From NCBI GenBank assembly GCA_036555105.1, contig DATBMA010000031.1, positions 1,325 through 65,324 of the forward strand: a stretch of DNA of 64,000 bases, given 5' to 3'. This document shows positions 1 through 64,000 of the stretch, one piece after another; within the stretch, counting starts at the first letter, position 1; every line of letters starts with the position of its first letter. The DNA comes from Acidimicrobiia bacterium. Its GTDB lineage: Bacteria; Actinomycetota; Acidimicrobiia; Spongiisociales; ZC4RG35. The notes under the pieces are model-generated. The model saw only the letters and a program-made list of their open reading frames with translations. It was not told where the DNA came from and made no database searches. Both the position numbers and the translations under genes were made by a program.

Positions 1-1
1 T

Positions 2-232
2 CCTGATCTCGTGATCGTCCTTGCCGTCGAGCCGGAGGCCGGGGTGAGCAGGCAGTCCCGCCCAGACCGGATCGGGAACGAGGGCATGGAATTCCAAACT
101 GTCGTACTCGACGCCTACCGGCAGCTGGCCGATGCCGAGCCCGAGCGCGTGGTCATCGTCGATGCCAACCGCCACGTCGATGACGTGGTGGAGGCGGCTT
201 GGAAGATCCTGCAGGAGCGGCTTCATGGCTGA
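2..232 (+). CDS. tmk: thymidylate kinase, C-terminal fragment (5' end outside window)
   Basis: The frame is open from the window edge. The tail (..DRIGNEG..VLDAYRQLA..VVIVDA..) resembles a dTMP kinase C-terminus. It lies directly upstream of holB, and its TGA 230-232 overlaps the holB ATG. Confidence 0.6.
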   Translation, partial: PDLVIVLAVEPEAGVSRQSRPDRIGNEGMEFQTVVLDAYRQLADAEPERVVIVDANRHVDDVVEAAWKILQERLHG

Positions 233-1253
233 GCAGGTGATCGGGCATTCCCGCGTGCTGGAGCTCCTCGAGCGCGAGAAGAAGGTGCCGACTCATGCCT
301 ATCTGTTCGTCGGCGCCGACGGTGTCGGCAAGGCGACCGTCGCGCGCCGGTTCGCAGCCGACCTGCTGTGCCCGACCGGCGGCGACCACGACCTTCCATG
401 CTCGTCGTGCCGTCGGGCGGCGGCCTCCGTCCACCCCGACCTGATCGTCATCGAGGCTGAGGATGGCCGCACCGGGGTGGGGGTGGAACAGGCGCGCGAG
501 ATCGCCACCCGTTCTGCGCTCTCCCCGGTGGAGGGCGCACGTCGGGTCTTTCTCCTCCCGGAGGCGGGGGAGATGACCGAGCAGGCCGCCAACGCCCTGC
601 TCAAGACGCTGGAGGAGCCTCTGGCGCCGGTGGTCTTCCTCCTGGTCGCGGACTCTGAGGACGACCTCCCCGACACCGTGGCCAGTCGCTGCCGCACCAT
701 TCACTTCGGCCGGGTTCCCGAGGAGGAGCTGGTGGACGGCCTCACGACCCGGGGCCTGGACCTCGACCATGCCCGCACCGTGGCAGCTGTCTCCGGCGGC
801 CGGCCCGGGCTGGCTCTGACCCTTGCCACCCAACCGGAGGCGGCTTCGTTCCGGTCGGCATGGCTGGGGGTTCCGGGGAGGCTGAGCGCCCAGCCTGGGG
901 ACGCCTTCCTCCTTGCGGAGGAGATGTCCGTGGCGACCGAGCCTCTGATGTCTGGGGTGGGCGTTGAAGAGACCGACGCAACCAGGAGAGACCGCGCCCG
1001 CCGCCGGGCCAGAGTGACGCTGCTCTCATCGGGCCTCGAGATCCTGGCCTCGTGGTACGTCGACTCGGCCTCGCTGCAGTTGGGGGGACCTGTGCGCCAT
1101 CGCGATATTCCCTACGCCGACCTGACGATCGTCACCCCGGAGCGAGCGGTGGCCAGCGCCGGCCGTGTGCTCGACGTGGTGGTCGACCTGCAGGCCAACC
1201 TGCGCCCCCAACTCCTGTTGGCCGACCTGTTCGCCAAGCTGGGCGAGAGTTGA
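225..1253 (+). CDS. holB: DNA polymerase III subunit delta'
   Basis: Contains AYLFVGADGVGKATVA (AAA+ P-loop-like), a CPTG..CSSC zinc module and an SRC motif (VASRCRTIHF). ATG 225 overlaps the tmk stop. The ORF-track start at 132 lies inside tmk. Confidence 0.85.
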   Translation: MAEQVIGHSRVLELLEREKKVPTHAYLFVGADGVGKATVARRFAADLLCPTGGDHDLPCSSCRRAAASVHPDLIVIEAEDGRTGVGVEQAREIATRSALSPVEGARRVFLLPEAGEMTEQAANALLKTLEEPLAPVVFLLVADSEDDLPDTVASRCRTIHFGRVPEEELVDGLTTRGLDLDHARTVAAVSGGRPGLALTLATQPEAASFRSAWLGVPGRLSAQPGDAFLLAEEMSVATEPLMSGVGVEETDATRRDRARRRARVTLLSSGLEILASWYVDSASLQLGGPVRHRDIPYADLTIVTPERAVASAGRVLDVVVDLQANLRPQLLLADLFAKLGES

Positions 1254-1257
1254 GACC

Positions 1258-1377
1258 GTCGCACGGTCGCACGGTCGCACGGTCTCGAGGTCGCGAGGTC
1301 TCGAGGTCGCGAGGTCTCACGGTCTCACGGTCGTGGGGTCACTGTGAGACGGTGCGACTGTGAGACTGTGAGTCTGT
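1258..1377. repeat. octamer tandem-repeat array A (15 units, orientation flips at about 1338)
   Basis: Units run GTCGCACG x3, GTCTCGAG/GTCGCGAG x4, GTCTCACG x2, GTCGTGGG, then the inverted units GTCACTGT GAGACGGT GCGACTGT GAGACTGT GAGTCTGT. The 8-bp register is unbroken. The holB stop is part of TGAGACC. Confidence 0.9.
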
Positions 1378-1383
1378 TGTTCA

Positions 1384-1398
1384 CGACCAGAATGGAAC
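1384..1398 (+). promoter_or_regulatory. conserved 15-mer CGACCAGAATGGAAC, 27 nt upstream of tRNA-Thr(CGT); candidate promoter element
   Basis: A near-identical 15-mer (14/15) lies at exactly the same 27-nt distance from the second tRNA-Thr (34872-34886, minus strand). It contains CAGAAT (-10-like) or GGAAC (ECF -35-like). Confidence 0.4.
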
Positions 1399-1425
1399 TG
1401 GCGACCCACTCGGGTCGCGTTCATT

Positions 1426-1498
1426 GCCGGGGTAGCTCAGTCGGTAGAGCAGCCGCCTCGTAAGTGGCAGGTCAGGGGTTCGATTCCCCTCCCCGGCT
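1426..1498 (+). tRNA. tRNA-Thr (anticodon CGT)
   Basis: Hand-folded cloverleaf: acceptor GCCGGGG/CCCCGGC, D arm GCTC-AGTCGGTA-GAGC, anticodon stem GCCGC/GTGGC with loop CTCGTAA, T arm AGGGG-TTCGATT-CCCCT. CCA is not encoded. Confidence 0.9.
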
Positions 1499-1501
1499 CT
1501 G

Positions 1502-2071
1502 ATGGCCGATCAAGCCAGATTCGAAGAGGAAGCGCTTCCGTACGCGTCGCAGCTATATGCGGCTGCGCTGCGCATGACGCGGAATCCTTCCGATGCCGAG
1601 GATCTCGTTCAGGAAACCTTCCTCAAGGCGTACAGGGCCTACGGCACATTCGAGGCGGGGACCAACCTCAAGGCCTGGCTCTACCGGATTCTCACCAACA
1701 CCTTCATCAACAAATATCGCAAGGACAATCGGGCGCCTGCCGAGGTCGAGCTGGGAGACCTCGAAGACATCTATCTCTTCCGCCGGCTGTCGGATGCGGC
1801 CCCAGGCGACAGCACCCGCAGCGCCGAGGATCAACTGCTCGATGGCCTGGTGGAAGAGGACGTACGGGCTGCGGTGGAGTCTCTCCCGGAGATTTTCAGG
1901 CTCCCCGTCCTTCTGGCCGATCTGGAGGGCCTCAGCTACAAGGAGATCGCCGACATCCTCGACATCCCCATCGGTACCGTCATGTCCCGACTCCATCGTG
2001 GAAGAAAGGCACTGGAGAAGGCGTTGTTCGAGTTTGCCAGGGCACGCGGTCTGGTCGCCGGACACGAATAG
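1502..2071 (+). CDS. sigH: ECF RNA polymerase sigma factor, SigH/SigR-like
   Basis: Region 2 ([14 protein letters not shown]) and region 4 ([25 protein letters not shown]) are present. A ZAS anti-sigma gene follows immediately. The ATG is 3 nt after the tRNA 3' end. Confidence 0.8.
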
Positions 2072-2080
2072 GCATCCCGC

Positions 2081-2323
2081 ATGAGCAAGCACAAATGTGA
2101 TCGAGCCCTGGCCGAGATCTACACCTATGTGGATCAGGAAATGACCTGGTGGAGGCGGCTGACCATCAAACGCCATCTCGCGGCCTGCTCCTACTGCCCG
2201 CAGGCGTATGAATTCGAGCAACGGCTCCGCATCGTGGTCAGGGAGCGGCTGGGGGAGGAGATCCCGGCCGAGGCGATGGGCCGCCTCAGGGAGATGCTCG
2301 CCAAGGAGCGGGACACAACCTGA
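2081..2323 (+). CDS. rshA: zinc-binding anti-sigma factor (ZAS, RsrA/RshA-like)
   Basis: An 80-aa protein with an H-x3-C-x2-C motif (HLAACSYC) plus an N-terminal Cys (KHKCDRA). It is located directly after the ECF sigma gene. Confidence 0.8.
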   Translation: MSKHKCDRALAEIYTYVDQEMTWWRRLTIKRHLAACSYCPQAYEFEQRLRIVVRERLGEEIPAEAMGRLREMLAKERDTT

Positions 2324-2371
2324 TTGGTTGGAGGCGTTTCCGAGCCTGCGCCCTCCGTTACGCTTGACCTG

Positions 2372-2671
2372 ATGGTTCAATCCGTGCGGGTTGCATTCCT
2401 GGTCGTGGTGGTGGCCCTGCTCTCGATCCCTCTCACTGCCCTTGCCCAGGAGGAGACGACCACAACCACCGGTGGGGGAACCACGACCACCGCGGTGACA
2501 GTCGTGCCGGCCGTGCCGGTCACCCCGGTGGCCGAGGCCGATTCACTGGCCGACTGGACGTACCGGTACCTGGTGCCGACCGGGCTTGTGCTGGCAGCCC
2601 TGGTGATCGTCGTGACCGTGATTCTGTATTTCCGCCGTGTCGTCCGCAACCGGTATCGCGTGGTCAATTGA
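2372..2671 (+). CDS. small exported/membrane protein with Thr-rich linker
   Basis: Has a signal-like N-terminus (MVQSVRVAFLVVVVALLSIPLTALA), a TTTTTGGGTTTT linker and a C-terminal TM followed by RRVVRNRYR. An alternative TTG start lies at 2324. Confidence 0.55.
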   Translation: MVQSVRVAFLVVVVALLSIPLTALAQEETTTTTGGGTTTTAVTVVPAVPVTPVAEADSLADWTYRYLVPTGLVLAALVIVVTVILYFRRVVRNRYRVVN

Positions 2672-3720
2672 GCACCCCTTGGCCACTGGCGGCGAAAGTC
2701 GCCGGGAGAATGGCCGGGACCTACCCGCTGGCTGAGACCTATCACGGCAAGGAACTCGCCGCCACCATGCCTGGCATCACCATCCGGGCCGCGGAGCTGG
2801 TCCATGTCGAGACCGGGCTCGACGGCACCGGTGCCCCGGATGTGCTGGTCACCTCGCGGGCCGAGTGGGCCGAGCGCAATCTCTCCTCCTTTGCCCACCT
2901 CCTGGCCCCGTTGGAGGCGCGGATCGAGGAGCGCCTCAAGCAGGAGGACCGCAACAACTCGGCCTCAGCCGAGCTGGCCCGCAAGGTGGTGGCGGTGGAG
3001 GCTGGAGCACTCCTGGGCGCGCTGTCGCGTCGGGTTCTTGGCCAGTACGAGCTGGTGCTGCCGACCGGCGACTCTGGCGACGCCGTTGCCTTTGTCGGGG
3101 CCAACATCCTCGCCTTGGAGCGCCGGCATCAGTTTCGGCCCTCCGACTTCCGTATGTGGATCGCACTGCATGAGTCCACCCACCGGGCGCAGTTCGCGGG
3201 CGTGCCATGGCTTCGGTCCTACTTCCTGTCATTGGTCGAGGAGCTCGTCGCCAGCGCCAAGCCCGATCCAGGGAAACTCATGCGGGTGGTGGACGAGGTG
3301 GCTTCGGCCCGGCGAGAGCGCCGTCCGATCTTCGATGAGAACGGAGTCATCGGGCTGTTCGCCGGGGCCGAGCAGAAGGCAGTGCTCGACCGGGTCCAAG
3401 CTCTCATGTCCCTGCTCGAGGGCCACGGACACGTCGTGATGGATCGAATCGGGGCGCGGCTCTACAAGAGCCAGGCGCGCATGTCGGCAGTTCTCAGCGC
3501 CAGGCGGCGCGACCCGAAGACCGCGGCTCTCTTACGCATCGCCGGCCTGGAGATGAAGATGCGCCAGTACGAGCAGGGTGCTCGCTTCGTAAAGGGGGTC
3601 GAGCAGGCAGCCGGATGGGACCAGCTGGCACTGGCCTGGAAGGACCCCCAGTCCTTGCCCGACCTGGCTGAGATCGAGCAGCCCGAGAAATGGCTGGAGA
3701 GGGTCGGCTCCGCCGCCTGA
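2668..3720 (+). CDS. zinc-dependent metalloprotease-like protein (DUF2342 type)
   Basis: Contains a HExxH motif (ALHESTHRAQF). Its conserved position upstream of tilS matches other Actinobacteria. Confidence 0.75.
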   Translation: MSTPWPLAAKVAGRMAGTYPLAETYHGKELAATMPGITIRAAELVHVETGLDGTGAPDVLVTSRAEWAERNLSSFAHLLAPLEARIEERLKQEDRNNSASAELARKVVAVEAGALLGALSRRVLGQYELVLPTGDSGDAVAFVGANILALERRHQFRPSDFRMWIALHESTHRAQFAGVPWLRSYFLSLVEELVASAKPDPGKLMRVVDEVASARRERRPIFDENGVIGLFAGAEQKAVLDRVQALMSLLEGHGHVVMDRIGARLYKSQARMSAVLSARRRDPKTAALLRIAGLEMKMRQYEQGARFVKGVEQAAGWDQLALAWKDPQSLPDLAEIEQPEKWLERVGSAA

Positions 3721-5021
3721 GCGGGGCGGTATCCACCGCCGCCCGACCCGTCCTCAGTCAGATCGGGCCGCGGGTGGCAGTGGCGCTGAGCGGCGGTCCG
3801 GACTCGGCAGTGTGTGCGTGGGTCGCGCAGGAGCACGGAAGCGTCCCCCGGCTGGCCTACGTCCATCACGGTCTGCCCGCTTCCGATCAGATGCGGCGTG
3901 CCGCCGGGTCGATTGCCGCCCGCTTGGGGCTCGGGCTCGAAGTCCTCGAGATCTCAGGCTGGGGGAAGTCCGAGGGCAGGGCCCGGTCGGCTCGGTACGC
4001 GGCCTTGTTGGGGAACCTGGAACAGGGCGAGTGGCTGCTGACCGGCCACAACCTCGATGACCAGGCCGAGACGGTCCTTCTGAACCTGTTGCGGGGTTCG
4101 GGGCTCGAAGGGCTGGCGGGGATCCCCACGGTGAGGCCACCGGTCGCCAGGCCACTGTTGGATGTCAGACGCTCCGAGATCCGCGAGCTGGCGGGCCTGC
4201 TCGGCCTCCCATGGCGGGAGGACCCGGCCAATACGGACCAGGCGTTTCGCCGCAATCGCCTCCGCTCCGGGCTTATTCCACGCCTCGAGGCGGAGTGGAA
4301 CCCCAACCTGAGCGTCCGCCTCGCCTCGATGGCGCGTATGGCCGCCTCCGAGTCGGCCGCCATAGCCGATGACATCGTCGAACCGCTGGAGGACCGAGGG
4401 CATCTGCTGCTCCCGGCTGCAGCGCTGTGGGCAGTCGGAGATCGCCGAGCCAGGCACTCCATTCGGGCGGCATTGAGGCGGCTGCGGCCGCCCCACCCGC
4501 CATCTTCGGGCGAGCTCGCCGAGGTGCTGGGAGTTCTGACCGGTGAGCGAGGTCGCCTGACCATGAGCGACGGCGTTGAGGTCGTCCTGGATGGGCCATG
4601 GCTCGTCCTACAGCGCGGACCGACGTTGCCCGTCGAAGAGGCTCCCGTCGAGTGGGAGGTCCCTGGTCTGGTCGCCTGGGGTGGCTTCGAGCTCCAAGCC
4701 GAGGTGAGCGACCAGCGCCCGACCGCCTTTCCTCTCTCGCCATGGCGTGCGGTCATGGATGCTGAGCGGGTTCGCACACTCACAGTTCGGGCTCCGGCCG
4801 AATCGGACCTTCTCTCCGTGCCGGGAGGCTCCCAGCGACTCATCGAAGCCATCAAGTCGAGTGGCATCGACGGCCAGTCCGCCGCAGGCTGGCCGGTGGT
4901 CGAATCCGAAGGACAGATCGTCTGGGTCCCAGGGGTCCGTAGCCTCCCGGCGGGTTGGGTCGATGGATCGACTCGCCGCTACCTTTGGGTCTCGGCCGAG
5001 GAGGTGGTGTGGCCAAGGTGA
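3690..5021 (+). CDS. tilS: tRNA(Ile)-lysidine synthase
   Basis: Has a PP-loop SGGxDS (VALSGGPDSAV) and lies upstream of hpt. The start is uncertain; ATG 3690 overlaps the previous gene by 31 nt. Confidence 0.8.
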   Translation: MAGEGRLRRLSGAVSTAARPVLSQIGPRVAVALSGGPDSAVCAWVAQEHGSVPRLAYVHHGLPASDQMRRAAGSIAARLGLGLEVLEISGWGKSEGRARSARYAALLGNLEQGEWLLTGHNLDDQAETVLLNLLRGSGLEGLAGIPTVRPPVARPLLDVRRSEIRELAGLLGLPWREDPANTDQAFRRNRLRSGLIPRLEAEWNPNLSVRLASMARMAASESAAIADDIVEPLEDRGHLLLPAAALWAVGDRRARHSIRAALRRLRPPHPPSSGELAEVLGVLTGERGRLTMSDGVEVVLDGPWLVLQRGPTLPVEEAPVEWEVPGLVAWGGFELQAEVSDQRPTAFPLSPWRAVMDAERVRTLTVRAPAESDLLSVPGGSQRLIEAIKSSGIDGQSAAGWPVVESEGQIVWVPGVRSLPAGWVDGSTRRYLWVSAEEVVWPR

Positions 5022-5533
5022 GGACGTTGATCACGGAAGAGGACATCGCGGCGAAGCTCGCCGAGATGGGCAAGACCATCTCCGATGACTATCAGGGCCA
5101 GGACTTGTTGCTGGTGGGCGTGCTCAAGGGGGCATTCATGGTGATGGCCGACCTGGCCAGATACGTCGATCTCCCCGTGGAGTTCGACTTCATGGCCGTG
5201 TCCTCGTATGGCGCCGCCACCCAGACCTCGGGAGTGGTCCGCATCCTCAAGGACCTCGATCAGGAGATAACCGGCCGCCACGTCCTGATCGTCGAGGACA
5301 TCATCGACTCGGGCCTGACACTCAATTACTTGCTCAAGAGCCTGCGGGTCCGCAAGCCCGCATCGCTCGAGGTGGCCACTCTCCTATTGAAAGAGGGAAT
5401 CCAGCGGGTACCGCTGGACGTCAAGTATGTCGGATTCAGGATCGGGCCCGAATTCGTCGTCGGGTACGGCCTCGACCACGCCGGCCGCTATCGCAACCTG
5501 CCCTATGTCGGGGTACTGGAAGGTGCAGGCTGA
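5018..5533 (+). CDS. hpt: hypoxanthine phosphoribosyltransferase
   Basis: Has a PRPP-binding motif (VLIVEDIIDSGLTL). GTG 5018 overlaps the tilS stop. The ORF-track start at 4955 lies inside tilS. Confidence 0.85.
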   Translation: MRTLITEEDIAAKLAEMGKTISDDYQGQDLLLVGVLKGAFMVMADLARYVDLPVEFDFMAVSSYGAATQTSGVVRILKDLDQEITGRHVLIVEDIIDSGLTLNYLLKSLRVRKPASLEVATLLLKEGIQRVPLDVKYVGFRIGPEFVVGYGLDHAGRYRNLPYVGVLEGAG

Positions 5534-5663
5534 GCCGGGTCGAGGCGTGCGGCTCAAGGGCATGGCCGAATAGGCCGATCCGACCACAGGTGAGCCGATT
5601 TCACTACGAATTCGCATCCCGTAGCATGAACAGGTCGCCGGCTCGCTTCCGGAAGGGCTCGAG

Positions 5664-7652
<1,989 letters not shown>

Positions 7653-7654
7653 GC

Positions 7655-8227
7655 GTGGCCGAGATCGACCAGGCGGCGATTGCCGACGCCGTCCGTCAGA
7701 TCCTGAAGGCTTTGGGAGAGGATCCGGAACGGGAGGGCCTGTCAGACACGCCCGAGCGCGTGGCCCGTTTCTACGCCGAGGTGTTCGACGGTCTGAATCG
7801 GGACCCGGCAGACGACATCGACGCCTTCTTCGGCAATGAGCATTACCAGGAGATCGTGATGGTGCGGGACATCCCCTTCTATTCGGTTTGCGAGCACCAC
7901 CTTGCGCCGTTCCACGGCAAGGCTCACGTCGCTTACATTCCCCGCGATCAGGTCACCGGCCTCTCCAAGCTCGCGCGGCTGGTGGAGGGCTACGCCCATC
8001 GCCCGCAGATGCAGGAGCGGTTGACCGCTCAAGTGGCAGATGCCTTGCAACGCCGGCTCAACCCCCTCGGGGTGCTCGTTGTCATCGAGGCGGAGCACCT
8101 GTGCATGTCGATGCGAGGGGTGAAGAAGGCCGGTTCGACGACTGTCACCTCGGCGGTGCGAGGGATCATGCACACAGACCCGGCCAGCCGGGCGGAGGCG
8201 ATGGCGCTGATCTACGGCACCGGATGA
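7655..8227 (+). CDS. folE: GTP cyclohydrolase I
   Basis: Contains the signature [22 protein letters not shown] start lies 2 nt after the ftsH stop. Confidence 0.9.
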
Positions 8228-9072
8228 GCCGCGGCTGGCGGCTCCGAACCCGCACGCTGCCACTCGACCGGCCTCTCCTTATGGGGATCGTCAACGTCAC
8301 CCCGGATTCCTTCAGCGATGGGGGGGCGTTCCTGGACCCGCAAGCGGCGATCGCACATGGCAAGGCGCTGGCCGAAGCCGGGGCCGACCTCATCGACGTC
8401 GGCGGTGAGTCGACCAGACCCGGCGCGGCCGAGGTGAGCGCTGACGACGAGCTGGCGAGGGTCATCGGGGTGGTGGAAGCGTTGGCCGGGGAAGGCCTGG
8501 CCGTGTCGATCGACACCGCCAAGTCCCGGGTCGCAGAGCCTGCACTCGAGGCCGGGGCCGAAGTAGTGAACGACGTCACCGCGTTGTCGGACCCGGCCAT
8601 GCCAGGGTTGGTCTCGGGGGCCGGCGCCGGGTTGGTGCTCATGCACATGCAGGGATCCCCCCGCACCATGCAGGTGGACCCCATCTACGCCGATGTCGTG
8701 GCCGAGGTTCGGGACTACCTGGTTGCCAGGGCCGCCCGAGCCGAGGAAGCCGGAATCGAGCGAGACCGCATTGCCATCGATCCGGGCATCGGGTTCGGCA
8801 AGACCCTGGAGCACAACCTCCTCCTCTTGGCCGGGCTGGGTGAGCTGGTGGGCACGGGGTATCCGGTGCTGGTCGGCACCTCCCGAAAGACCTTTCTGGG
8901 CCGGCTGACAGGGATCGATGATCCCGCCAGGAGGGATCTGGCCACGGCGGTCAGCGTCGCCCTCGCCGCCGAGCGGGGAGCAGCCATTTTTCGGGTCCAC
9001 GATGTTGCCGCATCTCGGGAGGCCCTCGCGATCGCCACCGCTATGGTGGAACGGTCGGAAACCAGAGCTTGA
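8224..9072 (+). CDS. folP: dihydropteroate synthase
   Basis: Contains the signature [18 protein letters not shown] 8224 overlaps the folE stop. The ORF-track start at 7888 is an out-of-frame overlap of folE. Confidence 0.9.
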
Positions 9073-9554
9073 TCACCGGACTCATACCGCGCGGGTTCAC
9101 CTGGGTGATCGCCGAGCGGTTGGCAGTCTCCGAGCGGGTGGGGGGCTCGGGCTTCCAACACCGACGGGTGCGTCGTGAGGAGGAGATCAGCTGGCTGGTG
9201 CGGGGCGCCGGCATCACCGATGTCATATCCCTGCTCCCCGCCACCCAGAACGTCGCCGCCTACCGGGACGCCGGTCTGGCGGTGCACAAGCTCTCCTTGG
9301 GTCCCGAAGTCACGGTCGACGAGGCCGAGCAGGTCTATTCGCTGATCCACAAAGTGATGGCCAAGCCTTCCACCAAGGTCCTCCTCCATCGAGAGACCAT
9401 CGACGACTCGGTGGGCGGGATCCTGGCCGGCTACCTCGTGTGGTCGGGGATGGTCGAGCAGCCGGTCCTGGCGGTGGCCGTGGTGCAGGAGATCCTGAAA
9501 CGGCCGCTCGGGCCCGAAGGCCGCAACCTGGTGCCCGGCGCCGGCCTTCCGTAG
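9069..9554 (+). CDS. dual-specificity-phosphatase-fold protein lacking the catalytic Cys/Arg
   Basis: The layout is DSP-like (..ITDVISLL..VLLHRETIDDSVGGILAGYL..). The HCxxGxxR P-loop reads HRETIDDS. It is inserted between folP and folB with overlapping stop/start codons. Confidence 0.5.
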   Translation: MITGLIPRGFTWVIAERLAVSERVGGSGFQHRRVRREEEISWLVRGAGITDVISLLPATQNVAAYRDAGLAVHKLSLGPEVTVDEAEQVYSLIHKVMAKPSTKVLLHRETIDDSVGGILAGYLVWSGMVEQPVLAVAVVQEILKRPLGPEGRNLVPGAGLP

Positions 9555-10403
9555 GTGTTCGAGAGGTTCACCGACCGAGCCCGGCGGGTGGTGGTGCTGG
9601 CCCAGGAGCAGGCACGTGACCTCGACCACGGTTGGATCGGCACCGAGCATTTGCTCATCGGGTTGTTGGCGGATGAGGAAGGAACCGGCGGTGTGACTCT
9701 CCGGGAGCTCGGACTGGAGCTCGGGGCCACGCGCCAAGCAGTAGTGGAGATGGTCGGATCCGGAGAGAGCGGCGCTCCCGCCGGGCAGATTCCTTTCACG
9801 CCGCGAGCCAAGCGGGTGCTGGAATTGTCGCTCCGCGAGGCGATCAGCCTCGGAAGTGCCTATATCGGCACCGAGCACATCGCATTGGGGCTGATGCGGG
9901 AGGGGGAGGGGATCGCGGCACAGGTGGCGCGGTCGAAGAACATCGGGTACGACGAAGTCCGCGCCGCCGTCATCGCCCGCGGTGACACCCCCGACCCCGA
10001 GCTGGGCGGGAGCTTCAGGCGCCGCCGCCTCGGGCCTCAAACCTCCGATCGCATCAGTCTCAAGGGCATCGAGGTCTTTGCCCGCCACGGCGTCGAGGAG
10101 CACGAGAAGGAGACCGGCCAGATATTCGTAGTCGACGCGGAGCTCGAGCTCGACCTCGGCAAGGCCGGCGAGAGCGACGACCTGGCCGACACGGTGAGTT
10201 ACTGGGGAGTCGCTGCCATGGTTGCTTCCGTCGTTGCCAACGAGCGTTGGAACCTGATCGAGCGCGTGGCGGAGCGAGTAGCCGAAGAGTTGTTGTCCGA
10301 GCCCCGCGTCCGAGCGGTGACGGTGACGGTGCACAAACCAAACGCGCCAATGCCGGTCAAACTGGCGGACGTGGCGGTGACCATCCGTCGCAGGCGGGGA
10401 TGA
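9555..10403 (+). CDS. folB: Clp N-terminal (double Clp_N repeat) domain fused to dihydroneopterin aldolase
   Basis: Roughly aa 1-145 resemble the ClpC N-domain (MFERFTDRARRVVVLAQEQAR..IGTEH.. x2). Roughly aa 165-282 resemble FolB (GIEVFARHGV..E..GQIFVVD..TVSY..KPNAP). It is one uninterrupted ORF. Confidence 0.8.
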   Translation: MFERFTDRARRVVVLAQEQARDLDHGWIGTEHLLIGLLADEEGTGGVTLRELGLELGATRQAVVEMVGSGESGAPAGQIPFTPRAKRVLELSLREAISLGSAYIGTEHIALGLMREGEGIAAQVARSKNIGYDEVRAAVIARGDTPDPELGGSFRRRRLGPQTSDRISLKGIEVFARHGVEEHEKETGQIFVVDAELELDLGKAGESDDLADTVSYWGVAAMVASVVANERWNLIERVAERVAEELLSEPRVRAVTVTVHKPNAPMPVKLADVAVTIRRRRG

Positions 10404-11344
10404 CGCTGGCGGCGGTGGCCCTCGGGTCCAACCTGGGGGATCGGCTGGGAAACTTGCGTGCCGGCCTGGCCGGGCTGCGGCAACTCGGCGAAGTCGTCGG
10501 GATTTCTTCTTTGTATGAGACCGCCCCGGTCGGCGGCCCTGACCAAGGCCCCTACCTGAATGCGGTGGTCACGCTGCGGACGGACCTTGGTCCGAGCGAA
10601 CTGCTGTCGGGCATGCAGCAGATCGAACTGGAGGCAGGGCGGGAGCGTCTGGTTCGCTGGGGGCCGCGCACCCTCGACCTCGACCTCATCACGTTCGGAG
10701 ACGAGGTGATCAACACCGGCAACCTCATCGTTCCGCACCCGCGGGCGCCCGAGCGGCGGTTCGTCCTCGAGCCGTTGGCCGAAGTGTTGCCGGAGGCTCG
10801 AGTCGACTCGGGCACGGCCAACGGACTGTTGGCGGGGGTTAGGCGTCAGAGGGTTGTCAGAGTTGCCGATGTGTGGGCCGCCGACCTGGCCTTCGCCGCC
10901 TCGGGACGGCCCTGGATCGTCGGCCAGATGCTCCTGGGCGTCGTGTGGGCTGTGGTGTTGGTCACGACCGGCGATCTCGACCCGGGATGGCTGGCTCGGG
11001 TCATCGGCCTGTTACTGGCGGCCGGCGGGTTCGGAGTGCTCGCCGGAGCGATACGGGCACTGGGCTCGGCCATGACCGTCGACCCGATCCCCCGCCAGGC
11101 ATCAATGGCAACCGGGGGCCCTTTTCGCTTCCTCCGCCATCCGACCTACGCGGGCGTGGTGGCGCTGCTGCTAGGGCTGTCGATCGCGTTTGGCTCGTGG
11201 GAGGCGGCCGTGGTCGCGGTGGGCTTCGCCTTGTTCTTCGACCTCAAGGCCAGAACCGAGGAGCGCTACCTGCGAATCCTGTATCCCGAGTACGCCGACT
11301 ATGCCGGGCGCGTTCGGGGCAGGCTGATACCTGGCCTGCCATGA
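10400..11344 (+). CDS. folK: HPPK (FolK) fused to an ICMT/PEMT-like membrane methyltransferase domain
   Basis: The N-terminus has LGSNLGDR..YETAPVGG..RWGPRTLDLDL..PHPR. The C-terminus has about 4 TMs with GPFRFLRHPTYAG..EERYL..YPEYADYAGRV. ATG 10400 overlaps the folB stop. Confidence 0.8.
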   Translation: MTLAAVALGSNLGDRLGNLRAGLAGLRQLGEVVGISSLYETAPVGGPDQGPYLNAVVTLRTDLGPSELLSGMQQIELEAGRERLVRWGPRTLDLDLITFGDEVINTGNLIVPHPRAPERRFVLEPLAEVLPEARVDSGTANGLLAGVRRQRVVRVADVWAADLAFAASGRPWIVGQMLLGVVWAVVLVTTGDLDPGWLARVIGLLLAAGGFGVLAGAIRALGSAMTVDPIPRQASMATGGPFRFLRHPTYAGVVALLLGLSIAFGSWEAAVVAVGFALFFDLKARTEERYLRILYPEYADYAGRVRGRLIPGLP

Positions 11345-11561
11345 AGGCTTCCTCCTCTCCGTGGAGGTAGCGCTCAGCCGGGCTGGAGCGCCGAGAGAGG
11401 GTGTGTGGCAGCGGGGACGAACCAACGAAGGAGGGACCGAGCGCCCGGCCATCGAGACCTTGGCGACCTCCAAGCTCTTCGAGCTCGGGACCTCAAAGAA
11501 ATTCCCAGACTTCTCTTGGCGTCCCCCCTTTTTTGTCTCACCGGCAGGATACGGTGAACAC

Positions 11562-12674
11562 ATGTTCGAATTGATGTCCGCCACCAAGTTGGATCTGGTC
11601 GAGAGCGAGCTCCGCCAGCTCGAAGCCGAGCGAGCACGCCTCGCCGCTCGCCAGGTCGAGCTGATCATCGGCTCTGGCGGACCGGCCGCTCTGATGCGGG
11701 GATGCCAGTCAGTGCGTGAGTGGCTGGCAGGACGGCTCGACCTCGCTCCGGAGACCGCTATCGCCCTGGCCGGTCTGGCCGAAAGGATCGGCACTCGACT
11801 ACTCGCCGACCTTGCCGATGGCTCAGTGAGCCTCGATCGAGCGATAGTGGAGTCGAAGCTGGAGGCTCTCACCGCCGATGCCGAGCAGATAGACCGATCC
11901 CGGCAGCTGGACGTGGGCACCGTTTCCCGCTTGGCGGCCCGCCATCGCCGTCACCGCCGTCTGGACGAATTGTCGGCTGCCCATGAGCGTTACCTCTCCA
12001 TCCAACCCAATCTCGACTTCTCTGCCTGGCGGCTGGCGGGCTTGCTACCGGGTGCTGACGGAGCTCTGGTCGAAGAAGCCCTTCGAGCCCGGGCTGACAC
12101 TTTCCCCGCCGCGCCGCCAGGCCTGCGTCCGAGCCCCGGACAGCTCAGGGCGGACGCCCTCGTGGCCATCAGTCAGGACAGCCTCGAAGGCAGCGGCGGC
12201 AAGGAAGGCCCAATCTCCTCCGCAATGATTTTCATCGACGCCAGCCTCGCGGCCCGACCCGGTCAAGGTGGAGAGCGTGGAGCCGAGGTCGAGGGTGGAG
12301 TCCGGGTGGGTCCGGGTCTGCTCGAAGAACTCCTCTGCAGCGGCAGGATCGGCGTCACCTTCTTCGACCAGGGACAGCCGGTGCGCACTCACCCCACGGT
12401 CCACGCCGTTCCGCCGGCCCTCAAGCGTTTCATAACCTTCCGCGACCACGGGGTGTGCACCGCCGATGGATGCCAGAGCCGATACCGCCTCCAGCCCCAC
12501 CACATCACGCCCCACCATCAGGGCGGGCCAACCACCGCCGACAATCTGACGCTGCTCTGCTGGTACCACCATCATGTGGTCGTCCACACCCACGGCTACC
12601 GGATCGATCCAGACAGCCATCCCCACCGCCGTCGGTTCCAACCTGCCCATCTCACCAGACCGCCGCCCGCCTGA
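11562..12674 (+). CDS. DUF222/HNH endonuclease family protein (REP13E12-like)
   Basis: The C-terminus has an HNH module (CTADGC..RLQPHHITPHHQGGPTTADNLTLLCWYHHHVVH) and the N-terminal half is Ala/Leu-rich. It interrupts the folK-to-panC synteny. The start is uncertain; the ORF is open from 11361. Confidence 0.75.
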   Translation: MFELMSATKLDLVESELRQLEAERARLAARQVELIIGSGGPAALMRGCQSVREWLAGRLDLAPETAIALAGLAERIGTRLLADLADGSVSLDRAIVESKLEALTADAEQIDRSRQLDVGTVSRLAARHRRHRRLDELSAAHERYLSIQPNLDFSAWRLAGLLPGADGALVEEALRARADTFPAAPPGLRPSPGQLRADALVAISQDSLEGSGGKEGPISSAMIFIDASLAARPGQGGERGAEVEGGVRVGPGLLEELLCSGRIGVTFFDQGQPVRTHPTVHAVPPALKRFITFRDHGVCTADGCQSRYRLQPHHITPHHQGGPTTADNLTLLCWYHHHVVVHTHGYRIDPDSHPHRRRFQPAHLTRPPPA

Positions 12675-12777
12675 TCGGGCCGCCCGGATCTGAGGTCTCG
12701 TAGCTGACCCGATCCCGGTTGGTGGCGTCAGGTACTCTCTTCCCAACGCCCGGTACCCCGAGAGGACTGGAGCCGAG

Positions 12778-13569
12778 ATGAAATCGTTGATTGTGGTCGG
12801 GCCTGGACGGGCCGGAGGGAGCCTCCTTCTCGCCGCTCAGGCAGCAACACTCGATGTCGTCGGGGTGCTGGCGCGTCGACCCGAAGCCGTACCTGCCGGC
12901 ATTGCGGTCCTTTCGTGGGACGCAGATCTTCCGGCGGCCGACCTCCTGGCGATTGCGGTACGCGACGGAGCCATTGGTGAAGTGGCGCGCCTTCTCGCCC
13001 CGCGGGTGGGGGCGTTGCGGTCGGCCGTCCACATGTCGGGAGCCATGCCGTTGGACGTCCTCGGCCCGCTGGTGGAGGCAGGCCTTCACGTCGGCTCCTT
13101 TCATCCGCTGCAGACGCTTCCTGATCCCCGGTCCGGTGCGGCGGCCCTACGTGGGAGTTGGGTGGCGGTTGACGCCGAGGAGCCGTTGCACTCCAAACTG
13201 GTCGATCTTGCCGGGCGATTGGGGATGAAACCGTTTGACCTGTCCGATCGGCACCGCTCGGCCTATCACGCCTCAGCTTCGGCTGCCTCCAATTTCATCG
13301 TGGAGTCGCTGGCCGTGGCGGCAGAGCTCGCCGAGTCGGCGGGCATCCCCTTCGAGGCGATGCGCCCGCTTGCCGAGCAGGTCGTGAGGAATGTGTTCGA
13401 GCTCGGGCCCGAGGCGGCGCTGACCGGACCGGTGGCTAGAGGCGATTGGGACACTGTGTCCGCCCAGATCAAGGCAGCGACAGATGTCTCCGACGAGCTG
13501 GGCGAGCAGTTCCGCCTTCTCACCCAGTCCATCATCCACCGGCGATACGGGCTCAGCTCCGATGACTGA
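12778..13569 (+). CDS. Rossmann-fold oxidoreductase, DUF2520 type
   Basis: The N-terminus reads VVGPGRAGGSL. Its conserved position immediately upstream of panC matches mycobacteria. Confidence 0.7.
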   Translation: MKSLIVVGPGRAGGSLLLAAQAATLDVVGVLARRPEAVPAGIAVLSWDADLPAADLLAIAVRDGAIGEVARLLAPRVGALRSAVHMSGAMPLDVLGPLVEAGLHVGSFHPLQTLPDPRSGAAALRGSWVAVDAEEPLHSKLVDLAGRLGMKPFDLSDRHRSAYHASASAASNFIVESLAVAAELAESAGIPFEAMRPLAEQVVRNVFELGPEAALTGPVARGDWDTVSAQIKAATDVSDELGEQFRLLTQSIIHRRYGLSSDD

Positions 13570-14449
13570 GCTCGTAACGACTTTCGGCGAGGTACGGCGA
13601 GCGGCAAAAGGGACGGTCGGCCTGGTCCCGACCATGGGCTTCCTTCACGAGGGCCATGTCTCGCTCATCGAGGCCGCCCGCCGGGAGTCCGATTCCGTGG
13701 TGGTCTCCCTGTTCGTCAACCCGCTCCAGTTCGGGGATCGAGCCGACCTCGAGCGCTATCCACGCGACCTCGACCGGGACTCAGAGATCGTGTCGGCGGC
13801 CGGCGCCGACCTCCTGTTCGCTCCGCCGCTCGAGGAGGTCTACCCCGCATCGGCGGTGACCAAAGTGACGCTGCCGGAAATCACCGCTCGCATGGAGGGA
13901 GCAATGCGTCCCGGCCACTTCGACGGTGTCGCCTTGGTGGTTACCAAGCTGCTCGCCGGTGTCCAGCCCGACCTGGCGTTCTTCGGGCGCAAGGACGCCC
14001 AGCAGTTGGTGATGGTCAGGCGCATGGCAGCCGATCTCGGGTTCCCGGTGGCCATACGGGATCTGCCGATCGTCCGTGAGGCCGATGGCCTTGCCCTCTC
14101 GAGTCGAAACGTGAGGTTGTCACCGAACGACCGGGCACGAGCTCTCGGTTTGTCCCGCGCCCTCATGGCCGTGGCCGATGCCGTCGATTCGGGGGAGCGG
14201 TCTGGCGTGGCCCTCGAGAGCCTGGCGCGAACTGATTCGGGCCTGGTCCTCGACTACGCCGAGCTGAGCTCTGCGCAAGACGCCGCCCGAGTGGAACATC
14301 TGACCGGTCCCGGTTTCCTCGCCGTGGCTGCCGGGGTTGGGGGAGTGAGGCTGATCGACAATCTCGCCATCGACTGGGTCGAGGGAAGCCCCCGCCCGGA
14401 CCGAGGGGTGAGGCTGGGCGGGCCATCCATTCTCTATCGGGAGCGCTGA
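13562..14449 (+). CDS. panC: pantoate--beta-alanine ligase
   Basis: Contains the signature PTMGFLHEGH. ATG 13562 overlaps the upstream stop. Confidence 0.9.
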   Translation: MTELVTTFGEVRRAAKGTVGLVPTMGFLHEGHVSLIEAARRESDSVVVSLFVNPLQFGDRADLERYPRDLDRDSEIVSAAGADLLFAPPLEEVYPASAVTKVTLPEITARMEGAMRPGHFDGVALVVTKLLAGVQPDLAFFGRKDAQQLVMVRRMAADLGFPVAIRDLPIVREADGLALSSRNVRLSPNDRARALGLSRALMAVADAVDSGERSGVALESLARTDSGLVLDYAELSSAQDAARVEHLTGPGFLAVAAGVGGVRLIDNLAIDWVEGSPRPDRGVRLGGPSILYRER

Positions 14450-14450
14450 G

Positions 14451-15209
14451 ATGCTGCTGCTGGTCGATATGGGCAACACCCACACCGTGGTGGGGCTGTG
14501 GGAGGGAGCCAGCATGGTCAAGCGCTGGCGGGTCGCTAGCGAGGCGCATCGAACGGCTGACGAGTTCCGGATTCTCCTTCGCTCTCTGCTCGAAGAGATC
14601 GATCACCAGCCCGAGGGGGCGGCCATCTCCAGTGTGGTTCCACAGGCAACCCAAGCTCTTCGCAACGCGGTGGCCTCGCTGGTCGCCGGGCCCGTAGTGG
14701 TGGTGGGCCCCGGAGTGAAGACGGGTCTGGCCATCAACATCGACAACCCCCGGGAAGTGGGGGCGGACCGAGTGGTGAACGCGATAGGGGCCGTCATGGT
14801 GCACGGCTCGCCGGTGGTGGTGCTCGACTTCGGCACTGCCACCACCGTGGATCTGGTGGGCGCTGACGGCTCATACCGGGGAGGTGCCATCGCGCCCGGC
14901 ATCGAGGTGGCGGCCGAATCGCTGGTTGCGTCCACTGCTGCCCTGCGCAGGGTGGAGTTGGTGGTCCCTCCTTCGCCGGTGGGGAAGTCGACGGTGGAGG
15001 CGATGCAGTCCGGCCTCCTATATGGGTTCGCTGGGCTGGTCGACGGCTTGGTCGAGCGGGTGCTTGCCGAACTGGGCACCGAGGCGCCGGTGGTGGCCAC
15101 CGGGGGGCTTGCCGATCTCATCATCCCGTTGTGCAAGCGCGGCACGACAGTCGATCAGGATCTGACGTTGCGGGGCCTGGCAGAGGTCTTCCGGCGCAAC
15201 CAGAGTTGA
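14451..15209 (+). CDS. coaX: type III pantothenate kinase
   Basis: The N-terminus reads LLLVDMGNTHTV and the fold is ASKHA-like. It lies directly after panC. Confidence 0.85.
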   Translation: MLLLVDMGNTHTVVGLWEGASMVKRWRVASEAHRTADEFRILLRSLLEEIDHQPEGAAISSVVPQATQALRNAVASLVAGPVVVVGPGVKTGLAINIDNPREVGADRVVNAIGAVMVHGSPVVVLDFGTATTVDLVGADGSYRGGAIAPGIEVAAESLVASTAALRRVELVVPPSPVGKSTVEAMQSGLLYGFAGLVDGLVERVLAELGTEAPVVATGGLADLIIPLCKRGTTVDQDLTLRGLAEVFRRNQS

Positions 15210-15211
15210 TC

Positions 15212-16018
15212 TCAGCCGACGGGGGCGAAGACCCGGATGTAGTCGATCATGCCGGCTCCCGCCTCCCCGCCGCCAGTGGCCATGTCGTCGATGAGGAACT
15301 GCACGACTGGCGGATCCTCGAACATCGCCTCTCCCAGCGGGTCGCGGAAGAACTCGGTTTCACGAGGGGCTGGGGCGGCCCCCATCAGGCCCATCGCGTC
15401 GGTCCGCCAGCGCTGTCGATTCCCGTCGACGAGCAGCGAAACCTGTGACCGGGCGCCATCCCGCTCGATCATGATCGTGACCGGGTCGTCGTTCACGATC
15501 TGCGCAGGGGTGCCGATCAGCTCCATCCGTCCAACACCGGCCTGCGGGTCGCAGCCCTGGGCGACGTCGGCCAGGTCCCCGCACCCGTTCACGAAGTAAA
15601 AGGAGGGTGTATTTCCCTTGATGTAGAAGCCGGAGTCGATGGAGAGGCTTTTGAAATCCACCAGCTTCAGCCAGCCATTGCCCACCAGGTTGGGCTCATC
15701 GATCCGAAGCCGCATCTCGATCATGTATGAGTCCGGCCGAATCGAGCTCTCGGCCAGAGTCAGGCCCTCGCCCGCGCCGAACTGATACCCAAAGCCCTGC
15801 AGGTGCCCTCCGTTGGGTTGGAGGTCGGGACCTCCCATGGAGTCGGCGTAGGTCCCGTTCAGTTGGTAGTCGTGAATGAGAACCCGGCCGCCGAGGCCGG
15901 CCAGTCCGGCGCATGCCGCAAGCGAGCCGGACATGAAGACAGCTGCGATAGCGATCAGATGAAGGGCTATGACTCTCTTCCCATTGGCAGGGAGGTCGTG
16001 CCCCAAGATCGCGTACAT
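15212..16018 (-). CDS. secreted/lipoprotein of unknown function (possibly LamG/concanavalin-like)
   Basis: Starting at ATG 16018 gives a signal with a lipobox-like SLAAC. The rest is beta-rich. The upstream part of the listed ORF (to 16258) looks non-coding. Confidence 0.5.
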   Translation of the reverse strand: MYAILGHDLPANGKRVIALHLIAIAAVFMSGSLAACAGLAGLGGRVLIHDYQLNGTYADSMGGPDLQPNGGHLQGFGYQFGAGEGLTLAESSIRPDSYMIEMRLRIDEPNLVGNGWLKLVDFKSLSIDSGFYIKGNTPSFYFVNGCGDLADVAQGCDPQAGVGRMELIGTPAQIVNDDPVTIMIERDGARSQVSLLVDGNRQRWRTDAMGLMGAAPAPRETEFFRDPLGEAMFEDPPVVQFLIDDMATGGGEAGAGMIDYIRVFAPVG

Positions 16019-16283
16019 GGCTGACGAACTCGATATGCACCAACGCCGCTTGTAAGCGCCTTGTAAGCAGCCTCGACCAGGCTTGGCGAGCGGGTGGCCA
16101 CAATGGTCGCGATCTGCTGGTGGCGAGTCCCGGACTGCAGACCACACCCGCCCGGCCCAGCTCCCATACTGTCGCCCGGTCGTGGGCGTGCGCCTGCCCG
16201 CTGTGGTCGAAGGAGTCGGCCAGGCCAGGGCCGCCGGCTGACGCCGACCATGATGCACTCAGGCTCCTGCTCCTCCTCCTAAC

Positions 16284-17771
16284 TTGGCCGAGATGTCCGA
16301 CGCCGGTGATCTTGCTTCGAGCCCATTGACTGCCGGTCGCCTGGAGAAGCACCACCCCGAGGCGGTGCCGTATCGCTTCGAGCGGAGCGACGTGGCGGCC
16401 GACCTCCACTCTCGGTTCGGTGATCTGGAGCCGGGAGGCGAATCGGGGGATCGGGCCTCCGTTGCGGGGCGCGTCATGCTGATGCGATCGTTCGGCAAGT
16501 TGGTGTTCGCCACGATTCAGGACGTCTCGGGCCGCATCCAGCTGCTGGCTGACCAGGCGAGGATGGAGGCTTCGGAGTTCGACGGCTTCCGGGATCTCGA
16601 TCTGGGTGACTGGATAGGGGCCGAAGGCGAAATAGTCACCACCAAGAAGGGTGAGCTCTCGGTGCGACTCGGCTCGTTCGTGCTGCTGGCCAAGGCGCTG
16701 CGCCCGCCACCGGAGAAGTGGCACGGCCTGTCCGACGTGGAGGAGCGGTCCAGGCACCGGTATGTCGACCTGGCGGTGAATCCCGAGGCCCGCAAGGTGG
16801 CGATCGACCGAACCCGGATCGTGGCTGAGATGCGCCGCCAGTTCGCCATTCGCGGGTTCATCGAAGTAGAGACCCCGGTGCTGCTGATCGAGGCCACCGG
16901 CGCCCTTGCACGACCCTTTGCCACCCACCATTCGGCACTGGACGTCGACATGTACCTCCACATCGCGTTGGAGCTTCACCTCAAGCGGCTGGTAGTCGGC
17001 GGGCTCGAGCGCGTCTTCGAAGTCGGGCGGATCTTCCGCAACGAGGGAATCGACGCCACTCACAACCCCGAATTCACCATGCTGGAGGCTTATCAGGCGC
17101 TGGCCGACTACCGCGACATCCTGCAACTGGTCGAGGAAGTGTTCTCGGCCGTGGCGACGGAAGTAACCGGCAGCACGACGATCACCTACAAGGGTGAGTC
17201 CATCGACTTGACGCCTCCATACCGGCAGGCCTCTTACATGGATCTGGTGTCGGAAGCGGTTGGCCAGGATCTGGGCCTCGCCTTGCCGTCAACTACGTTC
17301 GAAGCTCTGGCAGCAGCCAACGGGATCGAGGTCAAGCCGGGATGGGGGAACGGCCGTATCGCCGAGGCCCTCTATGACGAACTCGTCGAGCCTGGTCTCC
17401 GCCAGCCCACTTTCGTGATGGATCATCCGCGTGAGATATCGCCGCTGGCGAGGAGGCACAGGTCCGATCCGGATCTGGTTGAGCGATTCGAGTTGGTCAT
17501 CGCCGGGAGTGAATACGCAAACGCCTTCTCGGAGTTGACCGATCCCGTCGAACAGCGTGAGCGGTTTGAGGATCAGGCGGCGGCCAGGGCCATGGGCGAC
17601 GACGAGGCACATCCGGTGGATGAGGACTACTTGCGAGCCCTCGAATATGGCCTGCCGCCCACCGGAGGCCTGGGGATAGGGATCGACCGCCTGGTCATGC
17701 TGCTGACCGACAGCCACCACATCCGCGAGGTGATCCTCTTTCCGACCATGCGCCCGGAGCCTCGCACTTAG
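16284..17771 (+). CDS. lysS: lysine--tRNA ligase (class II)
   Basis: Has an OB-fold N-domain and class II motifs (FRNEGIDATHNPEFT, GLGIGIDRL). An alternative ATG lies at 16293. Confidence 0.9.
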   Translation: MAEMSDAGDLASSPLTAGRLEKHHPEAVPYRFERSDVAADLHSRFGDLEPGGESGDRASVAGRVMLMRSFGKLVFATIQDVSGRIQLLADQARMEASEFDGFRDLDLGDWIGAEGEIVTTKKGELSVRLGSFVLLAKALRPPPEKWHGLSDVEERSRHRYVDLAVNPEARKVAIDRTRIVAEMRRQFAIRGFIEVETPVLLIEATGALARPFATHHSALDVDMYLHIALELHLKRLVVGGLERVFEVGRIFRNEGIDATHNPEFTMLEAYQALADYRDILQLVEEVFSAVATEVTGSTTITYKGESIDLTPPYRQASYMDLVSEAVGQDLGLALPSTTFEALAAANGIEVKPGWGNGRIAEALYDELVEPGLRQPTFVMDHPREISPLARRHRSDPDLVERFELVIAGSEYANAFSELTDPVEQRERFEDQAAARAMGDDEAHPVDEDYLRALEYGLPPTGGLGIGIDRLVMLLTDSHHIREVILFPTMRPEPRT

Positions 17772-18346
17772 CTCTCGACCACCTTGGGGAGATCGGAGTG
17801 GGCTTGGTTGGCAGCTTCGATCGCAATGTCGAGGTAGTGGCTTGGCTCTCGCACATGGCCCTCGACCACGACCGACATCGCGATCCGGACCTCGTCACCG
17901 GCACCTGGTATTGCGCCCAATGCCACCCTCAACGCGGTCCTCAACCTGGCCGCCACTATCGGCCCGCCTGCCTGCTCGAACTCACGCATCACCGCCGCAT
18001 AGGTGGTCTCTTCGAGTCGCCCGGTGTCGTCGACGGCGCGGAGTGTGGCAAGCATCGTGTCCGCCACCGCCATGGCGAGATCATGCTTCTGTTCCATCGG
18101 GACGTCGCTCAATCCAGGGATCTGCACCACCAGGACCCCGAATGGCTCACGCCTGCGCTCCCACCAGAGGGCAGCGCGTTTGATCGATTCGATCAGGCCG
18201 TTGCGGTTCAGAAGGCCGGTGTCGACGTCGACCGGGATGAAGTTGTCGATCGTCCTTCGCAGGCGGCTGATCTCGTCGCGCTGGGAGCTCAGCTGAGCTT
18301 CCAGCCGTTGGAGCCGGTCGTCCGCGCCCGAACCGGGATCTGCCAT
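17768..18346 (-). CDS. coiled-coil + degenerate GGDEF-like domain protein (paralogue 1)
   Basis: Has the DTGLLNRNGL entry motif. The DxD/FK position reads VQIPGL and GGDEF is replaced by LEETTY. It is highly similar to 18432-19043. Confidence 0.65.
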   Translation of the reverse strand: MADPGSGADDRLQRLEAQLSSQRDEISRLRRTIDNFIPVDVDTGLLNRNGLIESIKRAALWWERRREPFGVLVVQIPGLSDVPMEQKHDLAMAVADTMLATLRAVDDTGRLEETTYAAVMREFEQAGGPIVAARLRTALRVALGAIPGAGDEVRIAMSVVVEGHVREPSHYLDIAIEAANQAHSDLPKVVES

Positions 18347-18385
18347 GAGCCCACGCTAGGACGTGAAAAGGCCCGGTCCCGGGAC

Positions 18386-18425
18386 CTCGAGACCGTGCGA
18401 CCGTGCGACCTCGAGACTGTGAGAC
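18386..18425. repeat. octamer tandem-repeat array B (5 units)
   Basis: Units are CTCGAGAC CGTGCGAC CGTGCGAC CTCGAGAC TGTGAGAC. It lies 6 nt from the stop of the upstream (minus-strand) paralogue and is preceded by the palindrome GGTCCCGGGACC (18375-18386). Confidence 0.85.
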
Positions 18426-18431
18426 TTCCGT

Positions 18432-19043
18432 TCAGCCGTCGATGACGCGGGCCCGGTCGAACAGGGCCTGCTCGGCAGCCTGGGAAGCGACGTCCAGATA
18501 GTGGCTCGGCTCTCTGGTGGTGCCCTCGACCACCACCGACATGCCTATGCGGAGGTCGGTGGCGACCCCCTGTTCTGTGCCGAGGGCGGTGCGAAGGGCG
18601 GTGCGGAGCCGTGCTGCCACGATCGGTCCCCCCTCCCGAACGAAGTCGCGGAGCACGGCGGCGTACGTGCTCTCGTTGAGGCGGCCGGAGTCGTCCACTG
18701 CGCGCAGGGTTCCGATCATCGAGTTGGCAACGATCATTGCCAGCGGTTGGCGCTTCTCGGACGGAGCGAAGGCGAGTCCCGGGATCTGTAGCACCAGCAC
18801 CCCGAACGGCTCCCGCCTGCGCTCCCACCAGAGGCAGGCCCGCTTGATCGAGTCGATCAGTCCGTTGCGGTTCAGCAGGCCGGTGTCGACGTCGACCGGG
18901 ATGAACGCATCGATCGTCCTCCGCAGCCGTTCGATCTCCTCCCGCTGGCTGTCGAGTTGCTCCTCGAGCCGCTCAAAACGGGGATCAGAAACAGAGTTGA
19001 GATCGGCCAGGCCCCCCCACCCGGCGGCTTCAGCCGCGGTCAC
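18432..19043 (-). CDS. coiled-coil + degenerate GGDEF-like domain protein (paralogue 2)
   Basis: It has the same architecture as paralogue 1, with GGDEF replaced by LNESTY. Confidence 0.65.
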   Translation of the reverse strand: MTAAEAAGWGGLADLNSVSDPRFERLEEQLDSQREEIERLRRTIDAFIPVDVDTGLLNRNGLIDSIKRACLWWERRREPFGVLVLQIPGLAFAPSEKRQPLAMIVANSMIGTLRAVDDSGRLNESTYAAVLRDFVREGGPIVAARLRTALRTALGTEQGVATDLRIGMSVVVEGTTREPSHYLDVASQAAEQALFDRARVIDG

Positions 19044-19130
19044 ATATCGAACATCGGAAAAAACCGGCCCGCGCCTGTATGGGACCAGGGAACCAGTGAA
19101 GGTGGGCGCGCGCTGACTAGTGCTGGGCTT

Positions 19131-20123
19131 TCAGCGGCGCCGTTCCGCCTCGACCTGCTCGACCAGATAGCGGCCAAGGCCATCAAGCACGGAACGAGCC
19201 GGGATGTCCGGAAGGCTCTGCAGGATCAGATGGGCCTCGCTGACGCGGGCGAGGGCGGCGTCGAGGGCAAGATCGACCCATCCCCCTACGCGGAGGAGCT
19301 CGATAGCCCGATCGGCCACCTCGTCCGGATACGGCCTGGGTGAGGCCAGCAGGCTCCTGAGCTCGTTCCCACCTTCGTCCTGGACTGCGGCCAAGACCGG
19401 AAGGGTGAATTTCCCCTCCCTGATGTCGGAGCCGGCCGGCTTGCCAAGGGTTTCCTCGGTGGCGACCAGGTCCAGGGCATCGTCCGCCAGTTGGAAGACC
19501 ATCCCCAGCTCCCAGGCCCAGCGGGTCAGGGCTTCGACTTGGTCGGGAGGGGCATCGGCCGCCATCGCCCCCAGCCGGGAAGCGGTGCGGATGAGGGCTG
19601 CGGTTTTCCCCCCGATCGCCCGCTCATAGTCGGATATCGAGTGGTCGAGACTGTCGATCAGCTGCAGCTCCCTGATCTGGCCCTCGACCAGCTCGGCGTA
19701 GGTCGACGCCAGGAGCCGAACCGACTCCTGGGAGAGGTGGATGGAAGCCACCTCCGACGCCCTCGCCATCAAGTAGTCACCGGCCAGGATCGCCACGGTG
19801 TTGGACCAGTTGACGTTCACCGAAGCCGCCCCCCGCCTGGTATCCGCCTCGTCGATGACGTCGTCGTGGTACAGCGAGCCCACGTGGATCAGCTCGACGG
19901 CCACCCCGGCTTCCACGGGACGGTCGTCCCGGGCCGGGCCGAATTCGGCCGCCAGCAGCGCCAGAAGGGGACGAAACCGCTTGCCGCCCGCCAAGAGCAG
20001 GTGCTGGGCAACCTTGGTCAGGTAAGGATCGTCTGACGTCGATGCCTCGAGCAGCCTCTCCTCCACCCGCCCCAACTTTGCCCAGATCTCCGGCAGCGGA
20101 ACCAGCCGCTGTAACTCGTTCAT
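19131..20123 (-). CDS. polyprenyl diphosphate synthase (trans-IPPS)
   Basis: Has the first DDxxD motif (LYHDDVIDEADTRRG) and the second (FQLADDALD). Confidence 0.85.
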   Translation of the reverse strand: MNELQRLVPLPEIWAKLGRVEERLLEASTSDDPYLTKVAQHLLLAGGKRFRPLLALLAAEFGPARDDRPVEAGVAVELIHVGSLYHDDVIDEADTRRGAASVNVNWSNTVAILAGDYLMARASEVASIHLSQESVRLLASTYAELVEGQIRELQLIDSLDHSISDYERAIGGKTAALIRTASRLGAMAADAPPDQVEALTRWAWELGMVFQLADDALDLVATEETLGKPAGSDIREGKFTLPVLAAVQDEGGNELRSLLASPRPYPDEVADRAIELLRVGGWVDLALDAALARVSEAHLILQSLPDIPARSVLDGLGRYLVEQVEAERRR

Positions 20124-20231
20124 GCTGCGGCGCGATCGTACCGATACCTGAGGAGCCGAGAGCCACCCGGGGGTAGTCGACCCCGGCCGGTATACTCGGG
20201 GCCTCAGCCAGGACAGCTAAGGAGAAGAGCG

Positions 20232-22720
<2,489 letters not shown>

Positions 22721-22721
<1 letters not shown>

Positions 22722-22799
22722 TCGCACGGTCGCACGGTCGCACGGTCGCACGGTCGCACGGTCTCGCGGGCTCGCGGTCTCACGGTGAGACCGCGAGCC
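22721..22799. repeat. octamer tandem-repeat array C ending in a perfect 15-bp-stem palindrome
   Basis: GTCGCACG x5 is followed by GTCTCGCG GGCTCGCG GTCTCACG GTGAGACC GCGAGCC. The segment 22769-22799 is GGCTCGCGGTCTCAC-G-GTGAGACCGCGAGCC followed by TTT. The clpC TAG supplies the first G. Confidence 0.9.
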
Positions 22800-22879
22800 T
22801 TTGAGACCTATTCTTCTGTCGTCTGTCCCGGGCTCTGCGCGCTCTGCTCATCGTCGTAGCGGCCTATATCGCCGCCCAG

Positions 22880-23461
22880 ATGATGTCGGACATAGCCAGC
22901 CTCCGGATCGTCACCCTGGGGGGCTGGGCAGTCGATGCCGGGACCCTGATCTACCCGTTCACGTTCACCTTGCGAGATCTCATCCACAAGATCGCAGGCG
23001 TCACCGCTGCCCGCGTGGTGATCGTCACCGCCGCGGCCATCAACGTGGCGATGGCCGGACTGTTCTGGCTCGTTGCCAGGATGCCCCCGGACCCTTTGAC
23101 CGGCCCCCAGCTCGAGTTCGGGCAGGTGCTGGCGCCGGTCTGGCGAATCGTCTTTGCCTCGATCCTGGCCGAGGTCATCTCCGAGCTGATCGACACCGAG
23201 GTCTATCGGGCGTGGGTTCGATTGTTCGGCGAGACTCGCCAGTGGGGCAGGGTGCTGGCATCGAACGCTGTCGCCATACCGGTGGACTCGGCCGTGTTCG
23301 TGGGACTCGCCTTTGCGGGCGCCCTTCCGACGGAGGTCTTGTGGCAAATCTTCTGGGTGAACGTCGCCCTCAAGGGGGCCTGCACGCTCATCTCGATACC
23401 CTGGATCTACTGGGTGCGTCCGGCCCGGTTGGAGCTGGCCGAGTCATCGAGCCCTGCCTGA
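22880..23461 (+). CDS. yhhQ: queuosine-precursor transporter family protein (DUF165/YhhQ)
   Basis: This is a polytopic membrane protein with YPFTFTLRDLIHK and EVISELIDTEVY motifs. The true start is probably upstream of ATG 22880 (see findings). Confidence 0.7.
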   Translation: MMSDIASLRIVTLGGWAVDAGTLIYPFTFTLRDLIHKIAGVTAARVVIVTAAAINVAMAGLFWLVARMPPDPLTGPQLEFGQVLAPVWRIVFASILAEVISELIDTEVYRAWVRLFGETRQWGRVLASNAVAIPVDSAVFVGLAFAGALPTEVLWQIFWVNVALKGACTLISIPWIYWVRPARLELAESSSPA

Positions 23462-23549
23462 CCGGCGACGCCTCCCGGCGCCCCGCTAGGCTCCCGGCGG
23501 CTTCTTGCCACGTGGGCAGGGCCTACACCGACCAAGACCTGGAGGATCT

Positions 23550-24749
23550 GTGAAGAGGATGACCTGGCCCGCGGCTGTCGCCGCGTTGGCCCTGATCACG
23601 GCCGCATGCACTTCGGCCACCACAACCACTGCGGCACCCGGCACGACTGCCGCTCCAACCACCATGGCGCCTAGCACCACGGCAGCGCCCGGCACGACTG
23701 CGGCGGCATCGACCACAGCACCGCCTTTCACGGGCACTCCGGTCAAGGCATGCTTCGTCACCGACCTTCAGGGCGTCGACGACCGCAGCTTCAATGCCGC
23801 CGGCTGGCTCGGCGTCACCGTCGCGGCCGAAGCTGGGTACGCAGAGAACGACCCGGGCCCCCCCACCAACCCGCTGTTGGAGGAGTCGAGTGTTCGGGAG
23901 GACTACCTGCCAAATATCACCCTGTGTCTCGAGTCCGGAGTCCAGCACATCGTGACCAACGGCTTCGAGTTGGGCCCCACGACAGAGACGGTGTCGCAGG
24001 AGAACCTCGATCGGAAGTTCACGATCGTCGACTACGCCTTCGCGGATCCTGACACGTTCGCCCCCCTTGACTATGACAACGTGCGCGAGCTGGTCTATCA
24101 GACCGACGAGGCGGCCTTCGCGGCCGGTTATCTTGCAGCCGGAGTATCGCAGTCAGGCATCGTCGGCACGTATGGCGGTCTCAACATCCCCACTGTCTCC
24201 ATTTTCATGGATGGGTTCGCCCGTGGGGTGGCGCATTACAACGAAATCAAGGGAACCAGCGTGACCGTGCTTGGCTGGGACACCGAGGCCAAGGAAGGCA
24301 ACTTCACCGGCAGCTTCGATCCCACGAACCCGGCGGTGGTGACAAGCTGTCAGAACCTGCTCGACGAAGGTGCCGACATCATCCTCCCGGTGGGCGGGAT
24401 CATCAACCTGCCCTGCGGGACCGAGATCCAGACCAGGGGCATCGAGGCGGCGCTCATCGGCGTCGACGTGGATGCATTCGTGGCCATGCCGGCCGAATTC
24501 GCCGACCTGTGGCTGACAACGATCACCAAGGCTCTGACCGAGCAGGTGGCGTTGTCGATCCAGCAGGATGCGACCGGCGAGTGGTCGCCGGGCAACTACG
24601 TGGGCAATCTCGAGAACAGAGGGGTCGGGCTCTCCGGCTACCACTCGTGGTCTGACCGGGTAAGCCCCGAACTCGATGCCGAGGTTCAGCAGGTCCTGGC
24701 CGATGTCACCAGCGGTGCCATCACGTGGACGAAGTACGACGTCGGTTGA
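23550..24749 (+). CDS. BMP-family ABC transporter substrate-binding lipoprotein (nucleoside-type)
   Basis: Has a lipobox (ITAAC), a Thr/Ala/Pro linker and the DDRSFNAAGW motif. SD GGAGGA precedes GTG 23550; an alternative ATG lies at 23559. Confidence 0.8.
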   Translation: MKRMTWPAAVAALALITAACTSATTTTAAPGTTAAPTTMAPSTTAAPGTTAAASTTAPPFTGTPVKACFVTDLQGVDDRSFNAAGWLGVTVAAEAGYAENDPGPPTNPLLEESSVREDYLPNITLCLESGVQHIVTNGFELGPTTETVSQENLDRKFTIVDYAFADPDTFAPLDYDNVRELVYQTDEAAFAAGYLAAGVSQSGIVGTYGGLNIPTVSIFMDGFARGVAHYNEIKGTSVTVLGWDTEAKEGNFTGSFDPTNPAVVTSCQNLLDEGADIILPVGGIINLPCGTEIQTRGIEAALIGVDVDAFVAMPAEFADLWLTTITKALTEQVALSIQQDATGEWSPGNYVGNLENRGVGLSGYHSWSDRVSPELDAEVQQVLADVTSGAITWTKYDVG

Positions 24750-24765
24750 TGGATTGAGGTGACCT

Positions 24766-24795
24766 GAGGGCTGCCGGGGACCGCCGGCAGCCCTC
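24766..24795 (+). other. intra-operon GC hairpin between the SBP and ATPase genes
   Basis: GAGGGCTGCCGG-GGACCG-CCGGCAGCCCTC forms a 12-bp stem. There is no U-tract, so it may be a transcript-stabilising or partial terminator element. Confidence 0.5.
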
Positions 24796-24824
24796 TGTCA
24801 AGCAGAGCGAGTCCTTTCAACGTC

Positions 24825-26339
24825 TTGGAGGGGGCCTTGAGCCTCGAGCTGCGCTCGATAACCAAGCGGTTCCCAGGCATCCTGGCAAACGACGCCGTGG
24901 ACCTGAGCATCGACCCGGGCGAGATCGTGGCGGTGCTGGGGGAGAACGGTGCCGGCAAGACGACTCTCATGAACGTCGCGTACGGGCTTTACGGCGCGGA
25001 CGAGGGTTCCATTCTCGTCGACGGGGAGCCTCTGGCGCCGGCCTCGACCACAGCCGCCATAGCTGCGGGGATCGGCATGGTCCACCAGCACTTCATGCTG
25101 GTTCCGGTGTTCACCGTGGCCGAGAACATCATCCTTGGCGATGAGCCAACAGGAGCGGCGGGTTGGATCGAGCGCAAGCAAGCATCGGATCGGGTTCGCA
25201 CCATTTCCGAGAAGTACAACCTTGCAGTCGATCCCGATGCGACGGTCGAGGATCTCCCGGTCGGCGTCCAACAGCGCGTCGAGATCATCAAGGTCATCAA
25301 TCGCAAGGCTCGCTACCTCATTTTCGACGAGCCCACGGCGGTCCTCACTCCGCAGGAGGTCGAGGAGTTCTTCCACATCGTTCGCGGGCTGCGTGAAGAT
25401 GGGAAGGGAGTGGTCTTCATCAGCCACAAGCTGGACGAGGCACTCGAGATTGCCGACCGGATCGTCGTGATGCGACAGGGCCGGAAGGTGGCCGAAGTGC
25501 TGCCCGGCGAAACCTCGGAGGAAGGATTGGCCGAGCTCATGGTCGGGCGTCCGGTCGAGTTGGTGGTCCACAAGGGGACCGCTACGCCGGGCACGACAGT
25601 TCTCGAGGTGCGAGACCTCGTCGTAGTCGATGATCGAAGTCATCGAGCGTGTGATGGAGTCTCGTTCACGGTCAGAGCGGGCGAGATAGTCGGGATCGCG
25701 GGCGTGAATGGGAATGGCCAGAGCGAGTTGGTCGATGCCATCACAGGGATGCGGCTGCCAATGGCTGGATCGGTCCTCGTGAACGGCGAGGACGTGACTG
25801 CTGCGCCTCCTCGGGAGATGCACAAGGCCAGCGTCGCCCATGTCCCCGAGGACCGCCAGGAGAGCGGCCTGGTGCTGGCGTTCTCCGTTGCCGAGAACTT
25901 GGTGCTCGACTCGTACTACGACCCGCCCTATTCCAAGGGCCTGTTCATGGACTGGTCGAAGGTGAACGAGACGGCGGCCCAACTCGTCAAGCAGTACGAC
26001 GTCCGCACCGCAGGCATATCGGTGCCGGTCGGGACGCTGTCCGGCGGCAACCAGCAGAAGGTCATCATCGCCCGCGAGTTCAACCGGCCGGCGATATTGG
26101 TTCTCGCCGCCCAGCCGACCAGGGGGGTGGATGTCGGCTCGATCGAGTACATACACAGCCAGATCGTTGCCAAGCGGGATAAGGGGGCGGCGGTTCTAGT
26201 TGTCTCGACCGAGCTCGACGAGGTCCTGGCCCTGGCCGATCGGATCCTCGTGATGTATGAGGGACGCATCGCCGGCGAGTTCTCTCCCACCGACGACATC
26301 ACCGACATCGGCCTGGCCATGTTGGGAGGCGGGCAGTGA
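24825..26339 (+). CDS. ABC transporter ATP-binding protein (duplicated NBD)
   Basis: Has two Walker A motifs (GENGAGKTT, GVNGNGQSE) and two LSGG signatures. Confidence 0.9.
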   Translation: MEGALSLELRSITKRFPGILANDAVDLSIDPGEIVAVLGENGAGKTTLMNVAYGLYGADEGSILVDGEPLAPASTTAAIAAGIGMVHQHFMLVPVFTVAENIILGDEPTGAAGWIERKQASDRVRTISEKYNLAVDPDATVEDLPVGVQQRVEIIKVINRKARYLIFDEPTAVLTPQEVEEFFHIVRGLREDGKGVVFISHKLDEALEIADRIVVMRQGRKVAEVLPGETSEEGLAELMVGRPVELVVHKGTATPGTTVLEVRDLVVVDDRSHRACDGVSFTVRAGEIVGIAGVNGNGQSELVDAITGMRLPMAGSVLVNGEDVTAAPPREMHKASVAHVPEDRQESGLVLAFSVAENLVLDSYYDPPYSKGLFMDWSKVNETAAQLVKQYDVRTAGISVPVGTLSGGNQQKVIIAREFNRPAILVLAAQPTRGVDVGSIEYIHSQIVAKRDKGAAVLVVSTELDEVLALADRILVMYEGRIAGEFSPTDDITDIGLAMLGGGQ

Positions 26340-27547
26340 CTCCCGAAGGTTCCCCTGCGCCTCCTCCGATAGGTGACACCTCCTCGCAGCGGGACTTCTG
26401 GCGAAGGGTGACGGGAGCGGGTAGCTCCCTCGGACAGGCTCTCCTCCTCCCGACCCTGGCCTTCGTCACAGCCCTCATCATCGGGGGGCTGATAATCGCC
26501 CTGACCGACCTCGACGCACTGGGCCGCCTGACCACCGAACCCGGTGCCGCACTGGCCGACATGTTTCGCTCGGTGATCGATGCCTACAGGGCGCTGTTCG
26601 TCGGCATGTTCGGCTCGGTGCAAGCGATCTCGGAAGGCCTCTTTTCCGCAACTCCGCTGATCTTCGCCGGGCTCGGTGTCGCCCTCGGTTTTCGGGCGGG
26701 CCTTTTCAACATCGGTGCGCAGGGCCAGATACAGATGGGGGCGATGCTTGCCCTGTGGGTCGGGATCTACGTGACCGCCCCGGCCCTGGTTCACATCCCG
26801 CTCGCCTTGCTCGGGGGCTTCGTCGGGGGGATGTTATGGGGGGCGATCCCCGGATTTCTGAAGGCGCGCAGCGGCGCGCACGAGGTCATCACGACGATCA
26901 TGCTCAACTTCGTGGCCTTCTATTTCATGCAGTGGCTGCTGACCACTCCCACCCTTCAGCAGCCAGGCCGCGGCAACCCGGTGTCAATGCCGATCCAGGA
27001 GACCGCACAACTGCCGCTTCTGTTCGGAGAGCCCTATCGAGTGACAATCGCGTTCGTCATCGCGGTGGGAGCTGTCTTCTTGGTCCGCTGGCTGATCTTC
27101 CGGTCATCGCTCGGGTTCGAGTTGAGGGCAACGGGCTACAGCCAGCAAGCCGCTCGCTACGCCGGAATGAACGTCTCGTGGCTCATCGTCCTTGCCATGG
27201 CCATCTCCGGCGGCCTGGCTGGCGTGGCCGGGGCGAATCAAATCATGGGCTTGCCGCCGTACGATGCCTCGCCCTCGCTGGCCGGCACGGTCGGGTTCGA
27301 CGCCATCACAGTGGCATTGTTGGGACGGTCCCACCCGGTTGGGGTCTTGTGGTCGGCGCTGCTTTTCGGAGCCCTCAAGGCCGGTGGCCGCACCATGCAG
27401 GCGCAGGCCGGGGTGCCGCTCGATCTCATCGTTGTGTTGCAAGCTCTGATCGTCATGTTCGTGGCAGCACCGGAGCTGGTGAGGGTGATCTATCGGATCA
27501 AGCCCAAGTCCAACGCCCTGGGCGCCCAGGCGGGAGAGGTCTCATGA
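26336..27547 (+). CDS. ABC transporter permease
   Basis: This is a polytopic membrane protein. GTG 26336 overlaps the ATPase stop. It belongs to the BMP-type operon. Confidence 0.85.
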   Translation: MTPEGSPAPPPIGDTSSQRDFWRRVTGAGSSLGQALLLPTLAFVTALIIGGLIIALTDLDALGRLTTEPGAALADMFRSVIDAYRALFVGMFGSVQAISEGLFSATPLIFAGLGVALGFRAGLFNIGAQGQIQMGAMLALWVGIYVTAPALVHIPLALLGGFVGGMLWGAIPGFLKARSGAHEVITTIMLNFVAFYFMQWLLTTPTLQQPGRGNPVSMPIQETAQLPLLFGEPYRVTIAFVIAVGAVFLVRWLIFRSSLGFELRATGYSQQAARYAGMNVSWLIVLAMAISGGLAGVAGANQIMGLPPYDASPSLAGTVGFDAITVALLGRSHPVGVLWSALLFGALKAGGRTMQAQAGVPLDLIVVLQALIVMFVAAPELVRVIYRIKPKSNALGAQAGEVS

Positions 27548-28821
27548 TCGACACCCAAACCGCCTCCGCCGGCGATGTGAAGATGCGCGCCACGGCCGAC
27601 GAACGGCGCTCGACCGCGATCGGAGTGGTGCTGCTGGTGCTGGCGGGGGTGGTCGTGTGGGTGTTCGGCCTCGGCACCGAGCCCGGCGAGTCCGCCTCTT
27701 TCGGTCTGGGATTGCCTGGCTCGTCCAGCGCCGATCTCAAGTGGGTGGTGGACCCTCGCATCCTTTCGTTTGTCGTAGCCGGGCTCCTCGCCTACTTGGG
27801 GGTGCGCCGCATACAGCGGGCCCGGCCCACCTGGGCGAATGCCGCCCTCGGGCTTGGCATTGGGCTGTTCGTGCTTTCGTTTCTCGCCTGGTCTGCCGCC
27901 GGCCAGTCGTTCAGCCTGGTCGGGATGCTGCGCTCGACGGTTACCTCATCGGTGGCGATCACGCTGGGAGCCCTCACGGGCCTCATGTGTGAGCGGGTAG
28001 GGGTGATCGACATCGGGATCGAAGGCCAGTTGCTCACCAGTGCTTTCGTCAGCGTCGTCCTCTCAAGCGCGTTCGGGACCCTGGCCGGCGTCGTCGGGGG
28101 AATGCTGACCGGGGCCTTGTTGGGGTGGCTGCTGGCCTGGCTGGCCATTCGCTTCCGGGTGGATCAAATCATCGTCGGAGTGGTGATCAACATCCTGGCG
28201 CTGGGCCTCACCTCATATCTCGCCAGCCGCATCCTGACGGTGGCCCAGGACCTGAATGCCCCGGAGCGAGTCCCGTCGGTGCCGATTCCGGGCCTCTCCG
28301 AGATCCCGGTGCTCGGGCCGATGTTCTTCGATCACAACCTCTTCGTATACGGCATGTTCATCCTGGTGGGGGTGCTTCAGATCGCCCTGTTCCGGACCCG
28401 CTGGGGCCTGCGCTCCCGCTCCGTGGGCGAGCACCCCAAGGCGGCCGACACGGCCGGCATCAACGTCTACCGGGTCCGGTACCGCAATGTGATCCTCGGC
28501 GGGCTGATCGCGGGATTCGGCGGGGCCTATCTGGCCCTTACCGTCGTCTCCCGGTTTGAGGAGAACCTGACAGGAGGGATCGGCTTCATCGGCCTGGCGG
28601 CGATGATCTTCGGGCGCTGGATGCCGGTGGGGGCCCTGGCTGCCGGACTTCTCTTTGGCATCTCCACGGCACTCTCGGCCAAGCTGAGCGTGTTGGGGAC
28701 GCCCATCCCCTCCGAGTTCCTGTTGATGATCCCCTACCTGGCAACCATCGTGGTGGTGGCGGGACTGGTGGGTCGGGCGCGTCCTCCTGCCGCGGACGGA
28801 CAGCCTTACATCCGAGGGTGA
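27544..28821 (+). CDS. ABC transporter permease
   Basis: ATG 27544 overlaps the upstream stop. The 26755-27543 part of the listed ORF is an out-of-frame overlap of the previous permease. Confidence 0.85.
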   Translation: MIDTQTASAGDVKMRATADERRSTAIGVVLLVLAGVVVWVFGLGTEPGESASFGLGLPGSSSADLKWVVDPRILSFVVAGLLAYLGVRRIQRARPTWANAALGLGIGLFVLSFLAWSAAGQSFSLVGMLRSTVTSSVAITLGALTGLMCERVGVIDIGIEGQLLTSAFVSVVLSSAFGTLAGVVGGMLTGALLGWLLAWLAIRFRVDQIIVGVVINILALGLTSYLASRILTVAQDLNAPERVPSVPIPGLSEIPVLGPMFFDHNLFVYGMFILVGVLQIALFRTRWGLRSRSVGEHPKAADTAGINVYRVRYRNVILGGLIAGFGGAYLALTVVSRFEENLTGGIGFIGLAAMIFGRWMPVGALAAGLLFGISTALSAKLSVLGTPIPSEFLLMIPYLATIVVVAGLVGRARPPAADGQPYIRG

Positions 28822-28825
28822 CCTG

Positions 28826-29761
28826 CTAGGGAGTGGCGGTGCCCGAGCCGAGATCGCCGGCCGGATAGCCGATCACCGCGATCTCTACGATCGCTAGGTC
28901 GTCGTACGGGGGCTCCTCACCGACCACCTCGGCCGGCCAGTCGCTCAGAACCGTTATCTCGAGAGTGTTGGTCCGGATCGCCGAGTACTCGTAACTATTG
29001 GTGCCGGGCTGGTCTTCAAGGGTTATCGGCACTTTGAGGGCGCTGTCCTCGGCGAGGAGAGTGATGCCCTTGGCCCGGAAGTTGCGTCGGAACCTGGTCT
29101 CGTCCTCGATGTTGCTCCAGTCGATGCGGGTGATGGTCATCGGCTGGTCGAAGGTAAGGGTGATCGTCACCTCCTTCTCGTTCTCGGGCAATTCGTTCCA
29201 GTTGATCTGGAACTCGCTTGGGTCGGAGTCGATCAGATTCGAGCACCCGAAACTTCCTCCCAGTCCCTCAGGCACGCAGGATGCGCTGAGAATGCTGATC
29301 GGCCCCGGGTTCTCGGCGCCGCCGGTGGTGCCTGACGTCTCTGAGGTCCCCGTGGTGGTGTCGGTGGTCTGGGCGGGTGCCCCGTCGCCTTTGAATACGT
29401 TGAACAGGAGGGCGATCAGGATCACACCCAGCAGCAGCGAGCTGATGGCGATGACTGCCCTGACTCCTGCCGGTGCCTGCACCGCCGGACGCGGCGCGAT
29501 GGGCAGGGGGCCCTGTTGAAGGCGGGCGCCGCACTCCTCACAGTGGCGGTTCGAAGCCGGATTGGGGTAGCTGCATGACGGACAGGCAACGGTTTCCGTC
29601 TTGCGTGAGCGTCCCCGCGGCTCCTCTTCGAGCTCGAACTCCTCGAACTCGTCATCCGGCTCGGGAGCGTTGGCGATCGGGTCCACCCACGTTCCGCATG
29701 TGGGGCAAAACTCCTCGTCAACAACGGTCGCCCCGCAGTTGGAGCATATGTGGCGCGCCAC
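28826..29761 (-). CDS. double zinc-ribbon / TM / Thr-rich linker / beta-sandwich (discoidin-like?) protein
   Basis: GTG 29761 gives VARHICSNCG..CPTCG and CPSCS..CEECG (two CxxC pairs each), one TM, and a C-terminal domain of about 190 aa. The upstream part of the listed ORF reads through repeat array D. Confidence 0.6.
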   Translation of the reverse strand: MARHICSNCGATVVDEEFCPTCGTWVDPIANAPEPDDEFEEFELEEEPRGRSRKTETVACPSCSYPNPASNRHCEECGARLQQGPLPIAPRPAVQAPAGVRAVIAISSLLLGVILIALLFNVFKGDGAPAQTTDTTTGTSETSGTTGGAENPGPISILSASCVPEGLGGSFGCSNLIDSDPSEFQINWNELPENEKEVTITLTFDQPMTITRIDWSNIEDETRFRRNFRAKGITLLAEDSALKVPITLEDQPGTNSYEYSAIRTNTLEITVLSDWPAEVVGEEPPYDDLAIVEIAVIGYPAGDLGSGTATP

Positions 29762-29800
29762 CAAATCACTTTCTCGCGGGCGGGTTATTGTGCCACGGCC

Positions 29801-29917
29801 GTGCCCTTGTGGGACATCAACACAGCGGAGCCGTGGACCCCGCTTTCGGTCCTCGCAGCTGTGATCTTGATCGGCGGATTCGTCTACTGGCTGGTCCGCC
29901 AGTCCCGGAAAGACTGA
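29801..29917 (+). CDS. candidate small membrane protein (36-38 aa), not in ORF track
   Basis: Translates to (V)PLWDINTAEPWTPLSVLAAVILIGGFVYWLVRQSRKD, with one clean TM and a basic tail. Its stop lies 5 nt before array D, matching the stop-codon rule of the other arrays. The start (GTG 29801 or TTG 29807) has no SD. Confidence 0.35.
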   Translation: MPLWDINTAEPWTPLSVLAAVILIGGFVYWLVRQSRKD

Positions 29918-29922
29918 AAGCG

Positions 29923-30010
29923 GTCGCACGGTCGCACGGTCGCACGGTCGCACGAGACCTCGAGACCGTGATACCTCGAGACCTTGAGGCCTCGAGACTG
30001 TGAGACCGTC
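29923..30010. repeat. octamer tandem-repeat array D (11 units)
   Basis: GTCGCACG x4 is followed by AGACCTCG AGACCGTG ATACCTCG AGACCTTG AGGCCTCG AGACTGTG AGACCGTC, all in one register. Confidence 0.9.
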
Positions 30011-30052
30011 TCACTTGGGCCGGGCGACCCGTCGAGCCGGTAGCCTTCCAAG

Positions 30053-31120
30053 GTGCCCGAGACCCCTCCCGGTCTGATCCAGGTCCTGCAACGGCTGGCC
30101 CCCGGCACCAGCCTGCGCCAGGCTCTCGAGCGGATCATCCAGCAGGGGAGCGGCGCCCTCGTTTCACTCGGCCTCAACCAGGCTGTGCAATCGGTGACTT
30201 CGGGAGGCTTCCGGCTTCAGGGGGCGACGTTCACCCCGGCCCGCCTCGCCGAGCTGGCCAAGATGGATGGGGGGATCATCCTCGACGACGACTGGGAGCG
30301 GATCCTGGCGGCCAACGTCCACTTCCTGCCGCCGGCAAACCTGCCGACCGACGAGACCGGGGCCAGGCATCGCACTGCCCAGCGCCTCGCCGCCCACGCC
30401 CGGCGCCCGGTCGTAGCCGTCAGCCGGGGACGCAACGTTGCCACCCTCTTCTATGAGGACGCCAAGATCGAGCTGGCCAGCCCCACCATCCTCGTGGCAC
30501 GAGTCACTCAGGACCTGCAGACCCTCGAACGGCTGCGCCGGAGCCTGGACGAGTCGGAGGAGCGGCTGACCCTGTTGGAGGCCACCGGCCTGGTCACCTA
30601 TCGGGCGGCGGTGACCGTCCTGCAACGGGCCGAGCTCGTGCTGAGGATGGGGCACCTGATCGAACGGGACGCCGTCACGCTGGGGGAGGAGGGCCGCCTG
30701 GTCTGGATCCAGCTGGCGGATCTCCGTCGGGGGGTCGAGAACCTGAGAGAGGCCACGCTCGACGACTACATAAAGCCCAGGCGCCCGCGGGTGAGCGCCG
30801 AGGCCCTGGAGGCCCTCGAGGGGCTGGCGATGGCGGAGCTCGATGACCCGGCCAAGGTCGGGAAAGCAGTCACCTTCCCTGAGCTCGACGAGACCGCCTC
30901 CCCCCGCGGAGCCCGGCTCTTGCTGCGGGCCGGCCGTATCCCAGAGAACGTACAAGACGAGTTGCTCAGGCATTTCCGCACTCTCGACCGCCTCCTCAGC
31001 GCTTCTACCGAAGAGTTGGAGGAGGTGGAGGGAATCGGCCCCAGCCGGGCCACTCACCTCCGCCGCTTCTTCGATCGCATCGAGGTGGCCGCCTCTTCCT
31101 GGGAACCGGACCTGGGCTGA
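30053..31120 (+). CDS. disA: DNA integrity scanning protein DisA (diadenylate cyclase)
   Basis: Has DAC-domain motifs (GALVSLG, DGGIILD, GARHRTAQR) and a C-terminal HhH. The start codon is GTG. Confidence 0.85.
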   Translation: MPETPPGLIQVLQRLAPGTSLRQALERIIQQGSGALVSLGLNQAVQSVTSGGFRLQGATFTPARLAELAKMDGGIILDDDWERILAANVHFLPPANLPTDETGARHRTAQRLAAHARRPVVAVSRGRNVATLFYEDAKIELASPTILVARVTQDLQTLERLRRSLDESEERLTLLEATGLVTYRAAVTVLQRAELVLRMGHLIERDAVTLGEEGRLVWIQLADLRRGVENLREATLDDYIKPRRPRVSAEALEALEGLAMAELDDPAKVGKAVTFPELDETASPRGARLLLRAGRIPENVQDELLRHFRTLDRLLSASTEELEEVEGIGPSRATHLRRFFDRIEVAASSWEPDLG

Positions 31121-31129
31121 AGCTAAAGC

Positions 31130-31193
31130 GGTCCAAGGTCCCACGGTCCCCAGGTCTCACGGTGAGACCGCGTGACTGTGAGACTGTGAGACC
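31130..31193. repeat. octamer tandem-repeat array E (8 units, 4 forward + 4 inverted)
   Basis: Units are GGTCCAAG GTCCCACG GTCCCCAG GTCTCACG | GTGAGACC GCGTGACT GTGAGACT GTGAGACC. It starts 9 nt after the disA stop. Confidence 0.85.
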
Positions 31194-31213
31194 TCTGTAA
31201 GCTCTGCAGATCC

Positions 31214-31744
31214 ATGGCCGAGAAAAAGACATCTACCCGCGCCACCTCCAAGTACGGCGTGGGTGACAAAGTCGTCCACCCCACTCACGGGGCGGCGACC
31301 ATCCAGGCCAAGAAGCGCATTCAGGTGGATGGGGGGCGACGCGACTATTACGTGCTCGACATCGCCACCGAGTCTCTGACCGTGCTGGTCCCGGTCGAGA
31401 AGATCGACGAGTCGGTTCGCTCCGTGATCTCGAAGAACATGGCCCGAACGGTTCTCACCTCGCTCAAGACCGAGCCGCAAGAGGCCGGGGCCAACTGGAG
31501 CCGCTGGTACAAGGTGCTGAGCGAGAAGATGTATTCGGGGGAGATCATGCAGGTGGCCGAGGTGGTCAGGGACCTCTCGTATGCCCAACAGACGAAGGGG
31601 ATCTCGCCTGCCCTCAAGCGGATGCTCTCCAAGGCCCGTATGGCCCTCATCTCCGAGTTGAGCTTTTCGCTCGAGGTCGACGAGGAGGAGGCCACCCGCC
31701 GGCTCGACCGGGCACTGCCCAAGATCGAGGCGGAGGAAGAGTGA
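31214..31744 (+). CDS. carD: CarD-family transcriptional regulator
   Basis: The N-terminus has a Tudor-like motif (YGVGDKVVHPTHGAATI). It sits at the conserved position before ispF and cysS. Confidence 0.85.
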   Translation: MAEKKTSTRATSKYGVGDKVVHPTHGAATIQAKKRIQVDGGRRDYYVLDIATESLTVLVPVEKIDESVRSVISKNMARTVLTSLKTEPQEAGANWSRWYKVLSEKMYSGEIMQVAEVVRDLSYAQQTKGISPALKRMLSKARMALISELSFSLEVDEEEATRRLDRALPKIEAEEE

Positions 31745-32217
31745 CCGCCAGGACCGGTTGGGGATTCGATGCCCACCGGTTCGGCGGAGAGCCACCCATC
31801 GTCCTGGCCGGGGTCGCGGTCGACTCCAGCCGAGGGCTGGAAGCCACTTCCGACGGCGACGTGGTTGCGCATGCGGTGATCGACGCCGTGCTGGGGGCGG
31901 CGGCGCTCGGCGACATCGGTTCATTGTTCCCGTCGTCCGATCCCAAGTGGGCCGGCGCAGACAGCATCGCCATGCTCGCCGACGCCATGGACAGAGCCAA
32001 CGCGGCCGGCCTGGCCGTCTCGCATCTCGACGTGACCATCGTCTCCGAGGATGTGCGGGTGCAGCCACATCGTGAGGACATGCGGGCGCGCCTGGCGGAG
32101 GTCATGGGCCTCGGTCCGAACCAGGTCTCGGTCAAGGCCACCACTACGGATGGCCTCGGCCTGACCAGCCGCGAAGGTGTGGCGGCAGTCGCGGTGGTCA
32201 CCGCCTCTACGATCTGA
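31741..32217 (+). CDS. ispF: 2-C-methyl-D-erythritol 2,4-cyclodiphosphate synthase
   Basis: Has GWGFDAHRF and SDGDVVAHA motifs. The GTG start overlaps the carD stop. Confidence 0.9.
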   Translation: MTARTGWGFDAHRFGGEPPIVLAGVAVDSSRGLEATSDGDVVAHAVIDAVLGAAALGDIGSLFPSSDPKWAGADSIAMLADAMDRANAAGLAVSHLDVTIVSEDVRVQPHREDMRARLAEVMGLGPNQVSVKATTTDGLGLTSREGVAAVAVVTASTI

Positions 32218-32225
32218 GGCGTTCC

Positions 32226-33632
32226 ATGCAGGTCCACAGCACCCTCGGTCGCGCCTTGGTCGACCTACGACCCCGGGATCCGGGCCGAATCGGGATGTAC
32301 GTGTGTGGGGCCACCGTCCAGTCGGAGCCGCACGTCGGTCACGGGCGGTACGCGGTCGTATTCGACGTCATCCGCCGCTACTTGCAGTGGCGCGGGTTCG
32401 TTGTCACCTATGTGAGAAACATCACCGACATCGACGACAAGATCATCTCTGCCGCCGCCGAGGCTGGAGAGTCGGTTGACGAGAGGGCGGAACGTATCTC
32501 CCGCATATTCGCGGATGCCTATCGCGACCTCGGGGTCGACCCTCCCGACGTGGAGCCCAAGGCCACCGAGCACATCCCGGACATGGTGGATTTGATCTCC
32601 CGGCTGATCGAGCGTGGTCTCGCCTATCAGGGCAAGAACGGCGATGTGTATTTCGCAGTGCGGGCCTTCGAGGAATACGGCAGGCTGTCGGGCCGCCACG
32701 TCGACGAGTTGCTGGCAGGGGCACGGGTCGAGGTCTCTCCCTTCAAGCGCGACCCCCTCGACTTCGCGCTGTGGAAGGCCGCCAAGCCGGGGGAGCCTGC
32801 CTGGGAATCCCCATGGGGGGAGGGCCGGCCCGGCTGGCACATCGAGTGCTCGGCCATGGCCGCCCGCTACCTCGGGGAGGACTTCGACATCCACGGTGGA
32901 GGCGCAGATCTGATCTTCCCCCACCACGAAAACGAGATCGCTCAGTCCGAGGGCGCAACGGGCCAGCCCTTTGCCCGGTTCTGGCTCCACAACGGGATGG
33001 TCAATCTCTCCGGGGAGAAGATGTCGAAGTCGACCGGCCGCCTGATCGGCCTCCAGGAAGTGATCGCAGCCTACGGAGGACCGGCCGTCCGCCTCTTCTA
33101 CCTCCGGGCCCACTACCGCTCGCCCATCGAGTTCAGCGATTCACTGTTGGAAGACGCGGCCGCCGCTGCCGAGCGGCTTGGCCGCACACTGGAGCGGATC
33201 GGCCCTGCCCTGGACGAGCCAGACCCGGCCGCACTCGCCGAGTTCACGGCTGCCATGGACGACGACTTCTCGACTCCGGAGGCGCTCGGGATCCTCTTCG
33301 ATGCCCTCCGCGAGAGCAACCGGCTGCTCGACGCCGGGGAGCCCGCCGGCTCGGTCGGTGCAGTTGTCGTGACGATGGCTGAGGTCTTGGGGCTGGGAGT
33401 TCCGGAAACGGCGGCGATCGACGATCTGGCGGTTGCGCTGGCCGAGCTCGGGGCGACGTTCGGGGTGGAGGAGGGAGACCCGGTGGCAACTCTCGACGGG
33501 CTGGTGGAAGCTCGCGAAGCCGCCAGGAGCCGGAAGGACTTCGCCGCGGCCGATGCCATCCGTCAGGGCTTGGCGAAGGTCGGGGTTGCCATCGAGGACA
33601 CGCCGGCCGGGGCCCGTTGGCGTCGTGGGTGA
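32226..33632 (+). CDS. cysS: cysteine--tRNA ligase
   Basis: Has the HVGH (HIGH-type) and KMSKS motifs. Confidence 0.95.
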
Positions 33633-34407
33633 GTCGAGGGTCGGCTCCGGCTACGGGGCCAGGGTCGAGGGACTTCACGCAGTCGAGGCGGCAGTGGAGG
33701 CGGGAAGGGTCCGCCGTCTTTGGATCGAGGAGTCCCGGCTAGCGGATTTGAAAGGGTTGGTCGCCTCGGCCAGAGGAATCGGAGCTGAGGTCGAAGTCGT
33801 TGCCGACCTGACCGAGGACGCACACACGTCCAGCCCCCAAGGAGTGGCCGCCGACTGCGTGCCCCATCGGTCGCTGCAATTGCGCGAGTTGGTCGAAGTT
33901 GCGTGGCCGCCCGCTCTCCTGGTGTGCGACCACATCCAGGACCCACAGAACCTCGGGGCGCTGGCACGCTCCGCCCTCGCCTCGGGTGCCAGCGGGATGG
34001 TGGTTCCCGACCGCAGATCCGCCCCGCTCTCGGCCGCCGCCTTCAAGGCCGCGGCCGGTGCCTTGGAGCACCTCCCTGTGGTCGTAGTTGGCTCGGTGGC
34101 GGAGGCGCTCCGGACGATCAAACAGCTAGGAGTGTGGACGGTTGGGCTTGCTGCCGACGGCTCGGACTCGCTTTTCGGGCTGTCGCTGCTTTCGGAACCG
34201 GTGGCCGTCGTGCTCGGACAGGAGCAAGGTGGCCTCACCCGCCTCGTCCGTGAGCGGGTCGACGTGGTCGCCCGCATTCCTCAGGATCCGAAGGTTGAGA
34301 GCCTCAACGTCTCGGTGGCCGGCGCCCTGGCGATGTTCGAGGTGATGAGAATCAGGTCTCAGCAGTCGGGTCTCAAGAGTCGCGGTTCATCTTCGGCACC
34401 TGCATGA
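33625..34407 (+). CDS. rlmB: TrmH/SpoU-family 23S rRNA 2'-O-methyltransferase
   Basis: Has SpoU motifs (DPQNLGALARSA, LNVSVAGA). GTG 33625 overlaps the cysS stop. The listed upstream extension overlaps cysS out of frame. Confidence 0.75.
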   Translation: MGESRVGSGYGARVEGLHAVEAAVEAGRVRRLWIEESRLADLKGLVASARGIGAEVEVVADLTEDAHTSSPQGVAADCVPHRSLQLRELVEVAWPPALLVCDHIQDPQNLGALARSALASGASGMVVPDRRSAPLSAAAFKAAAGALEHLPVVVVGSVAEALRTIKQLGVWTVGLAADGSDSLFGLSLLSEPVAVVLGQEQGGLTRLVRERVDVVARIPQDPKVESLNVSVAGALAMFEVMRIRSQQSGLKSRGSSSAPA

Positions 34408-34744
34408 ACCATTCGACGAACCGGGTGCACTTCCCCTCATCGTCGAAGTCCAGTTGCCAGATGTTCCAGTAGGAGCGACCGGCCGCATAGTGAGTGACAC
34501 CGGTAGTGACTGCCCGATTGCCTTCCACCACCGCTGGTCGGTATTCGGCTTCCCAACTGCCCGGCTCATCGGGGGTCAGCATCCAGTTCTCGACGATGGC
34601 ATCTGCCCCTCGCAGAGGCTCATCCCAGGGGTGGTAGGCATAGGTGGCGTCATCACTGAACAGTCCCCGCACCACCTTGGGGTCATAGTGTCGCCAGGCC
34701 TCGATGTAACGATCGAGCCACTCCTGCACCTGTTCATGGTTCAC
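34373..34744 (-). CDS. SnoaL-like / NTF2-fold protein
   Basis: Has an NTF2-like pattern (QEWLDRYIEAW..DDATYAYHPW..). GTG 34744 is chosen because the longer ORF would run into the tRNA. Confidence 0.6.
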   Translation of the reverse strand: MNHEQVQEWLDRYIEAWRHYDPKVVRGLFSDDATYAYHPWDEPLRGADAIVENWMLTPDEPGSWEAEYRPAVVEGNRAVTTGVTHYAAGRSYWNIWQLDFDDEGKCTRFVEWFMQVPKMNRDS

Positions 34745-34771
34745 TTCGGTCCACCTCCATCGTGATCGCGG

Positions 34772-34844
34772 AGCCGGGTGCCGGAATCGAACCGGCGACA
34801 TCCTCTTTACAAGAGAGGTGCTCTACCGACTGAGCTAACCCGGC
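34772..34844 (-). tRNA. tRNA-Thr (anticodon TGT)
   Basis: The reverse complement folds as acceptor GCCGGGT/ACCCGGC, D arm GCTC-AGTCGGTA-GAGC, anticodon stem CCTCT/AGAGG with loop CTTGTAA, and T arm GCCGG-TTCGATT-CCGGC. Confidence 0.9.
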
Positions 34845-34871
34845 CATATGACGGCCCAGGATGGGGCGCCG

Positions 34872-34886
34872 ATTCCATTCTGGTCG
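34872..34886 (-). promoter_or_regulatory. conserved 15-mer CGACCAGAATGGAAT, 27 nt upstream of tRNA-Thr(TGT)
   Basis: This is the same element, at the same spacing, as 1384-1398. It is preceded by decayed octamer units (34893-34935). Confidence 0.4.
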
Positions 34887-35099
34887 CTGGCAGAGTCTCA
34901 AAGTCTCACGTCGCACGTCTCATGACCAGGAGCTGAGACATGCTAGGTGGGGCCTGGGGCGGCTTCGATTGAGCGACTCGGGGATGGCCCGATCAAGACG
35001 AAAAGAGATCCGGCTTGCCCGCCGGCTCCATCGGGATGGTCATCGCCCCGCCCATAAACACCCCGGCGGCACCCACCACGGGCATCCAGGTCGGGTCCT

Positions 35100-35693
35100 A
35101 TGTGTGGGGGGGGCGTGTGGATACCCTGGCCGGACCGATGCCCAGACCGAGAATGCGCCTTGGCCGGTAAGCACGTAGCCAGCCGCGGAGGCTCGTTTTA
35201 CCGGGATTTGGGGGTGATGCTCGCCCTGATCTTGGGGGTGGCCGCCTTCATATTCTTCGGCTTGCGGGCACTGTCGGGCGGGGCCGAGGAGACCACCACC
35301 CTGTCGACCCTCAGCGCCGTCTCATCGACCACCACCACCGCCGTTCCGACGACGACCACTACCGCAGCGCCGACCACAGTCCCCGCCTCGACCACAACGA
35401 CCGCTCCGCTGCGGGCGCCGGCCGACATCGCCGTGCTCGTCCTCAACTCGACCGGCGTCACCGGTCTGGCCAGCGTCGTCTCCGATCAGGTCGGAGCCCT
35501 CGGCTACCGGATGCTTACCCCGGGCAACTATCAGCCGGTGCTCGAACAGACCCGCATCTGGTTCCAGCCCGGCTTCGGGGGGGAGGCGATCGCCCTGGCT
35601 GCCCAGTTCCCCGACGCTCTCATCGAGGAGAACCAGGTGCCAGACACCGAGGCGAACATCGTGATCGTCGTGGGCAACTCCTACCAGGCCTGA
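35100..35693 (+). CDS. LytR_C-domain membrane protein with Thr-rich linker
   Basis: Has a TM (VMLALILGVAAFIFFGL), a TTTT-rich linker and a LytR_C-like end (VLVLNSTGVTGLA..IVIVVGNSY). The start is very uncertain; GTG 35214 and ATG 35217 are alternatives. Confidence 0.55.
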   Translation: MCGGGVWIPWPDRCPDRECALAGKHVASRGGSFYRDLGVMLALILGVAAFIFFGLRALSGGAEETTTLSTLSAVSSTTTTAVPTTTTTAAPTTVPASTTTTAPLRAPADIAVLVLNSTGVTGLASVVSDQVGALGYRMLTPGNYQPVLEQTRIWFQPGFGGEAIALAAQFPDALIEENQVPDTEANIVIVVGNSYQA

Positions 35694-35694
35694 G

Positions 35695-36558
35695 ATGTTC
35701 CGCACCGGTGGGCGCTCCCGCCACGCGTGGACCGTGGCGGCTCTGACGATGCTGGCGGGTGTCGGCATCACCTTGGCTGTGGGGGTGCTGTCGGGGATCT
35801 TCTCTTATGGGCTGCTCCTCGACCTCGTCTCGCTTTGGCCCTTCCTGCTGGTCCCGGTCGGGGCCTGGGCGTACCAGCTCGTGCGCGAGCCGCGCACGAT
35901 GCGGGCGACCGCCATTCCCTCGCTCCTCTTCCTCAGCTGGCTGGTGCTGGCGGCGGCAGCCCATTTCAGCGGATGGTCTGCCCTGCCATCATCGAGTGCC
36001 GAGCTCGTCGGCCCCACCTCGGAGGGTGTGGGCAGTGCATACCTGAGCATCAAACCAGTCGGCTGGTTGCAGATCGAAGAGGGGAGCGGAAACTCCCTAT
36101 ACAGAGTGAGCTTCATCCGGCGCGGGGGCCAGGTGGGGGCGCCGATCGCCACCGAGGCACGCGAGGAGGACCTGTTCCAGATCACGATCGAGGAGAACGA
36201 CAGCCCGATCTGGTTTCAGTACGCCGGCTGGGCGGCCGAACTGAGCTCGCAGGTCCGTTGGGAGTTGGACCTTGCCGGAGACATGCGGGCCGACCTCGAG
36301 GGAATCGAGGTAGGGGGCCTAAACGCCAATGGCCTCGGTGTGATAGCCCTTGGCATTGCCGAGGGGCCCACGCAGGTCCGCCTCGAAGGGGACTTCGAGT
36401 TGCGTCTGCCCGCCGACGCGCCGGCGGCTGTGACCGGCGTCGTTGAGGTGCCCGACGACTGGGTGGAGATCGAGGGCGGCTTCCGCTCTCCAGAGGCAGG
36501 TGATGGTTGGCAGATCAGCCGGGTTGGAGAGGGGTCCCTGATCATCTCTCAGCCCTGA
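35695..36558 (+). CDS. membrane protein of unknown function (4 TM + beta-rich C-terminal domain)
   Basis: The hydrophobic N-terminal third is followed by an acidic, repeat-like beta region. The ATG lies 1 nt after the upstream stop. Confidence 0.55.
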   Translation: MFRTGGRSRHAWTVAALTMLAGVGITLAVGVLSGIFSYGLLLDLVSLWPFLLVPVGAWAYQLVREPRTMRATAIPSLLFLSWLVLAAAAHFSGWSALPSSSAELVGPTSEGVGSAYLSIKPVGWLQIEEGSGNSLYRVSFIRRGGQVGAPIATEAREEDLFQITIEENDSPIWFQYAGWAAELSSQVRWELDLAGDMRADLEGIEVGGLNANGLGVIALGIAEGPTQVRLEGDFELRLPADAPAAVTGVVEVPDDWVEIEGGFRSPEAGDGWQISRVGEGSLIISQP

Positions 36559-36573
36559 GTAACCTCGTCGAAT

Positions 36574-37818
36574 ATGCCTGAACCGAGGTCGGAGAACGTC
36601 AGGCGGACGGCCTTCTTCATCTGGGCTCTGGTCGGGGCAGGAGTCCTGGGCTGGGGTGTCCTGAAACTGGTCGGAGCGGTCGAGATCATATGGTTGCCGC
36701 TGATCTTCGCCGCCGGCCTGGTACTCCTCCTCAACCCCCTGGTCGAGTTCCTCGTGCGCAGAAGGACCCCACGGGTGGTGGCCGCCTTTCTCGCACTCGG
36801 TTTCCTGATCGGTCTGATCGTTGTGGGGATCGTCCTCCTCGCCCCGGTGGTGCGCGAGCAGGCCGCCCAGTTCGCAACTTCGCTGCCGAACCTCTGGAAC
36901 AACATCATCGTCTGGGTCAACGACCTCGGCGAGCGCTTCGGGGTCGATCTGGCTCCGCCCTCATTCGAGACCATCCAACAGTGGATCCAGGATCCGGCCA
37001 ACCAAGAGACGATCCAGAACCTGATATCGACTCTCGGGGTGGGGGCAGGGCGCCTCCTGGCCGGTGTGGCCCATGCCGGGGCGGTCACGATCCTCGCCCC
37101 TCTGCTCGCTCTCTACCTCCTCATCGACCTGCCCCGTACCAAAGCCCTGGCCTATGAGCTCACGCCGCCACGCCACCGGCCGGAGGCCTCATACGTGGCA
37201 GGACAACTGGGCACCGCGATGGGAAGCTTCGTCAGGGGCCAGCTGATGGTGGCCGTAGTCGTGGGAACTCTCTCCTCGATCGGCATGGCCCTCATCGACC
37301 TGCCCTTCTTCCTGATCGTCGGGATCCTGGCGGGGGTCTTGAACTTGATCCCGTTCGCCGGGCCCATCGTCGGCGGAGCCTTGGCGGCGATCATCGCCCT
37401 CCTCAACGGAGACGTGACCCAGGCGATCTGGGCAGTTGCGATCATGATCGGCATCCAGCAACTGGACAACCACCTGATCACCCCGCTGGTGCAGCGGACC
37501 CGGGTCAAGCTGTCGCCGGTGGTCATCGTCCTGGCCCTGATCCTGGGCGGGGCCCTGGCCGGGCTGGTGGGTGTGCTGATTGCGGTCCCGCTCGTGGCGG
37601 CGGTCCGAATCGTCGTCGGTCACTTCTGGCGCACCCGGATGCTCGGCGAGTCGTGGGAAGAGGCGTCGGAGGCCGCGATCGAGATCACCCCGCCCCCCGA
37701 GCGGATCGCCGGCCTGCGGCGACGCGACCCGACCGACCAGCAGAAGCTGTTCGACACCGCCGAGCAATCTGTCCCGGTGGCCGAAGAGCCAAGTCCAGTA
37801 GTCGAAGTAACCAAGTAG
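36574..37818 (+). CDS. AI-2E family transporter (PerM/UPF0118)
   Basis: This is a polytopic protein with the typical NLIPFAGPIVGG and QQLDNHLITP motifs. Confidence 0.8.
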   Translation: MPEPRSENVRRTAFFIWALVGAGVLGWGVLKLVGAVEIIWLPLIFAAGLVLLLNPLVEFLVRRRTPRVVAAFLALGFLIGLIVVGIVLLAPVVREQAAQFATSLPNLWNNIIVWVNDLGERFGVDLAPPSFETIQQWIQDPANQETIQNLISTLGVGAGRLLAGVAHAGAVTILAPLLALYLLIDLPRTKALAYELTPPRHRPEASYVAGQLGTAMGSFVRGQLMVAVVVGTLSSIGMALIDLPFFLIVGILAGVLNLIPFAGPIVGGALAAIIALLNGDVTQAIWAVAIMIGIQQLDNHLITPLVQRTRVKLSPVVIVLALILGGALAGLVGVLIAVPLVAAVRIVVGHFWRTRMLGESWEEASEAAIEITPPPERIAGLRRRDPTDQQKLFDTAEQSVPVAEEPSPVVEVTK

Positions 37819-37885
37819 CCCCAACACAAAAGGCGTCGGTTGGCACGGCCTGGCCGGAGCCCCGACCCTTACACTCCCGGCGGTC

Positions 37886-39169
37886 GTGGGTTCCCCGATC
37901 AGGGTTGGTTTGAGGCTCGCCGCCGTCGCCTTCTTCGTGCTGGCCTTCCCCCTGGCCGCATTGGCAGAGGGCGAAGTCATGGCCGGCACGCTGATATCGC
38001 GGCAAGGTCAAGACCGGGTGCCGGTGGCAGGAGTCACGATCGTCGTGTCACAGGACGGGACCGAGATCGGTCGGGCTACCTCAGACGACCAGGGCGCATG
38101 GGAGGTGCCGCTGCCGGGGGGAGGTACATACTCGGTCAAGCTCGATGTGACCACCCTGCCGGAAGGCGTCGCCCTCACCGATCCCACAAAAGAAGAGCTG
38201 CCCTCGGTCAGTGTCCTCGACGGCCAGCGCAAGACCGTGTTGTTCCCCCTCGGTGAGGGCACGGTCAGCACCGTCACCACCTATCAGCGGGTCATGGGCC
38301 TTTTCATCGCCGGGCTCAAGCTTGGCGCCATCATCGCCATGGCGGCCGTGGGCCTCTCCCTCGTGTACGGCGTGACCAAGCTCGTGAACTTCGCCCACGG
38401 GGAGATGGTCACTCTGGGGGCGGTGCTGGCCTACCTGTTCCACGCCACCGATGGATGGCCGATGTGGCCGCTGCTGCTCGCGGCAATTCCGGCGGTTCTC
38501 TTGACTGCCGGATTCGGCGGATTGCAGGAGCTGGCTCTGTGGCGCCCGCTGCGGAGGCGACGAACCGATCTGATCGCCATGATGGTCGTCTCGATCGGGC
38601 TGGCATTCGCGGTGCGCAGCCTCATCCAGATCTTCTTCGGCGGCCTACCGCGTTCGTACCCCCAATACGCAGGACAGGCGCCGATTCCCTTCCTTGGTGT
38701 TTCGGTGCCGCCCAAGCAACTGATCACGATCCTGGTCGCGCTCGTGGTGCTGGCCGGGGTGGGCCTATTCCTGCAGAAGACCCGGGCCGGAACCGCGATG
38801 CGGGCCATCTCCGACGACCCCGACCTGGCCGAGTCATCGGGCATCGATGCTGACCGCGTGATCCTCTTCACGTGGCTGTTGGCTGGGGGGCTGGCAGGGA
38901 TGGCCGGCGTGTTCTTCGGAGTCAACGAGTCGGTTACCTACGACATGGGCTTCACCCTCCTTTTGCTGATGTTTGCGGCGGTCGTGCTGGGCGGTCTGGG
39001 CACCGCCTACGGGACGATGTTGGGCGGCTTCATCGTCGGGGTGGCGGTTGAGATGAGCACCCTCTTCGTCCCGAGCGAGTTGAAGTCGGCTGTGGGGCTC
39101 GTGATCCTGATCGTGATGCTGCTCGTGCGCCCCCAGGGGATACTCGGCACCAGGGAGAGAATCGGCTGA
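37886..39169 (+). CDS. livH: branched-chain amino-acid ABC permease (LivH-type) with N-terminal exported Ig-like extension
   Basis: A signal peptide plus a beta domain of about 100 aa (VAGVTIVVSQDGTEIGRATSDDQGAWEVPLP) precedes the LivH core (LVYGVTKLVNFAHGEM). Confidence 0.8.
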   Translation: MGSPIRVGLRLAAVAFFVLAFPLAALAEGEVMAGTLISRQGQDRVPVAGVTIVVSQDGTEIGRATSDDQGAWEVPLPGGGTYSVKLDVTTLPEGVALTDPTKEELPSVSVLDGQRKTVLFPLGEGTVSTVTTYQRVMGLFIAGLKLGAIIAMAAVGLSLVYGVTKLVNFAHGEMVTLGAVLAYLFHATDGWPMWPLLLAAIPAVLLTAGFGGLQELALWRPLRRRRTDLIAMMVVSIGLAFAVRSLIQIFFGGLPRSYPQYAGQAPIPFLGVSVPPKQLITILVALVVLAGVGLFLQKTRAGTAMRAISDDPDLAESSGIDADRVILFTWLLAGGLAGMAGVFFGVNESVTYDMGFTLLLLMFAAVVLGGLGTAYGTMLGGFIVGVAVEMSTLFVPSELKSAVGLVILIVMLLVRPQGILGTRERIG

Positions 39170-40161
39170 TGGACTGGGTGGGCATCTTCCTCGGCGGCCT
39201 GCTGGCCATGATCGGGCCCGTCACGGCCGCATACGCGATCTCGGCCAGCGGTCTCAACCTCCAGTTCGGATATGCCGGTCTGCTCAACTTCGGGCACGTT
39301 GCCTTCATGCTGGCGGGCGCCTATGGATTGGCCATCACGGTCGAGTCGGGCGGGTCGATGTGGCTCGGGATCGTCGTTGGAATTCTCGCCGCGGTCGTAT
39401 TGGGCCTGTTGATGGGGATTCCGACTCTCCGTCTCCGGGCCGACTTTTTTGCCATCACCTCGATTGCCGTGGCCGAGGTGATTCGTTTGCTCGTTCGCTC
39501 TTCGTGGGCCCAGCCCTTCACCGGGGGGGTGTTCGGGTTGCAGGGCTTTGCCGACGCCTTTTACGCATTGAATCCCTTCACTCCCGATCGGCAGTATGGA
39601 ATCGGGCGGATGACCGTGAGCGGACGCAGCCTCTGGGTGCTGGTGGTGGGTTGGACCTTGGTGCTCATCACCACCTTGCTCATAGCCCGCCTCATGTCGA
39701 GCCCTTGGGGCCGGGTGTTGAAGGCTCTTCGGGAGGATGAAGATGCCGCCACCGCGTTGGGCAAGAACGTCTTCTTCTACAAGTTGCAAGCGCTGATGCT
39801 GGGAGGGGCTCTCGGTGCCCTCAGCGGGATCGTCCTGGCCATCGATCAGCAGAGCGTCCATCCCGACGCCTTCCAACCGAGGGTGACCTTCATACTGTTC
39901 GTCATGGTCATCCTTGGAGGGGCCGGCACCGTCTGGGGGCCGGTGGTCGGGGCGGCACTGTTCAACTTCCTCTACTTCGCCATCGACGATCTCATGGTCG
40001 AATTGCAGGCCAACGTCGGGTTCATCAACAGCCTTCTCACCGAGGCCGAGGCAGCCCTGGTCAAGCTGGTGCTCGTCGGCATTGCCCTCATGCTGCTGAT
40101 GATCTTCCGGCCCCAGGGTCTGTTCGGAAGCAGGGAGGAGTCTTTGCTCAGTGCGCGTTGA
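39169..40161 (+). CDS. livM: branched-chain amino-acid ABC permease (LivM-type)
   Basis: This is a polytopic protein with GYAGLLNFGHVAFMLAGAY. The ATG overlaps the livH stop. Confidence 0.85.
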   Translation: MDWVGIFLGGLLAMIGPVTAAYAISASGLNLQFGYAGLLNFGHVAFMLAGAYGLAITVESGGSMWLGIVVGILAAVVLGLLMGIPTLRLRADFFAITSIAVAEVIRLLVRSSWAQPFTGGVFGLQGFADAFYALNPFTPDRQYGIGRMTVSGRSLWVLVVGWTLVLITTLLIARLMSSPWGRVLKALREDEDAATALGKNVFFYKLQALMLGGALGALSGIVLAIDQQSVHPDAFQPRVTFILFVMVILGGAGTVWGPVVGAALFNFLYFAIDDLMVELQANVGFINSLLTEAEAALVKLVLVGIALMLLMIFRPQGLFGSREESLLSAR

Positions 40162-40969
40162 CCTCGACATCGCTCCTGAGCCCGGGGTGGCCAAGCCCGA
40201 TCCGGTTGTAGTCGTCGACGATCTACGCCGCTCCTTCGGCGGCCTGCGGGCTGTGGACGTCGACCATCTCGAGATCCAGCGTCAGACTGTTACGTCCATC
40301 ATCGGGCCGAATGGGGCAGGGAAGACGACGTTCTTCAACTTGCTCACCGGCTTCGACAAGCCCGATTCGGGCGACTGGCACCTGAACGGGGGACCGCTGA
40401 TCGGTATCCCGACCTATCAGGTGGCACGGCGGGGGATGGTCAGGACCTTTCAGCTGACCAAGGCGCTGCCGCGGCTCACTGTGCTGCAAAACATGCTGGT
40501 GGGTGCCAAGAACCAGCCGGGCGAGAAGCTGTGGCGGGGCCTGGTCGGAGGCTGGGGCAAGATCGAGGAAGAGAACATCGACCTTGCCCAGGGCAAGCTC
40601 AAGCAGTTCGGGCTCCAGCACATGGCAGATGAGCTGGCTGGAGGCCTGTCGGGCGGCCAGCGCAAGCTGTTGGAAATGGCTCGGGCCCTGATGGTCGACC
40701 CCGAGGTGATCATGCTCGACGAGCCCACCGCCGGAGTGAACCCCGCCCTGACTCAGACTCTGCTCACCCACATCACCGGCCTGCGCGACGCGGGCAAGAC
40801 GGTGGTCTTCGTCGAGCACGACATGGACGTCGTCCAGGAGATCTCAGACTGGGTGGTGGTGATGGCCGAGGGCAGGGTGATCGCTGAGGGCAAGCCGTCG
40901 GTGATCGCCCGCAACCAGCTCGTGATCGATGCCTACCTCGGAGCCCATCGGGGAGGGGCGCCGTCATGA
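40151..40969 (+). CDS. livG: branched-chain amino-acid ABC ATP-binding protein (LivG-type)
   Basis: Has Walker A GPNGAGKTT, the signature LSGGQRKLLEMARAL and Walker B IMLDEP. Confidence 0.9.
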   Translation: MRVDLDIAPEPGVAKPDPVVVVDDLRRSFGGLRAVDVDHLEIQRQTVTSIIGPNGAGKTTFFNLLTGFDKPDSGDWHLNGGPLIGIPTYQVARRGMVRTFQLTKALPRLTVLQNMLVGAKNQPGEKLWRGLVGGWGKIEEENIDLAQGKLKQFGLQHMADELAGGLSGGQRKLLEMARALMVDPEVIMLDEPTAGVNPALTQTLLTHITGLRDAGKTVVFVEHDMDVVQEISDWVVVMAEGRVIAEGKPSVIARNQLVIDAYLGAHRGGAPS

Positions 40970-41697
40970 GCGATCAGTCGTTGATGGCCGCGGCCGGCGT
41001 GGTGGCCGGCTACTTCCCGGGGGTTGACATTCTCAACGGGGTGGACCTGGAGCTTCGCCAGGGGGAGCTGGTGGGCGTGATCGGGCCGAACGGAGCCGGC
41101 AAGTCCACCCTGGTCAAGACCATCTTCGGCCTGGTCCCGGTCAGATCGGGGACGGTCTCACTACGGGGAAATGACATCTCGAACGTTCCTGCCCACCGAC
41201 TAGTGGGCATGGGCGTCGGGTACGTGCCACAGCGGGCCAATGTCTTCCCCTCGCTGACGGTAACCGACAACCTGAAGATGGGCCTCTATCAGGATCTCAA
41301 GTCGTGGGATGAGCGCCTCGCCAAAGTCACCTCGCTGTTCCCCCTTCTCAACGACCGCGGTGACCAGAAGGCCGGCTACCTGTCGGGCGGGGAGAGGCAG
41401 ATGGTGGCGATCGGGCGAGCGTTGATGATGGACCCGGCCGTGCTGCTGCTGGACGAGCCCTCGGCGGGTCTGGCCCCTCTCGCCCAGGATCAGGTGTTCG
41501 AACGGGTTCGCAAGATCGTCGACAGCGGGGTCTCGGTCATCATGGTCGAGCAGAACGCCAGGCGCTGTCTCGAGATCGCCGACCGCGGGTATGTTCTGGA
41601 CCAGGGGAGAAACGCCCACACGGGGCCGGGCCGGGCACTGCTGAACGACCCCAAGGTCATCGACCTTTACCTGGGGACCCTTGGTCGGGCTGGCTAA
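40966..41697 (+). CDS. livF: branched-chain amino-acid ABC ATP-binding protein (LivF-type)
   Basis: Has Walker A GPNGAGKST, the signature LSGGERQMVAIGRAL and Walker B LLLDEP. Confidence 0.9.
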   Translation: MSDQSLMAAAGVVAGYFPGVDILNGVDLELRQGELVGVIGPNGAGKSTLVKTIFGLVPVRSGTVSLRGNDISNVPAHRLVGMGVGYVPQRANVFPSLTVTDNLKMGLYQDLKSWDERLAKVTSLFPLLNDRGDQKAGYLSGGERQMVAIGRALMMDPAVLLLDEPSAGLAPLAQDQVFERVRKIVDSGVSVIMVEQNARRCLEIADRGYVLDQGRNAHTGPGRALLNDPKVIDLYLGTLGRAG

Positions 41698-41722
41698 GGC
41701 TTCGACGTCTGCCAAAGAGAAA

Positions 41723-41745
41723 GCCCCGGTGTGAACCACCGGGGC
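41723..41745. terminator. bidirectional terminator-like hairpin between convergent livF and the SBP gene
   Basis: GCCCCGGTG-TGAAC-CACCGGGGC forms a 9-bp stem. It is flanked by AAAGAGAAA on one side and CTTCTTC on the other. Confidence 0.6.
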
Positions 41746-41767
41746 CTTCTTCACTATTGACCTCAGG

Positions 41768-43093
41768 TCATCCCTCTGGGAGTGATCCCTGGATCTGTTC
41801 GCCGTATGTGAGCGCCAAATCAGCCCCATACGTGAACGTGTCATATGTGCCGATACCCGGTTCGCCGTGCTCGCTGAAGTCGAGCGGACCAGAGGCACCG
41901 TCGTAGTCGATGTCGACTCCTGCCCACACCTTCTCCAAACAGTCGGCGACCAACGAGCACTTCTCGCCATCCCGGGTCACCCCGATGATCTGATCGACAT
42001 ATACCGCCGGGTCGTTGCTCTGTGCCGCTTGGGCGGCGAGAGTCAGGACCACGAAGCAGTCGTACTGGTGGGCCGAGAATACGGTGGGAGCATCCGGGGC
42101 AAACGCTGCGAAGCGGTCCCCGAAGGTTGCCTCACCGTTGGCGGGAGCAGCTGCGGGATAGGTTCCCTTGAAGCCCTCGACCAGGTCGGTGCGGCCACCC
42201 ACTGTGTCGGCCTTGATGTTGTCGACGAAGCCGTCAGCCACGTAAGTCTGGCCGTCCCAGCCGGCAGCCGCCAGGTCCTGAACGATCTGACCGCCCTCGG
42301 CGAAGGAGATCAGAGCCAGGGCATCGGCCCCGGAGGCGACGATGTCTTGAGCGACGTCGGTGTACGAGCCGGCTTCAGGGTCGTAGCCCTCTCGATAGAC
42401 AACTGTGGCTCCTGCTGCCTCGACCGCATCGGCCAGGGCGTTGCCGAATCCCTCTCCGTAGACGTCCTGTCGCCAGGACACTGCCACGTTCGCATTCCCG
42501 TCCTCGACCACGATGTTGCCCAAGAGCGGCCCCTGGATGTCGTCAGACGGTGCCGTACGCACATGGTTGGGGTCGTACTCGGGGGCACTGAAGGCCGAAC
42601 CGGTGCTGGTGCCAGAGCACATCACCATGTGGGCGGTGTTGACCTTGTCCCAAACCGATGCCGCGACACCTGAAGCCAGCGGTCCCATGACCGCGTTCTT
42701 GCTTCCATCCAGGAATGCCTCGATGTTGGTGCCCGCCACGGTCTGATCGGTGCCGTCATCGGCGAACTCCACCGACACGAGGTCCGGTGAGACGGCGTTG
42801 ATCTCCGCAACTGCCATGTTGAGGGGTTCGCTCACTGCATCGACGATGCCGGACAGGGCTCCGGTCTGGTCGACCATCGCCCCGATCGCCATCTGAATCG
42901 GCGACATGGCAGCGGCGGTGGTGCCGGGCGCGGCCGTAGTGCTGGGGGCCGCCGTGGTTGCCGGCGCCCCGGTGGTGGTCGGGGCGGCAGTGGTCGTGGT
43001 GGAACTCGTGCAGGCGCTGATCAACAGCACGCCCGCTCCAAGCACCACGAACGCCTTGCGGCGCCCGGCCTTTCTCTTATCCAATTTCATCAA
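41768..43093 (-). CDS. Leu/Ile/Val-type (type I periplasmic) ABC substrate-binding lipoprotein
   Basis: Has a lipobox (LISAC), a Thr/Ala/Pro linker and a type I PBP-like body. It is convergent with the livHMGF genes. Confidence 0.8.
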   Translation of the reverse strand: MMKLDKRKAGRRKAFVVLGAGVLLISACTSSTTTTAAPTTTGAPATTAAPSTTAAPGTTAAAMSPIQMAIGAMVDQTGALSGIVDAVSEPLNMAVAEINAVSPDLVSVEFADDGTDQTVAGTNIEAFLDGSKNAVMGPLASGVAASVWDKVNTAHMVMCSGTSTGSAFSAPEYDPNHVRTAPSDDIQGPLLGNIVVEDGNANVAVSWRQDVYGEGFGNALADAVEAAGATVVYREGYDPEAGSYTDVAQDIVASGADALALISFAEGGQIVQDLAAAGWDGQTYVADGFVDNIKADTVGGRTDLVEGFKGTYPAAAPANGEATFGDRFAAFAPDAPTVFSAHQYDCFVVLTLAAQAAQSNDPAVYVDQIIGVTRDGEKCSLVADCLEKVWAGVDIDYDGASGPLDFSEHGEPGIGTYDTFTYGADLALTYGEQIQGSLPEG

Positions 43094-43227
43094 TTACCTC
43101 CGGATTTTCACCCAAGGGCCCGCCATGACTGCCCCGGATTTCGGGGTCGGTGGGTCGATAGACGATAGCCAGAGGGTCTAAGGCTCCGCCATCGCGAATT
43201 CGCCATCTCTGGCTGGATTCACGGGCA

Positions 43228-43971
43228 GTGGCAGCTGGTTACGGTGCGAGAGTGACCTATCCCATCGAGGAAATCGCCGCCCGCGACGCCTATTCAGCGT
43301 CGGCGGAAGGAAGGGTCATCGGCGTAGAACCCGACGGAGTCCTGCTCGACCGCACCGTCTTCTACGCCCGAGGCGGCGGCCAACCGGGTGACCGGGGGGT
43401 CCTCAGGTACGGGGACGGGCAGGTCGAGGTGGTCGACACCATCCGCCGAGGCGGGGACGTGTTCCACCTCACCGCGGGCCAGCATGGTCTGGAACCCGGC
43501 ATGAATGTCGAGGGCGAGATCGACTGGGACCGCCGCTACAGGCTGATGCGCACCCACACCGCCCTCCATGCCCTCACCGGGGTTGTCTGGCGGGACTTTG
43601 GGGCCAAGGTGACCGGCGGAAACATGGAGCCGGGCTCCGCGCGGATGGATTTCGAGCTCGACTCGATGTCAGTGGATTTCGGCCGGGAGGTCGAGCGGAT
43701 CCTCAATTCCGAACTGGTCAAGGGTTATCCGACCGAGGTGATCTTCATGGCCAGGGAGGCGGCAATGCTTGACCCCGATCTGATACGGACCAAGGTCGAC
43801 CTGATCCCCGAGTACGTCAAGGAGTTGCGGGTCATCGACATCGTCGGCCTCGACCGCCAGGCCGATGGCGGCACCCATGTGCGGTCGACTCTCGAAGTCG
43901 GGCAGGTAGTGGTGACCAAGACCGAGTCCAAGGGCCGCGAGAACAAACGAATTCGCATCGAGCTGAGCTGA
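43228..43971 (+). CDS. alaX: alanyl-tRNA editing protein (AlaX-type)
   Basis: Has editing-domain zinc motifs (HTALHAL, GGTHV). The start is uncertain. Confidence 0.75.
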   Translation: MAAGYGARVTYPIEEIAARDAYSASAEGRVIGVEPDGVLLDRTVFYARGGGQPGDRGVLRYGDGQVEVVDTIRRGGDVFHLTAGQHGLEPGMNVEGEIDWDRRYRLMRTHTALHALTGVVWRDFGAKVTGGNMEPGSARMDFELDSMSVDFGREVERILNSELVKGYPTEVIFMAREAAMLDPDLIRTKVDLIPEYVKELRVIDIVGLDRQADGGTHVRSTLEVGQVVVTKTESKGRENKRIRIELS

Positions 43972-43972
43972 G

Positions 43973-44084
43973 GTCTCACGGTCTCGAGGTCGCACAGTCT
44001 CGAAGTCTCGAGGCCTCGCGGTGCACTCAGTACTCCGGTGTGACCGTGTGAGGTGTGACCTTGAGACCTTGAGACCTTGAGACC
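43973..44084. repeat. octamer tandem-repeat array F (14 units) filling a convergent intergenic gap
   Basis: GTCTCACG GTCTCGAG GTCGCACA GTCTCGAA GTCTCGAG GCCTCGCG is followed by degenerate central units, then GTGTGACC and TTGAGACC x3. It runs from 1 nt after the alaX stop to 1 nt before the DUF1697 stop. Confidence 0.9.
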
Positions 44085-44085
44085 G

Positions 44086-44622
44086 TCAGTTCCCCATGCG
44101 TTTGAGGATGCGACCCACCGTCAGCCAGGTGCGGGAGGTGACCTCCTTGCCGAACTCCTCTTCGATCCATGACATGACATCGGGTGTCGGGACCTGAGTG
44201 TTGTCCGTCACGGTGAAGATCTCTCTTGGCCGCGCCGCGATCACCCGATAGCCACGGCCTCTCGGCCGATAGGGGACCTTGAACCGCGGTAGCAGGCGAG
44301 CTTTGCCGAATGTCACCAGGAGATAGGTCCTGGGACCGTGTTCGAGCTTGCCGAACGGCTCGGCGTCGAGCATTCGCTCCAGCTCGGCTTGGGTACGGAT
44401 GATGGTCGTGCTGTTGAATCCCAGCGTTTGGAACCAAGCCGTCTCCAGCCTCGACTCGAGCCCTGGGAGATCCGCGTCATCGGTCTCGAACACGACGTTG
44501 CCGCTCGATATGACGGTGCCGACCGCCTGGAGTCCGACGCCTTCAGCGGCCCGGCGCAGGTGCTCATTGCGCATGTTGGGGCTCGGCCCGATTCCGCGCA
44601 GAAGGGCAACGCACCTGGTCAT
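44086..44622 (-). CDS. DUF1697 domain protein
   Basis: Starting at ATG 44622 gives MTRCVALLRGIGPSPN.., the typical family N-terminus. Confidence 0.7.
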   Translation of the reverse strand: MTRCVALLRGIGPSPNMRNEHLRRAAEGVGLQAVGTVISSGNVVFETDDADLPGLESRLETAWFQTLGFNSTTIIRTQAELERMLDAEPFGKLEHGPRTYLLVTFGKARLLPRFKVPYRPRGRGYRVIAARPREIFTVTDNTQVPTPDVMSWIEEEFGKEVTSRTWLTVGRILKRMGN

Positions 44623-44664
44623 ATGGAAGGGAGTTCTAGTCGCGGTGGGTGGCATCATCTGAGT

Positions 44665-45636
44665 GTGAAGGCATTGATCCGAAGCCGATACGGGTCGCCG
44701 GATGTGTTGGCCGTCGCCGAGATTCCGAGGCCGGCGGTGGGGGAGGCCGAAGCGTTGGTGAAGGTGGTGGCAGCCTCCTTGAACACAGCGGACCTCGACT
44801 ATCTCTATGGCAAGCCGCGACTGGCCCGTGTGGCCGGCGGTTTCTTCCGCCCGAGGTCACCCGGGCTCGGGCTCGACGTCGCCGGACGGGTCGAAGCCGT
44901 GGGCCCGAGTGTGACCGACCTGCAGGTTGGGGACGAGGTCTGGGCCGACTTGTTTTCGCACGGTCAGAGTGCCTTGGCCGAGTATGTCTGCGCGCGGGCA
45001 AGGGCTTTCACTCCCAAGCCTGCGAAGTCATCCTTCGAGGAGGCTGCCGCCGTCCCCCACTCCGGAGTCCTGGCCCTGCAGGCTCTGCTCGGTAGAGGAC
45101 CGATCCTTCCTGGGCAACGGGTTCTGATCAACGGAGGGGGAGGATGCGTCGGGCCGTTCGCCATCCAGATCGCCAAGGCATATGGAGCCGAAGTGACAGC
45201 GGTCGACGGCACAGAGAAGCTGGAGTTGATGCTCGAGGCCGGCGCCGACCACGTGGTCGACTTCAGGCGAGAGGATGTGACCAAGGCCGGGCGTCGCTAC
45301 GACCTGATCCTCGACATCGCCCAGACCCGGTCTGTGAGCGGATGGCGTGGCCTGCTCGAGGCCGACGGCCGCTTCGTCCTCATCGCCCGCACCCTCGGCG
45401 GCTTCTTCAGGGCAGCGTTGATGGGGGGTCTCATCTCCTTGTTCGGGGGCAAGCGCATGGGCATCTTCAGCTGGCAGCCGAACCGCCCTCAGGACCTGGA
45501 CACCCTCAGAGGTCTCATCGACGACGGGCGCATCAAGCCCCTCCTCGACCGCCGGTTCGCCCTGGATGAGGCTCCGGAGGCCGTGAGATATCTCGCAGAG
45601 GGACGGGCTCGCGGCAAGCTTTTGGTCGTACCTTGA
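44665..45636 (+). CDS. NAD(P)-dependent MDR-family oxidoreductase (quinone oxidoreductase-like)
   Basis: Has a GroES-like N-domain and the Rossmann motif INGGGGCVGPFAIQIAK. The start is GTG 44665; the listed upstream part overlaps the DUF1697 gene on the opposite strand. Confidence 0.8.
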   Translation: MKALIRSRYGSPDVLAVAEIPRPAVGEAEALVKVVAASLNTADLDYLYGKPRLARVAGGFFRPRSPGLGLDVAGRVEAVGPSVTDLQVGDEVWADLFSHGQSALAEYVCARARAFTPKPAKSSFEEAAAVPHSGVLALQALLGRGPILPGQRVLINGGGGCVGPFAIQIAKAYGAEVTAVDGTEKLELMLEAGADHVVDFRREDVTKAGRRYDLILDIAQTRSVSGWRGLLEADGRFVLIARTLGGFFRAALMGGLISLFGGKRMGIFSWQPNRPQDLDTLRGLIDDGRIKPLLDRRFALDEAPEAVRYLAEGRARGKLLVVP

Positions 45637-45744
45637 CGCTTCGCCAGAGAAGGTCATGGCCGCGGGCGTCCTTGATGATCACGACCGCGTGACGCCGAGC
45701 CGGCGCGACGGTTTTGTCGCAGCCACCACTTAGCCTGGCTCGCA

Positions 45745-46701
45745 GTGCTCGACTTCATTCTGGGCCTGTTTCTCGCCGCCCTCGCTGTCCGCGGGTGGCT
45801 ACGCGGGTTCGTGAAGGAGGCCTTCGATCTCGTGGGGCTGGCGCTAGGGGTCTTCATGGCCTTCCGCTTGGCCGCTCCCCTCGGGGACTTCTTTGCCGAG
45901 AGGTTCGGGGTGACGCCCGAGTGGGCGAGGGTGGGCGCTGGGATCACCCTCTTCCTATTGGTCGGGGTCGTCCTCTCCATCGCCTCCAACCTTCTCGGGC
46001 GAGTGGTTCGGCTGCCCGGCCTGAACCTCGCCAACCGCCTTGGAGGCTCGGCGCTGGCCGCCCTGTGGGGAGCCCTGCTGCTGTCGGTGATCGTCACCCT
46101 GTTGCGGGTGCTCCCCATCCCTGCAGTCGAGGAGCAAGTCGAGAACTCGGTGGTAGCGGCCACCTTGGCCGGGCCCGCCCAAGAGGCGATCGGCTCTTTG
46201 GTCGATGACCCGATGCTCGACTCGCTGCTCGCCCTCGAGTCCTCGATCGGAACCAGGAGGGTGGTGCTCGAGGGTGACGAGCGAGTTGATCTGGAACCGG
46301 TCGAGGCCGAAGACCTCGCTTTCGCGACCGAGGAGGCGCGAGAGATCTACCGGCTGATCAACCAGACGCGCCTGGAAGTCGGGGTGGACCCGCTGTCTTG
46401 GTCGGACGGGCTGGCGATGGTGGCTTCTGGCCAGGCGCGGGAGATGTACTCGCTTGGGTACGTGTCGCATCTCTCGCCGGTGACGGGCCGGGTGACCGAT
46501 CGGGTGGCCGGCTCGGGCATCCCGCTGGCGGTCGTGGGGGAGAACCTGGCCTTGGCCGGGAGCATCCAAGCGGTGCACGAGGGGTTAATGGCATCACCGT
46601 CGCACAGGGCGAACATCCTCAACCCGTCTTTCGACCGGGTCGGGGTGGGAGTGGTGAGAGGACCGTACGGATTGATGGTGGTGCAGGTGTTCGGAGGCTG
46701 A
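45745..46701 (+). CDS. CvpA-family membrane domain fused to a CAP/SCP (YkwD-like) extracellular domain
   Basis: The N-terminus has 4 TMs (MLDFILGLFLAALAVRGWLRGF..). The C-terminus reads INQTR..SHLSP..ENLA..HEGLMASPSHRANIL..GVGV. Confidence 0.7.
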   Translation: MLDFILGLFLAALAVRGWLRGFVKEAFDLVGLALGVFMAFRLAAPLGDFFAERFGVTPEWARVGAGITLFLLVGVVLSIASNLLGRVVRLPGLNLANRLGGSALAALWGALLLSVIVTLLRVLPIPAVEEQVENSVVAATLAGPAQEAIGSLVDDPMLDSLLALESSIGTRRVVLEGDERVDLEPVEAEDLAFATEEAREIYRLINQTRLEVGVDPLSWSDGLAMVASGQAREMYSLGYVSHLSPVTGRVTDRVAGSGIPLAVVGENLALAGSIQAVHEGLMASPSHRANILNPSFDRVGVGVVRGPYGLMVVQVFGG

Positions 46702-46703
46702 GG

Positions 46704-47369
46704 TCAGCCGCTGCGCTTCACCCAGCGGCCATTCTCGTCCTGAGCCCACTCCGAGCCCGACAACACGACGCTGAAAGTCGCCATCCCCTTGACCTGGCTC
46801 TTGACCGTCTTGAAAAGGGCCTTGGCGTCGTTCTTGAGCATGCGGGCCTGCTCCAGGCGGTATCGGAGAGGTACCGCCTTGTCAACGGTTCGTTGCCTCA
46901 TCGCTGCCGCGTGCTCGCTGGAGGCTCGCTGGCTCACCTCTGCGAACTGGATGATGGTGAGGACTTCGGAGTCGCTGAGCCCCTCGACGTAGCGCCGGAC
47001 GATCTGCTCGATGGGACCGAACACTTCCGAGGACAGCCGTTTGGCCTCAGGAGTCAGCTCGACAATCACCTTCCGCCGGTCGGATGGATCGAATCGGCGA
47101 AGGGTGAGCCCGGCCAGTTCGAGCCGGTCGATCACCGCGGTGACTGCCCCGGTGGTGAGCCCGGCTTCCTTGGCCAGCTCACCGGCTGTGACCCGCTCGC
47201 GGTGGTCGACGATGTCGAGGCAACGCCCGTCGGTAGGGTTGATGCCAAGGAACTCGGCGAAGGAGTGATCCAGCAGGTTGCTGGCCGTCTGAGCCGCACG
47301 CGTCGCCTCGATCAGGCGGGCCTCCGCTTGGAGCCTCTGGTCTCTTGACAAACTGATATCTTGATTCAT
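46704..47369 (-). CDS. MarR-family transcriptional regulator with C-terminal extension
   Basis: Has a winged HTH (VTAGELAKEAGLTTGAVTAVIDRLE..DPSDRRKV). It is divergent from an ABC exporter. Confidence 0.8.
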   Translation of the reverse strand: MNQDISLSRDQRLQAEARLIEATRAAQTASNLLDHSFAEFLGINPTDGRCLDIVDHRERVTAGELAKEAGLTTGAVTAVIDRLELAGLTLRRFDPSDRRKVIVELTPEAKRLSSEVFGPIEQIVRRYVEGLSDSEVLTIIQFAEVSQRASSEHAAAMRQRTVDKAVPLRYRLEQARMLKNDAKALFKTVKSQVKGMATFSVVLSGSEWAQDENGRWVKRSG

Positions 47370-47408
47370 AAGATTCTTAGAACCTGAAGTATAGCGAGAG
47401 GAAGCCAG

Positions 47409-48401
47409 ATGTCATCGAAAGTCATCGAAGCCCGGGGCTTGCGCCGGACCTACAAGGCAAAGAAGGAAGCAGTGGAGGCTGTCAGGGGGGTCGACTTCGA
47501 GGTGCAGGCAGGCGAGATCGTGGGGTTTCTCGGGCCCAACGGCGCAGGCAAGACGACCACTCTGCGGATGCTCACCACACTGCTACAGCCAACGGGGGGC
47601 GAGGCAACGGTGGCAGGGCACGACCTCCTGAAGGACCCGGTCGGGGTGAGGATGCAGATCGGTTACGTCGCCCAAGGCGGATCGACCGATCCGGAGGCTC
47701 GGGCCGGTGAGGAGATCGTCGATCACGCCCGCATGTACGGGATCCCCAAGAAGGATGCGCTCGAGAACGGAGAGCGGCTCTTCGAGCAATTGGATCTTGA
47801 CGGCCTCTGGGACCGGAAGTGCAAGACCCTCTCCGGGGGGCAGCGTCGGCGGCTCGATGTCGCCATGGGGCTGGTGCATCGTCCCGGCCTGGTCTTCTTG
47901 GATGAGCCGTCCACCGGGCTCGATCCTCAGTCCCGGGCCAACCTGTGGGAGCACATCGAGCGCCTGCGGAGCGACCACGGCACGACCGTGTTCATCACCA
48001 CCCATTACATGGACGAGGCAGATGTGCTTTGCGACCGGATCCTGGTCATCGACGACGGCCAGATCGTGGCTCGGGGGACTCCTGATGAGCTCAAACGACA
48101 GGTCGCAGGCGACTCGGTGATCCTCAGCTTCGCGACCCAAGACGACTCGACCCTGGTGGCAGGAATGGCCGCGCGCTTGGAGGGGGCGACCCTTCCGGTC
48201 ATCGACGGTCATGAGGTGCGGTTCCAGGTGCCCGATGGCGCCAGAGCTCTCCCGGTGCTCCTGCGGTCGATGGTCGAACAGGATGTCGACGCGATCGGAG
48301 TCGAGGTCCATCGCCCCACCCTGGACGACGTCTTCCTGACCATGACCGGACGCTCCTTGCGAGACGAGCCGGAGCTGCTGACCACCGGCCGCGCGGCCTG
48401 A
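47409..48401 (+). CDS. ABC transporter ATP-binding protein (DrrA-like)
   Basis: Has Walker A GPNGAGKTT, the signature LSGGQRRRLDVAMGL and Walker B VFLDEP. Confidence 0.9.
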   Translation: MSSKVIEARGLRRTYKAKKEAVEAVRGVDFEVQAGEIVGFLGPNGAGKTTTLRMLTTLLQPTGGEATVAGHDLLKDPVGVRMQIGYVAQGGSTDPEARAGEEIVDHARMYGIPKKDALENGERLFEQLDLDGLWDRKCKTLSGGQRRRLDVAMGLVHRPGLVFLDEPSTGLDPQSRANLWEHIERLRSDHGTTVFITTHYMDEADVLCDRILVIDDGQIVARGTPDELKRQVAGDSVILSFATQDDSTLVAGMAARLEGATLPVIDGHEVRFQVPDGARALPVLLRSMVEQDVDAIGVEVHRPTLDDVFLTMTGRSLRDEPELLTTGRAA

Positions 48402-48413
48402 AAGGATCTGACG

Positions 48414-49175
48414 ATGAATGCTTTGCAAGACACGTGGCTGGTCTTCGGACGGTCGATGAAGCTCTCCCTTCGCAACCCGGTGTGGGTGATATTCGGGCTC
48501 ATCCAACCGATCCTCTATCTCACCCTCTTCGGTCCGCTCCTCAAGGCAGTGGCCTCTGCCCCGGGGTTCCCTCCGGGGGATTCGTGGCAGGTCTTCGTTC
48601 CCGGCCTCTTGGTGCAGCTCGGCATATTCGGGGCGGTGTTCGTCGGCTTCGGTCTGATCGCCGAGTGGCGGGCCGGAGTGATCGAGCGAATGCGGGTCAC
48701 TCCCGCCAGCCGTGCGTCACTCCTCGTGGGGCGGATGTTGAGAGACGTCCTGGTGCTGATCGTGCAGGCGACGATCCTGGTCGGCGCCGCCACCCTCTTC
48801 GGTCTGCGGGTCCCCTTCGAGAGCTTCCTCGTCGGGCTGGCCATCGTCGCGATGCTTGGCGCCGCCTTCAGCGCCCTCTCCTACGGGGTGGCGCTCAAAC
48901 TCAAGAGTGAGGACTCGTTCGCGCCGGTGGTGAACGGAGTGCTGCTGCCCATGTTGCTTCTCTCCGGGATCCTCCTCCCGATGAGCCTGGCCCCCGGCTG
49001 GCTGCAGACCGTGGCGGACGTGAACCCCCTCACCCACGTGGTGGATGGAGTCCGGGCGGTGTTCCGGGGCGAGGTCGGCTCGCCTGACGCCATGCTCGGG
49101 CTCGCCATCACGGTGGCCCTGGTGGTGTTGGGCGTGCTTTTCGGGACCCGGGTGTTCCGCCGGGAATCCGCCTGA
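48414..49175 (+). CDS. ABC-2 type transporter permease (DrrB-like)
   Basis: Has six predicted TMs and follows the ATPase gene. Confidence 0.85.
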   Translation: MNALQDTWLVFGRSMKLSLRNPVWVIFGLIQPILYLTLFGPLLKAVASAPGFPPGDSWQVFVPGLLVQLGIFGAVFVGFGLIAEWRAGVIERMRVTPASRASLLVGRMLRDVLVLIVQATILVGAATLFGLRVPFESFLVGLAIVAMLGAAFSALSYGVALKLKSEDSFAPVVNGVLLPMLLLSGILLPMSLAPGWLQTVADVNPLTHVVDGVRAVFRGEVGSPDAMLGLAITVALVVLGVLFGTRVFRRESA

Positions 49176-49257
49176 AACACCGAGTGGCCGGGCCGGGAAT
49201 CTCACCAGATAGGGTGGGGCTCCCGGCCCCGCGGCCGCCCGTCGGACAAGGAGGCGT

Positions 49258-50034
49258 ATGAAGCAGGTTGAGGTCAGCGGAGGCTCGATTGCCTTTCGCG
49301 AGAAGGGGAGCGGGCCCAAGGTGCTGCTCATCCATGGCTTCCCGTTCGATCATCGGCTCTGGGGGGAGGTGGAAGAGCAGCTGGCCTCCGATCTCTGTCT
49401 CATCACTCCCGACCTGCGGGGAAGGGGTGGCTCTTCAGCGCCGGCCCTCGAAGTCAATTCGATGGAACTGATGGCGGACGACCTTTCGGTGGTGCTGGAG
49501 AACGTCGGAGGCGCGCCGGCTCACGTGGTAGGCCACTCAATGGGTGGCTACGTCGCCCTGGCGCTGGCGGAACGTTATCCGGGCATGGTCGCCAGTCTGA
49601 CGATGGTCGCCAGCAAGTCCGGGCCCGACACCGAAGCGGGGAAAGAGGGCCGCAACAACACCATCGCCGGCGTCAACGCCAATGGCCGACAGTGGCTCGG
49701 CACCCAACTCCTGTCCAAGCTGCTCGCGCCCGATGCCTCACCCGGAGTGGTGGCCAAGGCCCGCACAATGATCGAAGACACTCCTTATGAGGCGATCATC
49801 GGCGACCTGGCGGGGATGCGCGACCGCCCTGATCGCACCTCCGTCTTCAATGGGCTGGCGGTTCCCAAGCTGGTGGTGATGGGGGAGAACGATTCGTTGA
49901 TGCCGGCCAGCGACGGCGAGTCGATGGCGGCTGCCGCCCAAGCTCGGTTCGTGCTGGTGCCAGGCCGTGCCCACCTCTTGCCGATCGAGGACCCGGCCGC
50001 GGTGGCCGAGGCCGTGAGGGGATTGACCTCCTAA
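49258..50034 (+). CDS. alpha/beta hydrolase
   Basis: Has the nucleophile elbow GHSMGG and an HGFP N-terminal motif. SD AAGGAGG lies upstream. Confidence 0.8.
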   Translation: MKQVEVSGGSIAFREKGSGPKVLLIHGFPFDHRLWGEVEEQLASDLCLITPDLRGRGGSSAPALEVNSMELMADDLSVVLENVGGAPAHVVGHSMGGYVALALAERYPGMVASLTMVASKSGPDTEAGKEGRNNTIAGVNANGRQWLGTQLLSKLLAPDASPGVVAKARTMIEDTPYEAIIGDLAGMRDRPDRTSVFNGLAVPKLVVMGENDSLMPASDGESMAAAAQARFVLVPGRAHLLPIEDPAAVAEAVRGLTS

Positions 50035-51470
50035 CCGACCGGGGAGCCCTGCTCGTCCGGTGCCACCGCCGCCTCGAGCTCGCTGAACGCCTCCTCGATG
50101 GCGTGGGTGACCCGCCCAGTGTCGGGAATGGCGTCGTAGTCGGCCAGGATTCCCCACAGCAGCTTCCCGTCATAGGAGAACAGGGCCAGGCTCAACCCAT
50201 GCTGTGACCAGAGTGGGACCATCGGATAGTTGGAGAGCATGCGCGCCTCCAGCAAGTACATCGGGAATTGAGGGCCGGGGACATTGGTGATGGTGATGTT
50301 GAATGGCCGCATCTTCGGTCCCACCACCCGGTTGGCGAAGTAGATGAGGGGGATCGGCGTTCCACGGGAGAGATCCACGAGGGTCGCTGCCCCGAGGGCA
50401 TGGTTGTCGTCCTTCAGCCGGGTCGTCTCCTTGCGGATCGTGTCGAGCCTGGTCAGCGGGTCCGGCTCGGACACCGGCAGGTTGACAAGCCACATCGCCA
50501 CCTGATTTCCCATCGAGCCAGGCTCAGCGGCGGAGCGAGTCGAGACCGGCACCATCGCCCGGAACTCGACACCCTTCAGTTTGAAGCCCCGTTCCAGCAG
50601 GTAGCGGCGAATCGCCCCAGTGGCGATGGTCAAGACGAGGTCGTTGATGCTGCCTCCTGTCTTGCGCCGCACCGTCTTGACCCGATCGAGTGAGAGCTCG
50701 ACTCCGTCGAAACGGCGATTCAGCCCGAGGTCGGGGTTCAACGGCGTTCGACTGGCGCTGGTGAGCCATCCCGAGCCGAGTGACTCGAACGCGGCCTGGG
50801 CCCTGCCGGCCATCGCCGCCGCGATCTCCGAGCCACGGGTCGAAATCTCCCGCCACGATGTCATGAGATCGAAGATCCTCCTGGTGGTGCGGGCGGCGCT
50901 GGTTACCGCAAGGTCGGTCCCGGTGGGAGCCGGCCTCGGCTCCCAAGGGGCTGCGGGTTCGATGTCCGAGGTGGGCACGACGTTGAGGAGGATGGTGGTT
51001 AGGTCTACCCCAGCCACCCCATCGATCATGCAGTGATGGATCTTGGCGATGACGGCGAATCGATCGCGGGCGAGCCCTTCGACAAGCCACAGCTCCCACA
51101 TCGGCCGGGAGCGATCGAGCTTCTGCGACACGATTCTGCCCGCCATCCGCCGAAGCTGGTCGTCGCTGCCGGGGTGAGGGAGGCGGACGTAGCGAAGGTG
51201 GAAGTCGAGGTCGAATTGCTGGTCGTCGATCCAGACGGGCGCCCTGGTCACCGGAACGTACGCCAGCCGCTGGCGGTACCGGGGGATGTACTGGAGCTTT
51301 CCCTCGATGTGGGCCCGGATCCTGTCCAGGTCGATCCCGCCCTTGCCATCGGAAAGGGCATTGGCCTCGAAGATCGCCACCGCCGCCACGTGCATGTGCG
51401 TGGTCGGCGACTCCAGGGCGAGGACGGACGCGTCGAGGTGGGAGAGGGGCTGGAAGAACGTCTCGCCCAT
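50031..51470 (-). CDS. wax ester synthase / diacylglycerol acyltransferase (WS/DGAT)
   Basis: Has the HHxxxDG active-site motif (HHCMIDGVAG). Confidence 0.85.
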   Translation of the reverse strand: MGETFFQPLSHLDASVLALESPTTHMHVAAVAIFEANALSDGKGGIDLDRIRAHIEGKLQYIPRYRQRLAYVPVTRAPVWIDDQQFDLDFHLRYVRLPHPGSDDQLRRMAGRIVSQKLDRSRPMWELWLVEGLARDRFAVIAKIHHCMIDGVAGVDLTTILLNVVPTSDIEPAAPWEPRPAPTGTDLAVTSAARTTRRIFDLMTSWREISTRGSEIAAAMAGRAQAAFESLGSGWLTSASRTPLNPDLGLNRRFDGVELSLDRVKTVRRKTGGSINDLVLTIATGAIRRYLLERGFKLKGVEFRAMVPVSTRSAAEPGSMGNQVAMWLVNLPVSEPDPLTRLDTIRKETTRLKDDNHALGAATLVDLSRGTPIPLIYFANRVVGPKMRPFNITITNVPGPQFPMYLLEARMLSNYPMVPLWSQHGLSLALFSYDGKLLWGILADYDAIPDTGRVTHAIEEAFSELEAAVAPDEQGSPVG

Positions 51471-51515
51471 GGCCCTGTAAGCCTATCGAAACCGGAGAAT
51501 GGTTGATCGGGGCGC

Positions 51516-53843
51516 TCAGTCGCCCTGGGCAGATTCCTCGAAAGTCGCTGCCAGGGCGTCGGCCTCGGCCGAGGCCAGGTGCCACGGCACGCTGGTCACC
51601 GCCACCCCCGGCTCGAAGATGAGGGTGGCCTTGATGTAGAAGGCGGTCTGGTTGTGCAGGATCTGGCTGCCGAAGCCAGGCACCACGAACTCCGGGATCA
51701 CCACGTTGATGAGGGTGCCGGGGTCGGTGTCCCGGCGAAGCCTGCGCACATACCGAAGCAAAGGCTTGGTGATGCCCCGGAAGGGGCTCTCGAGGATTTC
51801 CAGCGGCCCGAACGTCTCGTGCCAGTTGGCCAAGATCTTGTTCCTCTGGTCGGCGTCGATGTCGAGATGGGCGGCCCGCATCTGCCCACCAAGGCGGGCG
51901 GCATATGCCAGGGCTCGCCGGGTGTGCACAGCCACATCGCTGACCAGCACCACGACTTCCTGTGTGGCGATGTGGTCTGGATCTCTCTTGGCAATGTTCG
52001 TCGACCCGGCGCGCGGGCGCTGATAAGTGAGGTCCGTGACCGCCACCCTCGGGATGAACAAGAGGAGGAGTTTGAGGACCAATCCATGGGGATGGGTCAC
52101 CAAGCTGCCCAGTCTCTGATGCCTGATCAGTTCCGGAATGACCACGGTGATGAACGAGTCCGGGTAAGCCTCCGCTTCCCTGCTGACGAAGCGACGAAGC
52201 GACTGGAAGGTCCGCCCTTCCGACTCAACCACTTCCAACGGATGCTGCGGATACAGCCGCGGCCAGGTATCGATGAGATCCTCGTTCCTGGTCTCCGGCG
52301 CGTGAACGATGGTTATGGCATCTGGTTGGATCAGCTCGGCGTATTCGATTGCCCTCTCGGTAGCACGGCCGGTGTGGGCAACCAGCACGACCACCCGGTT
52401 CCGGGTTGGGATGGGGCCTTCTCCCACGAGCCGCAGGCGATCTGCCACATCGAGGTAGTGGCGGCGGGTCGCAGCCATGATCAGAACCAAGACCGGGATG
52501 GCTACAAGGACGATCCAGGCACCGTGGGAGAACTTCACCGTGGCGATGACCACCAGCACGATCCCAGTGACGACCGCACCAACTGCGTTGACCGGCCAAG
52601 ACCTCCTCCAACCCGGTTCCTTGGTCCGCCACCAGCGGCGAACCATGCCAGTCTGAGAGATGGTGAAGGAGATGAAAACTCCCACCACGTAGAGCTGGAT
52701 CAGCCTGCTCACTTCTGCGTCGAATATGACGATCAGAAGAACCGCCGCTCCAGCCAGCACGAGCACACCGTTGGAGAAGACAAGCCGGTCGCCCAGGTTT
52801 CTGAATTGGCGAGGCATCAGCTTGTTGCGGGCGAGGATGGCGGACAGGCGTGGGAAGTCCTGATAGGCGGTATTGGCGGCCAGCACCAAGATCAATGCCG
52901 TGAAGACCTGCAGCAACCAGAAGCCGAAGCCCTCGTTGAAGGCGGCCCTGCCGATCTGGGAGATCACCGTGCCGTAGGTGTCGACCGTCTCCTCGGAGAT
53001 GCGGACGTCGAACAGCCGGGCCAGAGTGCTGATCCCCAGGAACATGGCTATTGAGATCGCACCCATCACTGCCAAAGTGTGAGCGGCGTTCCTAGCCTTG
53101 GGAGCGCGGAAAGCCTGGACACCGTTAGAGATTGCTTCAACTCCTGTCAGGGCCGTCGAACCGGAGGCAAAGGCTCTCAGGATCAGAAAGATGCTCACCG
53201 TCGCAACTTCCGCCGGCAGTTCTGCGCCGGCGGAAATCGCCTGGGGGCAGGCATCCAGCGCGCAACGTGCAAAGCCTGTTGCGAGCATCGCAAAGACCGT
53301 CACCACAAATGCGTATGTGGGTAAGGCGAAGAAGGTCGAGGACTCTCGTGCCCCCCGCAAGTTGGCCACGGTGATGAGGCCGATGACCACCACTGACATG
53401 AGCACTCGATAGGGCAACAGGCTCGGGAACGCAGATGTGACGGCAGCCATCCCCGCCGCCACCGAAACGGAAACCGTCAGGGTGTAGTCGGCGAGAAGGG
53501 CGGCTGCGGCCACCATCGCCGGGGTCAACCCCAGATTCTCGAGGGCGACGTTGAACGCGCCGCCACCCTGCGGATACGCCCGGATGGTTTGGCGATAGCT
53601 GATGACCACGATCAGCAGCAGGAGGGCGATGGCGATAGAGATCGGGGTCAGGTACGAGAAGGCCGCCGCCCCGGCCAGGGCCAGAACGAGCATGGACTCC
53701 TCGGTGGCATATGCCACCGATGAAAGGGGGTCGGAAGCGAAGACCGGCAGTGCCAGTCTCTTGGGAAGGAGCTCATGTTCCATCTCGTCCGAGGCGAGCG
53801 GACGACCGATGACCCTGCGTTTGAAGTCGGCCCAGCGAACCAA
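51516..53843 (-). CDS. APC-superfamily permease with two C-terminal USP-like alpha/beta domains
   Basis: About 12 TMs (..LPVFASDPLSSVAYATEE..) are followed by two similar cytoplasmic modules (VVVLVAH..VVIPELI and VVVLVSD..VVIPEFV). Confidence 0.75.
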   Translation of the reverse strand: MVRWADFKRRVIGRPLASDEMEHELLPKRLALPVFASDPLSSVAYATEESMLVLALAGAAAFSYLTPISIAIALLLLIVVISYRQTIRAYPQGGGAFNVALENLGLTPAMVAAAALLADYTLTVSVSVAAGMAAVTSAFPSLLPYRVLMSVVVIGLITVANLRGARESSTFFALPTYAFVVTVFAMLATGFARCALDACPQAISAGAELPAEVATVSIFLILRAFASGSTALTGVEAISNGVQAFRAPKARNAAHTLAVMGAISIAMFLGISTLARLFDVRISEETVDTYGTVISQIGRAAFNEGFGFWLLQVFTALILVLAANTAYQDFPRLSAILARNKLMPRQFRNLGDRLVFSNGVLVLAGAAVLLIVIFDAEVSRLIQLYVVGVFISFTISQTGMVRRWWRTKEPGWRRSWPVNAVGAVVTGIVLVVIATVKFSHGAWIVLVAIPVLVLIMAATRRHYLDVADRLRLVGEGPIPTRNRVVVLVAHTGRATERAIEYAELIQPDAITIVHAPETRNEDLIDTWPRLYPQHPLEVVESEGRTFQSLRRFVSREAEAYPDSFITVVIPELIRHQRLGSLVTHPHGLVLKLLLLFIPRVAVTDLTYQRPRAGSTNIAKRDPDHIATQEVVVLVSDVAVHTRRALAYAARLGGQMRAAHLDIDADQRNKILANWHETFGPLEILESPFRGITKPLLRYVRRLRRDTDPGTLINVVIPEFVVPGFGSQILHNQTAFYIKATLIFEPGVAVTSVPWHLASAEADALAATFEESAQGD

Positions 53844-53962
53844 GAATCCCTACTGACGAATAGGCGCGACCGCTCAGATTACGACGACGCCAGCCGCTGA
53901 GCGGAATCCTCCGGGTCGGGCTCTGGCGGAGCATGATTGCAGGTGGCACGATTTCCCCGCAG

Positions 53963-54038
53963 GCCCTCGTAGCTCAGGGGATAGAGCACAGGTTTCCTAA
54001 ACCTGGTGTCGGAGGTTCGAGTCCTCCCGAGGGCGCCA
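53963..54038 (+). tRNA. tRNA-Arg (anticodon CCT), CCA encoded
   Basis: Folds as acceptor GCCCTCG/CGAGGGC, D arm GCTC-AGGGGATA-GAGC, anticodon stem CAGGT/ACCTG with loop TTCCTAA, T arm GGAGG-TTCGAGT-CCTCC, and GCCA. Confidence 0.9.
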
Positions 54039-54112
54039 CACGCATCCTCTATCCCCTGAGCTTGCTCAGGGACTGAGCCTGATGGCTCTTCGGCTGGCGC
54101 CTCATCGCATGG

Positions 54113-54210
54113 CACAGGTTTCCTAAAACCTGGTGTCGGAGGTTCGAGTCCTCCCGAGGGCGCCACACTCATCCTCTATCCCCTGAGCTTGCTCAGGGAC
54201 TGAGCCTGAT
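54113..54210 (+). pseudogene. duplicated 3' half of tRNA-Arg(CCT) plus 45 nt of its downstream flank
   Basis: This 98-nt copy of 53987-54083 has one extra A in the anticodon loop and one G>T change. No matching 5' acceptor or D arm lies upstream. Confidence 0.85.
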
Positions 54211-54294
54211 ACGAGTCCTCGCCAGGGACTGCCTGACCGCCTGGCATTGCTTGTCCAGGCTGGTTCGGCCGCTCGAATCTAACCTGGGCACGAG

Positions 54295-55503
54295 ATGACC
54301 GACCACGAGTCGACCCGCCCGCCCGCCTGGTTGCCGAGGGCTGTGTTCATCATCGCTCTCACTCTTGTCGGCCTCACCTTCCTCGGGTGGTTCTTCTACA
54401 CCCTCCGGAGCCTGTTCGGGATGCTGTTCATCGCCGTCTTTCTGGCAGTGGCGGCCGAACCGGTGGTCCAGAAGCTGAACAAGCGGGGCGTGAAGAGATG
54501 GGTGGCCGCCCTGATCGTGGTCATAGGCCTGCTGCTGTTGATGATCGCGTTGGTGTTGCTCGTGGTACCCGCCTTCGTGAGCAGCATTGTGAACTTCGTC
54601 GCGGCTCTGCCGCAGTACGTTGAGGACTTCACAGCCTGGCTCGGCCAATACGTCGACCTCGGATCTTTCGACCCGAGCACAATCGACTACACCGGCCTCG
54701 GAAACGTGGCCGGCAATCTCCTGGGGGCGGTCTTCTCCTGGGGCTCGGGGTTTCTCGGCGGTATCGGGCAGGCAATCACCATCCTGTTGTTCGCTTATTA
54801 CGGGGTGGCACAGCAACCCGAGATCCGGCGGGGTGCCTTCTCATTCATGACCCCTCAGCGGCAGAAAGAGGCCAATTTCATATGGGAGGTGTCGGTCGAG
54901 AAGACCGGCAGCTACTTCTACAGCCGCTTCATCCTCGGCCTGCTGATCGGCACCTACTCCCTCATCTTGTTCCTGATCCTGGGTCTGCCTCACGCATTTG
55001 CGCTGGCCGTGTTCGTGGCAATCGTTGCCGAGCTGATCCCGGTCATCGGCACCTACATCGCCATGATCGTTCCGGCCCTTGTGGCGCTCTTCATCGACCC
55101 GATGAAAGCCCTATGGGTGATTGTCTTTCTCGTCATCTATCAGGGGATCGAGAATCTCTTCCTGCTGCCCAGAGTCACATCCAAGACGATGGAGATCCAT
55201 CCCGCGGTGAGCATCGCGGCGGTCATCGCGGGGAGTGCATTGTTCGGGCCGATCGGAATCTTTCTGGCTCTGCCGATTACCGCCATCATCCAGTCGATCA
55301 TCTCGACCTATGTGAACCGATACGAGTTGATCCCTGAGCTGGTGGCGCCTGTCCATAGCGTTGCTGCCGACGATCGTGAAGGCGCCGATTGGTGGCGGTT
55401 TTGGGACCGCGACCGCGAAGACGACCTCGCGGAGGACGGGAGCACGGCTTCGGGCGAGGGCGAAGACGGTCCGATGCCCGCACCCTCGCCCGAAGGGCCC
55501 TGA
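54295..55503 (+). CDS. AI-2E family transporter (second copy)
   Basis: This is a polytopic protein and a paralogue-type of 36574-37818. It has an acidic C-terminal tail. Confidence 0.8.
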   Translation: MTDHESTRPPAWLPRAVFIIALTLVGLTFLGWFFYTLRSLFGMLFIAVFLAVAAEPVVQKLNKRGVKRWVAALIVVIGLLLLMIALVLLVVPAFVSSIVNFVAALPQYVEDFTAWLGQYVDLGSFDPSTIDYTGLGNVAGNLLGAVFSWGSGFLGGIGQAITILLFAYYGVAQQPEIRRGAFSFMTPQRQKEANFIWEVSVEKTGSYFYSRFILGLLIGTYSLILFLILGLPHAFALAVFVAIVAELIPVIGTYIAMIVPALVALFIDPMKALWVIVFLVIYQGIENLFLLPRVTSKTMEIHPAVSIAAVIAGSALFGPIGIFLALPITAIIQSIISTYVNRYELIPELVAPVHSVAADDREGADWWRFWDRDREDDLAEDGSTASGEGEDGPMPAPSPEGP

Positions 55504-55548
55504 GCCGATGTGCCTGGCCACGGTTCCACTTAGCCAGGGATCAGCGGC

Positions 55549-56115
55549 ATGAACCCCGTTCTCGGATCCCTGTTGGCGTCGCTCGGAGTGGTTGCGCTCG
55601 CATACATCGGCTATCGGCTGTTGTCCGCTTGGGCGGAACGAGCCATTGTTCGCGTCGCCCAGCGTGGCGGTGCCCCCGGGGCCGAATATCGGGCCAGGTC
55701 GCTGTGGTCGGTAGGCCGGCGATTGGTCTTCATCGTCATCCTGCTGGCGGTCATGGTCACGATCATGAGCATCTGGGGGGTCAGCTCAGCTGCTCTGGTG
55801 GCGGTGGCAGGAAGCGTCGGGGTGGCAGTCGGCCTGGGCGCTCAGGGGCTGGTGCGGGACATGATCGCTGGGTTCTACATACTGGCCGAGAACCAGTTCA
55901 GCATCGGCGACCAGGTGAGCATCACCGGGGTGGAGGGCGAGGTGATCGACATCCAGCCCCGGGTCACGGTGCTACAAGACCGCCGGGGCCGGGTGTATTA
56001 CGTGCCCAACGGCTCGATCGTGGTCACCACCAACAAGACCACGGCCGCCTCACCTCGGATTCTCTCGGCGGCTGATGAGGACCCGGACCGGCGACCGGAT
56101 ACCCTTCCGGGATGA
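55549..56115 (+). CDS. small mechanosensitive channel (MscS family)
   Basis: Has 3 TMs and the pore/beta-domain motif GAQGLVRDMIAGFYILAENQFSIGD. Confidence 0.75.
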   Translation: MNPVLGSLLASLGVVALAYIGYRLLSAWAERAIVRVAQRGGAPGAEYRARSLWSVGRRLVFIVILLAVMVTIMSIWGVSSAALVAVAGSVGVAVGLGAQGLVRDMIAGFYILAENQFSIGDQVSITGVEGEVIDIQPRVTVLQDRRGRVYYVPNGSIVVTTNKTTAASPRILSAADEDPDRRPDTLPG

Positions 56116-57143
56116 CCTCAGACGAAGACCGCATCGCCCTCTTCCTCGACTATGAGAACCTGGCCATCGGGGCGAGAGATGCCTTGGGCGGCATGCAGTT
56201 CGACTTCCGGCCGATCGCCGATGCCCTGGCCGAGCGGGGTCGCGTGGTGTCGCGCCGGGCGTACGCAGACTGGTCGATGTTCGACGAGGACCGGCGGATG
56301 CTCACCCGCAATCATGTGGAGCTGATCGAGATCCCCCAGCGGCTGGGAGTGGTCCGTAAGAACGCGGCGGACATCAAGCTGGCAGTCGATGCCACCGAGC
56401 TCGCCTTCGAGCGGGAGTATGTGACCACTTTCGTCATATGTACCGGCGACTCCGACTTCACACCGCTGGTCCACAAGCTACGCGAGCTGAACAAGAAGGT
56501 GATCGGGGTGGGCGTGAAGGCTTCGACCTCGGCGCTGCTGCCGCCCGCCTGTGACGAGTTCCTCTTCTACGAGAACCTGGAGGGAGTCGAGACGAGGGAG
56601 GCTGCCAACGGCAAGACCAAGCCCAAAGAGGCGGCCACCACCCCTGCCACCGAGTCGGGGGTGGAGGGGATCGAGGGGCTGATCACGACCACCCTGGGGG
56701 GCCTCCAACGGTCGAGTGGGGAGGCGGTCCTGGCGTCGACTCTCAAGCGGGCGTTGCTTCGCAAGGACTCGACCTTCTCCGAGGCGGACTATGGATTCCG
56801 TGCGTTTGGCGAGCTGCTGCGGCATCTCGAGGAGAAAGGTGTTGTCGAGCTGACAGATGGACCGGCCCGCGGTGACCCGGTCGTCCAGTTCCCGGCCAGC
56901 GGCGGGGGCGAGCAGGAGGCATTCACCCTCCTGGCCTCGGTGGTGGCCGACATGCAGAAGCGCAACGGGGTCCCGATGCTCTCTGGGCTCAAGAACCAGG
57001 TCCGCAAGCGCAATCCCGACTTCTCGGAGAAGAAATTCGGGTTCGGAGGGTTCCTTCAGTTCTGCCGGGCTGCCCAGAACCAGGGCCTGATCGAGTTGGC
57101 CTGGAACGAGCAGTCAGGTGACTACGAAGTGCGGGTTCCTTGA
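56112..57143 (+). CDS. NYN (LabA-like) domain protein with two OST-HTH/LOTUS domains
   Basis: The NYN core reads IALFLDYENL..AYADW..KNAADIKLAVDA..TGDSDFTPLV. Two C-terminal HTH-like repeats follow. Confidence 0.75.
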   Translation: MTSDEDRIALFLDYENLAIGARDALGGMQFDFRPIADALAERGRVVSRRAYADWSMFDEDRRMLTRNHVELIEIPQRLGVVRKNAADIKLAVDATELAFEREYVTTFVICTGDSDFTPLVHKLRELNKKVIGVGVKASTSALLPPACDEFLFYENLEGVETREAANGKTKPKEAATTPATESGVEGIEGLITTTLGGLQRSSGEAVLASTLKRALLRKDSTFSEADYGFRAFGELLRHLEEKGVVELTDGPARGDPVVQFPASGGGEQEAFTLLASVVADMQKRNGVPMLSGLKNQVRKRNPDFSEKKFGFGGFLQFCRAAQNQGLIELAWNEQSGDYEVRVP

Positions 57144-58378
57144 CCGAAACCGCCGATGTGGTGGTTGTGGGGGCGGGGATCATCGGGGCATCGATCGCAT
57201 ATCAGCTGGCGAGGCATGGAGCGGGACGGGTTGTGGCCCTCGACAAGGGCGAGGGCCCGGCCGAAGGTTCGACCGGCGCCTCCTCTTCCATCTGCCGTTG
57301 TCGTTACACGCATCCGGAGGTGGTGCGTACCGCTTTCCACGGCCAGGAGGCATTTGGCAACTGGGCGGCGTTCACCGGCCTCGACAACCCACGCTCGGGC
57401 CTGCGGCGCATCGGGGTGTTGTGGATGTTCGATCGCGATGCCGGCGCAGTGGGAAAGGACGCCGACCGCCTCACCCGTGAAGGGGTGAAGGCGGAGGTCG
57501 TCGGCCCTCAAGATGTAAGTGTCCGCTTTCCGGCTCTTTCGACCTGCGTCGAGCCGTTCGACCTCGATGGGGAAGTCGACCACGACTGCCGCCAAGGTGA
57601 AGCATTCCTGTTCGAGGCTGAGGGTGGCTACGCGGAGCCGACCGGCGCCAACCAGGACCTTATCGAGGCGACCGAACTGGCAGGAGGCGAGGTCAGGTTT
57701 CGCTCGAAGGTGTCGGCCGTGCGCAGGTCCGGTGGCAGGGTGATCGGCGTTGCCCTCGAGAGCGGCGAAACGCTCGACGCGGGGCTGGTGATAAACGCAG
57801 CCGGCCCTTGGTGCAATCGCCTCAACGAGCTGGCAGAAGTGGAGCTTCGTTGGACCCTCACCCCGACCCGGGTGCAGACCCTCTATCGGGATTGGCCTTC
57901 CGAGCTCGGCCGGTTGCCTGTGGGGGCGGACAGTTCTACTGGTATCTACTTCCGCCCTGAGCTCGGGACCGGTCAGGTGCTGGTCGGCTCGGTCCTCCCC
58001 GAAGACGAAGAGGAGATCGTGAGCGACCCGGATCACTTCAAGCGAGTCCCGGATCCGCCATTTCGGGAGCTGAAGATGGCTGCTTTCCACCACCGCGTAC
58101 CTGCCCTGGTCGCGCGAGGAGAGATTGGGGGCCTGGCCGGCCTCTACACGATCAACCGGGAAGACGTGCATCCCGTCCTCGGCCCCACCGGCCTGGATGG
58201 ATGGTGGGTGGCGAACGGGTTCTCCGGGCATGGCTTCAAGCTGGCTCCCGCCATCGGGTCGATGATCGCCCAGGCCGCAACCGGCCGGGCACTCGAGTAC
58301 GACACCGATGTCCCCATGGCTTTCTTCTCGGTCGACCGTCAGCCTCTCGACCTGTCCGTCAAGCACGTGCTGGCCTGA
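57140..58378 (+). CDS. FAD-dependent oxidoreductase (DAO/sarcosine-oxidase-beta-like)
   Basis: Has the dinucleotide fold VVVVGAGIIGASIAYQLA. The start codon is TTG. Confidence 0.8.
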   Translation: MTETADVVVVGAGIIGASIAYQLARHGAGRVVALDKGEGPAEGSTGASSSICRCRYTHPEVVRTAFHGQEAFGNWAAFTGLDNPRSGLRRIGVLWMFDRDAGAVGKDADRLTREGVKAEVVGPQDVSVRFPALSTCVEPFDLDGEVDHDCRQGEAFLFEAEGGYAEPTGANQDLIEATELAGGEVRFRSKVSAVRRSGGRVIGVALESGETLDAGLVINAAGPWCNRLNELAEVELRWTLTPTRVQTLYRDWPSELGRLPVGADSSTGIYFRPELGTGQVLVGSVLPEDEEEIVSDPDHFKRVPDPPFRELKMAAFHHRVPALVARGEIGGLAGLYTINREDVHPVLGPTGLDGWWVANGFSGHGFKLAPAIGSMIAQAATGRALEYDTDVPMAFFSVDRQPLDLSVKHVLA

Positions 58379-58423
58379 GACCATCGCACGGTGAGACGGT
58401 GCGACCGTGAGACCGTGCGTCGC
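58376..58423. repeat. octamer tandem-repeat array G (6 units, mixed orientation)
   Basis: Units are TGAGACCA TCGCACGG TGAGACGG TGCGACCG TGAGACCG TGCGTCGC. The first unit contains the stop codon of the FAD oxidoreductase. Confidence 0.8.
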
Positions 58424-58466
58424 GTTGACCACCTGAGGCCTCGTCGGACCGCTAAGGTCTCAACGC

Positions 58467-58526
58467 GTGAACAGCGTTCGCTTCTTCTATTACGCCTTTA
58501 CCTGGGCCGGGCCCGGGTCGGTGTGA
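58467..58526 (+). CDS. candidate aromatic-amino-acid leader peptide (19 aa): (M)NSVRFFYYAFTWAGPGSV
   Basis: GTG 58467 to TGA 58526. Six of 8 consecutive codons are Phe/Tyr/Trp. It lies upstream of a terminator-shaped hairpin and a chorismate mutase gene. It is not in the ORF track because it is too short. Confidence 0.6.
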   Translation: MNSVRFFYYAFTWAGPGSV

Positions 58527-58550
58527 TCGTCTGAAAGCGAGAGTCGCCCA

Positions 58551-58583
58551 CCCGGAGCCCGAGGGCTCCGGGTTTCTTCATTT
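58551..58583 (+). terminator. attenuator terminator hairpin with U-tract
   Basis: CCCGGAGCC-CGAG-GGCTCCGGG is followed by TTTCTTCATTT. The upstream segment GGGCCCGGGT (58509-58518) can pair with the same 5' arm as an antiterminator. Confidence 0.6.
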
Positions 58584-58614
58584 CCGGCGCCCCATGAGAC
58601 AGCAGGAGATAGCC

Positions 58615-59676
58615 GTGGAACGAAGAGCCGCCAGGATCGATTCCGGTCCGACTTCGGTCGTGACCGTTGGACGGGTGCGAATCGGTCAGGACCCCTTCCC
58701 CGTGTTGGCCGGTCCCCACACGGTCCGATCGGAGCGCCAGATCAGAGAGCTGGCTGCCATGGCGGTTGACCACGGCGCCGCCGTCCTCCGCAGTCGCACG
58801 TTCCTGGCTCCGCACATGCCGCCGGGGTCGGTCCCGCCGAATGGCGACGCCATCGAGCAACTGGAGGCGGCAGGAAGGGAAGTAGGGCTGCCAACCGCCA
58901 CCCAGGTTCACGACACCCGGCAGGCCCATAGGGCGGCAGCAATGGTCGATCTGATCGAGGTCGGCTCGCAACGCATGCAGGACTTCGAGCTGCTCAAGAC
59001 CCTGGGACGGATCGAGAAGCCGGTGATGCTGCGCCGTGGCCAATCCGCCACGCTCGACGAGCTCCTGTGGGCGGCCGAGTACCTGTTGGCGGAGGGCAAC
59101 TCCGACGTCATCCTGGTCGAGCGCGGCATTCGCACGTTCGCCGGAGCGGAGTCGGCGACGCTCGACCTTGGGGCGTTGCCCAAGCTGCGGGAGATGACCC
59201 ACTTGCCGGTGCTGGTGGACCCAAGTCATGCGAGCGGCGCTGCCGCCCGTCTGCAGCCTCTGGCGCTTGCTGCACAAGGCGTCGGCGCAGATGGGCTCAT
59301 CCTGCAGATCGCCGATGGCTCGTCGACCTCCGTGCCTCTGGAGCTAGACCGCACCAGCTTCGCCGATCTCATGACGGCCCTCGGGATCGAGCGGCTGCGG
59401 GACCGGATCGACTTGATCGACCGCCACATCGTTCGGCTCCTCTCTCGACGCCAGGACCTGGCACTTGAAATCGGGGTGGCAAAGATGCTGCAGGGGATGC
59501 CGATTCAAATCCCCGAGCGCGAGCGAAAGCTGCTCTCCGACCTCGAGGACGAGGCTGTGCACTGGGGGGTCGACATCGGGCACGTGCGAGCCCTCTTCAC
59601 GCTGGTCCTGGCAGAGTCGCGTCGCCTGCAGCACGAGATGCGAGATGCGGAGAAAGATCTCCTGGTAGGGGAGTGA
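58615..59676 (+). CDS. DAHP-synthase-like (type I-beta fold, catalytic residues substituted) fused to AroQ chorismate mutase
   Basis: GTG 58615 is preceded by AGGAG at 6-nt spacing; an alternative ATG lies at 58594. The N-domain has ..LAGPHTVRS..ERGIRTF..VLVDPSHA... The C-domain has LRDRIDLIDRHIVRLLSRRQ..VAKM..PERERK..AESRRLQ. Confidence 0.8.
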   Translation: MERRAARIDSGPTSVVTVGRVRIGQDPFPVLAGPHTVRSERQIRELAAMAVDHGAAVLRSRTFLAPHMPPGSVPPNGDAIEQLEAAGREVGLPTATQVHDTRQAHRAAAMVDLIEVGSQRMQDFELLKTLGRIEKPVMLRRGQSATLDELLWAAEYLLAEGNSDVILVERGIRTFAGAESATLDLGALPKLREMTHLPVLVDPSHASGAAARLQPLALAAQGVGADGLILQIADGSSTSVPLELDRTSFADLMTALGIERLRDRIDLIDRHIVRLLSRRQDLALEIGVAKMLQGMPIQIPERERKLLSDLEDEAVHWGVDIGHVRALFTLVLAESRRLQHEMRDAEKDLLVGE

Positions 59677-59759
59677 GGCCGAATACGCCTGCGACTTAGG
59701 CTGGCAGGATCGCTCGACTGCCCATCCTCGATGCCGGCGAAACCCGCCTGGCCCTGCCG

Positions 59760-60563
59760 ATGGAGCTAGCCATCGAGGCAATGGAGCTTGCCTTCTCTGA
59801 CGATCGCGAGGTGCCGGTTCGCTCCGCGGTGGGAGGAGTGTTGTTCATGCCGGGAAGGGTCGGCCCTCACCTGGGTCTCAAATCGGTCTCCACCGTCCCC
59901 GGCAATCCAGCCGGCATTGTGGTGCTGTTCGCACCAGACGGCTCGCCGGTTGGAATAGTCGACGGGCCCACGCTGACCGCCATCCGGACCGGGGCCGCGG
60001 CGGGCCTGGCGACTCGGCTCATGTCACCCCCGGAGGCAAGGGTCCTCGCCCTCCTGGGGGCCGGGGCAATGGCGGCGGATCAGGTGGCCGCGATCAGAGC
60101 CGTGCGTACGATCGAGCGCCTCTTGATATGGAGTCGGAACCCCGACCGGGCACGGGAGAAGGCCAAAGAACTGGGTGGCGAGGCCGTAGCCGATCCGCGC
60201 ACAGCGGTGAGCCAGGCAGACGTCATCAGCACGGTGACGCCTTCTGCCTCTCCGCTGTTCGGGGACTCCGACCTCGTGGCGAATGTGCACATCAACGCCA
60301 TGGGAGCTTTTACACCCGCCATGGTCGAGGTCCCCTCTGACACCGTCCGCCGCTCACTTGTGGTGGTCGACGACCTCGAGGCAGCCGCCGCCGAAGCCGG
60401 CGACCTTCTGCAGGCGGGACGCGTGGCTGATGGCACTATCTCCGACCTCTTGTCCGGACGGCTGTCGGTCTCGGGTGGAAGACCGACCCTGTTCAAGTCC
60501 GTCGGCATCGCCAGCCAGGACGTGGCGGCTGCTGCTGCCGCGCTGGGAGTCTTGAGAAGGTGA
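59760..60563 (+). CDS. ornithine cyclodeaminase / mu-crystallin family protein
   Basis: Contains TAIRTGAAAGLATRL, LGAGAMAADQVAAI (Rossmann) and HINAMGAF. Family-like N-terminal residues continue upstream of the ATG (see findings). Confidence 0.75.
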   Translation: MELAIEAMELAFSDDREVPVRSAVGGVLFMPGRVGPHLGLKSVSTVPGNPAGIVVLFAPDGSPVGIVDGPTLTAIRTGAAAGLATRLMSPPEARVLALLGAGAMAADQVAAIRAVRTIERLLIWSRNPDRAREKAKELGGEAVADPRTAVSQADVISTVTPSASPLFGDSDLVANVHINAMGAFTPAMVEVPSDTVRRSLVVVDDLEAAAAEAGDLLQAGRVADGTISDLLSGRLSVSGGRPTLFKSVGIASQDVAAAAAALGVLRR

Positions 60564-60615
60564 GACCGTGCGACCGTGAGACGGTGAGACCGTGAGACCG
60601 TGCGCCCGTGCGACC
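60560..60615. repeat. octamer tandem-repeat array H (7 units, single orientation)
   Basis: Units are GTGAGACC GTGCGACC GTGAGACG GTGAGACC GTGAGACC GTGCGCCC GTGCGACC. The array overlaps the OCD-like stop (TGA 60561) and ends at the base before the tyrA stop (60616). Confidence 0.9.
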
Positions 60616-61629
60616 TCAGATCACTGCCAGGCCTTCGGCCGCCAGCGCCGCCCGCAGTGCCGACTCCTCCTCGGGGCGGACCGACAGTGTCAGCACGCCG
60701 GCTCCGCCTTCTGTCGAGTGGCGGAGCTCGAGGTCGCGGAGGTCGACCCGGCTGGCAGCCAGAGCCATGCCGACTCTGGCAACCTCCCCAGGCCGGTCAT
60801 CCAGCATGACCCTGAGGGCTGCCACCGGCGCCGCCAGACTGCGTCGTGCGGCTGAGGCAGCCTCCAGGTCGGCTCGGATGGCCGCCTGGTCGCCTGACTC
60901 GATGAGGCCCGCCCATTGATCGAGATCGGCGGCCAGGGCGCGCAGATGGCGGGCCACGGAGGCGGAGTTGCCGGTCAGGATCTCGGGCCACCATGACGTG
61001 TCGGAGGCGGCGACCCGGGTGATGTCCCGGAAACCCCCGGCCGCCAGCTGTCTGGCAACGGCGCCATCTACCTGTCCGACCATGGCTGAGGCCACCACCT
61101 GGGGGAGGTGGCTGACCGCGGCCACCGCCTCATCGTGGTCGGCGGCGCTCATCAGCAACGGGATGGCCCCGAAGCTCGCAACCACCTCCCCGACCTTGTC
61201 CAGGTCGGCGCCGTCTGCGCCGTCGGTGGTGAGGATCCACGATGCTCCCCGGAACATCGTCGGGGTCGAGCGGTCTGGGCCCGAGGTCTCCCTGCCTGCC
61301 ATCGGGTGGCCGCCAACGAACCGGGTCGAGCCTGCTGACTTCACCACCGGGGCCTTTACCCCCGCCACGTCGGTAGCCAGCTTTCCCACCGGCACCCTTG
61401 GCAGCTGTTCAAGGATCGCCTTCAGCGGCCCGCACAGGAATACGAGTTCGGCCGACCTGATGGCCTGCTCCTCGGAGGCGGCCTCCTCAACCGCTCCACG
61501 CCGGGCGGCGGCAGTGAGGGCATCAGGATCCGCATCCCAACCAAACACGTTCCATCCGGCGGCCCTCAGAGCGAGGCCGACCGAGGCCCCGATCAGGCCG
61601 GTCCCGATTACGGCGGCGTCACCCTCCAT
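60616..61629 (-). CDS. tyrA: prephenate dehydrogenase with C-terminal ACT domain
   Basis: The start is ATG 61629. Has the Rossmann motif AVIGTGLIGASVG. The last 11 nt of pheA (61619-61629) overlap the tyrA start. Confidence 0.85.
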   Translation of the reverse strand: MEGDAAVIGTGLIGASVGLALRAAGWNVFGWDADPDALTAAARRGAVEEAASEEQAIRSAELVFLCGPLKAILEQLPRVPVGKLATDVAGVKAPVVKSAGSTRFVGGHPMAGRETSGPDRSTPTMFRGASWILTTDGADGADLDKVGEVVASFGAIPLLMSAADHDEAVAAVSHLPQVVASAMVGQVDGAVARQLAAGGFRDITRVAASDTSWWPEILTGNSASVARHLRALAADLDQWAGLIESGDQAAIRADLEAASAARRSLAAPVAALRVMLDDRPGEVARVGMALAASRVDLRDLELRHSTEGGAGVLTLSVRPEEESALRAALAAEGLAVI

Positions 61630-62455
61630 CCGGAGCACTTCCCTCGTGGGTCGCCGCCCGGTAGGTGCCCAGGATGTGGAGATCGGCGATGGTGGTAGGG
61701 AGTGGGTCGAATATCGCCTGCCGGCCAGTCTCACCGGGGGGATGCAACAAGTCGACGAAGAAGCGGTAGCGCCAGGCAGCCTCGCTGGGCCGTGACTCGA
61801 TCCTGGTGAGGTTGGCGCCGCGCAGACCCAAGTCCGTCAGCACCAGCGCCAGGGCGCCTGGCCGATGGAGTGTTGTGAAGGCAATTGAGGTCTTGTCGGC
61901 GTCGTCGGGGACGGGCTGGGGTGAGGGGGCCACGACCACGAACCGAGTCGTGTTGTGCTCCTGATCGATCACATCGCGCTGCAGGACCTCGAGGCCGAAG
62001 CGCCCGGCGGCCGCCTCAGGGGCGAGGGCGGCGAGAGCGGGGTCGGCCAGCTCGGCAACTTCTCTGACCGCACCCGCAGTGTCGTGGGTTGGGCGCGGGT
62101 ACCACCCACGCTCGGCGATGACCGTCTCCGCCTGGGCCAGGGCCTCCGGATGGGACAGGACCTGGCGGATCGAGCCGAGTCCGGCGCCGGGAAGGCCGAG
62201 CAGCGAGTGCCGGACCTCCACCAGATGCTCGGCGACTATCTGGACGCGGCCCGGCAACAGCCGGTCGAGCACCGCCAGCACACTCCCCGTCGAGGAGTTC
62301 TCGATCGGTACGACCAGCCGCTCGATCTCACCGGCCGCCAGCGCCTTGAAGGACATCGGGAAGCTCTCGAGGCCGATCAGGTCGGCGCCGGCGAACAACG
62401 ACTCGGCTGCCTGGTGGGAGTAGGAGAGCTCCTCGCCCTGGTAGCCGACTCGCAC
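61619..62455 (-). CDS. pheA: prephenate dehydratase
   Basis: Has a PDT domain (VGYQGEELSYSHQAA..PIENSSTGSV) and an ACT domain (KTSIAF..PGAL..ANLTRIESRP). Confidence 0.9.
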   Translation of the reverse strand: MRVGYQGEELSYSHQAAESLFAGADLIGLESFPMSFKALAAGEIERLVVPIENSSTGSVLAVLDRLLPGRVQIVAEHLVEVRHSLLGLPGAGLGSIRQVLSHPEALAQAETVIAERGWYPRPTHDTAGAVREVAELADPALAALAPEAAAGRFGLEVLQRDVIDQEHNTTRFVVVAPSPQPVPDDADKTSIAFTTLHRPGALALVLTDLGLRGANLTRIESRPSEAAWRYRFFVDLLHPPGETGRQAIFDPLPTTIADLHILGTYRAATHEGSAPDGG

Positions 62456-62464
62456 TGCGGCCCT

Positions 62465-62668
62465 TCAGGCCGAGAGCGTGATGGCGCCGAGAAGCCGGTT
62501 GGAGGCAGCGGTTATCTCCTCGACGGCTCGATCGAACGCCTCTGTGTTACGGCGTGAGGGTTTGCGGTAGCCGGAGATCTTCCGAACGAACTGCAGGGCG
62601 GCCTCTTGGACCTCTTCTGGCGAGGCAGCCCCCTCGGCATCACGCAGGACCTTGATGGAACGGCACAT
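62465..62668 (-). CDS. DUF2277 domain protein
   Basis: This 67-aa protein begins MCRSIKVLR.., the typical start of that family. Confidence 0.65.
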   Translation of the reverse strand: MCRSIKVLRDAEGAASPEEVQEAALQFVRKISGYRKPSRRNTEAFDRAVEEITAASNRLLGAITLSA

Positions 62669-62736
62669 GCCCGCACAGTACCCAGCCGCGCAAGCTCCCT
62701 GGCCGGTTGGGTTCCAGCCAATAGACTTCCCGTCTC

Positions 62737-63678
62737 ATGGGAGTCGGCGCAGCCATATTCATAGCGATAGCAGCACTGGTCATCGTCTCCGTCGTCTTGT
62801 CGCGCAGGCGCAAGAAGCTGATGGACGAGCTGGGAATCGAGAAGCCCAAGCGAGGAGCGCCGCCGCCTGCCCCCCTTCCCACCTTCGACGTCGTGCGCCC
62901 GCATCCGCCGGTCACGGCGTTCCATGTCGAGGGCGACGCCGCCACCGTCCAATTCGACGTCCCTTTGGGTGAGGCGATCGACCCGATACTTTCGGAGGTC
63001 TTGCTGGATGAGGCCATCGAGGTGGTCAGGGAGAAGAGCCATGCGCTTCCGATCTCCGGGGTCAGCCAGGTAGTGGTGCTGGCCGGGCGGGGGGAGTCAA
63101 GGGAGGTAGCCCGCACCAAGCTCGAGCACCCAGGGCAGCTCCCGCCCCTCAGCGAGGCCGCCTCCATCCTCAACCTTTCGGCGATCGCTCCCGATCCCCT
63201 CTCAGACAGCTGGACGGCCACCGCCACCATCCCGGAAACCGCTACACGGGTCCGAGAAGACCACCTCGGCCCGGTCGGCACCGAGCTGCAGATTCCGACT
63301 GCGATCGACACGGGCTTGAGGGCGCAAGGGATCGATCCCACCACCGCCGGTCCTGCCGACCTGCTGACAGGGATCCTCAGGATGTTCGGCTACTCGATCA
63401 CTCCCTCCGGGCCGGGGGCCTTCTATGCAGATCGAGCAGGTGAGAGGACCTTCATTCTCGAGGACCCCTACGCCGCCGGCGACTACACGGAGATGGACCC
63501 GGCTGCGATTCGCAGGTTCGTGGCCGAGTTCGAGAGCTCCAAAGCCGCCAAAGGAATCTTCGTGAGTGACAAATACGCCCCATTCGAGATCTACGAGTGG
63601 GAGCGCCGCGACCCTCGGATCCGATTCATCCCCCGGGAGCGCATGCAGAAAGTGATCGACGCCCTCGCCCTGTCCTAG
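62737..63678 (+). CDS. membrane-anchored protein with C-terminal restriction-endonuclease-like (Mrr_cat-like, degenerate) domain
   Basis: An N-terminal TM followed by RRRKK and a Pro-rich linker leads to a C-terminal region of about 110 aa (LLTGILRMFGY..FILEDPY..GIFVSDKY..) that resembles the Mrr-type nuclease fold. Confidence 0.45.
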   Translation: MGVGAAIFIAIAALVIVSVVLSRRRKKLMDELGIEKPKRGAPPPAPLPTFDVVRPHPPVTAFHVEGDAATVQFDVPLGEAIDPILSEVLLDEAIEVVREKSHALPISGVSQVVVLAGRGESREVARTKLEHPGQLPPLSEAASILNLSAIAPDPLSDSWTATATIPETATRVREDHLGPVGTELQIPTAIDTGLRAQGIDPTTAGPADLLTGILRMFGYSITPSGPGAFYADRAGERTFILEDPYAAGDYTEMDPAAIRRFVAEFESSKAAKGIFVSDKYAPFEIYEWERRDPRIRFIPRERMQKVIDALALS

Positions 63679-63736
63679 CGTCTCGGATCAATTGGCCCCA
63701 CTAGGGGTAGGATGGACTCGGAAGGAGGGCAACCCA

Positions 63737-63949
63737 ATGCCCAAAGGCATGGAGTGGCTGATCATCCTCTTGGTAGTCCTGTTGCTGTTCGGGGCACGCA
63801 AGCTGCCCGACCTGGCGCGCTCGCTCGGGAGCTCGGCAAAAGAATTCCGCAAGGGCCTCGACGAGGGTGCCAAGGAAAGCCCTGTTGAAGAGTTGGTGAC
63901 AGAGCCTCCAGCTGAAGAGGTGGAGGAACCCAAGGACCTGGGCCCCTAG
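63737..63949 (+). CDS. tatA: twin-arginine translocase subunit TatA/E
   Basis: SD GGAAGGAGGG lies upstream. The sequence is MPKGMEWLIILLVVLLLFGARKLPDLARSLG, then an amphipathic helix and an acidic tail. Confidence 0.9.
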   Translation: MPKGMEWLIILLVVLLLFGARKLPDLARSLGSSAKEFRKGLDEGAKESPVEELVTEPPAEEVEEPKDLGP

Positions 63950-64000
63950 ATCGAGGCGAGAGCCTCCCCGTAGCGCTCGAACTCCCTGGGAATCCCGGTC
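63946..64000 (-). CDS. 3' end of an unidentified convergent gene (..GIPREFERYGEALASI*)
   Basis: The reverse-strand frame stays open to the window edge and ends at the TAG complementary to 63946-63948. Only 17 codons are visible. Confidence 0.25.
   Translation of the reverse strand, partial: TGIPREFERYGEALASI

Follow-up and report, generated by a model that had tools for sequence, protein, structure and literature searches.

The window, by which we mean the whole 64-kb stretch of DNA that was analysed, contains eight arrays of a tandemly repeated octamer, A1 to A8, each adjoining the stop codon of at least one gene. The gene order (holB, ClpC, DisA, CarD, IspF, CysS) points to the Acidimicrobiia, as do the best matches of ClpC and DisA, which among species-representative genomes reach 79% and 66% identity, respectively. 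The arrays constitute a lineage-specific, extragenic element family of tandem GGTC-K-C-R-M octamers, usually followed by inverted units, directly behind stop codons.

Array A1 (1251..1377) starts in the stop codon of holB, whose TGA (1251–1253) belongs to a TGAGACC unit; ten forward units (1258–1337) are followed by inverted units (1343–1377), and a tRNA-Thr gene begins 48 nt downstream. Array A2 (18378..18425, minus strand) lies 6 nt past the stop codon (18432–18434) of a minus-strand gene encoding 203 amino acids. Read on the gene strand, it comprises five forward units and one degenerate inverted unit within the palindrome GGTCCCGGGACC, then GGGCCTTTT, with the next start codon (18346) 31 nt off. 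The ClpC stop codon TAG supplies the first G of A3 (22719..22807), in which eight forward units precede three inverted units, with TTTGAGACCTATTCTTCTGT behind a perfect hairpin GGCTCGCGGTCTCAC/GTGAGACCGCGAGCC; the Vut_1 gene starts 72 nt away. Array A4 (29923..30014) is located 5 nt past the TGA of a predicted 55-aa ORF, the C-terminal half of which is plausibly transmembrane, and consists of four GTCGCACG units and about seven inverted units, with the start of DisA 38 nt downstream. Behind DisA, 9 nt past its stop codon, A5 (31130..31193) contains four degenerate forward units of the GTCCNNNG type and four inverted units, and CarD starts 20 nt downstream. Array A6 (43973..44085) occupies the entire gap between a convergent AlaX-like gene (plus strand, stop 43971) and a DUF1697 gene (minus strand, stop 44086), with a 39-nt centre that separates six forward from about six inverted units. 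The TGA stop codon of a DAO-family gene opens the first unit of A7 (58376..58423), which has mostly inverted units; a second hairpin (58421–58468) lies behind this array and the next start codon is 170 nt away. Array A8 (60551..60615) fills the gap between a convergent OCD-family gene (plus strand) and a prephenate dehydrogenase gene (minus strand, stop 60616) with eight units in one orientation. Its first, degenerate unit codes for the last codons of the OCD-family gene, and the stop codon of that gene (60561–60563) lies inside the second unit.

Units were called as GTCKCRVG or its complement with at most one mismatch, and runs as at least three consecutive units. The eight loci hold 12 such runs with 66 units in the 64-kb window, or 76 units when two-unit runs are included, in agreement with a preliminary description that had placed eight arrays at the same positions and counted about 75 units. 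Order-3 Markov simulations (n = 100) gave a mean of 0.05 runs of at least three units and a maximum of one. In a unit-agnostic period scan, the window yielded six segments of period 8 and no segment of periods 5–7 or 9–12, and the same type of scan found a single period-8 segment in a comparison set of 1.35 Mb of unrelated ClpC loci. The period of the arrays is strictly 8 nt according to TRF, the only higher-order periods being 16 and 24 nt. Independent JGI and Logan assemblies carry the same arrays, which are therefore not assembly artefacts.

The units are contiguous, without spacers, and the single 8-bp unit is itself non-palindromic. Among 73 units, G1, T2, C3, C5 and G8 form a core conserved in about 90%, and positions 4, 6 and 7 are variable. 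Exact copies are concentrated in the arrays (16 of 18 for GTCGCACG, 8 of 9 for GTCTCACG and 9 of 11 for GTCTCGAG), and elsewhere in the window the octamers occur at or below composition expectation, with no isolated units. ORFs of the MRPCDRATV type proved to be spurious, as had been suspected, since they are translations of the repeat complement. Two details of the preliminary description did not hold. The 8-bp register was said to be unbroken across orientation flips, whereas forward and inverted units are offset in phase by 5, 7, 4 and 7 at four loci. A decayed copy had been proposed at 34893..34935, upstream of a tRNA-Thr gene on the minus strand; this doubtful remnant has only two consecutive recognisable units, a run length that simulated windows reach about 5.5 times each by chance, and is not counted as a member here.

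Position of the arrays relative to genes

All eight arrays begin or end 0–9 nt from the stop codon of a gene, within the 0–12 nt given previously. The same applies to all 10 gene ends concerned, as two of the arrays (A6 and A8) fill convergent gaps. The stop codons singled out beforehand, at 1251, 22719, 58376 and 60561, are true ends of the Pfam-supported holB, ClpC, DAO-family oxidoreductase and OCD-family genes, and the stop codon itself is part of the first unit in four arrays. Distances from array to next start codon range from 20 to 170 nt, and under random placement within the five co-directional gaps the stop-side position has a probability of P ~6e-5. None of the eight arrays in the window is located within a gene.

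The arrays separate functionally unrelated genes (holB/tRNA, ClpC/Vut_1, DisA/CarD and DAO/DAHP synthase), and the tightly packed operons on the gene map of the window are without arrays. Gaps that follow stop codons and lack arrays contain ordinary GC-rich hairpins, for example at 24750–24824, 41698–41767 and 49176–49257. Three convergent gaps offer room for an array; two are occupied by arrays and one by a classical bidirectional hairpin.

An orientation rule tied to the upstream gene was rejected, because forward-then-inverted arrays are identical on both strands and the single-orientation arrays disagree. We also discarded an automated estimate of stop abutment in other genomes (about 32%, compared with 9% for random positions), as the TGAs of inverted units truncate spurious long ORFs in high-GC DNA.

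Folding potential and a proposed role at mRNA 3′ ends

Forward units followed by inverted units, and consequently long hairpins, had been expected for most arrays. The order is clear in five of the eight (A1 and A3–A6), leaving A2 with its one degenerate inverted unit, the mostly inverted A7 and the single-orientation A8. RNA folding of the forward-plus-inverted arrays gave −36 to −68 kcal/mol with z −2.5 to −5.9 relative to shuffles, and all five hairpins share the polarity 5′-GGTC...GACC-3′. Array A1 reaches −68.4 kcal/mol on the plus strand (z −2.5) versus −53.8 kcal/mol on the minus strand, and A6 −67.8 kcal/mol (z −5.9); the values for A3 and A5 are z −3.7 and −4.7, and those for A4 are −2.6 on the plus and −3.7 on the minus strand. 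Pairing in A4 is partial, its forward arm GTCGCACG not being complementary to its inverted arm CTCGAGAC. The hairpin is not universal in the array family. Array A8 (z −0.6 and −0.4) and the A2 region taken whole (z 0.8, with a distal hairpin and T-tract visible) fold no better than shuffles, and folding of A7 is weak (z −1.4 on the plus and −2.8 on the minus strand).

A T-rich tail follows the hairpin in A2 (...GGGCCTTTT) and A3 (...TTTGAGACCTATTCTTCTGT); the other arrays are without such a tail, and a terminator consensus scan flagged none of the arrays. Canonical hairpin-plus-T-tract terminators are not enriched in the window (9 found, 7.8 expected). A search of the window with Rfam 15 at gathering score returned three tRNAs only and no family match for the arrays, and readings of the arrays as a riboswitch, as another Rfam family or as coding repeats were rejected. 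Owing to G-U pairs, the sense strand has an excess stability of 14.6 kcal/mol at A1 and 8.6 kcal/mol at A6, with no excess or the reverse at A3–A5 and A7. Given this inconsistency, RNA-level selection is not demonstrated over DNA-level symmetry.

Our preferred interpretation, to which we assign a probability of about 0.5, is that the arrays act as REP/BIME- and STRR-like RNA hairpin barriers in the 3′UTR or between cistrons, remodelled by slippage. In a transcript that runs through an array, the forward and inverted arms would pair into a long GC-rich stem with several possible registers. Such a stem would act as a barrier where the upstream cistron ends, making RNA polymerase pause or partly terminate and blocking 3′-to-5′ exonucleases. 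The upstream message would thereby be insulated or differentially stabilised, as by E. coli REP/BIME elements and as proposed for STRR. An additional effect on translation termination or ribosome release is possible, because the stems begin 0–9 nt past the stop codon and a terminating ribosome would have to open the stem base. At the DNA level, whole units are gained and lost through slipped-strand events, and the family presumably spread between loci.

The putative role as terminator or 3′-end stabiliser, put forward in the preliminary description, fits the position and folding of five to six arrays, but in its simple form it cannot be general, as A8 and the whole A2 region fold no better than shuffles. 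Three arrays end only 20–38 nt ahead of the next start codon, so that read-through of these arrays is probable and a barrier or attenuator between cistrons is more plausible than a full terminator. Two further points speak against a barrier: stems of 40–50 bp would be RNase III substrates and could destabilise the message, and the conserved core (G1, T2, C3, C5 and G8) is not explained by pairing alone.

The proximity to stop codons also allows a translation-linked reading, in which structure or repeat within the ribosome footprint at the stop codon would influence how ribosomes terminate, are released or are rescued, and thereby how much of the upstream protein is made, with unit number as a tuning knob. 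Liang, Rudd and Deutscher reportedly described such an effect in 2015 for E. coli REP elements located no more than about 15 nt from a stop codon. The four arrays that have the stop codon inside their first unit are in line with this, as are the TGA present in every inverted unit, three of which stop all three frames on that strand, and the high variability of the units nearest the stop codon. We nevertheless regard it as very unlikely, because the predicted fold of A3 leaves the stop-proximal units unpaired, with the hairpin beginning about 48 nt downstream, and because the long distal arms would be left unexplained.

Gain and loss of units between strains

Metagenome contigs 99.4–99.8% identical to the window allowed strains to be compared at loci A1–A5. 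Exact-protein searches with holB, DUF1697, the OCD-family protein and the DAHP synthase returned no match, probably owing to differently called start codons. Array A4 carries two, three or four GTCGCACG units in eight assemblies, and its copy number varies on both A5 haplotypes, which points to recurrent change. Four other assemblies have five to eight forward units of differing variants in A3, and the intergenic lengths at this locus across contigs are 134, 142, 150 and 158 nt; the two to five leading units vary, and the hairpin part and flanks are constant. The A3 allele of the window has GGCTCGCG, in perfect pairing with the CGCGAGCC arm, where other alleles have GTCTCGCG. The two alleles of A1 differ by a unit gain, a unit loss and a 1-nt deletion, yet are equal in length. 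In nine contigs A2 shows one SNP and an unchanged copy number, and the two alleles of A5 are a 1-nt indel and a SNP apart, with unit number unchanged.

The suggestion that the arrays resemble slippage-prone VNTR DNA is thus confirmed by whole-unit differences: slippage-type VNTR behaviour is demonstrated at three arrays (A1, A3 and A4). Homogeneous GTCGCACG runs beside the stop codon change fastest, and the distal hairpin-forming part is kept at A3, the array where both parts are comparable.

The free variation of copy number and unit composition among strains of 99.4–99.8% identity would also be compatible with a neutral or selfish by-product, that is, functionless, microsatellite-like DNA prone to slippage, possibly seeded by a mobile REPIN- or MITE-like hairpin and surviving where it is harmless. 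The stop-side position could then result from purifying selection against insertion into genes and promoters, combined with a deletion bias that removes spacers. Private unit variants per locus (GTCCNNNG is confined to A5 and TTGAGACC to A6) point to local amplification, and A8 shows that single-orientation arrays exist. In addition, the nearest relatives sampled, represented by Acidimicrobiia ClpC loci of 72–79% identity, lack the array family, and at least two of them carry different heptamer arrays instead. Both this origin and this account of the position seem to us possible but rather doubtful, because avoidance of harm would not predict abutment as tight as the 0–9 nt seen at all 10 gene ends, the A1 alleles are equal in length despite unit turnover, and the A3 hairpin is constant and includes a pairing-restoring change. 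In the 64-kb window and the contigs of under 8 kb, which offer little scope for such a comparison, no transposase, target-site duplication or empty site was seen; among the scanned subset of window ORFs, none had a Pfam match to a transposase.

Related repeats in other lineages

The arrays are an octamer counterpart of cyanobacterial short dispersed tandem repeats and E. coli REP elements. Their closest described relatives, which the preliminary description had overlooked, are the cyanobacterial STRR heptamers, the Beggiatoaceae repeats of the TAACTGA heptamer and, in Geobacter metallireducens, a set of paired octanucleotide sites. No description of the array family was found in the literature on octamer or 8-bp tandem repeats, and we agree with the initial judgement that it is not a described REP/BIME, MIRU or CRISPR type, since the units are contiguous, 8 bp long and non-palindromic.

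STRR have been known since 1990. They resemble the arrays in their very short tandem units, many dispersed non-coding loci, frequent occurrence in both orientations and hairpin potential. However, STRR units are heptamers of unrelated sequence and the arrays are strictly 8 nt in period, so that the two match only if the class is widened to 7–8 nt; moreover, STRR belong to heterocyst-forming cyanobacteria and the arrays to Acidimicrobiia. To our knowledge, no comparable record exists for STRR of strict stop-codon abutment or of units gained and lost at the population level. The heptamers form hairpins between cistrons, with suggested roles in transcript stabilisation or translational coupling (PMC2670836). 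The TAACTGA repeats of Beggiatoaceae, Cyanobacteria and Bacteroidetes, likewise abundant intergenic direct repeats of a very short unit, number 2–43 copies per set, have a patchy phylogeny and are suspected of a post-transcriptional role (MacGregor 2015, PMC4679880). These heptamers, nearly all in direct orientation only, are found just a few nucleotides ahead of start codons, whereas the arrays described here abut stop codons and are mostly forward-plus-inverted.

The REP/BIME elements of Enterobacteria and Pseudomonas are extragenic, located behind stop codons or between cistrons in clusters of alternating orientation, and share with the arrays GC-rich stems and many copies per genome. They stabilise upstream mRNA and attenuate transcription. 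A REP element is one imperfect palindrome of about 35 bp with a conserved GTAG-type head, in contrast to the non-palindromic 8-bp unit of the arrays, which is repeated 3–10 times and undergoes slippage. REP elements are mobilised by RAYT transposases (for the REP-RAYT link, see PMC3333891). The MIRU-VNTR loci of mycobacteria are, similar to the arrays, actinobacterial intergenic tandem repeats of variable copy number, often within operons and touching the flanking stop and start codons. Their units measure 40–100 bp, compared with a period of 8 here, are direct only, can carry small ORFs and form no hairpins. An assignment to CRISPR was rejected, as this requires repeats of 24–48 bp and unique spacers of similar length, and the array units are contiguous.

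The class 1 global regulator binding sites of Geobacter metallireducens consist of four GTTGCTYN units in opposite-strand pairs at variable distance (Aklujkar et al. 2009, PMC2700814). These sites are multicopy and lineage-specific, with IS insertions nearby, and were interpreted as IHF/HU binding sites (PMC2700814). Five of the eight arrays match this arrangement of tandem octanucleotides paired on opposite strands; the Geobacter sites differ in their unit and their fixed number of four, and neither a relation to stop codons nor copy-number variation was reported for them. By analogy, the arrays could be double-stranded DNA sites whose GGTC-N-C motif, repeated every 8 bp, is recognised by a sequence-specific protein; candidates would be nucleoid-associated or global regulators and factors of replication or segregation. 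All but three of the eight unit positions (4, 6 and 7) are conserved at about 90% between loci, and the motif is kept in single-orientation arrays. Furthermore, Thermoanaerobaculia and Vicinamibacteria have paired inverted arrays of related GGTYKC-type octamers (GGTCTCGC, GGTTGCGC, GGTTGCTG and GGTCGCAA), although this cross-phylum similarity is partly imposed by the search pattern. We consider a protein-binding array, which had also been put forward in the preliminary description, to be quite improbable. It is at odds with the lack of isolated units or short sites in promoters or elsewhere in the window, where octamers outside the arrays stay at or below composition expectation, and with the freedom of unit number to vary between strains. 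An 8-bp period also sets successive sites on different faces of the helix, and it is not obvious why a DNA-binding regulator should have its sites behind stop codons.

Similar inverted arrays of 7–8-nt units are present in other phyla, and at Thermoanaerobaculia loci a GGTTGCTG unit flanks the GGTCTCGC arrays. It is conceivable, though unlikely, that the arrays belong to a widespread class of elements, as yet unnamed, that would occur behind stop codons in Actinomycetota, Acidobacteriota, Planctomycetota, Desulfobacterota and cyanobacteria. Each element would pair two inverted sets of tandem 7–8-nt units, frequently built around a GGTYKC-type core. Members of this putative class would all be generated or maintained in one way, be it through a dedicated factor that binds RNA or DNA or through hairpin-templated expansion, and would serve as length-tunable 3′-end or termination modules whose strength shifts by slippage. 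If this pattern is true, a slippage-tunable class would join the bacterial 3′-end elements, especially in high-GC phyla, where canonical terminators are scarce.

The arrays offer an unusually clean test case of STRR-like repeats, with strict stop placement, a modular forward/inverted build and natural whole-unit alleles in otherwise identical backgrounds. Their function is directly testable by relating unit number and arm symmetry to read-through, mRNA 3′ ends and the half-life of the upstream mRNA. On the practical side, the arrays break metagenome assemblies and create spurious ORFs, and they could serve as strain-typing markers for this uncultured Acidimicrobiia lineage.

A degenerate 3.5-unit pattern matched 69 loci in metagenome contigs, none of which came from the organism of the window. 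Other lineages have octamer families of their own, and three tandem copies of a control octamer were found at 63 loci, compared with 43 for three copies of GTCGCACG; the unit itself is therefore not special, as a by-product origin would lead one to expect. This control, the reversed octamer intended as a neutral baseline, matched another dispersed family, (GCTGGCAC)n, which occurs in Sorangium and Alcanivorax and contains the sigma-54 −24 motif TGGCAC, so that this result indicates only that three copies of GTCGCACG are not unusually common globally. In a lineage with at least 90% identity in DisA (sample 3300043331), the gap between DisA and CarD measures 176 nt, compared with 93 nt here.

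Octamer arrays and their placement behind stop codons

Eight loci of the window hold tandem arrays with a strict 8-nt period, as seen with TRF and by direct reading. These arrays, A1 to A8, start at positions 1258, 18378, 22721, 29923, 31130, 43973, 58376 and 60551. With the unit defined as GTCKCRVG (forward, F) or its complement (inverted, R) and one mismatch tolerated, 12 runs of at least three units, totalling 66 units, occur over the eight loci, against a mean of 0.05 runs in one hundred order-3 Markov simulations of the window. A unit-agnostic scan detected six period-8 segments and none at periods 5–7 or 9–12, and 1.35 Mb of sequence around ClpC in 80 other genomes contained a single segment of period 8. 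Within the window, exact octamers hardly occur outside the arrays. We conclude that the arrays, proposed in a preliminary description of this DNA, are real and statistically robust. Among 73 aligned units, positions 1, 2, 3, 5 and 8 (G, T, C, C and G) are about 90% constant, while positions 4, 6 and 7 vary.

The preliminary description further stated that most arrays run from forward to inverted units in one unbroken register. The order is clear at A1, A3, A4, A5 and A6; A2 consists, on the gene strand, of five F units and one degenerate R unit, A7 is mostly inverted and A8 has a single orientation. The register claim fails: four loci gave F-to-R offsets of 5, 7, 4 and 7, which means that the F and R runs have no fixed mutual phase and an unbroken register is no property of the element. 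A supposed decayed copy at 34893 contains only two recognisable units, which is within chance. All five hairpin arrays share the polarity 5'-GGTC...GACC-3', and this uniformity and the shared core speak against independent origins and in favour of common descent or of copying from locus to locus as the way in which the family may have spread.

Flanking ORFs were verified by Pfam and by gene calls on metagenome contigs. Each of the eight arrays has at least one end 0–9 nt from a gene's stop codon; the array starts had earlier been placed 0–12 nt from one. A1 lies 0–4 nt from the stop of holB, whose TGA is inside TGAGACC; A2 lies 6 nt from that of a 203-aa minus-strand gene; A3 abuts ClpC (0 nt), the TAG supplying its first G; A4 lies 5 nt from a predicted 55-aa ORF, the C-terminal half of which is plausibly transmembrane; A5 lies 9 nt from DisA; and A7 opens with the stop TGA of the DAO-family oxidoreductase gene (0 nt). 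The remaining two fill convergent gaps, namely A6 the 114 nt between AlaX-like (+) and DUF1697 (-) genes (0–1 nt at both ends), and A8 the 52 nt that separate prephenate dehydrogenase from an OCD-family gene with its stop codon inside the second unit (0 nt on either side). Homologues of ClpC align right up to its C-terminus, which shows the stop codon bordering A3 to be the natural one.

In the five co-directional gaps, the arrays begin 4, 6, 0, 9 and 0 nt behind the stop codon and end 48, 31, 72, 20 and 170 nt before the next start codon; random placement inside these gaps is rejected at P = 6e-5. An automated abutment test on other genomes also gave enrichment, but was discounted, because inverted units carry TGA in all three frames and will therefore interrupt spurious long ORFs wherever the DNA is rich in G+C. 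The small ORF before A4 (29750-29917, +; probable start near 29807) was called as a 55-aa gene in near-identical contigs. Its C-terminal half (EPWTPLSVLAAVILIGGFVYWLVRQSRKD) resembles a transmembrane helix with a basic tail, and it gave no Pfam matches.

Folding potential and predicted effect on transcripts

For the five forward-then-inverted arrays, long stems with energies between -36 and -68 kcal/mol are predicted (z -2.5 to -5.9 versus dinucleotide shuffles), while the one-orientation array A8 and the A2 region as a whole fold no better than shuffles. A3 terminates in a perfect 13–15-bp hairpin followed by a T-rich stretch, and A2 in GGTCTCGAGGTCCCGGGACC followed by GGGCCTTTT. A consensus scan of the window for hairpin-plus-T-tract terminators gave no excess over shuffles. 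Owing to G-U pairs, the sense strand is more stable than the antisense strand by 14.6 kcal/mol at A1 and 8.6 kcal/mol at A6; since the other arrays lack a large excess of this kind, selection at the RNA level is suggested at most.

The array-free gaps of the window carry ordinary GC-rich hairpins behind stop codons, and its only other roomy convergent gap has a bidirectional hairpin. The arrays thus sit where the genome otherwise places plain hairpins. A2, A4 and A5 end 20–38 nt short of the next start codon, leaving scant room for a promoter; transcription therefore probably runs on through them, which favours an intercistronic barrier or attenuator over a full stop. The best-supported interpretation is that the arrays are extragenic modular hairpins, similar to REP/BIME and STRR elements, which act on the transcript. 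Behind the upstream cistron the hairpin would act as a barrier, by pausing, by partial termination or by shielding from 3' exonucleases, and its length and register would be continually remodelled by replication slippage. The putative terminator or stabiliser role of the preliminary description is plausible but does not extend to all eight arrays. As the structure begins inside the footprint of the terminating ribosome, it may also influence translation termination; that the element primarily tunes this step is very doubtful.

Unit gain and loss among near-identical contigs

Independent JGI and Logan metagenome contigs, 99.4–99.8% identical to the window, were retrieved via exact-protein look-ups. 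Among them A1, A3 and A4 differ by whole units, in agreement with the earlier suggestion of a slippage-prone VNTR. Copies of GTCGCACG in the A4 run number 2, 3 or 4; every one of these states recurs in two or more independent assemblies and is found with both haplotypes of the neighbouring A5. A3 has four lengths among five assemblies (gaps of 158, 150, 142 and 134 nt), its alleles comprising 5–8 F units with GTCTCACG, GTCGCACG and GTCTCGCG in differing orders, whereas the hairpin arm and flanks are identical. Where other alleles of A3 have GTCTCGCG, that of the window has GGCTCGCG, a perfect pairing partner of the CGCGAGCC arm. Two alleles of A1, equally long overall, are separated by three changes: one unit-sized stretch (9 nt) gained, one 8-nt unit lost and a single nucleotide deleted. 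The two A5 alleles are a 1-nt indel and a SNP apart, and A2 shows one SNP across nine contigs. Units are thus demonstrably gained and lost as wholes, which is the hallmark of slipped-strand mispairing, and this happens fastest in the homogeneous runs adjoining the stop codon.

A slippage-driven repeat without function, whether selfish or neutral, is a somewhat unlikely alternative to hairpins acting on the transcript. An array that binds protein on double-stranded DNA is improbable: the octanucleotide GTTGCTYN of Geobacter metallireducens, found as paired sites on opposite strands, has been read as an IHF/HU binding site (PMC2700814), but isolated sites are absent here and copy number varies freely.

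Several metagenome contigs terminate inside or beside arrays, which is consistent with a repeat that is frequent genome-wide and confounds short-read assembly. One (L227) ends in A5, another (L228) starts in A4, and two (L367 and L368) start directly after A1. A contig of JGI sample 3300043331, with a DisA in the same 90%-identity cluster, has a DisA-CarD gap of 176 instead of 93–95 nt, an indication that the array at the position of A5 may be far longer in this sister lineage. Its ORF upstream of DisA encodes 36 aa and matches the 55-aa ORF in position.

Host lineage and comparable arrays elsewhere

The window has a G+C content of 65%, and its housekeeping genes are ordered as in actinobacteria: holB, tRNA-Thr, an ECF sigma factor, folate genes, ClpC and a Vut_1 transporter, besides an ABC transporter, DisA, CarD, IspF, CysS and others. 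The closest matches among species-representative genomes are from Acidimicrobiia MAGs (ClpC 72–79% identity, DisA at most 66%), which places the source, as judged from these proteins, in an Acidimicrobiia-like lineage with no near sequenced relative in that collection. Within the folE-folP-folB cluster, an ORF at 9555-10403 (+) joins N-terminal Clp_N repeats to a FolB dihydroneopterin aldolase domain, an unusual combination unless the start codon is miscalled.

The arrays gave no family matches in Rfam, no description of the octamer family was found in the literature on short tandem repeats, and the defining features of REP, MIRU and CRISPR elements are absent, so the element was rightly judged not to be a described type of these. 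The family nevertheless behaves like short dispersed repeats of the REP and STRR group. Classical STRR are cyanobacterial heptamers that form hairpins between cistrons, with a function reported as still unknown (PMC2670836), whereas our family consists of octamers in an Acidimicrobiia-like lineage. The TAACTGA heptamers of Beggiatoaceae lie directly upstream of start codons (PMC4679880).

A search of 185,579 species genomes for three exact copies of GTCGCACG gave 43 loci, spread over many phyla and with one array each, versus 63 loci for a control octamer (the reversed unit). The unit itself is thus not special; what is unusual is the density of arrays within one lineage. The octamer family is absent from the nearest Acidimicrobiia loci. 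Among loci from other genomes (L-numbers, own coordinates), one of these nearest Acidimicrobiia MAGs (L044:3169-3309 and 24-82) has the heptamers (GCTTTCA)3, (GCTGTCN)5 and (GCAGCAA)6, beginning 24 nt past the ClpC stop. Another (L047:14526-14560) has (AGTCCCT)n directly behind a probable stop, an unannotated TAA, and a Phycisphaeraceae MAG (L095:16475-16577) has (GAGTTCC)n, forward then inverted. STRR-like heptamers are therefore not confined to cyanobacteria.

A degenerate four-unit scan detected octamer arrays made up, in this order, of a forward run, a unique spacer and an inverted run in Thermoanaerobaculia (L181:3620-3860 and 7220-7460; L213:6380-6690; L124, L141 and L151) and Vicinamibacteria (L159 and L179, MAG MFD00392.bin.3.577), as well as at L200, with units GGTCTCGC, GGTTGCGC and GGTCGCAA. 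At L181 and L213 they are nested palindromically, in either order, with a second family, GGTTGCTG/CAGCAACC, of which GGTTGCTG fits the GTTGCTYN of the 'class 1' paired sites of G. metallireducens. Should one mechanism underlie inverted 7–8-nt arrays behind stop codons across phyla, the finding would gain in interest.

In two Acidobacteriota classes (L141:1-648 and L159:1817-4294), an octamer array lies 2 nt past the TAG of an FtsX/MacB-type permease gene whose product ends in ...EALRYE or ...KALHYE. The agreement may reflect either a shared position or, among paralogues so abundant, chance. Arrays ordered inverted then forward surround segments of 0.5–4 kb at further metagenomic and genomic loci, L280 (22-181, 4008-4135), L243/L245 (4035-4130, 4621-4668) and L125 (2296-2554, 3090-3224). 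Their polarity is opposite to that of the hairpin arrays in the window, and they may simply be 3'-end arrays of neighbouring genes. The control octamer represents a separate dispersed family, (GCTGGCAC)n, whose arrays reach 41 copies and occupy many loci in Sorangium, Alloalcanivorax and Alcanivorax (among L302-L364, for example L307:4873-4934, L337:6507-6836 and L305:471-535); GCTGGCAC includes TGGCAC, the -24 element of sigma-54 promoters.

Follow-up and report, generated by a model that had tools for sequence, protein, structure and literature searches.

Why should a reading frame of only 19 codons, crowded with codons for aromatic residues, stand directly in front of a gene for aromatic amino-acid synthesis? 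The locus lies in a stretch of 64,000 nucleotides (65% G+C), referred to here as the window, which was analysed as a whole. A first-pass annotation of the sequence had proposed that the short ORF encodes the leader peptide of an attenuator placed before the downstream gene. Conservation, folding, ribosome-position modelling and sibling loci all support this core claim, and we consider it highly probable that the element is a ribosome-mediated, leader-peptide transcription attenuator, which would sense charged tRNA-Phe/tRNA-Tyr and control a gene for a fusion of DAHP synthase and chorismate mutase (DAHPS::CM). Acidimicrobiia are abundant in soil, in the sea and in sponges and, to our knowledge, almost nothing is known about their gene regulation; the element is a concrete and testable candidate for how this class controls entry into aromatic amino-acid synthesis.

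The leader ORF, its putative promoter and the downstream gene

Re-reading of the sequence confirmed the ORF and its run of aromatic codons as first annotated: codons 58482-58505 read FFYYAFTW, six of the eight being aromatic. An eight-codon stretch with at least six F/Y/W codons is unique in the six frames of the window, and none was found in 30 dinucleotide shuffles of it. The ORF is predicted to be a translatable leader. Elsewhere in the window, the reading SWWWRDWW at 28748 was considered as a Trp leader and rejected, as it is an out-of-frame reading within the ORF of a 688-aa membrane protein. The features of the locus are collected in Table 1.

Table 1. Features of the leader region and the regulated gene (positions in the window).
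Feature	Position	Strand	Basis or remark
-10-like hexamer TAAGGT (TANNNT)	58453..58458	+	8 nt 5' of leader start codon
Leader-peptide ORF, GTG..TGA, 19 codons, (M)NSVRFFYYAFTWAGPGSV	58467..58526	+	read from sequence; conserved at orthologs
Segment 1, anti-antiterminator 5' strand, including regulatory codons and ACCTGGGC	58474..58507	+	predicted from folds
Regulatory codons FFYYAF (TTC TTC TAT TAC GCC TTT)	58482..58499	+	modelled stalls; F/Y and synonymous variation in relatives
Trp codon TGG	58503..58505	+	W in 7/68 leaders; modelled stall leads to termination
Segment 2: final leader codons (GGGCCCGGGTCGGTG), stop codon, spacer	58508..58548	+	predicted from folds; 2:3 compatibility
Predicted intrinsic terminator hairpin (segments 3 and 4), ACCCGGAGCC-CGAG-GGCTCCGGGT, -21.7 kcal/mol	58550..58573	+	sequence, folding, conservation; arms 58550-58559 and 58564-58573
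Terminator T-run TTCTTCATTT	58574..58583	+	sequence; T-rich run kept in alignment
Segment 5 (TCCGGCGCCC), complementary to terminator 3' arm, conserved	58583..58592	+	minimum-free-energy fold; alignment
Shine-Dalgarno AGGAG of regulated gene	58604..58608	+	sequence; AGGAG column conserved in alignment
Bifunctional 3-deoxy-7-phosphoheptulonate (DAHP) synthase with C-terminal chorismate mutase domain, 353 aa	58615..59676	+	Pfam, homologs

The product of the downstream gene matches the Pfam families DAHP_synth_1 (1.6e-38) and CM_2 (2.8e-17) and has homologs in Acidimicrobiia. DAHP synthase is the first enzyme of aromatic amino-acid synthesis and catalyses the entry step of the common pathway. The N-terminus reads VERRAAR.., the ortholog consensus being MERKA..; the start was placed at GTG 58615-58617, not at the ATG 58594 of the ORF list, because the ortholog alignment indicates so. 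The leader stop and the gene start are separated by 88 nt, with a strong hairpin and a T-run between them. The window neighbours of the gene (an FAD oxidoreductase, an OCD-like gene, pheA and tyrA) are not syntenic at any of the orthologous loci, and the element therefore belongs to the DAHPS::CM gene rather than to the gene upstream of it. A separate inverted repeat is found at 58385-58419, immediately 3' of the stop codon of the FAD-oxidoreductase gene.

A TANNNT hexamer is positioned 6-11 nt (mode 10) 5' of the leader start codon in all 68 aligned loci, and the 60 nt upstream contain only two other matches. As this spacing leaves no room for a Shine-Dalgarno sequence, it fits a leaderless leader mRNA, an idea that had been raised from the distance between TAAGGT and the GTG in the window and that is compatible with the conserved placement. 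At standard spacing no convincing -35 element was seen in the window, and a scan of the window with a generic sigma-70 model returned no match. We infer that transcription starts at or just before GTG 58467; with 8-10 nt between the -10 element and the start codon, the message may carry a 5' UTR of 1-4 nt rather than being strictly leaderless. Other actinobacteria provide documented cases of leaderless leader peptides (PMC8079986, PMC5784534).

Alternative folding of the leader RNA

The 141-nt region folds with a z-score of -2.75. The minimum-free-energy structure computed with RNAfold is an alternative pairing of 58508-58518 with 58550-58561, while the centroid structure consists of the terminator and a hairpin at 58490-58526. 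Segment 2 has in these folds two alternative partners, segment 1 or the 5' arm of the terminator, the latter pairing being the antiterminator. Taken together, the two structures place the anti-antiterminator over the regulatory codons and the antiterminator over the terminator 5' arm.

The antiterminator described in the first-pass annotation, in which leader codons 15-18 pair with the 5' arm of the terminator, is thus the minimum-free-energy structure itself, and the comparison of energies suggested there gives -21.7 kcal/mol for the terminator hairpin against -34.5 kcal/mol for the antiterminator domain. The GC stem is also present, followed by its T-run, but is 10 bp long instead of the 9 bp listed. 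The pairing scheme has to be extended: the regulatory codons pair with the spacer 3' of the leader stop, forming a long helix 1:2 whose 5' arm spans 58474-58507 (-33.6 kcal/mol for the segment 1:2 domain). The T-run of the window is interrupted. A single occurrence of the pattern CCCGGAGC-N(2-12)-GCTCCGGG is present in the window, against an expectation of 0.01, and no second copy of the scaffold was found elsewhere in the 64 kb.

Conservation across Acidimicrobiia

Eighty orthologous DAHP-synthase::chorismate-mutase loci were gathered from species-representative genomes by alignment-based search, a search with the exact peptide having given no match. Almost all are labelled Acidimicrobiia, and the genomes are nearly all metagenome-assembled. 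The ortholog proteins are 46-58% identical to that of the window, whose closest relative (79% identity) lies outside the set. Alignment and codon counts cover 68 of these loci, and the footprint modelling 66.

All 80 loci carry a short ORF 60-120 nt upstream of the gene together with a terminator and a T-run. The leader ORF has 17-26 codons in each of the 80, with a start codon (ATG or GTG) that precedes the aromatic run by 4-6 codons, a consensus of M..RF[FY]xY[FY]xFTG.. and conserved start and stop positions. Seven loci were initially scored as lacking the motif; the scaffold is nevertheless present in all seven, the leader having no more than 1-2 aromatic codons in five of these, and a small clade has kept the scaffold with leaders of only 1-2 aromatic codons. 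A DNA-pattern search gave 119 matches, of which 14 had no leader ORF; almost all of these 14 are labelled as other than Acidimicrobiia, and they were treated as chance matches.

Within the leader, the sequence comparison points to two regimes of constraint. At the aromatic positions the amino-acid class is kept through synonymous and F/Y changes (112 TTC and 29 TTT; 58 TAC and 48 TAT). The tail is variable as a peptide (GPRPG, GLRPG, GSEPG, GPRLRRA, GPAARVEG), with nucleotides of the CCGGG type retained. DAHPS-CM leaders contain on average 3.1 F and 1.6 Y codons, with at least one Y in 67/68, and Trp is found in only seven of the 68. For the Phe that precedes Thr, 66 of the 68 loci use TTT.

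In the alignment, helices 1:2, 2:3 and 3:4 of the RNA show compatibility far above that of slid controls. The terminator stem is near-invariant, 99.7% of alignment cells in helix 3:4 being paired across the 68 loci, and its loop varies from about 3 to 9 nt. The apical helix of 1:2 is compatible in 89% of cells, and helix 2:3 in 94.7%, compared to 22-60% when the partner is slid. Pairing of the aromatic run with its own spacer yields -14.4 kcal/mol, compared to -11.5 kcal/mol with the spacers of other loci, a difference equalled in 0 of 2000 permutations. Segment 5 is paired with the terminator 3' arm in 89% of cells (29-63% in slid controls), and its helix shows many one-sided GC/GU and UG/UA changes. 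A possible role of segment 5 as an anti-SD decoy, keeping the freed GCUCC arm off the Shine-Dalgarno sequence, gained no support from SD accessibility: with native instead of shuffled segment 5 the site was more accessible in 37 loci and less in 29 (Wilcoxon p = 0.09).

Changes on both sides of a pair are limited to seven cells in helices 1:2 and 3:4, with none in 2:3. The near-invariance of the four segments leaves next to no true covariation, and the structural support drawn from the alignment is that of conservation and compatibility, not of covariation. In the comparison of relatives that the first-pass annotation proposed, ORF and hairpins are present in every locus, and covariation is minimal in a near-frozen sequence.

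Ribosome position and the proposed mechanism

The effect of a ribosome on the fold was modelled by partition-function folding with a 28-nt footprint for 66 real loci and 132 shuffled controls. The median probability of the terminator is 0.973 with no ribosome and 0.975 with a ribosome at the stop codon, falling to 0.007 at the best aromatic stall. For the window the corresponding values are 0.98, 0.99 and 0.21, with stalls along the FFYYAF codons giving 0.21-0.63. Under the footprint model, a terminator probability above 0.8 at the stop codon combined with one below 0.3 at a stall is found in 79% of real and 2% of shuffled loci; a simpler mask yields attenuator logic in 86% and 3%, respectively. 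Under the footprint model 14 of the 66 loci do not fit attenuator logic, and for the window the terminator probability falls no lower than 0.21. The folding model is one of equilibrium, whereas attenuation is kinetic.

The Trp codon behaves differently. It lies 3 nt 5' of the antiterminator arm, so that a ribosome stalled on it covers the arm, and the modelled stall gives a terminator probability of 0.99. Of the stalling logic first put forward, which embraced Phe, Tyr and Trp codons, the part concerning Phe and Tyr is upheld by the modelling and the part concerning Trp is not. Since Trp is not conserved and a stall there would favour termination, the sensor is taken to be Phe/Tyr, and the Trp codon of the window is probably incidental rather than part of the sensor.

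On the basis of the conserved parts and of the pairings, computed above, that exclude one another, the following course of events is proposed, in which the transcription start, translation of the leader, termination in vivo and the response to amino acids are predictions. Transcription would begin a few nucleotides past TAAGGT, at or just 5' of GTG 58467, and the leader mRNA, having no Shine-Dalgarno sequence, would be translated in a leaderless or near-leaderless manner. When Phe and Tyr are ample, the ribosome would reach the stop codon at 58524 and cover segment 2; the 3:4 terminator and T-run would then form, ending transcription near 58583. With no translation at all, segment 1 would pair with segment 2 and the terminator would form again. 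During a shortage of charged tRNA-Phe or tRNA-Tyr, a ribosome stalled on FFYYAF would keep segment 1 apart, and segment 2 could then pair with the 5' arm of the terminator (58545-58561). With the antiterminator formed there would be no terminator, and RNA polymerase would read into the gene at 58615.

Sibling elements at pheS and pheA

The same RNA scaffold is found upstream of pheS in five loci, with leaders of two Phe codons and no more than one Tyr, and about 340 nt upstream of pheA in one locus, whose leader has three Phe codons. The motifs of these leaders are FLF, FAF, FAF, FAF, FTF and FPARFAF, with one Tyr in two of the pheS leaders. In the sequences compared, the codon content of the leader tracks the regulated gene. 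This suggests that pheS and pheA are wired by the same device in Acidimicrobiia. It is also a clean case from nature in which the RNA scaffold of an attenuator stays fixed and the sensor codons alone determine what is sensed.

A wider reading is possible, which we hold only tentatively and regard as rather doubtful. The element would be an undescribed, Acidimicrobiia-wide cassette of five alternating segments (1:2 / 3:4 versus 2:3 / 4:5), near-frozen in sequence, which has been duplicated and re-targeted through its sensor codons to make up a small aromatic regulon at the RNA level on leaderless mRNAs, with an additional function for segment 5 and the UUUACC motif. If true, F and Y codons would precede several paralogs of DAHP synthase::CM, whereas the leaders of pheS and pheA would hold mainly Phe codons, and the function of segment 5 and of the invariant UUUACC would be one absent from classical attenuators, for instance as a lock after read-through or as a link to the translation or stability of the message.

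Alternative explanations

The same switch might be run by a trans-acting factor, either a TRAP- or PyrR-type RNA-binding protein or a small ligand, with the ORF incidental or secondary. This would account for an RNA core (TTTACCGG, CCCGGAGC..GCTCCGGGT) that is near-invariant among loci whose proteins are only about 50% identical, and for core variation that is mostly one-sided, as expected if the sequence itself is recognised; the TTT before Thr is a constraint at the nucleotide level, and the fifth conserved segment has no assigned role. Invariance is, however, also explained by the two partners that each segment has to satisfy, segments 1 and 2 being peptide-coding in addition. We regard such a factor as quite unlikely, given that the start, frame, stop position and aromatic run of the ORF are kept through synonymous changes, that the leader codons shift with the regulated gene, that ribosome-position modelling alone reproduces the switch, and that no Rfam family matches the locus even at E <= 10.

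The conservation of FxFTG(P), apparently as a peptide, and the proposal that leader genes can raise downstream translation via re-initiation (PMC4833913), would fit an ORF with a purely translational role (coupling, re-initiation or a nascent F-T-G-P arrest peptide) or a functional hydrophobic micropeptide, the hairpin then being an ordinary structural element. In this motif the T is always ACC, and E, D or W may replace the G with the nucleotides still reading ACC-(G/T)(G/A)N. Beyond FTG the tail is free as a peptide and constrained as RNA, and the pheS and pheA leaders keep the scaffold and lose most or all of their Tyr codons. With the 88 nt, strong hairpin and T-run that separate the leader stop from the gene also set against coupling, we find this explanation very unlikely.

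It is even conceivable that the palindrome CCCGGAGC..GCTCCGGG acts as DNA, as an operator bound by a dimeric aromatic-pathway transcription factor, and not as an RNA terminator; it is a perfect inverted repeat with very little variation, and conservation without covariation is typical of DNA bound by a protein. The spacer between the arms, at about 3 to 9 nt, is hard to fit with the fixed geometry of a dimer, and the palindrome lies some 90 nt downstream of the conserved -10 element. The T-run is always 3' and on the coding strand only, the changes observed are strand-specific and G:U-compatible, and the two complementary segments upstream are conserved equally, all of which makes an operator extremely improbable. 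A chance ORF next to the terminator of the upstream FAD-oxidoreductase gene, to which the hairpin's position on the same strand 172 nt past that gene's stop codon might point, has practically no likelihood left and is effectively refuted by the comparative data, as the upstream gene is syntenic in 0/80 loci while ORF and hairpin occur in all, the aromatic run has no counterpart elsewhere in the window or in its shuffles, and the upstream gene has an inverted repeat of its own directly after its stop codon.

Comparison with known systems

A cmscan of 57000-60000 against Rfam 15 at E <= 10 gave only two spurious matches, to eukaryotic or archaeal families; T-box, riboswitch and curated leader families (Phe_leader, Trp_leader RF00513) had zero matches in this region. 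The Acidimicrobiia version of a Phe/Tyr attenuator was not found in Rfam 15 or in the literature searched, and the aligned loci could directly seed a new RNA family. Further uses lie in annotation, of unlisted short ORFs and premature terminators, and as a design template; the understanding of attenuation is unchanged by the element.

Escherichia coli pheL-pheA and pheM-pheST (Rfam Phe_leader) are attenuators with the cognate codons in segment 1. With these and with trpL, the paradigm of the class (Rfam RF00513, named in PMC4046766), the element shares alternative 1:2, 2:3 and 3:4 helices and an intrinsic terminator, and its siblings at pheS and pheA serve the same types of gene as pheM and pheL. 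It differs from the E. coli leaders in having no Shine-Dalgarno sequence and a leader start that is probably at or near the 5' end, in combining Phe and Tyr codons before the entry enzyme of the common pathway, in its fifth conserved segment, and in showing zero covariance-model match at E <= 10 to Rfam leaders of this type.

Among actinobacteria, leaderless leader ORFs are reported for ilvB in Corynebacterium glutamicum and C. diphtheriae and for trpL1, leuL and ilvL in Streptomyces lividans (PMC8079986, PMC5784534). These attenuators have no 5' UTR, which matches the spacing from -10 to start codon seen here, and hairpins with or without a U-run, but they respond to other amino acids at other genes, and a Phe/Tyr one is not listed for Streptomyces. 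The attenuator-like leaders of Streptomyces coelicolor ilvB and leuA are reported to show non-classical behaviour upon mutation, and an earlier survey of Actinobacteria detected no RNA element conserved at genes for Phe or Tyr (PMC1262725). More distantly, the uORFC-13-1 motif of Acholeplasma has been predicted in front of aroF (Brewer et al. 2021, PMC8632094). It resembles the element in placing a predicted Phe-codon uORF, adjoining an intrinsic terminator, before a 3-deoxy-7-phosphoheptulonate synthase, and differs in belonging to another phylum, in being led by an RBS and in having a U run that codes for at least one Phe; the motif was unmatched in the Rfam scan of 57000-60000.

An experimentally studied analogue is aroR-aroF of C. 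glutamicum, in which ribosome stalling under Phe limitation enhances transcription (Neshat et al. 2014, J Biotechnol 190:55), Tyr supply being reported as without effect (summarised in PMC11802643, PMC4046766). By the published description of aroR (F-Y-F, upstream of aroF), on which the likeness is based, this is a short Phe/Tyr leader before a DAHP synthase gene in the same phylum, and it provides a precedent for a type of leader that the first-pass annotation had found unfamiliar. In these accounts, aroR belongs to a corynebacterial set of attenuators that includes leaderless leader peptides, has three aromatic codons as opposed to the 4-6 found here, and comes from another class of Actinomycetota; aroF is one of two DAHP synthases, for which the accounts mention no chorismate mutase fusion, in contrast with the DAHP_synth_1 and CM_2 fusion of the window. 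The attenuation mechanism itself is textbook and analogues are already known; what appears new, against Rfam 15 and the literature searched, is its Acidimicrobiia-wide Phe/Tyr version.

Leader and hairpins in the window

The element upstream of the DAHP synthase::chorismate mutase (DAHPS-CM) gene is, as predicted by computation, very probably a leader-peptide attenuator. This interpretation was first made from the sequence alone; it is now supported by conservation, by folding with the ribosome at defined positions and by sibling leaders before pheS and pheA. On re-reading, the -10-like hexamer, leader ORF, hairpin and AGGAG lie where the first-pass annotation had placed them. Segment 1 contains the predicted sensor codons FFYYAF, and segments 3 and 4 are the terminator arms.

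Features of the element and of its neighbourhood, with free energies in kcal/mol
Feature	Position	Sequence or description	Free energy	Source
NYN-domain gene	56112-57143	C-terminal OST-HTH/LOTUS		
Imperfect inverted repeat	58385-58419	CGCACGGTGAGACGGT / ACCGTGAGACCGTGCG		
-10-like hexamer	58453-58458	TAAGGT		read from sequence
Leader ORF	GTG 58467 to TGA 58524-58526	19 codons, (M)NSVRFFYYAFTWAGPGSV		read from sequence
1:2 domain (anti-antiterminator)	5' arm 58474 to 58507		-33.6	
2:3 domain (antiterminator)	58508-58518 with 58550-58561		-34.5	RNAfold
3:4 hairpin (terminator)	58550-59 / 58564-73	perfect 10 bp, ACCCGGAGCC / GGCTCCGGGT, loop CGAG	-21.7	sequence and terminator scan
Tract directly 3' of hairpin		TTCTTCATTT		read from sequence
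Segment 5	58583-58592	A2 alignment columns 169-178		
Shine-Dalgarno	58604-58608	AGGAG		read from sequence
OCD-like gene	59760-60563 (+)			
Prephenate dehydrogenase	60616-61734 (-)			
Prephenate dehydratase	61619-62455 (-)			

The window has a G+C content of 65%. FFYYAFTW is its sole eight-codon stretch with at least six F/Y/W codons in all six frames, and 30 dinucleotide shuffles produced no such stretch; the hairpin pattern has a single match, where 0.01 would be expected. The region 58460-58600 folds with z = -2.75 (RNAfold). The comparison of its two folds, proposed with the first-pass annotation, gives the antiterminator as the minimum free energy (MFE) structure; the centroid contains the terminator and a hairpin at 58490-58526. 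The W-rich SWWWRDWW (28748-28771), considered as a possible trp leader, is read out of frame within a membrane-protein ORF of 688 aa (26755-28821) and is rejected as a leader.

The downstream ORF matches Pfam DAHP_synth_1 (1.6e-38) and, C-terminally, CM_2 (2.8e-17). Homolog alignments place its start at GTG 58615-58617, with VERRAAR.. facing the consensus MERKA.., and not at ATG 58594, the start in the mechanical ORF list. Downstream of the gene come an ornithine cyclodeaminase/mu-crystallin family (OCD-like) gene and then the convergent prephenate dehydrogenase and prephenate dehydratase genes, whose listed ORFs share about 116 nt; inspection showed no aromatic leader ahead of this pheA. The NYN-domain gene, two genes upstream, is unrelated to the attenuator. 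The inverted repeat (16-nt arms, 81% complementary, 3-nt gap) begins 7 nt past the FAD-oxidoreductase stop, 5' of the leader -10, and could be a terminator hairpin of that gene, without a T-run, or an operator.

Orthologous loci and family anatomy

The homologs of the window protein are bifunctional DAHP synthase/chorismate mutases; those with a source name come from Acidimicrobiia or unclassified Actinomycetota metagenome bins, and their identity to it does not exceed ~60%, save for a single partial metagenome sequence (79%). The proposed search of relatives, an alignment-based scan of one genome per species, gave 429 relatives; the analysis used the best 80 loci and recovered the leader ORF and hairpins upstream of orthologues. 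A short ORF with the motif ..RF[FY]xY[FY]xFTG(P/L)... is present in 74 of these 80 loci, ending 58-121 nt before the gene; the rest also have the scaffold, five of them with no more than two aromatic codons and at least one, as in MSTRPHTSQITRMFTGPGSV. The loci L053, L055, L056, L057 and L064 form a subclade with the whole scaffold, 1-2 leader aromatic codons and the terminator 3' arm GGCTTCGGG; its sensor may be weakened or re-tuned. The hairpin could instead be the terminator of the upstream gene, but in none of the best 80 loci does the FAD oxidoreductase, the OCD-like gene, pheA or tyrA lie within 2.5 kb; leader-gene adjacency is thus the sole conserved linkage, and this alternative is highly improbable.

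In a 68-sequence DNA alignment, the aromatic run follows 4-6 codons after the start codon, which is ATG or sometimes GTG. The nearly invariant TTTACCGG is followed by a CCGGG-type segment with the stop codon shortly 3' of it, a variable spacer, the near-invariant terminator ACCCGGAGC-loop-GCTCCGGGT with its T-run, and AGGAG and the gene start. Judging from this alignment, two different kinds of constraint are visible, on amino-acid class in the aromatic run and on nucleotides after it. Within the run the codons differ (TTC 112, TTT 29; TAC 58, TAT 48) but the residue class does not, and F/Y swaps are frequent; past it the peptide varies (GPRPGTA, GLRPGRE, GSEPGLT, GPRLRRA, GPAARVEGTR) and the nucleotides are kept. 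TTT is the Phe codon preceding Thr in 66/68 loci, a constraint at the nucleotide level.

All 68 loci have a TANNNT hexamer 6-11 nt (mode 10) 5' of the leader start codon, with only two other matches in the 60 nt upstream and, in many loci, TTGCNN ~17 nt further upstream. This spacing leaves no room for a Shine-Dalgarno sequence and is consistent with a leader mRNA that is leaderless or nearly so, as had been suggested for the window; leaderless leader peptides are documented in other actinobacteria (PMC8079986, PMC5784534).

Helix conservation and ribosome position

Pairing is compatible in 89% of cells for helix 1:2 and 99.7% for 3:4 (slid controls, both helices counted together, 16-60%), and in 94.7% for 2:3 (22-60%). 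Two-sided pair changes are very rare, so that of the proposed covariation check compatibility and conservation stand and covariation does not; the scarcity is likely because each segment has two partners and segments 1 and 2 also encode peptide. Across loci, the codon run pairs at -14.4 kcal/mol with its own spacer versus -11.5 with the spacers of others, a difference reached in 0/2000 permutations. In the predicted structures a long 1:2 helix has the regulatory codons at its base, paired with the spacer past the stop codon (at one locus, GCUUCUUC with GAAGAAGC).

The ribosome was modelled as a block of unpaired nucleotides, and the terminator-helix probability was taken from the partition function. 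Attenuator logic was scored as a probability above 0.8 with the ribosome at the stop and below 0.3 on stalling.

Median terminator probability by ribosome position, and share of loci with this modelled logic
Ribosome model	No ribosome	At stop	Best aromatic codon	Real loci	Shuffled controls
All 5' nucleotides masked	0.97	0.98	0.003	86%	3%
Footprint -15..+12	0.973	0.975	0.007	79%	2%

For the window the modelled values are 0.98 without ribosome, 0.99 at the stop and 0.21 at the best aromatic stall (first three aromatic codons 0.21, second Tyr 0.40, TTT 0.63). A trans-factor switch, a DNA operator, and a micropeptide or translational uORF are each very improbable as explanations of the element.

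A fifth conserved segment lies just 3' of the T-run and matches the terminator 3' arm by complementarity (paired in 89% of cells, slid controls 29-63%; 71 one-sided G:C/G:U or U:G/U:A changes). Its pairing is present in the window MFE whenever 2:3 forms, and in the read-through fold it makes a hairpin with the U-run as loop. Being transcribed after the T-run, it can have no effect on termination; a test of it as a shield of the Shine-Dalgarno sequence against the freed GCUCC arm came out negative.

Amino acids probably sensed, and sibling leaders

The first-pass annotation had included Trp in the sensor, a part of the claim that fails: W occurs in just 7/68 leaders, and a modelled stall at the Trp codon leaves the terminator at 0.99. 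In the window, 3 nt separate this codon from the antiterminator arm that follows, so stalling on it would be expected to promote termination. On leader codons and modelled stalls, the predicted sensor is Phe/Tyr, without Trp. This fits the enzyme, since the chorismate mutase domain feeds the Phe/Tyr branch only.

The scaffold DNA pattern TTTACCGG..CCCGGAGC..GCTCCGGG, run against species-representative genomes, gave at least 120 matches, nearly all in genomes labelled Acidimicrobiia. Among the matches listed, 119 loci were read: 96 lie ahead of DAHPS-CM genes, among them distinct paralogs from a single genome; three are cut by contig ends; and 14, almost all in genomes not labelled Acidimicrobiia, lack a leader ORF and were taken as chance. 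The remaining siblings, in other Acidimicrobiia, comprise five before pheS, the phenylalanyl-tRNA synthetase alpha-subunit gene (L087, L109, L115, L150, L193; Pfam tRNA-synt_2d 1.5e-61 to 1.7e-96), and one ~340 nt upstream of pheA, the prephenate dehydratase gene (L152; PDT 6.2e-48). In some genomes there are two DAHPS-CM paralogs, of the AGPCAVE and AGPRAVE types, and each has a separate copy of the leader with different coding (L117 and L121 in one MAG, L125 and L149 in another).

The pheS/pheA leaders (RRRFLFTGP, SQSFAFTGP, LRLFAFTGH, RQHFAFTGP, YASAFTFTGP, FPARFAFTGP) keep FTG and the hairpins, with the CCCGGAGC..GCTCCGGG terminator, and have two or three Phe codons, with Tyr absent or present once. 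One Tyr occurs in two of the pheS leaders, whereas Tyr is present in 67/68 DAHPS-CM leaders, a contrast that is suggestive only, as the pheS sample is small. Translation-based sensing predicts that, on a constant scaffold, the sensor codons change with the regulated gene, and this pattern would lend it independent support.

Comparison with known systems

Rfam 15 gave no family match to the element at E <= 10, and the literature searched yielded no paper on leader peptides and attenuation in Acidimicrobiia. For the Phe and Tyr genes of Actinobacteria, a survey from 2005 turned up no conserved RNA element (PMC1262725). As a candidate for a new RNA family the element is a good one, given its modular re-use for pheS and pheA, its frozen five-segment scaffold and its predicted leaderless arrangement. 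It is not a new mechanism: this kind of regulation is already well known, with pheL-pheA, pheM-pheST and trpL of E. coli as textbook attenuators. In Acholeplasma, a Phe-uORF motif lies upstream of aroF (PMC8632094). In C. glutamicum, the DAHP synthase gene aroF is under attenuation by the leader peptide aroR (F-Y-F), with a response to Phe limitation (PMC11802643, PMC4046766); compared by description only, aroR resembles the element in placing a leader with Phe and Tyr codons before a DAHP synthase gene.
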